NCBI GenBank assembly: GCA_000934665.2
Contig: KZ538145.1
Coordinates: 62,001-121,705 of the forward strand
Length of the DNA stretch: 59,705 nucleotides
Source: Catajapyx aquilonaris
Lineage: Eukaryota
Reading direction: 5' to 3'
Part shown: positions 1 to 59,705 of the stretch, one piece after another
How the letters are laid out: each line of letters opens with the position of its first letter
Position numbering within the stretch: position 1 is the first letter of the stretch
Made by a program: the position numbers and the translations under genes
The notes under the pieces: generated by a model
Database searches by the model: none
Seen by the model: only the letters and a program-made list of their open reading frames with translations
Told to the model about the DNA's origin: nothing

Positions 1-3000
1 GCCCCCGAAACCAGCAGAGCTCATTACCCTAAGCTGCATCCCGGCACGCAAAAAAAAAAAGAAGAGGAAAAAATCCGGAAACTGACCAACTAACTACCGT
101 ACATACTGCATGTAATCTCCCAAGTCAGGCTCAAAATCAACTCACGGCTTATACAACCAATTTGCATCATGTCCAAACTTTTGCAAATTGTTTTCTAATT
201 AGGACATCATCATAATGCCATACGTGTCAAAAATGCTAGACAGTACAGCATGTGTGGGCGATGTTGACGTATATAGCACACACTAGAAAAGCTCAACCCG
301 TCGCTTGCATCATATAGGCTATTAGGTATGTGGTTTGTGGTACATACTGTACAGTCCCCGACTCTGTGAGGCTGAAAATTGTAGCGTACATGTCACATCT
401 TGACTCCATCAGAAGTTGGGCGTGATAATGATGATAATAATAATTGCGCAACCGTACAAGGTTGAAGGGTTGAGCACAAGCAAAGGGCTGATGGTGGTGA
501 CCCCTGTTGGAGCCGCACAAGAACACTAAATTCGATCCTTTCCCTTTTCCGAAAATTGCCTTTGAGGCGGTGGGGGCATTATTATGGAAGGCCAGACATC
601 CTAATTCCCGTTTCGCGATAATCCACCAATTAGTGTCTTCCTCCTGCTCGCCAAATTGCACCCAAACCTCCCTCTCCAACACAATTTGCTCTCGCCCTTC
701 AGCCTTAATCCACCTCCGTCATCTCTTCCCTTATTCCTTACATCCAAGATCAAAGGCGTGTAAGCATCTTATTTTCCTTGAGTTCCACAGACTACTCTTC
801 TGGCAAGAAAACCCATCCATGGCTGGATGGCGCCGGTACTTCAATGAAGAAACGGAATGAAGAGCCAGCCTGGCAACATTGCTTGCTTGCTTGCTTGCTT
901 GCTTGTCGCTAATGGCGAGAGACTTTACCCCCACCGCCTTATTTGGCATGCATTTCGCCAAACGAGTCGGCGGTGAAACTCTGGGAAAAGCGCCGAATTA
1001 TTCTTCGGGAGAAATTTTTGCTTCCCGAACAAACTCATTTACGGAGAACAGCCTCGCGTTATAGATTTTCACTTCCAGACACCACCTCCGAATTCATAGT
1101 CGGCTTCGCAACAAGGTTATTGGCAAAGCTGTCACTCCTTCCTCCCCCTCTACTACAACCCCCCCCACCTACACCTTATTCGGATCCTGCTTCCTTTCCC
1201 ACGTCCTGCATTTCGATTATTATACGTGTCGCTTTGTGCTCGTCTATACCTTCTGACTTGCACCGCCTGACTGACTTCCTCATGTAATTACGCACCTTAT
1301 CTGATCTCACTCCGACAATATCTACACACTTGGACAAAACAGTCTATTTCCTACATTCATAGGTCACACTCTGAAACTTTGCTCAGCCAGAAATCGGGCA
1401 ACTATGGCAAAAGAATCGACAGCAATGCCTGTAAAGATAGAAAGTAACATCTCAATTTCCCTGCCAGTTACGACCGACTTGGTAAGTGCATCGCCAAAGG
1501 ATGAAAGTGCAGAATCTCTTCAGGGATGTCAGCTAATGGGAACATATCCTGGCAATGTCAAAAACTGCCGTGATATGACCAAAGAAGGGAAACTGAGCGG
1601 CTTCCAAACTCTGGTCCTTGCCAACAAAAAAGGTAAGAAGGTGGAGGGGGGGAATATTCTCAGAAGGAATATCGAAGCAGATAAGAGAGAGCGGGAGCAA
1701 GCAAGCGAGTCTTCCAAAAAGTTTGTAGATGGGTGCCATTTATCATTTGATAACTGCGGTGGGCGCCGAACGGCTATTGTCAACTGGGAATCGGGCGTGT
1801 CTCCAAAAAAGAGAGTTAGAAAAGGGAGAGAGAGAGAGAGAGAGACAGAAAAAATGAGTATCCCCTGTAGGCCATCCCTATGCCCACGTCGAAGGGAAAT
1901 GTATGGGCGCATTTCTACGTGTTGCTTGCTGCTTCCCCTCTAGAGATATATTTGCTCCAAACTCGTAGAACGAGGGCAGGCCACTCCACCACCACCACTA
2001 TGGTCCCTTTTTTTGTGTTCAGCTCAACTTTTCCCTTTATCGAGAGAGCTGCCCGGACGCAATTGCGAACAATCGATTACGAAATTACTTTATTTATGAG
2101 TCCTTCCAGCTCATACTTTATCTACAGGATACAAAACATCCCGCTACTTTTCGTCCTGACCAACAAAAACGTAGTTTCGCTATAGTTGGTGTATTCAGGA
2201 TGCCCACAAAGTTACTTCCCAGCCTCCCATCATTTTTCGCAATCTAAACTTCCTCAGGACATGCTCTCAGTTCCATTTCTGCTCAAAAGAGGGCACTACC
2301 TTCGTGCCTCAACATTATGAAACATTCTTTGGCAACCTGTGCGGATGAATGATATGGCTCCCCTAGTAAATAAGTGATAGCATACTGATTGATGGGCTGA
2401 TGGTATCCGTCAAGTATAGCGAGTTGCCTAGAGAGAGGTGACATTGTCTGAAGAGCCCCTGAGTTGAATCAGCTGGAGACTTTCCCAATGGCAGGCCTGT
2501 GGCTCAAACATAGGGTAGCAGCACCGGCGATGGGATCCTGGCCAGAAGGACTCGTTCTATCGATGGGTTTTCGCTTCCTCCCTAAAGAATGTGTCTGCCT
2601 GGTCTGAGCCAACTTCCGCATAGCAACTGAAGCTGTCGCCAAGCACAAATCCCCATATGTATACCTGCATGAAGGTGTCAGCTGGCACGTGCTGGAGCAA
2701 AAACGACTAGTTGGGGACCACTATAATGAGGGCCACAAAAGGAATCCCCATTCCAGCGCCCGCATCGTTATCACCGTCTTATGACCATTGTCACCAGCGG
2801 CCAAAAGAGGTCAGGTTTTGAACCGCCACCTCCAGTTCCAGACTTTGAATAGAACTAGGCCTATCTCTGGGTTTTGAGCCTGACTAAATGCACGCAGAGG
2901 AATTCGGCCACAATAAGAGAGGAGCCGACTATCAGAGAAATTCATCACGACTCCGCGCCAGCCCATTATGATTCACAGCTTAAATTAACCCCTTCCGAGT

Positions 3001-6000
3001 GGAGACTAAGGACACGTAAAATGCTCCCGTAAAATCCAAATGGATCGTTTGACAAGTTGACCGAGTCGGGGACGGAGAGCGAGACCCTGTCCCCTTCCCC
3101 AAAAAAAGAGAGAGAAAAGGCGAAGTAGGGGGGTGAGCAAACTTTCAATAAAGGACCCGTGACGGTTATGAGCTTCTCCCCCATTGTTCGTTGCCCCCGC
3201 CCAAGCCATTTCACGTTAACATCACGCCAGCACACACTCGTCTAACAATCTTATAAGTTGGTATCTAGCGACAAACACGTTTGTCATGCTCCGCTCGTAA
3301 GTGCTGCGAAACTGAAGGAATGGCAATATGGCGCAGTGGAAACAGCTCCCTCAGGTTCTCATCAGTTCCTATGTATTTGCAGTGCCGGAGCGCCAAATGT
3401 CCTGGGAGGAAAGTACGACGATTGGTTCGCACAGTTCCCGAGAGCCGCACATGCGATTTGCTGTTTTCCAAAAACGCGGTTTTCACACATGGATTGGTGC
3501 ACACTCATGTGTAGTTAGCGTTGTAACTGCATGTGTATAAAAAGGGGGGTTGGTTAGATTAGTTTTTTGTTCAGAACACAAACGATTTGGACCATACCGA
3601 AACTCCCATGAGACCTATACTGGGATTCGGCTCGTTGAGTTGGTCTGTACACTGTACAGTATTCTCAAAAAACACATACGACGTGAATCCATAAAACCTC
3701 AAAATGCTCTCCTTACAGTTTATGAAAGTATTCCAGGCTGCCAAAGTATAGACCTCACCTCATCCACTTTGCATACTGTATTCAAAGGGTACAGTGCCAG
3801 ACAATTACTAGGCCAGAAGAGTAACACACACTCTCAACATACCAAAATCTCAAGTACACGACCCCATTTCCCCGACCATTATAAACCCCAAAAACTATGG
3901 TATTGTTGTGAAATACCGAAGCATGCTGAAATTAGCCCTAGGTTGGATGGCTGGATTACTTTGTAATCAAATCGAGCCAGCGACTGCGCACCTGAGTCTA
4001 TCGCGCGTGCAACCAGGAGACGAAGAAAAAAAAAATCCCAAATTGTTCCTGGGAAGAGCAAGGCAGAGGGCCCTCAGGAATTCAGCACAGCCTTGCTCTA
4101 TGGGATATGTTTGGCGAATGAAATGAAGGAACGACCAGCAACGAAATTGAGCCACAGAATGGCATAGATGGTATAGGCTAGAGGGTAAGTGAGAGGAAAA
4201 GTGAACTTAACCCGATTTCTATGTGGGTGGAGGGAATGAACCACGAGTGGTCTCCTTTTCCAAATCCCTAATCGTGTTTGGCTCTTGTCTTTCGTACTCA
4301 TCTCCCAACGGAGGCCAATCGTAGCCACAAGAAAAATGCTCAAAACGCAATTAGTTGGGGGGGGGGGGGCTGCACTGGCCAAGGCAACAGCATCCAACTT
4401 TAATCTAAGTCAACTCTGAGAATTCCATTTTCTTCACAAATTAGCAGTTTTTTTCCCCGTCAAAATAAAGGCAAAGAAACGTCAATCACATTCCTTTGGG
4501 TTCTATTACATGGCTAGATCAATACTTTTGCACTTAGCTGTACACCAGTAATAAGAGATTGGAAAATCTAACAAATTCTGTTTCTTACAGTATATGCTCC
4601 AAAACACCAAAAGTTCCTCCTGCTGGCTGTACAGTTACAGTGCAATAAATATGTACGTCATACCCTGAATCCCATAAGGCTGGAACTTCAAACGCCTGCA
4701 GGAAAACGTGTCAAAACTTTCAGGGTAGTTAAAACACATTTTCAGGCATATGCATTGCAATTTTCAACCTTATGCAATATTACCGCCATATCTGCCGTGC
4801 TTGTTGCATGTGCACTTCAACAGCATTAAACTATAATTTTGTTTCACAGTATGCCAAGTAATATTTTATCCATATCAATAATATATATATGAAGGGGTAC
4901 CAGGTTTACCGCCATCATATCTATGTTATTTCAGTGATCAGATTTTTTTAGGCATGTCGATGTACACAAAAATTTTAATTCCATACAGTACGGAATGTTT
5001 GCACAGAAAAATACTCTAAATAGTTCCTGGCCGAGTCAACATCCATCGAATAACTTTTGCAAAACAAACGTTATCATCAATGTTCGTCCCAATTTTAGCA
5101 CCTGGAACAGAAGACAACCTAACGACACGTCTCCTCCTTCAGGGCATGTGGATGAACTTCCGAGACAAAGAATGTTAAAGGAAGTGCATGGGGAGGGGGG
5201 GGGGGAGGGAGAAGAAGACAAGATAGTGAGGGGTGGATAGCTAGCCAATCCAGCATCGCGGCTTATTAGATTGCCAAGCTTGAGTCGGCCTCTCCTAATA
5301 AGCAATGAACAAGCGATCAAAGTGAATTTGGGCAGAGCAGGCGCTCTCCGCCGATCAATAGGACGTGGCAGGATGACAAACTCAATTACTAGCTCCCCCA
5401 CCTACCACCCACCCTACTCAACCTACCCCTGGCGCCTGCCTGCATAGGTCCTATAAAAGCCAAAACTTTGACCATTTCGGCGGCGGTTTGATGGAGAACT
5501 TTCCATCCCGCCGATCGGAATCAAGCCAGGAAAATTTGCAAAAGTTGTGCGAGTGGACGCTTATTTATCCGCTGACACCCCCCCACCCAAGAACAGGATG
5601 AGTCACAAGCGGTTGGCATCAAAACTTCGATCGATGTAAAAAAAAACTGCAACTTTTACTTAAGAAAAAAAACATGGCTTATCTTGCATAAAAATTGCTA
5701 AGTAAAACAGCAGGGGATGAAAAGGGCTATATTAGAAAGCTACTCTCTCGTATCCCCCAAGTGCTGTTGCTGCTGCTAACGGCTTACGAAGCCGCAAAGG
5801 CTTTTCTATGGCCTCGGATGAACCATCACTAGATTCGAAGGGGTCTACAGGCAAACCGCAGGCCTTTCAAGTTCACTGCACAAAGAACTGGCTGATGACA
5901 CGGGGGATAAAAATATGTGGATGTATATGCATTTTGCACGATTTGATTTCTGGGCACTTCAGACGAAATTTCGTGCTTGCTTGGGGATGCTGTACTCTCA

Positions 6001-6044
6001 AAGGATTGGCTTGGAATTAAAGCAGTTTTGCCAACTGGTCACAG

Positions 6045-6266
6045 CAAGGGGTTAGCAACTCCCCAAAAAAGTGTACACCGGGTTCCACCTGGTTCCAGGG
6101 CGGTTCCACCTGGTTCCAGGGCGGTTCCACCTGGTTTCAGGGCGGTTCCACCTGGTTCCAGGGCAGTTCCACCTGGTTCCAGGGCGGTTCCACCTGGTTC
6201 CAGGGCGGTTCCACCTGGTTCCTTGGCCAGTGTGTACACCGGTTCCAGGGAGTTGCTAACCCCTTG
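6045..6266. mobile_element. hAT-type MITE filled with a 21-bp minisatellite
   Basis: 19-bp perfect TIRs CAAGGGGTTAGCAACTCCC (6045-6063) and GGGAGTTGCTAACCCCTTG (6248-6266). Perfect 8-bp TSD GGTCACAG at 6037-6044 and 6267-6274. CA...TG termini with an 8-bp TSD are typical of hAT. Confidence 0.9.
6081..6221 (+). repeat. 21-bp tandem repeat (GGTTCCACCTGGTTCCAGGGC), ~6.7 copies
   Basis: Directly visible; explains the repetitive VPPGSRA and ALEPGGT ORFs. Confidence 0.95.
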
Positions 6267-6684
6267 GGTCACAGGTATAGCAAAAGTTTATGATATGTCA
6301 CACTATACGTTTAGTCAAATGGTCCGAATGTAATCCCACACTTGCGCATGCATAATTAAACAGACACTATAAATAAACTAGTCGACATGCATGCATGTGA
6401 CGCTTTTGTGTCATAATATAGCTATGATCTCAAAGTTGACAAGTTTAAAATCACAAATTAGAATTAGGAGAGAAACTGGTTTAAACTACGTGTTGGGAAG
6501 TACTAACTTATTGTATAATTAAGGAAAGATAAGGTGGATCATTAAAATTCGGATTTTCCGGAGGATGCACGTTAATTTACAAACTCGTGGAGCTTGCTTC
6601 TCCCACTCTATGCATAAATCAAGACACTTCGACTGGTCGGCCATCATTCTGTACCTAATTGAGCGTCGTGGCGTTGGATTTATC

Positions 6685-6870
6685 CTTTTATTTTTATTTT
6701 TATTTTTTAAATTTACCCCGTGATAGGGCTGAGCCCTTTCAGGGGGGGGGGGGAAGGGGAGGTTCCCGAGGGAGGGCCCTGTAATTATAGTCATTTCTGA
6801 CTTTCTGAAATACACCAGACCTTTTCTCCTGACCCTGGGCAGAGTAGGGAGTGCAATTCTGCCCCGGCAT
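6685..6870 (-). mobile_element. 5'-truncated SINE (family B)
   Basis: Shares body motifs (TAGTCATTTC, CCAGACCTTTTCTC, GTGCAATTC) and the GTGATAGGG...GGGGG 3' segment with the full copy at 47322-47576. T-rich run at ~6685-6708 is the A-rich tail on the minus strand. No tRNA head. Confidence 0.7.
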
Positions 6871-6940
6871 GCAATCTTTTTTTAAAACCATTTCAGCTAC
6901 GTTCCTTCCTGTTACATTCTAGATGTTATCCCACAATCCA

Positions 6941-6966
6941 TTGTTGTTGTTGTTGTTGTTGTTGTT
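6941..6966. repeat. (GTT)n microsatellite
   Basis: Directly visible. Confidence 0.9.
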
Positions 6967-9900
6967 GCACACACGACTTGTACAGAACATTAGGCAGATC
7001 TAGTTAACGCTTGCTAGGCGTAACATTTCGACTGTGCAGCTTTTATTGTCTTGCACATGTCCGAGTCTGTAGGCAGCAAATAAGCATGTCGAGCATGCAG
7101 TGATACCCGCAGTGTAGCAGTGCAATGGCGCCAATCTTGAAAGGAGTTGCGCACGTAGGGTACGTATCAGCAGACAAAGAGGAAATAGGAGGAGGCCCAC
7201 ATAGCCTGGGGCTGCTGCTGGCTGTTGTTCGAAAACTGTTTTCGGCACTGGCTTTATAATGAGGAAACTAATTAAGGGGGAGGCCTCCGCGTACCAAGTA
7301 ATAGAGAGAAGCTAGGGAATCCAAGCTCGGGGGTCCATCCTGCAGAACATAACCAATAATGCGCAAAGTCAATACCCTCTTATCTCCTGCAGGATCATGT
7401 TCCGTCCACAAATTACCAACCAGCATCAGCTTTGTTCCTCATTTTAATTGTAATGCATCCCCTCTACCAGGAACGAATTTCTTAGAAGAAGAAAAAAAAA
7501 CTCCGGAGCAGTTTGAATCCCGGCGATTAAGCTCATTTCTCATTATCCGCCAAACCCATTCACGCTGAAATTTTCTTGAGAAAAGGGGTTCTTGTGGACT
7601 CATGCAGAAGATTTTGTGGACACTGCAACGATAGGAGGCTGGGGTGAACTCGTGTTGAGAAGGTTAGTCGAGCTGATTTCCCCTCCAGGGGTCGAAGGTG
7701 GAAGAAGCTGGGGTAGGGGGGGGGGAGGTAAAAGGGGGGTGGAGAAATCTGATCTAGGATGGAGCAGCTCTTATGTGTGCTCTCTCAAGGGGACTCGAAT
7801 GGGAAGTGAATGGCATGGAAAATGCTGGTGGGGCCCATTACCATTCCGGCGGCGCAACTTGTCCTGATCGAAACTCCTCCTGCAGCTACAAGCCCACTAT
7901 TGTTCCTTACAAGCCAACCCTCCCCACCTTCCCCTACCATGCCAGACAGTAGGGGGGGCAGACGGGATTACTTCCGCGCGACATACTGCACCTGCTCCTA
8001 CCTGCAATTCAACACTATCGTACATACAGCCATTTCTGGAGAAACTCAAGGACAAGAAATGTAATTCATTTGCACCATCAGACCGGAACAAACTAATAAA
8101 AGTGCGTGCCCCTTGCATGTCATCAAACCATGCATAATGAAGGCACCGCCCCTCATAAAACGTCGCAGCCAATCACCATTGATGGACATTAGGGCAGGTT
8201 TTGATGAGGCCCAAGCACACTCCAAAAGAACCCAAGCCAGCCAGAGAAAGAATAAGCCCCAGCAACCTAGCCTCCTCTCCATTTTGCAGGCGGGCCTCTG
8301 ACAGCGCCCCGCTTGTCCATTTGCCAAAATGCTGTCATGGAGCTCTCCTCACAGAATAGAGATGGCCTCATTTCGTCACATCACAAAGTTTCCCCATAAT
8401 TTACGTACTGGGACCTCCCCGAACCCGGATGGGCGGAGGGGGCCCCGGTTCACCGCCGCACAATCCTGGGCCTCCGGAATAACTAAACTTGTCCTCCATT
8501 TTTTCCCCATCCTTATAAACTCCAATTCCAATCGCCAGCTTGACACTAACTTAGATGTACTGCCCAGCTGACATGCTCCACTCATACACTATAGCAGCAT
8601 CCAATTTTGGAGGTGGCAACAGTCCACAAAGCTTATGTGTACAGACCGAATATTCGTTTGAATCCATCCTCCACAAACGTAGGTGTGACCGGTTGATTCC
8701 AAGTTGGGTATAATCCACTTGGTTGCACATGTATGAATCTAACAAGACTTTGATCTGCTTCCAAGCGAACGGACTGATGCAGCGTGATTAGATACCCCTG
8801 CATGTGGCTAATAGCCACAGGGCTGCGTCCAGGCTATTTGATTCCGGAATGAGCAAGACAGCTATATTCAATGAATCCGGACAAAGTTATCGGGTGTTGA
8901 CAAAAAATACGTTGTAATTTTGTCCACTCGTTAAAAATATGGTAACCAATAATTATTGATAACTGGGTTATGCCCGACCGCAATAACTAAATAATTAACA
9001 ACACACCATCAAATCACCGTGATTAATTGACTGTGTTAAACGATAGGTTGTCTGCAATGCAGGTGGCTCTATTTGGTACACAACTTGCCTCTAATTATAT
9101 TACATAAATTCAATTAGGCACGCCCAATAAATCGCCGTTCATTACATTCTAAACCGATCCGCATGGAACAATTTAGTGCCCATCCCTGCCACAGACAGAT
9201 CCAGAAATGCAAAGAGATGGTTCGGAATCCTCAATATTGACCTGACCGGTCAGATTTGATTCCTTTTTTTTTTCGTCCTCAAAAAAAAGACCACTTTATG
9301 ACACGCTTCCCTGTTTTGTCCCCTGCGACTTGAAACCCAATCAATTCCCAGAGCTTGAGAGTCAGGGGGAAGTGAGGGGGCATGTTGTATCATAAACCTT
9401 CCTGGGGTCCTCCCCAGCCCCTCCTCTCCTCAAAACCAAATTGCGAATTCAACAGCTCCGGAGATCCGTCATGCGGAAAACTCCGGCGGCAAAGGGAAGG
9501 TCGAGAGAGGCCGAGGAGGGAAACTGGCGAGGGGAGCCAGTCAATTCCTTCCTAATGTCAACACGATCCGCGATGCAAAGTTGCCGGCACCACCCCTCCC
9601 CCACCCACCCTCACTCTCGCCCCACCCAAACTTTTATTGGCAAAGTTTGGTCGGTCGGGCTTTCTCTGCAAGATAGCAGATACACAGTCCAGTGGACATG
9701 GCGACCCGACCTTCTTCTGAGTCAGCCAACCGATTTGGAGTCAAACTTTGTAGCCACAAGCTAAAATTTTCTAAGTCATCAAAACTGTCAGGGATATAGC
9801 CGCCACAATAACCTGTAGCTGTGATAATTATTATTTCATAATTTTATGCCAGAGTAGGCCAACATACAGTACCCATCTCCTCTCTCCACATCCGCGGCTA

Positions 9901-11831
9901 TAAATATTTTCACTGCAAAACGCCTCCTCTTTATACATGCACCTATAGAATATTTAACATAGCTACACCCTGAAGCATCTAGTTGGTGTACACTTGTATC
10001 CATTTTGTTAGCATAAGGATGTTCATGGCGTCACCCCGGAAGGTACTCATTATGCCTCCAAAAAAAATTGGGTAGTTAGCAAAAATCGCTCAAAGTAGGC
10101 AGAGACGACGTACTTTTTAAAAATATATGCCAGTGGAAAACCACATTTCAAAGAGACTTTCAGAAATACCAGTCCCACATTAATAAATAACAGCGTCATG
10201 AACACGTGGCACTCGCCATTTCTGACACCCCTGCTGACATCCAGAGACACTAACCTGCTTAATGTGGCTTACAATACCACGGCCCCGGTGCTATATTGCC
10301 AAGGGCTAATGAGAATCGAGGTTCCGTAGAAAATGCAGTGGATGGCGATATAATCCTAATGTGTAGAAGAGGGCTGGCTGGGTGCGACCATTACTCTAAT
10401 CTTCTCGGCGAGTGTCGGTTTCCCCGGAACCGGCTCTTCATCTCCGGAGCCAAATCTCCGCCCATTTCGATTGGCTGCCTTTTAATTGAGCGCCCACTGG
10501 CTTTATTAGCCGAGGGCCAAACACAGCACCCTAGCAAGAACGTTGCCTTATTTGACACCCCTGCAATCATCAGTATTCATTAATTGTTGTGGACCTACTT
10601 CACATCCTGGACGCTAGTGGGCTACCACTCACCAGAGATGGCGCTGGTGGGCCACCAGTGCCATCTTTGGTGAGTAATAAGAGTTGGCATCTGCTGTCCC
10701 CAACAAAATGTGCAAGAATATTCGTGATTGAATGGTTCCGAATCAGAAAGAGTTGTTTGGCAGAAGTGTCTCCTCTCTTGAAAGAGTAGATGAAGAGTGA
10801 GTGCGTGATGTCAGCTTCCTTTCCTTCTTCCCCACTGCTTCTTCCCGCCCTCCCTAAGTTCTGCCTCATTGAAAATGGAAATGTCCTCCTTGATCGTCCC
10901 TGGCGTCATCACGCCATGTTCGTGCCAAACTCCCCCACAAACCGTACAGTAACGCTCTTCATCAAGAGATCCTTACGCCCATCAGTATGCATTACAAGCT
11001 TTTTCAATCCGTCCACGCAGCCCTCCCCAAAATGGTCTCCATTTGGGAGCCAAATCGCCTTCAAAACGCTCCTGTCACCGCCTCTTCAATCAGAATTAGT
11101 CCCCCATTCGCGCTTCCTCTGCACGCACTTGCAAACCGCATAATTGTACCCCTGCACCTGCACAAACTGCAACACAAGCACATGCCATCCATCATCGTCA
11201 TCCATTTTTTTTTTTACTCTATTTTTCTCTTGCCCCAGGTGAATGCACGCATTTTACATGTGCAACTATAGTCAGACCTTTCCGTTCAATTTGGATTTTT
11301 CCGACCGAAAGCGGTTTAATTGGCACGAACCGCGGGACAATTTCAGGCTCGCTTTACCCCTACCCCACCCATCCCTGGATACACACGCACAAAAAAAAAA
11401 GTTTTGAAAAAAAAAAGCGAGGAATGTACAGCTTCAAGTGAGAGCACAAATTGCCGGCCTCTTTTGCGAGCAGATTGTTCGGAAAAGCCGCACTTACTTT
11501 TAAATCGGCGTTGGCCACAATTAAGAGCAGAAGTAGGTAATTGGGTAGCGGGTGGGCAAGAGCCACATGGTGCCCATCGTTCCCCCCATCTACCCCCTAC
11601 CCCCGGTCCATTGGCCGCCGATAAACCACTGTGCCTCGAAACAAGTCCCAAGTGCGAGTTGGGAGAGCTGCAAATCGGGAGCTTTCACTCGGAAACCACA
11701 GCTGCCCTTTCACCACTCACACACTCAGTTTATATGACATATAGTCGCACATCCAACGGGCCGAAATAAATAATAGTAGTCGCACCATTCATTCAAGCGC
11801 AATGAGAGACAGAATGTGACAGGGGTAGTGG

Positions 11832-12033
11832 CACCTAACCTACCTTCCCAGCGAATACACACCTAACCTACCTTCCCAGCGAATACACACCTAACCTACC
11901 TTCCCAGCGAATACACAGTGTGTATTCGCTGGGAAGGTAGGTTAGGTGTGTATTCGCTGGGAAGGTAGTATAGGTGAGTATTACACACCTATACCACCTT
12001 CCCACCGAATACACACCTATCCTACCTTCCCAG
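11832..12033. repeat. 28-bp unit array with an internal inversion (3 forward, ~2 reverse, ~2 degenerate forward)
   Basis: CACCTAACCTACCTTCCCAGCGAATACA x3 (11832-11915), then reverse-complement copies from ~11918, then degenerate forward copies to ~12033. Confidence 0.92.
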
Positions 12034-12095
12034 CACACAGACTTGCGCTCAATAAGCTATGGGGACGTCGAAAACTCAACTTTTCGAAGCTAGTG

Positions 12096-12126
12096 TAACC
12101 TAACCTAACCTAACCTAACTAACCTA
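12096..12126. repeat. (TAACC)n microsatellite, ~6 units
   Basis: Directly visible. Same pentamer as the arthropod TTAGG telomere motif, but short and interstitial. Confidence 0.85.
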
Positions 12127-12291
12127 GGCTGAGAGAAATGGACTTCTGTGATACCCTGCAAATCGAAATTGTGGGGACATGTCCCCACTATAACGGCAAG
12201 GTTCTGGTGTGTGAAGATGTGGGGACCCACAATGTCCCCACAGTTACAGTAAAAACGCATACTTCCGGTCTCACAGCTTATTGAATACAAG

Positions 12292-12365
12292 AACACACAT
12301 ATCCTTCAGTAGATACACGCCTAGGACTAGGTAAAAGTGTGGGATCTCTCGATACGAAAGCATAG
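12292..12365 (+). repeat. Fragment of unclassified dispersed repeat (family R)
   Basis: TATCCTTCAG..GATACACGCCTAGG...GTAAAAGTG..GG.TCTC matches 51059-51232 and the reverse complement of 59296-59502. Confidence 0.7.
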
Positions 12366-13278
12366 CAGCAGAAAATTCCTATATAGTGTGTACACATAGG
12401 AACATACTTCCCTATGACCGTCTCATGTCTCAGACTCCAATGTAATACGACACACACACGTGCCACCCACTAATGGCAATACATTTGTACCTTTTCAGGT
12501 AGTATTGCCGTTAAAGCACACACCAAAAAAAAAATCCGAGCTGTTTTTTCTAGCTCTCTGGGCATTTCGGGGGGGCTCGTGCTAATGCAGGGAGTAAACA
12601 TAGCGAGAGGATGGCGTGTGCGTAAATTCCCTGACAAAACAACCAAGGGCGCACTTGGGACACCATATCAAGCCCACGTTATTCTCAAAAGGTGTGAAAC
12701 CGTATCGAACTGATAAAATGAGTCGAAGAACTATATACCAGTCAAGAAAATCTAATCGTGTCAACGTGCCATGTGTCACATGGAACATTATCTCTCTTAA
12801 GTGGACTTTGACAGGAATTAGATTTGATACCCCCATCCCCTCAAGTAATGTAACACAGTATAGGTCTTCAGGCAGGCAGGCAAACATACGAAATCCAATA
12901 AGAGAAAAAGCGCTGCGCCGAACCCCCCCCNCCCCCTTCGGCTCACGCACGTCGTGTACTCACGGCGCAATCTTTTACGCCGGAGGCATTAATAATGGAG
13001 ATGCTATCTTGTCTCCATTGATACTATCGACAAGTCTTGACTCGCGTGCGTCTCTCTCTCTCCTGCACATGCCAAATACATGCCCAGGTTAGGTCCGCTG
13101 AGGCCCAATGGGAAGGTGGCACGCGAGCCAGACCTGATGACATGACCCCACGATAGATAACCTGCATACGGTATGAGTACAGAATGGGGTTCTTAACCTG
13201 CTCGGACATGTCTTGAATCGCGACTAGAAATCTGCTCCGATGTGCTAGACGGAATCTGATTCACAATGTAACCGTATA

Positions 13279-13518
13279 CAGGGTGTTTGCTCAAATTTTG
13301 TCCAAAAGTCTTCAGCACTTTCCCATACAATGGAGACCCTCCAAAGTTTTTGACTCAAATTGACCATTTGGCCATACGGCTCAATAGTTGAACGTGCCAA
13401 TTTTGGAGAAGCCCATTTGGAAGACAATTTCGGCAAAAGTTGCACAGTACTTTTCCGACCTATTAAGGGTGCCTTATGCCCAACTTTCAGGAAATGCATT
13501 ACTTTGAGACACACCCTG
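13279..13518. mobile_element. Tc1/mariner-type MITE
   Basis: TA|CAGGGTGT...ACACCCTG|TA termini, 240 bp, no ORF. Confidence 0.75.
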
Positions 13519-13794
13519 TATTTTATTCGCCGCTACAAATGCATTCAAGCCCAGCTTAGACTATAAATTAAAGAGGGGAGCCCTTTTCTTCACATGGTCT
13601 TTCATCCAATTGATCATGAATTTTGCGCCGCAGGGAACCAATTTGCGTCAATCTGATGGAGTAGACGTAAGAAGACAAAAAAAATAATAAAGACTTGTAA
13701 AGCAGAACAATCAGAGTCACATATGAGCTGTTGTAGATGTGGGTGTACAGAAATCAACTGATTTTACAGAAGAAAAAAAACAGTTTTGAGATGA

Positions 13795-13868
13795 CTGGTG
13801 TGACGTCAGATCGTTCTTTCGCTTAAAGGACTTCCTTTAAGCGAAAGAACGATCTGACGTCACACCAG
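13795..13868. repeat. Perfect palindrome, 36-bp arms, 2-nt spacer
   Basis: CTGGTGTGACGTCAGATCGTTCTTTCGCTTAAAGGA-CT-TCCTTTAAGCGAAAGAACGATCTGACGTCACACCAG. Confidence 0.92.
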
Positions 13869-14009
13869 CCGTCTTGAGCATGTGCAGTAGTATGCTTGCA
13901 GAGCATGCGCAGTTGTATGCTTGCAGAGCGATTCTGGGACATGAGAGGAGGGAAGAGCCAGGTGGAGGCGGGGCTAAACGTGACGTCAGATCGATCTTTG
14001 GTTTAACGG
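13834..14009. mobile_element. Putative MITE with ~30-bp TIRs and a possible 4-bp TSD (ACTT)
   Basis: CCTTTAAGCGAAAGAACGATCTGACGTCAC ... GTGACGTCAGATCGATCTTTGGTTTAACGG; ACTT at 13830-13833 and 14010-14013. Confidence 0.5.
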
Positions 14010-17000
14010 ACTTACGTGAAAACAGAAAATCTTGGCTCGCTGGCTTCCTATGTGCATACAAACCAGCCTAAACCACTCAATAGATGGAAAAAGATACTGG
14101 ATGGAGCCACATATGGGGGTATACACACACGCATCGAAAGAAAAAACTGGCAAGGATCGTTCTTGTGCCCCCGGAAATAGCGAGATTGAATCACATCCTG
14201 CAGATTGAATTGGAATAGTAGGAGTCCCCCCTTGCTGGTATAGAGTGAATCGAGGAAGATGTCCATCCGCCCCGGTCCGCCCATCCTTTCCTTCCTTCCT
14301 TCTTGGAGAAAGGAAGCTTCCGGATACAAGATGAGCTCCTTCTACCCCCCACAGAGACTTCAATCTCCGCTCTCTTTCCCCATTTATGGCAAGTCTGCTG
14401 CTGCATATTGGCCTACGTCCTAGTCAGTGAAAAGGGAGATGGGGAATCTGCAGCCTGCCATGTCTCCATGTCACTCAGACACCAATGCCACTCTTTTTCT
14501 CCGATGCCGACGCTTCCGTCAGGATCAGCCATCTCCCCCCCTTTTTTCCCCTTCCTATGCACTACTAGACTCGGGCCTTTTTATAGTACAAAATACCTGC
14601 GCAGTAACTTTCTAGGAGGACGCTGGCAGACATCCTAACATTTTGCGATAGAAGCAGTATAAAACGCAAAAGGGGTGCATAAAAAATTATCTGGCTCAAC
14701 GTGCCTTGAATTCAGTATTTTGTTCGCTATAGGGTGCTTTGTATTGGCATTCATATGCGATAGGCATAATGTAATGTGTTATGCTGTCGATGCGTGTTAT
14801 TCAATGAAAATTCTATTTAAAGCATTCCAGGTTACAAAAAAAAAAATGCGCGAATCCCTAGTGTTGCCCATAATCGCAAATTATAGCCTTGTCACTTGGT
14901 CGCTCAGTTCGGAGATGCTGCAGTAAAACAATATTTCCCAACTCGCGCATCTAGCATGCAAAAAAAAACCCCCGCTATGATTTAATAATGTCGAGCATTG
15001 CACCGCCAGGCAAAATATGATTTATGCAGCAATGAGATTAACGTGGTCAACGAAAGTACAGGGCATTTCTGCCCCAATTAAGCTGTCCGACCACTTTTTG
15101 TTGCCAAATTTCCACTTCACCTCATGGCAGCCAGAAATATTTCTGCATTCATTTTTTTTTCCACATAAAAAATTCCCGAATCCTTCCTACAAAATCCGAT
15201 AGCTGGTAAAACACGAGCCCTTGTCTGCTTCCCTGAATATGGAAGAGCCGCCATGTGCTATATACGAACATTTATCCTGATAAAATGCCACCTTTCCTCC
15301 TGGGCTCCAGGTTTTGCCCAGATGAGAGGAAGAGAAGGCACTTAAAAACTGGGGCAAAATAATCCGTCGGAATGGAAATGGCCTCGCCATAAGGCACAAA
15401 TCAAAACGCCAGCTCGGCTTGTCAGGATCAGAGACCAGGCTGCAATCAGGGGAACACCCCCCCCCCCTCCCTTTAAAGCCGTCTCTCGTGCTCCAGTTGT
15501 CGTCTTAGCAACGACATCCCATGCACCTAGATGGCTAATGGAGGTTGGGTCCCAACCGGACCCATAGCACAGCTCCCTGAGAAGGGAAAAGCCTCATTAA
15601 AGAGCTGTCATCTCCCAAGCAGCCCCCCTTAACTTTCTCCTAGGCCAGCTGACGTGGCATGTTTCTCATTCTGCTGCCACCCCAGCAAACCTTTCACAAC
15701 TAGCTCTAAGAAACGATGACGAATCGCTGCCCTAGCCAGACGACATTGCCCGTCTACTGCCTAACTGAAGGGGGACATAGATTTTCAATTCGCTGCCAAA
15801 GGCCATTTTTTTGTGTGCTAGTGTGGTTGCTAGGGGAGGGTTGGAAAGGGGGGGGGGGGGGTCAGCCCTCGAGTTCACAAAACTACCGCAGCATGTTTTT
15901 ATCCCGGATTTTGTGGTCGGGAACGCTGGCATTAATCCGGCGGAAGGTGTCGTTCCCATATCAAAGAGGCCTGGGGACGTTATTGGGACGCGTCTGAGGA
16001 ATACCTAAAGAGCTGGTGGATAGGCGGCACGCACCTACTCTTCCATTTGGAAAACATTTAGGCCAGCTCATTATCTCTTCCTAGCTCGTACATACTTTTC
16101 GAGGGGAGTTTGGGGGTACAGGCTGCTGGCGACTGGAGGGTGAGGCACTTCATAAATCATTCGCGAGTGCTGTCATATTATAGCGATAATGAAACACGGG
16201 ATTGATACGCATAATATTGCGGACGAGCCCATCTTGTGCGACCAAACATTATCGTAGAAATAGCTTAATGCAAAAAAATAATCACACACTGAAATTCGGT
16301 GCAGAATTTTCTAGTTGTCATCGTCAAAAACAAGCTGGCACCGCAAGCGACAGTTTGATGGCAAATCCTATGCCTCATTTGATCTTGAAAACCGGAGAGC
16401 CAGCGACATGCGCAGCGGTGTAAGGAAAAGCCAGCGACACTTGTACCGGCGATTGGCCATAATCAATTCTCCTCACGGGCAGGGATCAACCTAGAAATTC
16501 ACTGCAGGTGGGAATTTGAAAGTTAGAGCCCTCATTAACTGCCTGATATTGAGTCCAACGGCCCGCGAAATGAGCATTAACCCCGATTGGACAACAAATG
16601 TCCCATAAGATATTCTTTTCAGACCAGCCCTCCGGGCTCCGAGCCATAACGTACGCTCACGAAACAGGTGTCTCATTTTTACTATCACTTAGGAGAAGCG
16701 TACGGGGCTTTCCCGGGAACATTATCGGGCTAAATAATAGTAGGCACTTACTTCCATGGAAATTGCCTAGACTTCATCCTGGAAGTTAGTTAACCTATAT
16801 GCATCTTTTGTGCGCCAACTTGCCTATTCAGCAGGGGCAAACGGGATCAAAAATGTCCTTCAACTTTGACCTATCATTCACTTGTGTTCAAGGCTTGGTT
16901 CAAGGAATGTTTTGTAGACACCTTGTAAAAATTATAATATAAAAAAGATAAGAAATGCCGGGACCGCCCGCGCCCTTTCGAGTCTGTTATATCCGGATTC

Positions 17001-19759
17001 AACTGTGCTAAAAATATCTGAAAATTTCCATATTAATTTTCAAAGGCGGGGTCTGATCATCCACACAAAATTAATTGCCCTCGAAAACCTAAGGCCCCTT
17101 AATACTTTTTAACAATATGTGGAGAGCATGTGTAATGGACCACCTTTCCCCCGTTAATTTAGCTAGTGAAAACGTAATGGATGTCAAAACCAGAATGCCC
17201 CCATTATGGCCACCCATTTTAATCACCGCTTGTTTATGTGAGACACTATTTTTTTTAACTATTGATTTGTGACTGTCGCCAGCATTACGATCTCCGTAGT
17301 CATTTACTATGTATAATTAGCTACATCTGCCTCCAAAAATGTCGAACTTTTTTTCTAGGGCAAAAGCCCGCGTAATATCTGTTATGTAGGGAATAAGAGT
17401 ATCCCGCGTTACAGCGTCGAGCTTTGGGTTAAACGTGGCATGGTGAGTGCTGTAATTCTGGTCGAGCGAGCACGGAAACAAATCCATCCTGCAGAAATAA
17501 ACCGAGTTAGTGCATCAACGACCTAGTTTCGTGTATTTAGTGCGGTGGCAACAAAACGTTGCGCAGTCAAATAAGCAAGGAGCCGCCCGACATTAAATTC
17601 CGGAATGGCATGACATGTGCGGTCATGGCGTGACGCTAAAGGTTAAGACCTGTGCTGGGTATGAAGGGGGAAGGGNGGGGGGGGGGGGGGGGCTCAACAT
17701 CCACGGGAAATTGAGGTGAGCCTTGGTAAAGATCCACGTGAGGGTCTGGCCTGGCAGTAATCAGGCCTTGAGGCTTTACTTTGCAAGAGGCCCGTTGGGC
17801 AATTTATCTCCATGAGAGGGAAACGGCGCACCGTTGCGCAACATTTGGCCCTTAATAGCCTGGAGCTAATAACCGGCAGCAACGAAGACGAAGACCGAAG
17901 AGAATCAAGAAAGGTGAGCAGCTCGTCCTGCCCAATTTCCTGCAGATTGAGATTCTTTCGGGTGGGGGCTAGGGTGCGTCAGGGGGTTGGATGGGGGTAG
18001 AATCTGCCCAATTTCCAGCGGCAGAAGGTTTCTATTTGAGATCCTGACCAGACGAAGCTCAAAGGCTCGGCCATTCCCACTTCAAACGCGCGGACTCGAG
18101 CCTGGCTTCAAAGACACTCGCAACGAAAGGCCGTGAGCTGCTACATCATTCGCCACCAAAGGCACTACACAAGCTTCTCTCTCCATAATTACGGGGCTTC
18201 CCAGAGAGCCAATAACGATCATTTCTTTCCTTCAACCTCCCCTTCAAACTCTGATGTTTGGGGGTAGTTTCCATTCCCCACATTCATATCACTCTAGTTA
18301 CAACTTATGCTACCAACTTTGACTTTAGGTCTATTCAGTACGCATCTGGACTCAGTTTCATCAACCTGGAAAATCGAGTGCGGGCCAATATTCATCCCCT
18401 GTTCACAGGCAGGGACTAAACGCTTTCCATAATTCCATGCTAACGATCTCCGATAAAGCATTTCAGATAGATGCTTCATTTTAGCTGGAAGAGCGAAACG
18501 CTGTCATGTGAGGAAACTCAATTTCCTTGTTTAGCATTTGCAAAACATCTGGCAATCAAATGGGATGGAAGAGATATTCATGCAGTCATCTCTCTCCACC
18601 CAGATATTCTACCCTTCCCCCACTTTTTTTTAAACAACCAAACCTTCCCTACCCCAGCATCGAGTGGGGAGGACGCTTTTTATCAACTGTCTATATAGAG
18701 TGTATTCAGGCAGCAGATTAACTACTACAGCAGAGCTTGACAAATAGTTGTGGCTGCCAAACCTCTGACCTCCCTGCGTGCTTCCCCCCATAATGCAACA
18801 GTTTTAGACTCAGTCGAGAGAGGCTTGGGGACCTGAATTCATTGCAGCAAAAAAATGATACTCAACATCACTAATTGCAGTCAGACTTAATTGGTTTAAG
18901 CCATATTCAGGTGAATATTTTCAGACAACAAGTAATAATGCAAAGTGGTGTAACGGTGCAGGCTCGTGCTTCAGATCAGAGTGCGATAAATTTTCCGGCC
19001 AAAAAATGTTCAGATTAAAACCGGAGCTAAGCTCTCTCTCCGGTTCTTTTTCCAGCGAGTAAAAGTGCGAAGTGGCGATTTTTAAAAAATCCCTTCGGGC
19101 CTGAGTCCCCCCCCCCCCTTCCCTTTCCTGCGGAGTTGTGACTGGCAAACGTGATTTAATCCCAGAGTTGGCCACGCGCGGAAAACTTCCCAAATGGAAG
19201 CCCATTTCCATGTAGAGAGGCCTTCATATCGCACAAAAGAGGGGGAAACCATTTAGAGGATTAGAAGACCTTCGTAAAAAAAAAGGAGCCAAAGAGAGTG
19301 CGGGTGTAAAAACGATAATGGGTAGGAAAGAGGACAAGGCGATTCTGTTTAATAAGCTGGGCTTCCGACAGACTTTTGTCCTATCTATCTGCTGACTGCT
19401 TCCCAGCAACAGCAGAATGTCTAGAGGAGGAATTTCTAGAAGGGGGACCCATGCCACCAGCCCTCTCTACCTTCTACCCATACCCCTCCTCTTTCATTAT
19501 AATCCTAATTTTGCCAAAAAGAGGAAGCCGTTCGATGTAATAGCGTCATCTTTAGCTCGGATACAGGTCGTTTGGAGCAAGATTCCATTCCCCTATTGAT
19601 GGGCCCCGCGCTTCCGGGGAAGGAAGACTCAGGCATGTCCTGAATTCCACTTACATCCACCTTTCGCCTCTTATACTTCCGCGCCAATAAGCCATAAGTC
19701 ACTGTCACATAAATACTCATATCGGATGAGACCAGACATATTCAACCCAGGTGTCCGCC

Positions 19760-19958
19760 ATGTTTTTATGCATCTAACATAAGCTCTTACGCATCTACCA
19801 TAAGTTCTTACGCACAGCATAAGTTCTTACGCATCTACCATAAGTTCTTACGCACACCATAAGTTCTTACGCATCTACTGTAAGTTCTTACGCATCTACC
19901 ATAAGCTCTTACGCATCTAACATAAGCTCTTAAGCATCTAACATAAGCTCTTACGCAT
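19760..19958 (+). repeat. ~21-bp minisatellite (GCATCTACCATAAGTTCTTAC), ~9 copies
   Basis: Directly visible; explains the CVRAYVR-repeat ORF at 19835-20245. Confidence 0.92.
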
Positions 19959-20631
19959 ATGATGTGTGAGTAGGTGACAGGGGCGTGGCTAACGGTCAAC
20001 CCCGATGAGTAGCTTACCGTGTGTGCTCTAAACCGATAACCTGACGCATTACGGTGCCCGGTTCGTACCCGCGTGTTGCGGTTGGAACAAAGCAGCTCAT
20101 CCTTTTTTGGGCAAATTTGGCGCTGACATGAGGTGTTAGCCTGGGTAGGGAATGAGGCTGCACCCAGAGGGGCAAAACAGCATGCAAATTTGTCACTCGA
20201 CCCTACTACCCAGTCTTGTTTGCGACTCTGGGAAGACCCTGACACTTCCGGCGCCTCCTTGCCTTACTTGCCGCCTGCTTATTACGTCAGCCACTGGAGC
20301 GGGAAATATTCCCGTCCCGGAAGGACGCATCAACCGCACTCTCCTTCCCCAGCTCCAAATGAATGGAATGCATGACATCAGTCAGAACCACCTTGAAACA
20401 AGCGCCCCTTGAAATGAAAGCACTACTACTTCAAAGGAGCAAGACATGTCAGTGACCTAAAGGGCTGTTCACACTATATGTCGCGACTTGGAGACGGAAC
20501 ATCCCATTCTCGCAATTGGCCATTTAATTTATATTTAAATTTTACCTGTAATACTATGCTAGTGACACTTTAAAAACATGATATGACGGCAGTTGTCTCT
20601 TTTTTCACTTGTGTTAAATTGATTTCAGGTA

Positions 20632-20807
20632 CACTCACGAGCATAAAGTTGGAGACGTTGCGGGGCTTCTCTGACCTTTCTTTATCCGACTCAAATTAAT
20701 TGACTATTTTTGGACCGAGTTAGCTGCTTCAGGCGTGTGTTCGTGTATTTCTAACAGTATATTTGATACAATAATAGCTGCCGTCTCCAACTTTATGCTC
20801 GTGGGTG
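20632..20807. mobile_element. Tc1/mariner-type MITE
   Basis: 26-bp TIRs CACTCACGAGCATAAAGTTGGAGACG and CGTCTCCAACTTTATGCTCGTGGGTG (1 mismatch). TA on both sides (20630-31, 20808-09). Confidence 0.85.
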
Positions 20808-21243
20808 TACCTAGCATGACGAGGTTATGAACCGCACAAACTGCTGGCCTATAAGGGTCCAAATGAATATAGGCCACACAAAGTTCTCTTCCTCCTTCCC
20901 CCAACTCCCTCCCTCCTTCCATTGGTGAATGGGCCAATAGGGAAGGTACACATTCCCACCTATTGCTTGTTCTGGCGAGTCCCCGAGGAACACAAGAGAC
21001 GAGACGGGCCCCTCTAATAGCCCTCTCCTCTATCTGCCCTCAAATGAATAAGTGGCTCTTGGGGGAGATTGCGGCCAACCAACCAACAATCCAACTTTAT
21101 CAATCGAGAAGGTCCCAGAGTACCTTCTTCCCCCAACCCTATAGGCCTACGCACCTTCACTGACATTTGCAGACATTGATCACTACAGAAGCCTATCATT
21201 TACACTGCGCAGTTTAATGGAAGTAATTTCTACAACGTATGTA

Positions 21244-21376
21244 CGTATCATCAGTCCAAAAAGAATTGTCCCTCGCGTCGAGCGGGGAGCCACGCGTCAG
21301 GATGAAAGCAACCAGTATCCTGACGCGTGGCTGCCCGCTCGACGCGAGGGACAATTCTTTTTGAACCGTTGATACA
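21244..21376. mobile_element. Hairpin (foldback) mini-element
   Basis: 47-bp core arms 21257-21303 and 21317-21363 with one mismatch and a 13-nt loop. Imperfect extension to (C)GTATCA...TGATACA. No TSD seen. Confidence 0.75.
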
Positions 21377-24300
21377 CTAGCGACATCTCCTGTTTGAGTT
21401 TCAAACTGGCATCAGCGTCCAACAAATATCGCTTGTTATTGACAATATGTGAATGTGCCTTCGAGCTGGAAGCTTCAAAATGAAGCTTGGCGCCTCGAAT
21501 TAACTTGTAAAACCCGCGATTTGACGCCAAATCCCTGGAGAATGAAAACAATGAAACAAAGGGGGTTGAATTCTTCCCGGACGCGTCCCGGACTGTGAGC
21601 GGCATTAAAGTGTATAACAGTTGGATTGAGCCGAAAGGAGTCCTTGAGTCGAATCTGTGTGTCGGATTTCCCAAGGGCTGAAGCTCTCCGTTGGACCACG
21701 CACCTCTGCTCAAAGGTTATCATTGTCAAGCCCAGAGCAGACAGAGCTATTGGGGGCGCCAGAAAAGGTCACAGGAGTTTCTCCTGCACGGAACTTGGAC
21801 TTTGAGGGGAGATGGGGGTCGGGTCGTGTTTGAATTTGAGAGAGGGGAGGGAGGAGCGCGACATGGGGGGGGGGATGGGAGGGAGAATAAAGAGACGAGC
21901 CAAGAGGAGTTGAGAAATCAATTTGGTGTTCGTTCTATATGGAAAAGCCACATTTCAATCGGCTTTGGCCTGACAAGTCAATTTTCCGCTGTTTTCACCA
22001 TGAGATGAACCGCCAAAAAGGAGGACTCCTTCTCCAATCCCTGCCTCGCTTCGTTAAGCTGCTCTTTCAAACACATCCACATTCAAAAGAATCATTTAGA
22101 TAGGCTACATTCTCCGGGATTTGATTCCACATCCCGCAATGACCACGTCGCCATTACTAGATTCAATGCAACTTTCGTCTGATCGTTGTAAGACACTATC
22201 AACAGCGCTATTTTTATGAGCATTGGCTCAGCTTTCTAGAAAAAAGAGCAGAGTTGGAGCAATAAGTCCAATTTATACCGCCTGTATCTCTGTTCTCGCC
22301 AACAAATGGGCTCCACCTAAGCGTGTCTTCTTCTTTTCGCCTTTCCTGGACGCCTCCCAGCCGACGTACCCACCAACCAACCAACCAACTATCCAACAGA
22401 GCGTACAACTCAACGGGTTCCAGTGTATAGAACCGTGCTTGGTGCTTCGGTACTAAAGCGGGCTCTCAGCTAACGTGATAGGAAAAGACTTCGGGAGGAA
22501 CTTCAAGTGTTGAGCGTTTATGGACGAGGGGGGAAAAAGAACTTGAATGCAATTTTATCCTCTGGAAGAAGTCAGAACTTTTCTGCATCAGGTTTTCTAT
22601 TCGTGGCTGAAACTTACATAGCTGTGAATAATTTGGGATTTACCTATACCACAATGTCAATAGCTGTGTAAGAACCTGACACATACATGCGCAAAAGTAT
22701 AGGTAATGTTCAAAACAGGGATAGCTAATTTTAGAAGCCATCAGGATATTCAATTAACTTCAAGGTTCCAAGAAAGCATGTGACACTTGACATCTCTAGG
22801 TCATACGCAATTTCGACGTAAATTAACTCTCTGCAAAAGCCGTCTGAAAGTATAAAAAAAGAAATACTGCGATTTGACAAGGTTGCGCACTCGAGTAATA
22901 TGAAATTATGCTTCCTGGAAAAGTTGGACTATAGTATTTTAGCCTTGGTAAAATTGTGGTTCTTTTGATAATGAAGAATAGCTTCTGAAAACCTATCAAA
23001 ACAACTGGAGTGTGTACTTATATCCATGGAGCATTACAAAGTTGCTAACATGTTTGCATACCATAATAATTTCCATTAGTGAAAGTAGAAATATAGCCAT
23101 TAACAATCCAATGTTACACCACAATTTGAAGCCGCTTTCATTTTGCACAAAAGACTACTTCTCGTGTATTTAATTTACTGCAGCAGTTTACAAATTCCTA
23201 CAAGAAAATCTCCGGTTCCCGCTCGGGGTAGTCATCATTTCTAAATCACAAAAGGAGTTGTCAGTTACGTACTTCAAAAAGGGGAAAAAAAGCCAGTAAG
23301 AAAAGGGGTCTTCCTCTCTGGATTTCCTCTTTTTTCTCTCTAGAGCACTGCATAAGCATGACCCAAGTAAATGTCCTGAGGGCTAGGAATGTCCTCATAA
23401 ACGAAGTGTGGACAGTTCAACGCAAAGGATGGTCCGAGTTTGAGGGAGGCCAGTCAGGGGTTCCAGAACTTGCTTCGGTTCAGTCGAAAAACGCTTGATC
23501 CCTTTCCACCCGTTTCAGATGAAAATCCGATCCCAAAGTCCCAAGCAGCGCCGGAATACGGGCCATTTCACATTTGGGTCGGAAAAAAACGGGCCTGGAA
23601 AATATGGTCTCCCCCTCCCCCTCCTTCCCCTTCTTCCTCCACTGCCCCCCCCCCCCCNCCCCACCCTTTTTCCCAACCCGCGCTACACTTCTAGCGATCC
23701 CCACCACAAAAAGAAAATCTACATCATCCAGCCATCGTTGTACCATACTGTGAATACTGCCCATAAATCCACTGCCTGTACGTAAAACTCGAAGGCGACC
23801 TCTGGCCAAGAAAAAGTCACGGCATTTTCCTATTGAAAATCGAGATACCAGAGTCGTTAAAAAATGCACCGGTATGGCGCCTGTCATACAACAGAATCGC
23901 CGAATTTACTGTAAGGGCCTGGTGCATAATTCATGATAAATCTAGAACAAGTGGTTGATCTATGTTATCCACTAGCAAGTTGTGAGTTTTGCCATCAGAT
24001 GGCGTGGATACGGGAGCGTACCTGCAGGTTTGTAATGAGTCCTGAAACGGCCGGATACGAGGCTAGTCTAATAAACAGATTGTTGGCAACCAACAACTGA
24101 GTGATTGGTCCAGTTGGCAGCGCCTGCAATCACACATTGGGTGAAAATTTATGCACCGCACTTGAAAATTTGCTGCTTGAAAATATATGATCGCACCTGG
24201 CCTCGACTCCAACAGTATTGAAAATCTGTCTCAAAAATATTTGTATAATCGACTCACGAATCTCCCTTATTTCCAAGGATTTTGGCACCCGCTTAATTAC

Positions 24301-24635
24301 TCGTCCGACTATTCCGCTCACGAGCTAAATTACCAATATAAGGGGCCAGCCGAGATCCCCGAACGCACGACACGAAAATTGATTGCCACTTGCCACATGG
24401 CTGCTGAGGCGGGCCCTAAGGCATCACAGATAGGACACAGGCGCCGGCTCTTTCTCTTCTCCGACGGACACGCACCAACAATCACCCAGAAAACCAATTA
24501 AACTTTACTCATGCGCAAGTTTGCAAGTGGGAATCGCCAGCAGACCAAGGAAAACCACGAAGAAGGAATACGGACATCAAACGATGGATTCGTACATTTA
24601 TCTTTAAATGGTGTTGAAAGTAGAGGTTGTCTTAC

Positions 24636-24696
24636 CTGTCTGGCGAAGAGTCGACAGAGTCACAGGTATCACAACAACACAACGATGTTGACGACA
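24636..24696 (-). other. Candidate 61-bp spliced exon
   Basis: Minus strand reads CTGAT...CTTTTTTATTCCAG | 61 nt | ...CAG/GTAAG: branch-like motif, pyrimidine tract, acceptor and consensus donor. Two of three frames are open. No recognisable peptide. Confidence 0.35.
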
Positions 24697-25147
24697 CTGG
24701 AATAAAAAAGCGCATCAGAATCCATACATTACTGAGAAAATATCTATAATACCCGACTGTCACGGAAACTCCTCCCTCAGCGTAGGACCTACAGCATTGG
24801 GAGTGGTGTCAAAATTTACCCCGCGTTTTCTATATTTGCGAACAACTTTTTTTTTTTTTGGAAACGGTGCCCAGGGACTTCGTCAAACGAGAAAAACCGC
24901 GGTGGCAACGACGTCGGTACTTCCACGGAATCCCCCATTCCGCCGCTCAGGTCGCCACCTGCTTGGTCGCGAATAGGCCGTGGTCGCGACTCGCCTACTT
25001 CTGCACTTTACCGCCGGATGTCGCTTCGATGCTGCTAGCTGCTCATACATCGGCGGGCCATCTCATTAAATTCTTTAATATTGTCACTGCCATACTGATC
25101 ATGGCTTTTGCCAAATTTTGGCACTAGTTACACTATAATGCACTGTA

Positions 25148-25265
25148 CTATGGGGCTCAAATTGTTTTGGCCACTTTATCCTGGTCTTGAAGCAACCATT
25201 CGCACAGGCCCACAGGGTTGCTCCCAGACCAGGATTAAGTGGCCAAAACAATTTGAGCTCCATAG
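25148..25265. mobile_element. Tc1/mariner-type hairpin MITE (118 bp)
   Basis: ~50-bp arms CTATGGGGCTCAAATTGTTTTGGCCACT...GCAACC and GGTTGC...AGTGGCCAAAACAATTTGAGCTCCATAG, 18-nt loop, TA on both sides. Confidence 0.82.
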
Positions 25266-28200
25266 TACTTGCAACGATAGGAAATAGATCCAACATTTTC
25301 ATCTCTCCTGGAAATAGCTCTAGCTGTAACACTCATTTTACATACAAAATAAAAATCAGTTACCATGTCCGGAAGTCATGTCCGGATACGAGAAGGCGAC
25401 CATGAATTATTCTCAGACATTACACGTGATAATTCATTGCTGCATGATGCAGTAGGAGAATCCGCCAGGCGAGACCAGAGTTGGCTCGGCCATTCGCCCG
25501 CCTTATCAGGTCCAAGTGTCCACGACGGCCAGTAGGGAGAAAGTATTAGGGTAGGACCATGGTATGTTTCTCTTGGTTGGATCGTGATGAAGCAAGGCCA
25601 CATTAAAGCTCATTCACTCTGGTTGAGTGATTAAGTTAGTAGCCAAGCAAATCTGTATTGGCCATCCAGCTTCTAAATTGCCCAACTGCCAACTGGCTTA
25701 TTTTGTTCTGGCTCAACTTGTTCAGAAAAGAGCAATCTTTCAACAGATCCGGCTCTTTTCTTCTCATTCCCCTGGGCTCCTCTGCTCACTTGCTGGCCCG
25801 TTTCTTTTTTTTTTCTTTTCCAAAAGGTGGATAAAACAATATAATAGACATGATATAGTCCATTGATCCCCTGCCAGAGACATAAGCAAATCTTCTTTCT
25901 TCTCTCCTTATTCTTCCCTCAGTCTTTTCCTATCCCCCACGGCCCGCTTCCGCAGCTCTGGCCAAACTCCCTTTCATTTAGGCCCTTTTTCCTACTATGA
26001 AAATAAACTTTCCCGGAGGCTCGCAGGCCCCACTCCCAATTAATTAAGCCAATTACAAAGAGCTGAAAGCTAAAACAATCCCGGCGCCCTTTCCATTGGA
26101 CACTAACTTAATGAACAATGTGCATGGGGTCTTGCACACGATAACAAGACTGGTCCATAATTTGGCGCTACGGCCTTTCTGCGCGCCAAATTGGACCGTG
26201 TCCCTACAATTACTGCCATTAGGCGGAGGAGAAGGAGGGAGAGTTTCCTCCCCCCCCTTTACTTCCTTCCTTCCCGCCGAATCTTTGTCTTTTCTCCCCC
26301 GACCCCCGGACGCACCGGGGTGGTCTTTTGTGCCCGGACAAACTTCCAGCCAAGGCAGCCATGGAGCATCAGGAACAGTAGTTCAGCAGCCTCTCTCTCT
26401 CCTTTCTGCTCGTTTCCTTCCTGACATCTGCTTCGATTCCAGATCCCCGAGCTTTGGCTTGTCCTTCCTAATTCGGATCCTGCAAAGCGACTAGGAATCG
26501 AATGCTAACCGGCACGCTTGGGAGACTCACTCGCCTGCTTGCCTGCCTGTAATTCCTTCTCTCTTCCCCTCCTTCCCCCACTGCCTGTTTTCGAATCCCC
26601 TCCAGGGGGGGAGGGGGGAAGAAAAGAAAAGAAAAGAAAAAAAAAACTCTCCACTCTTCCATTTCGATTTCGCTCACTTCCACCATTCCAAGCACACAAT
26701 CTTCGATTATCGATATGCAGTTTCTCTACATTGATTAAGGTCATTTCCCACACTAATGGTCTGCGACTTCAGCGCAACTAGCGGTGACCTTGAGTCTCAG
26801 CGTGCACGCTCACGCTTGGGATTTGTCTGGAGCTAAATGTAGCTAAGGCACGTGTTTCTTGTTTCCCCACTTGACCCCGTGAGTGCGAGCAGAATCCGGA
26901 TCCGAAATTAATTTGGTGTAATTAGGCGTCGCAGCAATTTCGAGTCTTCGCCTTGGATTGCTGGCAGCAGGCTTCAAGTGTATCCGTGCCGCCGGAGACG
27001 AGAGAGGAGAAGGTGAAACAGGATTTCATCTGAATTGAAGATGAGGCTGGTAGGATAGGAGGGGGGAGGGGGGAGAGAGAAAAGCATGGTGACTACACAA
27101 TAGGAACGCCGCTGATTACGCGGGTGCAAATGTGCGTGTATACATCGTCACCCAAGCATCTGGAAGAAAAGGAGCAGCATCCCCTTATTTTTCTTAGACC
27201 TCGTCTTTATATTCTCTTGGAAAATAATCCGGGCACTCCACTCCTGGATAAATAAGAATGAATGCGTGCTTACGTGCGGCCGCATTTGGCCCTCTGCACC
27301 TTTCGCAGAGTGGGACCATTTGTTCCTGTCAAAACACTATACGCTGTATATACGACCCGCCGCCATCATCCACGCTTTGCGATTTGCAAGTGTACAGGAC
27401 ACGCAGGCCTTGGCTACAGCGGGCCATATTTCTTGCCTGATTATTCTAGAAAAACTCTTCATAGAAGCAGGGGGCTATTGGATAGCAGGCGCTACCGGTA
27501 TATTGTCACAGGCTGGAGCTACTTGGGTGTGGTCTACATTTTAGACCTATAGGTCATTTTGAAAAATTTCAGAATTGAAAAAAATTGGCTTGAAATCTCG
27601 CAAACAATAAGCAGGTAGGTGCCAAAATTTAAATAACTTTAAGACCATGCGTGAACAATCAAGTATGTGCCAGTGAGGAAAGCTGCTCGTGATGCACGAA
27701 ATGGTAAGCCCAATCCTCTTGGTGGTTCATTATAAAACAAGTGCATGTAACACTAAGTTAATGGAGCTGCACCATTAATGGTCGGATCAAGGAGAACAAC
27801 AGCTAAAAAATATGAAGCTTAATGAGTGCCAGAAGCGTTTCCGATGGTAGGAACCGCAACAGTGTCGGTGGACACTAGCTAGCAGCCAAGCAGGGGCCTT
27901 AATCATAATGGCTGCAGATCTGTAAAGTGCCTCATAAATTTCGCTCTGAACAATTCCACGTATTCTCTGGAGGATAGGATCCGGAGGTTGAAGGGCTTTA
28001 GGGCGGGGGTGCTGGGGCTTTATAATCCTTGGTCCAACCAACACCACACCCGCCATCCCCCCCCCCTTTTCGAAAACCCCTCCTACCCAACCCCCACTGC
28101 CTGCCTGCACTGCATTACAGCTCCGAAAGCACACTGCCAGACGGAAAATTCATTTCCCAAACCAAATACGCTCGACTATTTGTATTTCGATAACATGTAG

Positions 28201-29053
28201 GCGAAAGACCAGCTTGCACGGTACATAACCCAGCAGTTGACTCAATGATAAAGCGGCAAATCCATAAACCGGTATGTATTCAAATATTTGCAGCCTCGCC
28301 CATCCAGCAGGCAGCCTCCAACAGATTGCAAATGCAGCCGGGTCACGAAACACCCTCTCCGTACTTACATAGTTAGAAACACGCCTATAACAATCGCATT
28401 TTGTCACTTTTTCTGCCTACATTTTCATCTCAGAGCTACAGTATTCGATAGCAATAAGAAGTCAGGTTCACACAAAAGCCTTCTCTTGTTGTCCTGCATG
28501 ACAGTATCCGCATCAAGTGTGACCGAGTGGCACAGAATGGAACACAAATATGGCGTCAGGACCTTACACCCACCCAAGTCCCACGTTAGTTCCATGTGAA
28601 ACACTCATTGTACCCATGCTTCCGGGTATATCCAGCAGGTGCAAAGAGGCAGAATTTTGTACCGATACAAAAGACGACGCAGGGAGTGTGGTCCAGGCGG
28701 CTCAAAGTGACTAATTCGCCAACTCATTTCCCGCCGCGGGGCCCGAACATGTATGTGTATAAGGGGGAGGGGGGAGCTGAAAATGCACGCATGTACAGGA
28801 CAATTAGTGGCTGGGTGTGCGTTTGATTGGTGCGAGCAGAGCGCCATTACTCCGATTTTGCAGCTGATTTTAGCTGGGGGGGGGGGGGGGGCNGGTGGGG
28901 GTGGGGGGGGGGGGGGAGGAGGGGAAGGCCGTCAGATGCAGACAGGATTTGCTGGAGCGTTCTCTTCTCGGTCCTATGTGTATGGACTAGTGTAATGGGG
29001 CAGTGATAATTCCTAATAAGCTAGGGTATATGATTCTTCACTAGATGGCAGTG

Positions 29054-29133
29054 GCTGCCCGGCGAGGCGCTGCCCGGCGAGGCGCTGCCCGGCGAGGCGC
29101 TGCCCGGCGAGGCGCTGCCCGGCGAGGCGCTGC
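29054..29133 (+). repeat. 15-bp GC-rich tandem repeat (GCTGCCCGGCGAGGC) x5
   Basis: Directly visible; explains the AAPRR-repeat ORF. Confidence 0.95.
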
Positions 29134-32100
29134 GCTACTCGGCCGCTGGGCGTGGAAGGAGTCGCGAAACGGCCTGGAAGCGGGCTGGTCTAATAAATGA
29201 GTTTCTCCTAACCTGAGTATTATTGGACCCTGAGTGACCTGGCAGGAATGGCCCCTCACAATTCCTAGAAAAAATACACGGCTGACAATAGTTGACCAAC
29301 TTTGAAAACAAGGCGTGGTGAGAAAATGAGGACATGGTTGATGGGCTGCTACATTATCTGGCTGGGACCACACTAGCTATTAGATATCAGGGCTGCAAGC
29401 CATCCAGGAGGCAATCTATCTGAGCCCAATCTTAGTGGAGATGGCCTTCATTTGGGCCCAGGAAAATGCGGCGCGGCATATGGTCAGCATGCGAAGGGGA
29501 TTATCCGCTTAATGAGGCCAAATAAATTCCGTCCCATCATTACTCTGTCCCCCCCACGCAGAGCAGGCCAACCAGCTCACAATGGACAAGCCCTTAATGC
29601 CTCTACCACGCACTTTATGCACAAGTTTGCCACCAATTACACATTTTCTCTCGCCCTCTCCCCACATTTTTCACAGGGGGACACTGCCCACGCCTGCATG
29701 CTGATCAACAGCAATTTGAATTATGCACTCAAGTTGACGCCATACTGTCCCAAAAGTCTGGCAAAAAATGGTCCTGGCATAAGCCTGTCCAGAGTTCATT
29801 ATTGGACAACTCTTTAAAATCCGGTGCTGGCGGATGCAAAGAAGCGGAACGGACAGGACGGAAGCCCAAAATCTCGGTCAAAGGGTCGACCAAGTGAGCT
29901 TCAATTCATACGGAAATAGCCGTTTCGGACCTGCTCAGACGGACACGACAGAACAGGACACGGACTCCATTCCCAGCCTGAATTGCAATTTCCTTGCGCG
30001 GAACGGATAATGAAGCAGCGTGATAAGGCATGAGGAATGAGGATCAGCACCGTCCATGTCCAGGTCAATCCTAATGCAGTACAGCACGAGATGGAACACA
30101 TCAAATTAGGAAACCAGAAATTTTTTGGGGTGTTCAAAGTCACAGAAATAGCTGAAGATTCGTGTGGCGAACGAAAAAAAAGGAGGCCGCTGACTTGAAT
30201 GAAGGGCGAGAAAAGAACGTCATTAAGTCGCTATTCAATAAACATGCCGTAGGGGCGAATTCTTTTGCCCCCTGCTTCCAAATGTATGCCGATGGAACTA
30301 GGGGGGAGAGGCTGCTGAATGATGAGCACGTTCCGCAGATTGCATTTTGTCCTTGGTATTCGCTGGAACGGAAGAGGAAAGAAGTTCATCGCCCATGTCG
30401 TCGTCTGCCTTCCGATTGGAAAATGTTTTCTGCAATCTTCATGCCGACGTCGACTGTCGCTTCGAGTTGTCAACTGTATAACTGACTGCCTTTTCTCACA
30501 TTGTCACGTCATTACGAATGCGTCAAAAAATAATGAACCTTTCCCAACTCACCTGTATGGCTCTTGTATGGTCTGCTCTACCACTTCACCTGCAATTGAT
30601 GTCATGCTTCCAACATTGGATAGCCCCCAGGCACAAGTCTTACTAGAACCTACTAGGCAGGCTCATTAGCAGGCTCATCTCTGGCCAATCATTATTTTTA
30701 GGAGTATACTACCTTATTTTGGGGTTGGTATACAGGCTGGAAGTCCCTTGACAATAATGAGAGTTACCCGAGGGGAGCCTTACAAACACCGGATAAACTA
30801 ATGAGTGACTTCTTTCAACGGATGTCAGGTGAGCTAATTTTCATTAGCGCTCCCTAAATAGCAGGGGGAGGATGGGACGGATGTAGGGTAACAAGCTTTC
30901 CACCAGTGCGATCTGTGATTATGTTTCAATAACAAGTAATTATTTCCAGATAATTAAATATGCGCGGATTACATGCTAGTGTGAAGCAAATTCTGCTTTC
31001 ATCTGGGATTTCCCCAGCGTGTGCATTAGCCTAAGCTGGCAAACAAAATATTTCGGCTACATTAGGTGACAAATTTTATGTTGAATGCACGTCTTTAATA
31101 AGATGTGTCGGTACGTCCCAACAGCTGCACACATTCACATGCCTGTGACAAAGCAGCCTCCGCTCTACTGAACAATATCAATATCATTACCAGCCTTATG
31201 AAACTTTTAATGACTCGGTCATTAGTGATTTCACCTGCATTGTAGGCTATCGTTTAAAGCACAGTAGGGTGTCTTAAATGATATGCTCTACTGACTAGGC
31301 TGTATTTCTGTGTATGTCACTGGCGCCCAACATGGGGACACTGTCACGACCTACAACACCAATTTGTATTTATACAACTGCGTTTAATTTCTGCTCGAAT
31401 TTTCCATTTTTCGCACAATTCGCGGCCATGTACACCCACGTTGACTCACCCACACACTATGACCCCCCCTTTTCCAGTGTACATTTTGGCAAACCCGCAG
31501 GAAGGGTTGTGAACCGGCATTTAACACGTTTTCCAAGGCGCACAGAAACGTGCCTCGTTTCCGGCTCCATCCTCCGTTGTAGCAGGAACAAGCGCCGCAT
31601 GAGCAGCTCGGGACACACGTGACCAAGTTTGACTTGAAAATGAGGATGAAGAGGTACGTACCAGAGCTTTTGGACTCCCCTTTTCCAACTCCCCCCCATC
31701 TATAGCGGATGGGAAGGAGAGTTCTCCCCCGCCCCACTCTCCCCATCTAGCCCTAGTATCAGTCCCATGGAACAGTCCGAGCCAATTCTGCCCAATGCGA
31801 AATGGAGAGAAATAAATGTCGGCGGATTCCCAGTAGCCCTGATAAAGGCAGCAGCCCGGATGGGAAATCCGGAACAGCGAGAGGGACAAAATGATGGCGG
31901 CGAGAGAGAGAGAGAGAGAGAGAAGGAAGAGAGCACAGCAAGGGAGAGGAGGGCTTTTGATAATAGCTTTGGCATAGTCCCAAAGGGCAAAACAACAAAA
32001 GCCAGCCAATCTATTCTAATTATGCCTACACGGCGTTTATTGATCCATTGTGTAGGGGCAAACACGCGCGCGCAGTCACACATACACATTTGGAGGGTAG

Positions 32101-33431
32101 GGGAATCTGCCCTGAGGCCAGTGTCAGCGCTTCACGTGTCTAGGACTCACCACACCTTTCCAAATTTGGCAATCGTGGGGGTACCGGCTTCAAAGGGCTT
32201 CGGTAGTGACAGACATCGCCCGCAACAAAAGTCGGGTTGGGTTTTCAAAAACGTCGTGGATACAATATCTACCGTCATACATCGGTCAAGTATGTGTTGG
32301 TCTGAAAAAAAAAATCGAATTCGCTCAATTTTGTGGGGGCGAACTACGATTAAGCTGATTTTTTTTTAAACTTCCCCCCTCTCCCTAACTTCATTGTCAC
32401 GCACGGTCACGCTGGGATAAGTCCCCCTCTAGTACGTTACGCTACTATAAAACCTCCGGTCCCTCTCTAACTTTGCACCGAGCTTCTAAATTTTCGGGTA
32501 CATTTGTTTTATTGCAACTTTTTAGCGTGATGTCACGCTTGGTCACTGTCCGTCACGCTAACATCAGCCCTTCCCAGTGGGTGACATTATTAACGGACCA
32601 GCCCTTAATATCAAACGAAAACCATAGTCTTAGCATATATGGCTCAACATTCCACATGTGTTAAACTAATCGGAAATTTTTCCTACATATGCATACCGGG
32701 CTAAGGCATTAATTTTTATAAATTACAATAACAATGGTAACAAGAACCTTATAAAAATAGTTATTTTGAACTGGAGCCGTTACACAAACTGTGAACTGGC
32801 TAGGTAGCTAGTTCATACCGTAACGAGCCAGACTAACTTGCATAGGTTTTCCGCTGGGAGTCAAATTTCACCCTTGGCTAGAACATCCTGTGCAAAACGC
32901 TTCACGGCAGGAAAAAAAAGTTAGTCTAATGTTACCAACATACACAACCCCCTCTAACAAAAAAAAAAAAGTTTGCCTACTGAGTGAGTTCCGAAAATCC
33001 TGGTCCCAGAACGTCGATATGAAGGTGGGTGGAGCAAACAGCTAAAACACCGTCGCTTGATGCCACGGCAAATCCCGCGATTTACTCAAGTAATTTTCCG
33101 GAAAGACTTTCTTGCGTACCATTACTACCCCCGCGGCTATCGATCACCCTTTAAATGTTTATCCTTCCAGCTTGGGAAGAGAAAAGAGGGGTGAAAGGAG
33201 GGGGCTACGACAGGGAGAGTTCGTATTTGATGTGCACAAACAGCAAATATTTGCATTCAGGCTGCCACGCTTTTCTTACTTTCCCCGCACAAGTTTGATG
33301 GTAAGTTTAGTCACATCACAACATTTCTATTGGTATAAAAAGTAAAGTTTCTTGTATGTATGTACGGGCTACCTGCTAGGCTACTGAGAGTGCTGTATGT
33401 ACGGGCTACCTAACTCACTTCTAGACTACTG

Positions 33432-33707
33432 ACAAGAGAACGACCAAGGTCGGACGCCTCCGATTTGGTTGAAACTCGCTTGAGGGGTCAATCATGTGCG
33501 ATAGACACAGTGGTGAAAGTCATAGATGCCACTGTCCATCCGTTTCCGAGATATGAGCGGCAGAAACATCCGAATTTTGTACTCATATCTCGAAAACGGC
33601 TGGACAGTGACATCTAAGACTTTCACCACTGTGTCTATCGCACATGAGTGACCCCTCAAGCGAGTTTCAACCAAATCGGAGGCGACCAACCATGGTCGCT
33701 CCCTTGT
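33432..33707. mobile_element. Foldback element, ~126-bp arms, 24-nt loop
   Basis: Left arm ...CGCCTCCGATTTGGTTGAAACTCGCTTGAGGGGTCA...GAGATATGAG is mirrored by CTCATATCTC...TGACCCCTCAAGCGAGTTTCAACCAAATCGGAGGCG. Termini and TSD not resolved. Confidence 0.8.
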
Positions 33708-34811
33708 GAGAGTGCTTAAACTTGGCGCACTGATAGCAAACCGGACAGTGAGTCCAAAAAAGTCAGAAAATCCCGAATATTTGGTAATATGGCCAGTTTT
33801 GGACAAATTTCCACATTTTCATGATGGCTATACAGCAGTAGGCCTATGTGCTGTCTTAGCCTAGCCACTCTGTAAAGCGCCATCTAGCAGGCAAAAAAGG
33901 AAGCTGGGAGAATAAATAAAATTTCAAGTGCTCTCCCTCTCATCAACACAGTAATGATTTGGGTAACGAGATTGACCGTACTTGAAATCAGTTATGAAGC
34001 CCGCCAAAAATGCACTTGGGCCCCGGGTTAGAGGGCACCGACACGTAAACCGGGCTTGAATTGCAACGAGTTTTTAATTGCTCGATCATCGGGATTTGGC
34101 GATTAGCCCAGCCCACCCCTTTTATCCCCTTTTTATTTTGGTGACTGCGCCCGGTCCCCCAGCTTTGCCGCCATGATGCGATTTGTAAACCACAATTCAT
34201 CGCAGGGGACGGATTTAAATGCATGTTGGGCCTCATTATTCCAATGACACTGCTGGCACTCGCAAAATCACACAAGAACTCGCGGCATTCAAGATGGAAA
34301 AGGACCCTGAAAATTGTTAACTGGCCCGCAGTCGGTATATTTGTCACCTTGCAAGTCCCAAAGCCTAATAACACGCGTTGGACCCCTAGATTGATAAGAC
34401 CGCAGAGGGCCATCAAAGTGCCAGCGACCAATGAGAAATATCCTCCGATTCTACGGGACGAAGCCAGCAAAATGGCGACCTAAGTTTGTCTCCAGAAGGC
34501 CTAGCCTAATTTACGTCCTGGTGCAAAAGGGGTGGAGTGGGTGGGTGGGGGATAATAATCCTAGGGTTTGCAACTACCCTCTTAGCATCCCGACATGGAA
34601 ATTCTATAACCCGGGGAGTTTCCCATCGTTGTCACCACGGTAACACCATTTTCAGAGCCCGACCCGTACTTTCCACGCTTTTAACGTCACAGGCCTGACT
34701 TGAATGTGGCAATGAACCTCAAGGATTAATGCGAAAGACGCGCAAGTTCGTCAAAATTTAGAATTTTGTATACAGTAGAATCGTGTCAATAATTGTCATA
34801 ATTCATGATGA

Positions 34812-35565
34812 TTTCATCCTAGGATGACGCAACCCAACACTCTTTGCATAAGGCTGGAATCATGGTCATAAAATACTAAGGTCTGGACACTCCCACCTAC
34901 CCCCTGCCGGGCGTTTTGCAGGAGGTGCTCACCTGAGAGCGCCATGAGACCTTTCACTGCACTGTTATGTGGCGACCCTACCAGACTACGCTGAACTTTA
35001 TAGGTACAAAAGGGAAGCGCTACATTGGGGGACCCAACATGGTCGCCGGCGGTCACCCCCCGATGGTATCTCCACCTTATCGTGGTGGTGGGGTTTGCGT
35101 TTCTCCCATGACCCCAAGAGCTATACCGGCGGTAGCTTCGTCTACTGGTAGGGCCACCCAAGCCGGACAGGTCTTTGGGATAGGAGGCAGACTAAGAGAG
35201 ATGCCAGTCTTTCCTCTCTTCTTTTTCCACTTCGTTTCTCCCTCCATCTGTCCCACCTTTGCTTCTTCTTACAGCCAGATAGGAGATAGCCACAGTTGCT
35301 TTGGCTTCTTCCAAATAAACCAAACCAAACCGCCGGCGGTCATGTTGGGCCCGCATTAGCGCTTCCCTTTTGTACCTATAAAGTTCAGCGTAGTCTGGTA
35401 GGGTCGCCACATAACAGTGCAGTGAAAGGTCTCATGGCGCTCTCAAGTGAGCATCTCCTGCAAAATTCCCCGGCAGGCGATAAGATAAGAACGTAGAGGT
35501 AGTGTCCGGGGGCAGGCTGGAATGATTCCAGTGTGTTCGTTGGGTTGCGTCATGCCAGGATGAAA
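34812..35565. mobile_element. Non-autonomous element with ~240-bp inverted arms
   Basis: Arms ~34812-35053 and ~35329-35565. The core GAGAGCGCCATGAGACC...GGGAAGCGCTA is essentially identical in both orientations; identical MATLPDYAELYRYKREAL ORF starts on opposite strands confirm this. TSD unresolved. Confidence 0.85.
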
Positions 35566-38098
35566 CATCCTTTCCTGGCTAGTTGTTATATCATCCTGGG
35601 GTATAAATCTATCCCTCTCCCCCTCCCCCTAGAGATGTCAACGACAAGTAGGTCGCATGACAATGCGACAGTGGCCACATCAGCAGGACCCTGCAGTAAT
35701 GAGAGGTGGACTATTTGGTTGCATGGTTGGCTGCCTGCTTGCACGAATCTCCCATAGGACTTTTCTGGCTGGGGGAAGCCCTGGCATTTTTGCCCTCCGC
35801 CCAAAAGTTAATTCGGTCCTTGGGGCACTCGGCAAGCATCCTTGACCGGTGCGGTGCACTAAGTGTGCAGAATAATCCAATTGGCCATCCCCTCTACCAA
35901 CCCTCCCACTCTCAATGCCCCCAGAGACTCGTGGCTTGCCTTGTAAAGATGCCATTGCAGTCCTGGCATCCCTGCCGCTACAGGACCGCAATACGCTAAA
36001 GTGACACTTATTTATAGCGTTATTACTATGTGGACCAACTCTAGGGACAACTCTATGAAATTAAATGAGCCTCTATTAAGCTAATGAGCGCCAGTGTGTG
36101 TGAGGGTTTCAAGAGGCCCGCTGGTTCGGATCCATTGGCACTGCAAGTTTTCCTAAATACACTGTGGTTTGATGCTGGAGATTTTTTTTGGGGGGGGGGG
36201 TGTAGTTGTAAATGGGGTAAAGCTTGTTGCAAAATGCATAAGCTTCCCGTACAAAAATAAATGCGCTTACTTTACTAGAGCCGTGACCTGAATAGCATTA
36301 AAAATTTATTGGGGTGTAATTACAGTGCACTATGAAATATTTGGGTGGTGCCAATATGATGGATGCAAGCTTAGGGGCATTGAATCGTAAATGTAAAGTT
36401 TGAGAACGGTTTGTAGGGTGGTTTTAAGGGAATCCATGCACCTCTGTGCGACCACCGCCTCTTCAATACACATTCTAGGCAAACTCAGGCCCGCCAGGAA
36501 AAGCCCAAATGCAAACTTGCCTTTCGTAGCGGAAGGAAAGGTGGAAAAGACAAAGGACCACAAAATCTGTGAGCAAACATTTGCGGGTGCATCCTCCAGT
36601 AAGTGTCTCTTTTCCAACAACAAAAAACTAGGATTACCCCTCCAAAAAAAAAATCGGTTCTGTACCAAGTAGGTCAGCTGGAAATGGCAGGTAGAGTAGT
36701 TAGTCCGTAATAAGGTAGAGATTCTCCACCCTCTTCTCCTGTGCTCTCTAATGTGCAGTCATGCTTCGTAAGTGAAGAGACCACTTGAGTTCGGCGGACA
36801 AAAGCGGCCTCAATCTAGCTGCCTTCCAATGGGGCTCCCTCCCGACTTGAAAGTGCTTTCGGTCAAGTTCAGTCTTTTGGAGGTCCCAGCAAAAAGAACC
36901 TGCTGGAGCGGATGGGCCTTCTTTTTTTATCTTTCACGAGACATTTTCCTCTAAGCGACCACTTTGCCATTGCAACGTTACCAGACAAAAAAATAATGGC
37001 GATAAAAACGGCGAATTAAATACATCCCCGAGGGTCTCTAGGCACGAAACCTTCTGGGAAATCCATCTGGATATGGCGCGGGAGAAAAATTAAGTCGTTC
37101 ACGCAAAGACCCGTTTTTTTTTTAGACCGGATTTTAATTAAAGGAATACGATAATAGCCTCTAATCAAGAATCTTTCATGTCTGATAACTGCGGAGGGAC
37201 GATGCCATTCGTGAGACCTACGCCACTTATCGCTTCCAGATCGTGTCTATAATGTCACATTAAAAGTCACGGCTAGTTTTCATAATATAGAAATTCAATT
37301 ACGAAGGCGCTGACTAAAAATAACCGTTATTTTCTTAAAGCGCTATACTGCTAGATCATACATGCGAAAGACAAATAGGTCCCAACTTGCTGCAGATAAA
37401 CGTGACAATTTGTGAATGTGGCGCGAGTGCTGGCGGCATGCGGTGTAACGAACCATACTGTGACTAGGAAACAAGATGGCGGCTGGTCGGCCTCAGGAGG
37501 CTCCTTTAAAAGAGGGGGGGGGGACTGGCTGACTGTGGGGAGGGAAGAAAAGGGAAGGGTCCCTGGCAGTGACACGAGAAGCATCACCCTAGAAGTTATG
37601 GCCCGCAAAACGAGCGACGCCAGCGGCCGCCAACCCAAAAGCACCGGGGCCAGGGGACACTACGCGGCCAGAAGCACAAGAAGAAGGAAGAAAACGGAAA
37701 AAAGGAAGGTATGGTCCAGACGCAATTTCTGGCCCGGATTTTCCAGGCGCACACCAGAATGGATTCCGGAGAAGTTGCGAGTCAATAACAGATGGCGGGA
37801 CTCGAAATATTGGCTGTCGGAGCGGAGGTCATATGAGGTGTGTCGGACGATAAGGCTTATGGAGGAAGCCATAGCTCACCTGTCAACTGTCACCTGCACC
37901 TTGACCAGTTCTGTCACAAGATTGCTCCTGTGTCAACCTCGTTTTTTTAAAAAAATCCCTACTGTAATTCATGTACCGATTCAGGAGATAGTACTCAGGG
38001 ATCAACAAATAGTCTACGGTAGGCTACTGACTTCCACTGTAATTGGAGGTGGTAATTTGTGATCAACAAAAACCGCCTACAAGTCAGTACTGTAAACG

Positions 38099-38722
38099 AG
38101 TAGTATGGAAAACCTTGCCCTTATGCCAGTCCGGAAATTTTTTACATTTTTAAAATTACGACCCCATTGCCCCCCCCCCCCCCCCCCNCCAATGATAACA
38201 CCATTTTACCACTCAAATTTTCTGATATTTTCTACACACATGGATGGGGCCAAGGATAAGGAAGGAAGGCTGTGGCCTGTTGTACGGAAGCGACCCTGGA
38301 ATTATCCTGGGGGGACCATGGAAAACCACAGAAAACTACGGTCAGGATCGCCGGGCCCGGGAATCGAACCCAGGACCTCCCGATTAGCAGTCGGACTCCT
38401 TACCAACTACACCAACCTGTTTCGGTTCAGTCCGGATATAGTAGACCTTGAACGGGCACACTTCGGATATAGTAGACCAGAGTGCCACGCCAGATGGTAC
38501 CTGACGTTATTTTGACGACGTTTAACGTCCATTTCACGTCAAGTGTAACGCCTATATTGTACCGTTGAGACGATAGTTTGACGTGAAATTGACGGTTAAA
38601 AGTCGTTAAAATAACGTCAGGGATCATCTGGCGTGGGGCTCTGATCTACAATATCCGATGTGTGTCCGTAAAAAGGTCTACTATATTCGGACTGGAATAA
38701 GGGCAAAGTTTTCCATACTACT
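38099..38722. mobile_element. Palindromic mini-element with Polinton/Maverick-like ends (~323 bp without the nested SINE)
   Basis: AGTAGTATGGAAAACCTTGCCCTTATGCCAGTCCG ... CGGACTGGAATAAGGGCAAAGTTTTCCATACTACT. 6-bp TSD TAAACG at 38093-38098 and 38723-38728. ~143-bp arms with a ~35-nt spacer (38543-38577). The paralogous empty site near 47718-47724 has a single TAAACG. The Polinton assignment is inference. Confidence 0.8.
38136..38427 (-). mobile_element. tRNA-derived SINE (family A), nested
   Basis: Minus strand: A-box TGGTGTAGTTGG, stem-loop CCGA-CTGCTAA-TCGG, B-box GGTTCGATTCC, body GTTTTCTGTGGTTTTCC. 9-bp TSD CAGTCCGGA (38127-38135 and 38428-38436). Confidence 0.9.
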
Positions 38723-39600
38723 TAAACGATATTTGACGTCCGAGTCGGTACATGAAACGGTGTACTATTTTCAAGTCAGCACATCTAGACGGCGATGGGC
38801 TACTAAGTCAGTACTGCAGATGGTATTTCTTGGTTTCAAAATACCATCTCCAAATCGGTACATCAAATTGATACATGAATTACAGTATATTGATAGATAT
38901 CTGCCAGTTATATATTTCAGTACACCCAGCCAGATACACATACATGCACGCACCCACACATGAAAGGGAATATAGCCGTGATTAAAACGATGGCTGATTG
39001 CGCTGCAAGTCCAGACTGACCGACCCGCATACTGTGTGCATATGTGTTGTTTTTGCCCGTGATTAATTGGCGCCGCATCACGCCCAGTGATTTACGATAA
39101 TGGCTCCCCTCGTATAGCGTGTGTTCTTACATGGATGGGGACTACTCCGCCGGTGTATAGTATATATATAGGCCTGGGGATGGAGTCGAGCGAAAAAGCT
39201 CTCTTTTTATCGCGAGGGCATTGATGTTGCAGCTGTAAATTAGAACGACGGGGGCGACGGTTTGCGCCGCGTTTGTGGCAAAATGGAGTGCACGGAGTCA
39301 TTCACGGCCCATTTCCCGCCCTCATCACTCCCTTCTTACACTGCACAAGACAACCCCCCCAAAAATACCTACAAAACAGGCCCAAATGCCTATTTTGTCC
39401 AGTTTACAGCACCTGCATCTTACAAGCACACAAGGGAACATCAACACACTCGCTATACTCCACTTTGATCACTTTCAATTAGGGTGGAAGCTTTAATCAT
39501 GCGCAATCAGCAATTACCTAAATATTGCTACTATCTGCAACAATGGGACGTAGACCAGCAGTAATGGTGGAAATGGACAATGCTCCTTATTCGTAATATT

Positions 39601-39835
39601 TTTATTTTGTTGTTTATTTATTTATTTCATACCCCGTGCTAGAGCCCTTGGCTCCCTTAGGGGGGTGGATTACCCCCATTGGATGGGACCAGGGATAAGG
39701 AAGGAAGGAAGGAAGCGCGGGGGACCATGGAACACCACAGAAAACCATGGTCAGGGTCGCCGGCCCCGGGATTCGAACCCAGGACCTCCCGATTAGCAGT
39801 CGGGCTCCTTATCCCCTACACCAACCTGCTTCGGT
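39601..39835 (-). mobile_element. tRNA-derived SINE (family A)
   Basis: Same head and body as the other copies, A-rich tail. 16-bp TSD CCTTATTCRTAATATT (39585-39600 and 39836-39851, 1 mismatch). Confidence 0.9.
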
Positions 39836-41460
39836 CCTTATTCATAATATTCAGACATGTGCGCCAAAATATTAATTTTTTGTATACGGTTCAGTTTCTC
39901 AGCTTTTCCAAAAAAATGCGAGTTAGTCCATTGTTGCAGTAAGCCGTCAATTGCAGGATATCTAAAATAGTCGACAAGTGAGGCGGTATATTACAATGTG
40001 AAGAGCTGCAACCGCAGTATGCAGCAACAAAGAGCGATGGCATTATGTAATAATGCACTACTAATATGGAATTTATGAGCGGTTTTAATACAAAGTGTGC
40101 CGTGGGGCTCATGTACAGTACACAGGTATACGTGCCGCAAATTGATGACAGTCAAAGCCGTTTAATTTTGGTAAGCTGTAAACTGTAAGCCACGCCAGTC
40201 CCGTCTATGAAAATCTGTCTTCATAATATTTTTTTAACAAACTGATCAGCCAAATGAATCTGATTATCTACTTTATTCATATTTTAATTGCAGATTAATT
40301 AACAATATGGTTCATGGAAAAAGAGCTATTTTTTTGCCAACCTTAGCTGGACGTTTGTGTAACTGCATATTTAACAAACCTGGACGGATAATTTTTAAAC
40401 CGTTTTAGTCAGAATAATTCAACACATGTTAGTGTGTAAAAAAGCTGAAAATCAAATAGTATGTGTGATTCGAGTTTTTCCCACACACAAAGGTTCTGTC
40501 GGTTTAATGTTCCGATTTCTTCCCTTGGCAGCTCGGCCATTGTGGCTAGACATTGACGCATGTGGGAAAAATCAGCCAGACCCGACGATTCCTATGCAGA
40601 GGATTGGGTCAGGAAATCGCCAGGGTGAAAACAAGCAGATAAGGAAAAGTTGCACTCGAATCCTCCCAAGTTCCACTTACCACGAGCTGACTCCAGAGAT
40701 TGGCACACAAAAGGCTCCCCGAGTGCCTTTTCCCAACACGTGTACCTTCGCCATAAAGAGAGGTAAAGTACGCTGCAAACTGACTGCTGTTGTTCCGACT
40801 TGGGATTGCCAATAAAAACAGGAATGAAATTTTTTGTGTTTTTCTCTCCTTGTCGATTTGTTCTCCCAAGTTGCTCCAAGCTCGTTGACAGACATATCGA
40901 AAGAAAAGTGTCTTGTACGTAGCCCTTTGGCTATTGGATATCAACACTGCTATTCACGTTTGTCCAGCCTTTCCCCCCCAATTCTATCTCCCCCCATTTT
41001 TTTTTCTTCTTTTTCTCGGCCAATAACTGCGCCTGCCCCCACTTTCTTATTCGCAGCCAGCAGATTAAATCTCGCACATCTCCATCCCCGCCGCAGATAT
41101 GAAATCCTCCTTTTCTTCCCCCACAGTCTGCTCCATATCCCGCACATTCCCTTCGCTTCCCACTTGGCTCTTTCATAGCCAGATTAGTCTCTCCACTTTC
41201 ATTCACCTACCTACCTACCTCGCTTTGGCAAAGCAAGAAAGCAAGCAAGCAAAGCAAAGCATGGGAGGAACCAAGTGCTGCTGCAGCCTCTTTCCTTTAT
41301 ATCATACTATAGACACTTTCGAGCTCTGAACCGCTTCTTGTGTAATCTACCTATATAGGTTACTCGGAGCGGCTTTGCAGGGTGGTCGGGTGTGATTCAG
41401 ACGACATAGGTTGCAAAGGCTACTAAAGGCGGCTACACACGGGCAGGTTGCATCCGCAGT

Positions 41461-41591
41461 TGGAGTCGGAGTTGGGCTCCACCCGCCGATGACCGCGAGG
41501 CGGATGGAGTCGGAGTTGGACTCCACCCGCCGATGACCGCGAGGCGAGTGGAGTCGGAGTTGGACTCCACCCGCCGATGACCGCGAGGCGG
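41461..41591 (+). repeat. 44-bp tandem repeat x3, each unit with an internal hairpin
   Basis: TGGAGTCGGAGTTGGACTCCACCCGCCGATGACCGCGAGGCGGA x3, bracketed by inverted ACGGGCAGGT (41439-41448) and ACCTGCCCGT (41598-41607). Confidence 0.9.
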
Positions 41592-42595
41592 CAGCTGACC
41601 TGCCCGTTTTATCGGGGGGGGAAAATGGTAGTGAGAGTACATTATACAAGAAGAGAATGTAACATTCATTTGATGTGGATTATAAATACCGCAGGTGTGG
41701 ACGTGAGTGGGAATGACCAGAGGTGCGGATATGGCATGGGAGAAACAGCTGGACAGCTGGCCACAACCAAAAATTATTGACTTCCATAATTGAATGACCA
41801 AAATTTACTGTTTAATTCACGACCCCTGCCTTTTTAAATGCAGGCACTCTGCCACAAACACACGATTGAAGCATTAATGAAATCGATATGCATTATGTCC
41901 TGGGACAAAAGCCACGAGGCGGGACGTGTGTGTCACCCAAAATTTACATTCCACGCATGCCCCCACAATGTAATTGAACGGTCGTCGGGTGTTTGCAGGT
42001 GTTGAGATGCATCTCGTAGGATCACCAATACCTTCTCACCTACCCACCATCCGCAAATGAATCTACTTTGGAAAATAAATCGATTTCGTAGCAATCGAGT
42101 CCCCATCAGATGAGACGTAAGCTGGCAGCCGAAGCAATTGTGATGAGATAGTCTTATGATTGCTATCGGCAGAGGGAGAGATAGGAACGATAAGGGGAAA
42201 AAACGAGAGGAAAGGGTGATATAATACTGCATCAGGCGCAGGGTTCGCTCTCCCAATCCTCCCTAGAAATGGCTTGTAATAGACTCATCATATTGTACTT
42301 TGCAGTAAAGACGATTCACTTGGCCCGATCAAATGAAAGCAGCAGGAAAGAATAATGGATGACGGTTCCTCTGCTACAAATTCCCTCTCAGACAAGCCTT
42401 CCTCTTTTTTTTCTACCAATTTTGCCTGTTTACAAAGGAAAGGAGCCAGGCTGCTGCATTTTGAAAGGGAATAAAAGTGACCTCATCAACACTGCAGCAA
42501 ACAAGGTACAAGCCTATAGACTCGCCCGGGAAATAGGAGCCGATATTTTCAGTATTAAATCTATCCCGAGTTGAATTGTAAATTTTCTATACGTG

Positions 42596-42677
42596 CAATG
42601 GTGGAAATTAATGGATATCCACAAGTATTTACATGAACCAAAGGATACTTGTGGATATCCATTAATTTCCACCACTG
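42596..42677. mobile_element. Hairpin mini-element with hAT-like ends
   Basis: 30-bp perfect arms TGGTGGAAATTAATGGATATCCACAAGTAT, 16-nt loop, CA(A/G)TGGTGG termini. No matching 8-bp TSD. Confidence 0.65.
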
Positions 42678-45063
42678 TACTGGTAATGTAATATGACACT
42701 CAATTGAAAAGTCACGTATATGCAGTGTCCCATTAATCAGTGTTAAAATAAACATTGTTGCGCCTTTATTTGAATACCAGTATTTATTCTCCCGTAACTA
42801 GCTGTAACGACCCTGACCAAGTGGCGTTTGAAAATTTGTTTGTGCTCAGCTGTAAATAGTGGAGCTGTCAATACATTTTCATTTATTACCGACGTGCCGG
42901 AATAAGTGGCATATGATGAACAAAACCCCCATTGATTTGACAGTTAACATGCAGAGGTGAAAAAGCGTCGCCCAAATAACAAAAGCGAGACACCTCCTCC
43001 TTTATCCCTCTTTCCATAAGCTGACAGTCGGCCCGTAATGGAAATAACGTCGCTTCTGCCGGTAGGACCTTGCTTGGAAGCTAATAGGCTCTTTGCAATG
43101 GTGGCAGAGCATGAAATGCTTTGAAGAATAAGCGAATGGCACCTATTTCAAATCAGTCAGCCTCGAATGGGTGCTTAACAAGTTTTGCGCGCTCCCAGCA
43201 GAGCCAGCCCGAAGGAAATTTCTATAAGGCCTTCTTGCCACATTTGCATACAAATGTTTCCCTCTTCCTTCTTTCTCTCGCTCATTTTTTTCTCTCTCGC
43301 TTCTTCTTTTTTTTTTTTTTGCATCTTCCTTTCCTCGCAGTGCGAGAGAGGAATTTCAGCTAGAGAAAGTGTTCAGATTAGAAAGATGGAAGGCTAGAGG
43401 GGGGGCGACTGGTGACGCGATTTACTCAGACCGCATATAAGGCATGTGGATTAGCGCGTAAAATGCAAATGGCCGTTTTGGGATTAAGCCCAGTCCGTCC
43501 TCAGCTGACCACCATTTATCGGCAAAGGCACGCTGGAGCCGTCTTGCAATTAGCGCCTGATTACACCCACAGTACGATTGTCAAGTGAATTCAGTCGTAA
43601 TTGCTAGCATGAAATTTCGGACTTTCAGAATAATTTTCGGGGCTTCTGAAAGGCCGGTACGTGCTTAAATATTGTATTGTGCCCCAGCAAGCAGCGCTAA
43701 ATGCGGACGTAGATGGAAGCATACGGTTCCACCCGCGTTCGCATTTAGCGCTGTTTGCCGGGGTACACTGCAATTTTTCCAGCAGTGTACGCAAATTAGG
43801 TAGAAGCAGCCATATATTTTCAAAAGAAAAGCAGTGGTAAAGTCAGATGTTGAGTGTATCGTCTTCTAGCGCGGCAGATATACATTGAGCCTCCCCAACT
43901 CCCGGCAGTTAGAGCCATTGTGCCTAAACTAATAAAGTTAACTGGTGGCGACAGACGATCGGCCTCGTGGGTACACTCCAAACGACTCTTCCGAGCTTCC
44001 CTTCCGCCCCTGCACTTGCACACTCAACAATGTGCCTCGAGAGGCCACGCACAGCTTAGGACCAGACTAGTTGCGACCTACATCTGGGAATACACACGTG
44101 CCTTCTTTTCCTTCTGTTTTTTTTTTCTAACCACCAGCTTTGTGCTGGACCACTGGTCGGCCTTTCATAATTTAATGCCTGTATTTATATACGAAACGTG
44201 CAACACTAACACGCCTACCAAAGAAACCAGAAAAAAACAGGAGAAAATGATATAAAACGACCCAGTTTTGCGTGCATATATTCTGGAGCAGTCTAATTAA
44301 AGATGACAAGGGGAAGACTATGAAAGAAGACAAGTGCGCCTCAACTCCACTTGCAAGAGGATGTATTTCATCCATGGCATCTGAGCAGTTCCACAAAGTT
44401 CCTTCTTTCTCCCTCTTCTCTGGGATCTGTTGTATTACTCAACTTTATAATTAGACAGGAAATTGATTTTGCAGGCTCAAGAGAGACGGAGGCGCACCTC
44501 TCCTTTGTGCCTACCTGTCCTAATAACAAACATGATAAAGGAATTCTCGCCAAGTCAGAAGCCGCTTCTATATCCTTAGCAGCAGGTGTGCATCCAACTC
44601 AGTTTTAGCTCATTACCGCCCAAGAGCACCTTTCACTTTGAACCAATAAACCTGCTCTAAAAATTCCCCTTTCCATCGAGAAGTCGAGTGAATAGGCAAG
44701 TTTTACAGAGTGACACACAAAGGCAAGAGTTTCTACTGAACAAAAGTCCAATAAGAATGCCATCACTTCCCCTCGTTTCTTTTTGTCATTTCCTCTAATG
44801 AAGTGAACCTTACTGGAACATAACTCAACATTCGTATCGACATACTGTGCCAAACTTTTTCTATCTCAGAAGGGGGAAGTTACTGTTTTACACGCGAATG
44901 ACTTTGTATACCTATATGAATCTACACAAAACTCTCAAGGTTTTCAGGCCTTAAGAATGCACTATTCGGCTCTGAGCTTATAAAGAAAACACGTTCAAAC
45001 ATTCTGCACAAGCTCCGTAATTAGGCTATACTGTATAAACCTATAGGCCCATCTGCTGGTATA

Positions 45064-45116
45064 AGGTGAAGTGGGGGAAGTGCACCCGGGGTAAGTGCAC
45101 TTCCCCCACTTCACCT
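45064..45116. mobile_element. 53-bp TA-flanked hairpin MITE
   Basis: TA|AGGTGAAGTGGGGGAAGTGCAC-CCGGGGTAA-GTGCACTTCCCCCACTTCACCT|TA, perfect arms. Confidence 0.75.
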
Positions 45117-45145
45117 TACACATTTATTACAGATACGCTGTATAT

Positions 45146-45387
45146 CAGGGTCACCTACATGAGTGCCTCCCCCACCTAGACAGGGTATTGTCTCTCCGCC
45201 ATATTGGATCTAAATCACATAGGAGCTACATGCAGTGAAAAAAAAATTTGAAAAAAACAAAAACTAATCGCTTGCCAATTCCCTATCCTGCAGCATGGGG
45301 CGGCCATATTGGATCTAGATTGCATAAGGACTACGTGAAGACAATACCCTGGTTAGGGTGGGGGAGGCAACCATGTAGGGGACCCTG
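45146..45387. mobile_element. hAT-type MITE (242 bp)
   Basis: CAGGGTCACCTACATG...CATGTAGGGGACCCTG with imperfect IR extending ~45 bp. Perfect 8-bp TSD CTGTATAT (45138-45145 and 45388-45395). Internal direct repeat GCCATATTGGATCTA. Confidence 0.9.
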
Positions 45388-46585
45388 CTGTATATTACTT
45401 TAAAACCGCAACTATACTCACACAAAGTCCACACATTTTTTTTCTGGGTTGTGCTATTTATTAATTGCTTACGATTCAAGTGCACAGAAAATGGATATTA
45501 TTCCACTCGAACTTTTTTGATATTTTGAAATAGCTGTTTCCAACTGTCGGCCACTGAGGAATAACAGCCATTTTCGATCTGAAATAACACTTACTACCCA
45601 GGAGCAAAAACGGTGTAATACGCTCAAAATGGACCTTTTGGCAGCTTAAGAGCATAGAAATGATCAGGTCTGTCTTGGTCATTTCACCTCGAACGGCCAC
45701 ATATGCATCCAATCCCATTTTTAAGCACCATTTTGCTCTACTGACTACCCCAATTCCTCCAAGCGTCTCCCCAGGAGTACCACAAGGCGGCGTCAAATCC
45801 GTGTGCAAATCAGTTCATCAGAACCCTCATCCTCCACTCACCTCAATGCCACTAATCTTAGAGAGGGTTTCTAGTAGTAGGAGACATAGAAGTTGACAAA
45901 TGTTGGAGCCATGAGAGCCAGTGCATCAAACCGACTGGCCCCCTTATTACCCCTTAATGCCTCCCGGAATTGATCGGCGCACACCTGATGATTAGCCAAA
46001 CTTGGCCTAATTTGCTCCGAATGCATGGAAGGTCAGCGAACGAGCCTGGGTCTCACATAATGAGCACCAGGGTCCCAGCTATGCCCCACAAATTGCCACC
46101 CATAAATCTTGACATCAAGGAACCCCTTCCTCCAACTTTATATTCGTTTTGATTTTCAGCACAGCTCTGTTATCAGTTCCCAACTCGAGTTTAATGGAGC
46201 ATTTGTCGGGTTATGTGCACTTGGACAACCAGTGGCCGGGACCCAATTTCTGTGGAGCCTGCCCTCCTGTTAACAAGGCCCAAGAAAAGCTCCGGAGGGG
46301 CCGCCTCTCACAGACCATAAATCAAATAGTGGGATCCACATAGTCCATGCCCGGCATCTACGCTAGTTGGTCAAATGAACTAAGTGCGTGGGAGTTTTCT
46401 ATTTCCAACTGTTCCACTTCTATGTCACCTTTTTCACGACACTTTCTCAATATATTCTTCGTTACCAGGAGTTGCCCATAAAAGTGCTCATATAACTTCC
46501 GTGTATACAAACATATTGAGTTAATTAAAAACATTTCCCGAGGTGTATATCAGAGGTATAGTTTACAAAAATAAAATCAGAAAAA

Positions 46586-46848
46586 TCTATATAAATAAAA
46601 CCGTTTGTGAGTCTGTCTGTCTGTCCGCCCACCAATGCCATCTGTGGTCCTACTCCAAGACCTACAGGCTCTACCGCCTGTATAACGCCAACCTGCCATC
46701 TGTCGTCCACCTCAAACACCTCCAACCTCTCCCGTCCATCCTAAAAGTGTCATGGCGGCTCTCTGTGCGTGAAAATTTTGACTGGGCTACAGGTAGGTGT
46801 TATCCCTTCATTCATTTCTTCCCGGGCAACGCCGGGTGCCGCAGCTAG
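46586..46848 (+). mobile_element. Non-autonomous Helitron (263 bp)
   Basis: A|TCTATATAAATAAAA 5' end, (GTCT)n tract, 3' GC hairpin CCCGGGCAACGCCGGG followed by CTAG|T. No TSD; empty site visible at 47012/47013. Confidence 0.9.
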
Positions 46849-47321
46849 TATGTAATATTTGAGGACATATTTTATTCCAATCGTTCTTATGAACAATGAC
46901 ATGGGGTAATGTTTTTATTTTTCATTGGAATTAATAGTCGGAAAAGGAAAAGAAAATATATGTTCCTAGGTGTATATCAGAGGTATAGTTTACAAAAATA
47001 AAACTAGAAAAATATGTAATATTTGAGGAGATATTTTATGCAATCCGGCCGGGCCCGACAGGACAAATTCCTGGTAACATGTAAAAAAATTAGTCGCATC
47101 TTGGGACAGCCCTGTTTATACACCGAGGCAGTTGCTACACTGTCATTGGACAATGTTATGCAATAATGAGTCAACCCACACGAGAACAATTTTGAGAAAA
47201 ATGGATTTGAATGTCACACCTGTGAAATTAATTCAGTGTCCTTTTCGGTCAGTTATGGCAGAAGTATGCATATTTCGCCAGATTTATTTTAACTGTATGA
47301 ACTACGATCCTTTGGGTATAT

Positions 47322-47576
47322 TGTTTGTTTGTTTGTTTGTTTTGTGATAGGGACACCCTTAGGGGGGGAGCTCTTTCTAGTCATTTCATACCCTCTTAAA
47401 TACCAGACCTTTTCTCTTGGCCCTGAGCAGAGAAGGGCGTGCAATTCGTCCCGGACATGTCAGGTGAAAAGCGGAAAAAGACTCGACCAAGCGAAGGTGA
47501 CGGGTACGGGATTTGAACCCCGGACCTCCGACTTAGGCTGGCCAGTAGCATACCCACTAGACCACCATGCCGCCCT
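47322..47576 (-). mobile_element. tRNA-derived SINE (family B)
   Basis: Minus strand: A-box TGGTCTAGTGG, B-box GGTTCAAATCC, (AAAC)n tail. 14-bp TSD TCCTTTGGRTATAT (47308-47321 and 47577-47590, 1 mismatch). Confidence 0.88.
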
Positions 47577-47648
47577 TCCTTTGGATATATGTTCCTGGGC
47601 TTAACTCAATTGTGACATTTTTGTGGGTTGGCACATTATTGCATAACA

Positions 47649-47851
47649 CCGTCCAATTCATGTACCGACTTGGAGGTGGTATTTTGTGATCAACAAAAAC
47701 CGCTTACAAATCAGTGGTGTAAACGGTATTTGACGTCCCAGTCGGTACATGAAATTTACATGTAATGTACTCTTTTCAAGTCAGTACATCTGGACGATAG
47801 GCTGCATCTCTTGATCACAAAATACCATCTCCAAGCCGGTACATGAATCGG
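47649..47851. mobile_element. MITE, uninterrupted relative of 37962-38885
   Basis: ATTCATGTACCGACTTGGAGGTGGTATTTTGTGATCAA ... TTGATCACAAAATACCATCTCCAAGCCGGTACATGAAT inverted ends. Internal sequence is collinear with both halves of the 37962 element. Confidence 0.8.
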
Positions 47852-49655
47852 TAAGCAATGTCTAGTGTTGTCAGCAAAGAACATAATCTTAGCTGAAAAC
47901 AGTTGCACGTGTTTAATTTACTAATGCAGCTACGAGTGTTTCCCCTTTAGTTCAGAATTATGCCGGCGGCTAGTACGTATTTGGTGTAATTACGCGGCGG
48001 CAGTACCGGCAGAAGAGTCTGGAAAGTAATGAGTGGGCCAGCACAAGTGGCTTAACCTGAGTAGTGACAGGCGAGAAAAACGCAAAGTTGAGCAGCCACC
48101 AAAAAGGACCAGGGCCAACATAATAGTGGAAGATAACGCGCGGAAAATTCGTGGATTTGTCCATAAGCGTGGTGCAAATGACCACCACAAAACTGACTAG
48201 CATGTATCACGTACTGTGTACATGAGCTGGGCTGTATACAACGTGGAGGGGGGGGGGGGATGTGCATCGCCACTATTTTCAGAGGGCAAGGATTTGCATT
48301 CTGCGGCGGTGGACGCTATGCAAGCATTATATTTTGGCTCCAGTGTGTGCATCCATAAACTGACCCCCTCTTTTTTTTTCAAGTGAAAAATTCCAGGCTT
48401 GCTCAAAATAATCCCCCCCAACCCGTCCTAAAATTCAATATTTGTGCTCGTGAGAATGGGCAAATTATGCCAATTGACAAGAGCATAGCGCTTGTATGAG
48501 CAAACACTAGGAGAAAAAAAAAGAATCTAGTCACATTCCCTTTAACATGAAAAATACCCTGGCAGAAAATCGCCTTTCATTCTCTAATGGAGTGCAGGAA
48601 GGCATTAGCTAGGGCCTTTCAGACGGAACTTTGGGAAACAAAACATTTCAACGGACGCCTTTGTTGGGAGCCTAATTCTTCTACTTTTCTCTCTTCTTGG
48701 CTGGCTCAAGTAGACTATATATAAATAAAAAAAAACACAAACCAAATCATGCTATATACGTGACTTTGGCTAATTAATGAGCAGGATTGGACCTGGCGTT
48801 TTCTGGCACGCGTTGATATGCGATTCCAATAAAGTGGCAACACAGTCAGCGCTAATAATTAATAATTGGAAATTATTAATGCTAGTTTTCCGATGATCCC
48901 TTTGCAGTATTATTGCCAATGCAACGAGCTATCATATCGTCATTGAATGCCCGCTCTGCCGAACAAAAAGGCACAATTCCCAACAATAATTCGGCCTAAC
49001 TCGCGCATGACCACAGGGCTAGATTGACATCCAATTCACTCTTTGCTTCATCGAGCTATACACATGCTGGGTTCGCCAAAATTCACCATTGCATACATAC
49101 TATTTCATCACTCTTCGTTTGTCTACATCCGGATTAAAATTTTTTTTTGTTTCTAGCCATTCAAAAGCTGGTGGAACAAACGGGGTACATTATCCCCAAT
49201 GTAATTCCGTAAGAAGTGCCGAACGATTGTGAAGGAAGAGAATTACAGGTGGGCCATGGCCTCCCAAATCCTCCCTATTAACCCGGATTTAAACGGACCA
49301 TTAATCATTGCTTGCTGATCCACCGCCTCGGAGAAGAGAAGAACCATCCAAGCAGGGGCTGAGAGGCTATTATTTCCCATCTGTTAAGCCTCGCGCCTGC
49401 AGTCCTGATCATCCGACTCTTAATTATTATTCCATGCGCACTACGCACGTCAAAGGTGTCAACATCTGGTGCACTTGACACTCTGGATGCTGCTGCTTCT
49501 CATCGACTCGCTCCTTTCACTCATAATAATATATATGGCTTCCACAAGTCAATCAATTCTGTAAAATTATACAATATTTCTTATATTAATAAGTAGAGTC
49601 CGAATATTAGGCACCAAAAGTCCTTCAAATAGGCACTTAAATAGGCATTTAATAT

Positions 49656-49886
49656 TCCGGGGCCGGCAACTCGGACCGTGGTTTTCTGTGGTTTCCCACG
49701 GTCCTTCCAGGAAAATTCAGGAGTTGCTTCCGTAATTAACAGGCCACAACCGCTTCCTTCCGTCCCTATCCTATCCCAAAAAACGCAGTAAAATGAAAGC
49801 AAAGCGTTCCAGGCAAAACAAAAAAAAACTTCCCCCCTAAAGAGCCGATAGGCTGATATCGGGGTATGAATTAATTAATTAAATTA
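49656..49886 (+). mobile_element. 5'-truncated SINE (family A)
   Basis: Begins just after the B-box (CCGGGGCCGGCAACTC). Full body and 3' CCCCCTAAAGAGCCG...CGGGGTATGAA followed by a (TTAA)n tail. Confidence 0.85.
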
Positions 49887-50546
49887 TTAAATAGGCACTT
49901 ATACAGGCACGAAAAAACCTCAAAATTTGACGTTTTTTCGTGCCTATTAAAGTGCCTATTTGAGGAATAGGCACAAAAATGTTACTTTTTCGGGCATATG
50001 GAGGATAATGTTACAGAAAATTTTTAAAAAGCTAAAATAATTTTATAGGCCAAAAGTATAAATACATCACAAACCAGATCAAAAACCGAATAACAACGAT
50101 TAACTGACAGGAAATCACGAAACTTAGGCAAAAGGCACAAAGTGCAAGCAAGTATCACTTGCTCTGGACTCTACCGCTTATAGCCAGTTTCCACTTGCAC
50201 AATATGTTGCCAAATATTTTTCTACATAAATTTTGCTCCAATCAGAGGAAAATTCAGACAAATAATTGGCATACGCGTCATGGAAACATGATTCGTATTA
50301 ATTCTGAACGATTTTGGTCCTTTCAGGAGCACAAAAAATATTCCGCAAAAAAACCAAACATGCTTCTGAAGGAATAGGTCCACAATAGGCTCAAAAAGTC
50401 CTGAAATGTTCCTTCAAAAAGTTCAAAAACGAAAGGCCAAAAATAATAGGCATGAAAAGTCGCAAAAAGCCAGAATAGGCAAAATAGTTTCTAAAACCAC
50501 GAAATAGGCAATTTAAGGCAACTATAAAACCTACATTTTCCACATC

Positions 50547-50854
50547 ACCGAAGCAGTTTGGTGGAGTGGCCCTTGGGTCCGACTGCTAATCGGGAGGTCC
50601 TAGGTTCGAGCCCCGGGGCCGGCAACTCTAACCGTGGTTTTCTGTGGTTTCCCACGGTCCCTCCAGGAGAATTCCGGTGTTGCTTCCTAATTAAAAAGGC
50701 CAAAGCCGCCTCCTTCCTTCCCTATCCTATCCCAAAAAGCAAAAAGTAAACATGTAAGCAAGAGTTCCAGACAAAACAAAAAATCCCCCCTAAAGAGCCG
50801 AAAAAGGCTGATAACGGGGTAAGATATTATATTATTATATTATTATATTATTAT
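50547..50854 (+). mobile_element. tRNA-derived SINE (family A), full length
   Basis: ACCGAAGCAG 5' end, B-box GGTTCGAGCCC, TTA-rich tail. Perfect 15-bp TSD TACATTTTCCACATC (50532-50546 and 50855-50869). Confidence 0.92.
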
Positions 50855-51058
50855 TACATTTTCCACATCCTAAACTTATGAAACGGAAAGAACTCTCCAC
50901 AAAACCATCCCAACCGTTAAGGAACTAAATAGGCATTTGCCTAAAAATCCTGACCCTATTAATAAGTAATCAAAATAATTATATTGGAATAAAAATTTAA
51001 ATTTGTGTAAAGCCACTAATTTTATTATACTGTTATGTAGTTTGACCCTGCTGGAGGA

Positions 51059-51232
51059 CTTTCGTAATGGCAGACCGAATTTGGCACGCTGCACCAACCA
51101 ACCCCATGACCCTAACCTTCATTTCCGGAGGATACACGCCTATCCTTCAGCGGATACACGCCTATCTTCAGCAGATACACGCCTAGGAACGTACGTAAAA
51201 GTGCGGGGTCTCCTGTTACAACAGCGTAGCCG
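51059..51232 (+). repeat. Unclassified dispersed repeat (family R)
   Basis: Internal ~22-bp repeats GATACACGCCTATC(C)TTCAGC; homologous to 59296-59502 (-) and 12292-12365. Confidence 0.78.
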
Positions 51233-52287
51233 TTTGACCCTGGATAAGCCCGTAAGTCTTGCTCCGACAACTTCAGAAAAAGTGTTTCGAGTAGGCTACC
51301 GGCTACTTGAACATGAGTCCAAATGTTATGCAGCTTATCCCAGCCCCATTCTAAGGCAAACAAGGATTAGGTGTTATCTCGTAAAAAGTTTTTTCGCGTG
51401 ATGGTCCTACTTAATAAAATGACCCCCCCCCCCCTCCCCCCTACTCTTCCACATTGCTCGTACAGGCCAAGTCTCCCACATGCAATTTGGGTTACTCGGA
51501 ACAATAGGAATGCTAATCCACACAAATGTGAACTTGCACAGTCCTCTGCTTGGTAAGGATTACTCCTAGGTGTCTTCAGTGCAACCTGCGGACTTTTTAT
51601 CGAACGAGCTGCTGCGGGCGGAGAAAATTCTTCCTCCACCCCAACCCCCCCCCAGCACTGGAGATTAAGGCAAGTGCACCAGACGAATAAAAAAAAAAGA
51701 ACGTAGGCAGGATTTCCCATGCGCACCTGATATATCGAGGGTGTTAACATAATCTCACATGCGGAACTTGCCGCAAGAGCGCAACGCCTTTTTCTACCTT
51801 TTCGTTTGTTCCTTGTGGAGAATTGGAGAGAGATGATCGTCCGAAGAGGCCCTGTGATCGCTGCCCAGATTCGACTTTTCTCCTACACCCAGTCTTATCT
51901 CCGGGGGATCGAATCCTTTATCCACTCTATTTCCCTTTGTAAATACCCTATTTCAGATTCTACGGGGGGAAGTGGGCTTTGGAGCTCGTGCTGAAAAGAT
52001 CGGCCCCGTTTTCTTTCCCCTCTCACACGACTCTCCTTTTTTCCCCTCTCCTTCTCTCTCTTTCGACCTTCGATGGGGAGCTCTGGAAATTAATAGGTCG
52101 CAGACGAACCAAGGGAGGTGAGGGAGGTGCTGGAAGAATCTCATTGAACTTAGGTCGCATCTCCATTCCTGTGAGTGTACCAGACGACTCCCAAGGCGAA
52201 AAAAAAGTGGTACGAAATGGCTCATTCTAGGAGTCCATCGCCTCATCTTGACGTTAGAGTCAAGAGCAAGTAGGTTAATGTCTGTTA

Positions 52288-52460
52288 ACAGGGTGGAGGA
52301 GTGGTACAGCGGTATAAGGATACCGATGGAAAGGTCCCGGGTTCGATCCCAATCGTGGGCTTTTCCCCCTTTATCTCTGGTGGAGCTTCGTCTCGGATGG
52401 GATTTCCGATAGACTAACCACCCTCCACGTAGCTTACCACAATTTGAATTAGAAGTTTCT
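52288..52460 (+). mobile_element. Possible degenerate tRNA-derived SINE (third family)
   Basis: A-box-like TGGAGGAGTGGT and B-box GGTTCGATCCC (52340-52350) at tRNA-like spacing. Single copy here, no TSD, 3' end uncertain. Confidence 0.45.
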
Positions 52461-52872
52461 AATAAGAATATGAGATGGAAAGGTGAAACTCGGTTATTAA
52501 ATATGTTATATGAGGAATAAAAGCGTCAATTTTTTTTAAAGCTTGTCAGCACAAGGTGCTAGAATTCTGCCAGACTTTTAACTACTTTTCTCATAGTTAT
52601 CTTACAAAATCTTTCTGTTCCATTATTATTATAATCGAATTATCATTTTAATTTTTTCGAAGGTATTGCGTAGCTCTAAGTATAGTTGAAAGTAATTGCT
52701 ACTCTCTACTCTCGAACTGCCGGATATGTCCACATTATTGTGTAGTCCTAAAATTACACTTTTTAACGTATTGCAGATGTAAAAAAATGAATTGTCAGAT
52801 ATGAAATGTTCCCTCTTTAAAATGTCTATGGAATAATTTTCCTTACTTAAACATTCTTCTTTGTTAACCAGA

Positions 52873-53161
52873 ACCGAAGCAGTGGTGGCGGAGGGGATAT
52901 GGCATCCGACTGCTAATCGGGAGGTCCTGGGTTCGAATCCCGGTGCCGGCAACTCTAACCGTGGTTTTCTGTGGTTTCCCACGGTTCCTCCAGGAGAATT
53001 CCGGAGTTGTTTCCAAAACTAATAGGCCACAGCCGCCTCCTTCCTTTCCTATCCTATCCCAAAAAGCGCAGTAAAAACGAAACGAAGAGTTTCAGTAAAA
53101 AAAAATATATATCCCTCCTAAAAAGCCGCCGGCTGATAACGGGGCATGAATTATTATTATT

Positions 53162-53197
<36 letters not shown>

Positions 53198-53213
53198 ATT
53201 ATTATTATTATTA
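52873..53213 (+). mobile_element. tRNA-derived SINE (family A) with an expanded (TTA/TTG)n tail
   Basis: ACCGAAGCAG head, B-box GGTTCGAATCC, conserved body and 3' end. Microsatellite tail at ~53150-53213 produces the poly-L and poly-N ORFs. Confidence 0.9.
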
Positions 53214-54252
53214 GGCTGTGGCGTCTCCACGAATGCAAGAGCTGTCAATACCAAAGTGGGTAACGCCGAAGTATGATTCTCCGTATGCTCTGGCGTTCAT
53301 TCCAGCCAGCAGAAGGAATCAACGACCGTCAGCGTGAATCCATACCGAGCCGGAGATGCGAGAGACGACGATACCGGACACTAGATGGCGGTAAATATGG
53401 GGAAAAAGGACAGGAAGAAAAAATATGATTACACCGTGCGGCCTTTCATCAGGATAAAAAATAAACCAGTATTTTGAGATATCTGCGTATTATTTCTTGC
53501 AGGCTATTTTCATCCTCTGCAACAATATGCGAAGTTGGATGTCCCTTTCAATTAGCGAGGTGGATCGTGGATGTTCGATATGAGTGTACTTGTCACAACA
53601 GTAATTGAAATTTTCAATATTGCCTTTTCATCGTCGGAATTAACAAGGCAGAGTGGAACCAAGAAACCAATACAGTAAATTAACCAGGCTTTTTATCATT
53701 ACTGGAATTGTACAGGGTGTCCCACAAGGCTGGGAGCATAGGAGTTTCTTATTACATTGTTCTATCTAGTACATGGTTGCCATCATGTACGGTATATTAT
53801 GTATAGGCCGTCCAGGAAAAGACTACATGGGTTTTCTGGGGTTTTGAAGTAGAGTTGCCACTATAAACACAGAGGTCTATATTATAGACGTCACTAGTTT
53901 TGGGAGCTCTTGGTTATCCCATAAAATACTTCCTCTTCCCAGCACAGGTGTAGTTGTCTGTTCCATGTTATGGTAGGCCATCATTTTTACACCATGTAAA
54001 ATTTTATGCCGCAGAAATTTTTATGTTATACAGTATTGAAAATCTTACGTATACCATGGGAAGGATCCTTGCTATAGGATTGAGTTTTGAGGTGTACAGT
54101 GCCACGATAATTTTTTATTAGAAGTTATTACGAAGATGAAAAAGTGAAACCCAGTTTTTAAATATTTCTTTTCCGAATAGTGAAAACCTGGGCTAGAAAT
54201 TTCAGAATTTGCAACTTTTCTGCATTAAAAATGACCACATAAGGTACTAAAA

Positions 54253-54340
54253 CAGAGGTTCCCAACCTTTTTCGGGTCGCGACCCCCTTTTATTATAGTC
54301 GAGTAACTTGCGACCCCCCCCCCCCCCNCCCCCCCCCCAG
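54253..54340 (+). mobile_element. Orphan hAT-like left end
   Basis: CAGAGGTTCCCAACCTTTTT...GCGACCCC resembles Charlie-group hAT termini; no partner end seen. Confidence 0.45.
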
Positions 54341-54543
54341 TATTGGTATCGCGATGAAATCTCCTATAAATTCTTTTCATTTCTGTAAAATTTTGGTAAT
54401 TTTTTAATTTATAAAAATTAACTAAAACTTGTCAAAATTTAACGCGACTTTTTATGGCAATTACAAATGGCAAATTTTTGAGTCTCATATTGTTCACCAA
54501 CAATTATTTCAATCAAATTACAAATACGCATATTATGCATGCA

Positions 54544-54609
54544 TGTTACTTTTATAAGGGAGAAGTGCGCATGCTGCAGCATGCGCACTTCTCCCTTATA
54601 AAAGTAACA
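54544..54609. repeat. 66-bp perfect palindrome with TGT...ACA ends
   Basis: TGTTACTTTTATAAGGGAGAAGTGCGCATGCTG|CAGCATGCGCACTTCTCCCTTATAAAAGTAACA, no spacer. Confidence 0.92.
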
Positions 54610-54653
54610 ACCCATTTGAGGTGTTGCCACATAGTTCAACAATGCACTATTTA

Positions 54654-54795
54654 CCGTATTTGACGGCATATGAGACGCACCCCCGTTTCAGCGGATAATA
54701 TTCAGTAAGAAAAGTTAATTATTGTATTTTCGCATATGACCCTGGGCGATTTTTAATGCCATATTTGGGGGGGGGGGGAAGTGCGCCTTATACGG
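54654..54795. mobile_element. pogo/Tigger-like MITE remnant
   Basis: TA|CCGTATTT...ATATGAGACGCAC ... GTGCGCCTTATACGG|TA; right TIR partly deleted. Confidence 0.62.
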
Positions 54796-57700
54796 TATTT
54801 TGTTAAATATAAGTTGAAATGAAGGATATAGACTCAAAAATCATTGTCAGACAAATATAATTTAAAATTATGGCAATTTCATAGTGCCTTATGTGGCCAT
54901 TTTAAATGCAAAAAATTGTCAAATTCTCAACTTGCAAGCCCAGGTTTTCACTACTCACACAATAGATATTTAAAAACTGAGTTTAAATTTTCATATAATA
55001 TTATCAAGAACAACATCCAATTAAAATTTCGTGGTTCATCGCAAATCAATTCCAAAATAAATCATTTAAACATCTGGAGGAAAAATTATTTGCCATCAAT
55101 AGTCCACAGTTGATAGCATTTATATTTCAAAAATCCAGTGTCAACTACGTAATGTGAAACGGTTTTGTCGCAGTTTCACTATGTGACCAATAATTGGGAC
55201 GAAAAAATTCAATTAGGCATGCAGGAAACAAAGGCAAGCGAAGTCATGAATACGCAGCAAAGCCTGAACAGGGTTGTGAGGCCAATGGTTAATAATTATT
55301 GCCCTGTACCGTAATATTACTTGATGGAGTAGTTACACTGGTCTGTCACATTATAGTTTAGCCGACATTAATCAGCAGCGCTTCACTGTCAGCTTGTGTT
55401 TAAATGCACCTTTACTGCTCGCTCCAGTGGGCTATAACTAAGTAGTTTGAAACAAAGTTATGCGCTTTCGTATTATCCATGCATGTATTCAATGTTACAA
55501 TAATGGCGACAGGTTATCTAATAAAAAAAGGACCGTTGAGGCCCGCATCGAAAGAGTTTATAAAATTTTTAATTACGAGCTGATTCAGGGCCCTCATGAT
55601 ATTAAGCCGGGGTTCGGTCCCACTGATTCACAGGTGTGGACCCAACGAACAGTAAAGTTGTTGGGGCGGGCTGTTCTGCCATATCTTCCAGCACTCTTCA
55701 ATTCTCACTTTTGGTTGAGAAAGCGCCTTCCACTTGATCTGCGGCACATCCGGTCTTAAAAGCATTAGTGGGGCCCCCAGGCAGCAGAAGCAGCAGCAGA
55801 AAAGAAGGCAGAAGAGTCAATATGCAGCTCAGAGAATAGCACAGGTTTGCGAATTTAGAACCGGGAGTCCCGCATACAATAGAGTACACGCAGCCCGTCT
55901 ATCCATCTGTCCATCTAACCCTTTCCTTTTTTTTTCTAACAGTACGTCCCAAAATAAACGAAGTCAATTATGCATAACGGAATTCTGCTGGTCGGGTGTG
56001 TACATGCAGGATGTTTGTTATTGCAGGCCAGCTTGAGGCTAGTTTCCATAAACAGTCCTGCTCAAATTAGAAAGCTTCTGTGCTGCGAGAGCACTCAACT
56101 TCAAAATGGAAGTATGGAAATGAGACTTTAAAAATAGGCGCGATGAGTGAAGGTCTCACTTTCACATGACGAGTTAGTATGTGTGGTATGCTGCCATCTG
56201 GCGGCCATCAGTATTTCCAGTCTTCAATAAATTAGACCTAATCCTAGTACTATGCAACGTCTGATCTTCTCTCGTAAAATATACAGGCCAGTCCAACGAC
56301 CTCCACACAACTCTATCGATACAAACCCTACGATTGATCCATCGGCTCAATTAGGCTTCCTCTCATCAGCCATTTGGATTCTCCTCTTGTATCACGCAAA
56401 CTTGCTACCTATTTTCAACCTAACAACCTAATTGAGGGGTCTCAGATCAAAAGCGACTAAGTCCATTTTTTGGGGGGTGTAACACAAATACGTCCAGAAA
56501 TAATGTATTTTAATGTCATTGGGTATTAATTGCACATTTGCTTATGTAGCTGAGCCGTGGCAACATATGGACGCAAAAAGTTTCAAGATTGTACCAGTTA
56601 AAGTAAAGTAATCAGCAGTTTTTGCTCATTTTACGACTTTTTGGACTTAGCCGCCTTTGACCTGATTGCCTCAACAATATAATCAAAAGAATATGATCAG
56701 CCTAGTTTTAAACTGCAATTACTTTTCACATGTTCTGCTGGCATTAACCTGGGCTTCACTCGCTATATAGTAGGTATACCTGATATGACTTTGAAAAACC
56801 GTCTGGACAGCCCGAGGCATCGCCACGTTGGAGCAATTGCACCAGTTAATCGAAAACAGTTTTTGTCTCGAAAAACCGAGTATGAAATCTTCCGCTTAGG
56901 GCTGGAGTCCGCTAGGTACGCGCCTTCATCAATAAACATTTCAAGCCCACCCTTGAATGAGATTATAGCCAGGGATTGACTGGTAGGAAGTCGCATTTCT
57001 TAAGCCAGCCTTTTCCTCCTACCGCCCCCCCCCCCCCAAAAAAAAAAAAAAAATCCGGACTGGATCTTCCCAAGCGTGGTGTTGGGCTTACTAATTTTGA
57101 CTGGATCTAGAGGGTCCCCAGAAAGCCGCAAAAACCACGCCCTGACTTGACCCTGCTGCAAGGTTTGCTATAAAAGGAGAGAAAAGTCAGCCATGCATCA
57201 AGTCCCCAGCCTGTACTCAAAGGCAAAACCTATCTCGTTTTTTTTTTTTTACCCGTGTGCGCGCCCCCATTGGCACATGTTGGCAGCTTGATGTTTGCCT
57301 CATTATTTCCATTAGCTTAATTAAGGTCCCTGGAGGTAGCCCCATCAATAATGTCTAGCGGACTGCAGTTGGAACCTGACAAAAGAGCGGAAAGGGACAC
57401 GCGACCCCACCGGCTCTATACCAGCACTTACAGTTATCAACATGACCGCAGTTTGTGGGCAGGGAGACTACAAAACCTACCTCTTGTTGTGGATCGGAAA
57501 AGAAATAATTACCACGGATCCATCAGCAGCCAGAGGGAACCCTGACACTTGCGCGGTTATATCTTGATTCCCCCTGCTTTTCCTTCAGATTAATCAATGG
57601 CATCCTAATCGCCAAAAATTACACCCCGCGATCACTCTCTGTCCATCATATATACAGCAACAATCATTTTATGTCACACGCAACAGGTAGGGGCAGCCCA

Positions 57701-59295
57701 AATCTCAGATGCCTGATTATCCAGCTCTATACAACACGTCAGACCTCCTTGCTACGTAATCTCTTATTCTGTGGCCCCCGCTACAAATTATGATATGCTC
57801 CTAGCCTGATGATTGCACCCTGCGGTTGGCCCTTGCTATACCACTGCACTGCAGAGTTTCATATATTTTTTCCTCCACAGAAACATGTAAGAAAAAGGCA
57901 GATCTGGTCTGCCCCCCCTCCCTCCCCATCAGCATGAAAGCTCCCTAAATGGCCAGGAGATTGGAGCCAGAACCACGGAGTGTATAGGGACAAGGAGCCT
58001 AGGGCAGGTTGCTGCTTCAGTTTCTTTCAACTTGAATTATTCACCCTAGCAAGCAACCCACGATGCCAAATGGCAAGAATAAGGCAGGTCAAAAAGCGTA
58101 GTTTTTTTTTTCGCTTCCCAGGCTGCAGTCTAGTCAGACTTGTAAACCAGGTGAGAATGAGTCCGTAGCCGATATTTCTTCTCGGAGATGAATGAATCCC
58201 TAGTGAACAGGCAAGGGAAAAGGCTGGAGAAAATATGTAAATAATAACGCGCCAGGACTCGTGCAAGTTAGTCTTGTTAGAGCTGTAGTGATATTGCACT
58301 CCGGACACAGTAGACCGCATGAAACTGCGTAATGAGGCGATCTGGTGTCCATGATTATGAACCTTATCCAGGCTGGGTGTAATGATAATCACCGTTGTAA
58401 GAAGATCCCATTCTGCATGAGAAACCGGCTCGTTGGAGCTAAATTATGCTGCAGTAGGAATATTTTTTCGGCCGCATTATTACTACAGAATGCGGCACAC
58501 GCTGCACCGGGGGGCTGGAAACGACGTTAAGCCTTTGGCGCACAAGCACGTCACGTCTGCAACGATACTCACAACACGGTGCAATAAAATTGTGATCATG
58601 GGATCGGCAATAAACATTTACATCATCCCCAACCGCAGCTGTTAATTTGGGAACAAACGCACTGCATCAAAACTCATCCGGTCGATTCTGTATTTGGCAG
58701 GTACAGTTGCTCAGTCAAAAGAAGGGTCAAAATAATGTGGACAGCTAGGACGAAGACTGATTTGAATCGATAGCAAGTGCAGCAGCCATCTTTCTCTCGG
58801 TTCCAGACAGCACTCTAGCAGCTATCCGAAGCCCCAAGAAGGGAAAGAAGGCCATCAAGTGGCAGCCAGCTCCTTGACTTTGGAGGCCCACAGACAGCTG
58901 CCAATAATCTTCCCCGCACCAAAATAGAGACCTGGCACGTCCTACTTCACCACAACAGGGAGTGGGGGAGATTTGGCCAATTTTCAGCGGGTCTAGCGCC
59001 AAAACCTCGGACACGGCGACGCTATTACAGAAGAAAAGTGCAACCATGTATCTCGATGCTGAAATCTTACCAACCATTCCTTGTCAGCAGTGTAGTGACA
59101 ACGCTCGACCGTATTTTTATATCCTTCCTTTTATGCAACCGCACCCTTGTATCACGGACAATATAACTCGCAGGCGCAAAAGTCCATGAGAATACACCGC
59201 ACCTGCGCGGCACGGCGAGGCGCGAGGTATTCTCCTAGAGTCTACGGGTGCGCGTAAAATATTTCAGAAATATAGTATGACAGTAGCCTGATAGA

Positions 59296-59502
59296 CGGAT
59301 ACGCTTTCGTATTGGGAGACCCCGCACTTTTACCTACTTTTCTAGGCTGGTATCTGCTGAAAGATAGGCGTCTATCCGCTGAAGATATGAGCATATCCGC
59401 TGAAAAATAGGCGTGTATCCGCCGGGAAGGAAAGTTAGGGCATGGAGTAGGTTGGTACAGCATGCCCCTACATCTTCTACATTCGGTCTTCCAATATGAA
59501 AG
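59296..59502 (-). repeat. Unclassified dispersed repeat (family R)
   Basis: Reverse complement is collinear with 51059-51232 (CTTTCRTA..GG.AGACCGAAT, CCCTAAC, GGATACACGCCTAT, GTAAAAGTGCGGGGTCTCC). Confidence 0.78.
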
Positions 59503-59508
59503 CCCGCC

Positions 59509-59560
59509 CAGGGGTTGATCCAGGGGGCGGGGTCACGGGAGTCATGACCCGCCCCCCCCA
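59509..59560 (+). mobile_element. Orphan hAT-like left end
   Basis: CAGGGGTTGATCCAGGGGG resembles CAGGGGCGGATCCAG-type termini; partner end not seen in the window. Confidence 0.35.
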
Positions 59561-59705
59561 AACCGTGGGAAGTGAAATGGATATTTTAGGCATTTTTGTA
59601 TGATTGTTGGGAAAAGTGCTGCCAATCTCATAAAATACTGTACGCACCCATTCATAATCTCCCACATTCACCTAAGCCCGTGTGACCTTGAACCAGTGGC
59701 AGATC

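Follow-up and report, generated by a model that had tools for sequence, protein, structure and literature searches.

A miniature, gene-free element family of Polinton/Maverick sequence in the genome of Catajapyx aquilonaris, likely inserted in trans by a Polinton integrase

The genome of Catajapyx aquilonaris carries a family of non-coding, MITE-sized elements made of Polinton/Maverick sequence whose insertion likely depends, in trans, on the retroviral-type integrase encoded by Polintons of the same genome, a reading to which a probability of about 80% is given here. One copy lies in the stretch of DNA that was analyzed (hereafter, the window; 59,705 nucleotides, positions 62,001 to 121,705 of contig KZ538145.1, GenBank assembly GCA_000934665.2). 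A first-pass annotation of the window had linked this copy to Polintons through its ends and its target-site duplication (TSD), and that link is now supported both by direct identity to Polintons of this genome and by a 6-bp TSD that recurs across the family.

Structure and Insertion Site of the Window Copy

The hairpin layout given in the first-pass annotation was recovered on re-measurement: without its nested insertion the element is 323 bp long (624 bp minus the 292-bp insert and one 9-bp repeat) and consists of two 143-nt arms around a 35-nt spacer (Table 1), the arms agreeing in 125 of 145 alignment columns (86%). The same holds for the outer ends, AGTAGT (38099-38104) and ACTACT (38717-38722), with TAAACG on both sides (38093-38728), and for the sequence repeated twice in the left arm, a 15-mer at 38433 and 38464. 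The fragment 38428-38694 folds with a z-score of -20.5, which none of 200 shuffles equalled. No ORF of at least 150 aa overlaps the element, and none of the eight ORFs of at least 150 aa in the window matched a Pfam family. An autonomous Polinton, with pPolB, rve integrase and a length of 15-25 kb (the length as given in the accessible part of PMC6431247), was rejected for an element of 323 bp that has no ORF of at least 150 aa.

The left arm is interrupted by the insert at 38136-38427, most of which matches a tRNA-derived SINE; an intact relative of this SINE, called as tRNA-Ser, lies at 39758-39829. The earlier designation of the insert as a nested SINE stands for 38195-38426, through homology to SINE copies, and does not extend to 38136-38194, a segment outside that homology with a poly-C run and an N at 38188. 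The element as a whole sits in an unrelated MITE, a relative of which aligns across the site and has a single TAAACG at 47720-47725, indicating that a true insertion at 38093-38728 duplicated its target, as had been proposed. It should be noted that this empty site is compatible with both a 6-bp and an 8-bp reading of the duplication and does not separate the two.

Table 1. Features of the mini-element and its surroundings (positions are those of the window).
Feature	Position	Strand	Basis or remark
Left 6-bp TSD (TAAACG)	38093..38098	+	Single TAAACG in the host relative at 47720
Polinton-derived mini-element (624 bp; 323 bp after removal of the insert)	38099..38722	.	Termini and family comparison
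Left terminus, starting AGTAGT; 22/30, first 14 nt identical, to Polinton-type ends (C8381/C1636)	38099..38128	+
9-bp direct repeat from the nested insertion, left copy	38127..38135	+	Right copy at 38428-38436
Nested tRNA-derived SINE (292-bp insert)	38136..38427	-	SINE homology at 38195-38426
Two 31-bp units with CGGATATAGTAGACC	38428..38493	+	38466-38493 resembles the Polinton TIR inside its hairpin (24/28; E 5.3, not significant alone)
Inner left arm; array-derived motif, inverted	38494..38542	+
Spacer and inner right arm; 63/77 to the array downstream of pPolB (C10925:1394-1466)	38537..38613	+	E 2.1e-11 at genome size
35-nt spacer separating the arms	38543..38577	.
Right arm, ending ACTACT	38578..38722	-
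Right 6-bp TSD (TAAACG)	38723..38728	+
Unrelated host MITE, insertion target of the element	37960..38887	.
Host MITE relative carrying the empty site	47653..47851	.	Single TAAACG at 47720-47725

A Dispersed Family with 6-bp Target-Site Duplications

Palindromic mini-elements with AGTAGT ends, mostly 250-370 bp long, are dispersed in the genome. With the right 295 bp of the window copy, which are uninterrupted, as query, 105 matches and 84 candidates were obtained, 40 of which were scored; a query from a second subfamily gave 83 matches and 78 candidates, again with 40 scored. An internal 15-mer occurs 124 times in the genome, compared with 0 times for its reversed control. By hand count, the 100 15-mer matches listed correspond to 62 loci, seven of which proved on later examination not to belong to the family, which thus comprises about 55 loci as a minimum and is probably larger. 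These seven loci carry the 15-mer with weak arms: six are like a related repeat, and no AGTAGT pair was found in these six, and one is like a chance match. AGTAGT stands at both ends of the window copy and of many family copies. Among 17 copies that bear a 6-bp TSD (see below), 13 are 254-374 bp long and the others reach up to 798 bp. Identity between the two arms of a copy equals or exceeds the best between-copy identity in only 5-6 of these 17; arms are thus no more alike within a copy than to the best arm elsewhere, which gives no hint of hairpin correction within individual copies.

Element ends were called by two rules independent of the flanks, applied to overlapping sets of loci, and mismatched flank pairs served as the TSD control. 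Under the first rule, ends were called in 36 of 70 loci, with a 6-bp TSD that is exact in 9 and within one mismatch in 16 (control, 0.4%); under the second, 43 of 84 loci had called ends, and the 6-bp TSD is exact in 8 and within one mismatch in 17 (control, 0.2%), these 17 all being different in sequence. Duplications of 7, 8 or 9 bp were seen in none of the 36 and none of the 43 end-called copies, on which ground a MITE of the hAT, P or Merlin type, with its TSD of 7-9 bp, was rejected. A tabulation of termini and TSD lengths across copies, proposed in the first-pass annotation, has a sharp peak at 6 bp. End-called loci with no 6-bp TSD number 20 of 36 and 26 of 43. Several of these are visibly mis-called, some at the inner repeat, or decayed.

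A 6-bp TSD and AG...CT ends with a short tandem repeat, both observed here, are the marks of a non-autonomous Polinton derivative. According to the accessible parts of the literature, 6-bp TSDs and 5'-AG termini characterize Polintons, and other integrase relatives with 6-bp TSDs have TA or TG ends (Polintons: PMC6839031, PMC10045372, PMC3014272; other relatives: PMC6839031, PMC10045372). Because the combination of a 6-bp TSD and 5'-AG is in this respect a Polinton signature, insertion in trans by a Polinton integrase would very probably be its source.

The first-pass annotation had left room for ends read as GTAGT/ACTAC with an 8-bp TSD, which would make the element a hAT-, P- or Merlin-type MITE. 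The window copy taken by itself can be so read (7/8), and the outer T and A that this reading needs are somewhat enriched among the copies with 6-bp TSDs (7/17 and 6/17, respectively), an enrichment that fits a weak target preference; however, no more than 2 of the 17 copies have the two outer bases together, and the large elements of this genome end exactly at AGTAGT with 6-bp repeats. With an 8-bp repeat beside the AGTAGT ends in 0/36 and 0/43 copies, the 8-bp reading was rejected.

Polintons in the Same Genome

Searches of the genome gave 29 matches to pPolB, 22 to integrase and 16 to capsid. Integrase and pPolB are thereby available in trans, their action on the mini-elements being putative. 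The assembly consists of 20,583 contigs, and most Polinton copies are broken at their TIRs. One full-length element (C1904:1714-21377) has ~340-bp TIRs that are 99% identical, AGTAGT ends and a 6-bp TSD, and codes for pPolB, rve integrase and a double-jelly-roll (DJR) capsid. A second lineage (C2571, from 18240 onward) codes for rve, A32 ATPase, DJR capsid and pX; its gene order equals that of C1904, and its integrase, capsid and ATPase are 74%, 72% and 75% identical to those of C1904. IAP-like frames in C2571 occupy the position that pPolB has in C1904, and tblastn gave no hit to pPolB in C2571; the same IAP arrangement is seen within the assembled part of two further contigs (C11287 and C5564). 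Genes for PLA2-like, pX and IAP proteins are reported for adintoviruses in the accessible part of PMC8502044. A scan of 13 frames of C1904 and 14 of C2571 revealed no adenain-type protease.

The C2571 terminus was found at 10 loci, with 87-100% identity over at least 252 nt, and two C2571-type ends on different contigs have one 6-mer in common, as would be seen if they bounded a single insertion. Each of the two lineages has a hairpin at the start of its TIR, of ~150 bp in C1904 and of 196 bp in C2571 (z = -15.4).

Derivation of the Mini-Elements from Polintons

Judged by sequence identity, the ends and the core of the mini-element are Polinton-derived. From the outside in, each arm consists of a Polinton terminus (~30 nt), a post-hairpin motif and a motif of the intergenic array that lies beside the 3' end of the ATPase gene, and the same array is the source of the spacer; the right half is collinear with the right part of a Polinton minus the ATPase-integrase-capsid block and the TIR hairpin. 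The earlier suggestion that the element is little more than the cis-signals of a TIR did not survive this comparison, since an intergenic array from the interior of the parent supplied the spacer and inner arms, and the TIR hairpin is missing.

Both ends of one copy (L057) are identical at 30 of 30 positions to the terminus of C2571, of the lineage that encodes integrase, ATPase and capsid, and other copies reach up to 29/30 against variant large-element ends. The terminus of the window copy matches large-element ends at best at 22/30, with the first 14 positions exact (range in its subfamily, 20-22/30), and a genome-wide search with the terminus of this subfamily gave 4 exact and 15 two-mismatch matches, none of them in a long element. 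The search for large elements with a common terminus, proposed in the first-pass annotation, succeeded for L057 but not for the exact end of the window subfamily, for which an exact helper was not found; this subfamily may be older or its helper unassembled. Inward of the terminus, the 196-bp TIR hairpin is missing and the post-hairpin motif of the TIR follows, a match of 24/28 that by its E-value alone is not significant and is meaningful by position only.

For the innermost part, two further copies match the array of contig C10925 at 57/70 and 59/70 positions, in a segment ~700 bp after a pPolB gene, and the array that holds this segment is 80-96% identical to the array beside the C2571 ATPase. 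No TIR sequence was present in the 2.2 kb of C10925 examined, a short contig whose TIR is unassembled. The motif next to the 3' end of the ATPase gene scored 60 in C2571, 58 in C11287 and 45 in C5564, compared with 27-32 for shuffles; over 23 contigs, three matches are clear, two are marginal (C1636 and C3000, both 35) and 18 are at or below about the level of shuffles. C1904 has a different short repeat array at the corresponding intergenic position. BLAST of the element against 40 stretches (39 around pPolB matches and one of C2578) gave chance matches only, and the Polinton match to the family was reached via integrase- and capsid-led loci. The pPolB-bearing, full-length C1904 was rejected as a direct parent, having only 9 terminal bases in common with the mini-element, the motif at shuffle level and no other significant DNA similarity. 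The end-matching C2571 lineage is itself without pPolB.

Intermediate forms are also present: on C1636 a TIR is joined directly to the array, and C10029 holds a near-palindromic element of 1.6 kb with a 6-bp TSD, so that the genome contains a size series of 19.7 kb with pPolB, more than 12.6 kb without it, 1.6 kb and 0.25-0.8 kb. Deletion intermediates of several sizes, together with terminal variants that mirror several different large-element ends, would suit a scenario in which each copy is a collapsed full-length Polinton insertion, shortened in place by a deletion that left the ends and the TSD, and in which no self-propagating family exists. However, loci that are 68-91% identical to the window copy have one architecture in common at dozens of sites (no hairpin, a 31-bp unit, an array-derived spacer and an inverted inner arm), and such shared junctions and a shared inversion make independent collapses unlikely.

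Polinton-derived sequence could, alternatively, now be moved by another transposase that leaves 6-bp TSDs, either of the IS3EU/GingerRoot type or of a hAT group with 6-bp TSDs, and the lack of an exact helper for the window subfamily would agree with this. Families of the IS3EU/GingerRoot type do exist, but their ends, according to the accessible part of PMC10045372, are TA..TA or TG..CA, and they were rejected for an element whose termini are AG..CT. The 30/30 match of one subfamily to the ends of an integrase-encoding Polinton lineage also speaks against a foreign transposase, which is accordingly held to be improbable.

Proposed Mechanism of Origin and Insertion

In the preferred reading, insertion in trans by the Polinton integrase, this enzyme would very probably recognize the AG...CT ends and cut with a 6-bp stagger. 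The founder would rather probably have arisen when internal sequence was deleted and one half was then duplicated by fold-back. The array motif has a single orientation in C2571, where it is absent from the TIR, but is present in both arms of the mini-element, which suggests such a fold-back duplication; a partial inverted copy of the motif nearby on C10925 (27/32) implies that the inversion could predate the mini-element. As for copying, there is a slight leaning here toward a proposal, built on the standard Polinton model, in which the protein-primed pPolB of the helper would start on the AGT repeat and copy the mini-element; the single strand, being palindromic, would fold into one hairpin, the stem end of which may mimic a Polinton end. 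The alternative would be excision and reinsertion by the integrase alone. Two observations count against copying by pPolB, namely that arms show no particular likeness within a copy and that the best-matching lineage is without pPolB.

It is conceivable, though doubtful, that an endogenous Polintovirus has this family as its defective-interfering satellite, and that the array, which comes from ~3.7 kb inside the parent, is a retained cis signal for packaging or replication. If so, the 323 bp would show, in a natural and minimal form, which cis-acting sequences a Polinton requires (the end, the post-hairpin motif and the internal signal); the terminal hairpin could be dispensed with, given that the whole element folds into one. 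An analogy may lie in the snap-back defective genomes known from linear DNA viruses and plasmids, which have a palindromic form.

Relation to Known Systems

Like Polintons/Mavericks of the adintovirus type, the mini-element is flanked by a 6-bp TSD and has a 3-nt tandem repeat at its 5'-AG ends, and it shares sequence identity with the ends and intergenic DNA of elements that carry rve, A32 ATPase, DJR capsid and pX and whose relatives carry pPolB; unlike them, it measures 323 bp instead of 15-25 kb, is gene-free, is nearly all palindrome and is missing the parental TIR hairpin. With non-autonomous Polintons (the 'N' families of Repbase) it has in common a gene-poor or non-coding content, Polinton ends and 6-bp TSDs. 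Short non-autonomous Polintons of the sea urchin, ~0.5 kb in length and with long TIRs, were reportedly described by Kapitonov and Jurka in 2006, and small size by itself is probably not new. For the mini-element, the parent lineage, the internal source segment and the size intermediates are traceable in one genome, which may set it apart from these short sea-urchin elements. Classical cut-and-paste MITEs are likewise small, TIR-bounded, multi-copy and helper-dependent, but the helper proposed for the mini-element, which would act as a MITE of a Polinton, is a virus-like, self-synthesizing element.

A study of a lizard notes, in its accessible part, an apparent absence of non-autonomous Polinton copies there (PMC3014272). 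In Caenorhabditis elegans, Polinton_CE_TIR (744 bp) represents TIR-only insertions and so resembles the mini-element in having Polinton end sequence without genes; as portrayed in the accessible part of that work, these are TIR remnants tied to rearrangements, unlike a dispersed, two-armed, TSD-bearing family (bioRxiv 10.1101/2024.01.15.575659). The accessible parts of the papers compared describe no sub-kilobase, two-armed Polinton family. Nor do they contain an earlier account of an anatomy traceable to three parts of a parent, of a lost TIR hairpin or of a retained internal array.

Implications

To the best of our knowledge, the excision, replication and integration of Polintons have been modelled and not shown, and their cis-acting sequences are unmapped. 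A family of ~300 bp that bears a 6-bp integrase footprint and that is traced to three parts of its parent offers assays of integrase and polymerase a substrate that is short and free of genes, and its structure suggests that the 196-bp TIR hairpin is dispensable for insertion. The size series found in this genome documents how such passengers may arise. For genome annotation, the family shows that a palindromic MITE of no assigned class can have come from a Polinton when it has AG ends and a 6-bp TSD. The mini-element of C. aquilonaris is likely an unusually small passenger of Polintons that borrows their integrase.

Hairpins, palindromes and related repeats

A hairpin of 150-200 bp, starting approximately 10 bases in from the end, opens the TIR in both Polinton lineages (Table), and comparison of the hairpins of the two lineages revealed no significant sequence similarity between them. 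Many other palindromic or TIR-bounded repeats are present in the window; therefore, the hairpin form by itself is common in the Catajapyx aquilonaris genome. On contig C10029, a non-coding, near-palindromic element of 1.6 kb has a hairpin-type TIR and a 6-bp TSD. Its flank is also present on C3252, C7409, and C8135, and this recurrence suggests a single insertion that was then amplified inside another repeat. A deletion intermediate on C1636 has the intergenic array fused directly to TIR bases 1-252.

Ahead of one copy, on C2578, the mini-element's 31-bp unit has expanded to approximately 700 bp of tandem repeats. A second repeat (loci L106, L107, L112, L113, L120, and L121) carries the same 15-mer unit amid different neighboring sequence, and its surroundings at these loci yielded no AGTAGT pair. 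In the left arm of the copy at locus L004, as in the window copy, a SINE of the same family directly abuts a 31-bp unit, which could reflect either target preference or coincidence.

Coding content of large Polintons

The Polinton integrases of this genome (Table) have a PLA2-like domain at the N-terminus and a weak chromodomain match at the C-terminus. The pPolB of C1904 has an Endonuclease VII-like match. Another element of about 17 kb, on C3697, encodes pPolB, integrase, and a frame of 1839 aa between inverted ends that are repeat-rich and different. In the C2571 lineage, IAP-like frames occupy the position of pPolB in its relative, an arrangement seen in three copies; in C2571 these frames comprise four separate ORFs (BIR, BIR, UBA, and RING). 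With such frames instead of pPolB, this lineage would therefore rely on the polymerase of another element.

Table. Coordinates of features (L numbers, loci; C numbers, contigs of genome G000)
Feature	Coordinates
Other palindromic or TIR-bounded repeats	window 11832-12034, 21245-21375, 33429-33710, 34909-35470, 54140-54991
TIR hairpins	L073:1723-1870; L141:8250-8445
1.6-kb element	L214:1198-2789, G000:C10029
Deletion intermediate	L210:7900-8569, G000:C1636
31-bp-unit array	L042:896-1855, G000:C2578
Integrases	L074:1447-2697; L142:4002-5261
~17-kb element	L066-L068, G000:C3697:6555-23648
Lineage with IAP-like frames in place of pPolB	L141:8240 to L143 (G000:C2571:18240-30826); L205; L147-L148
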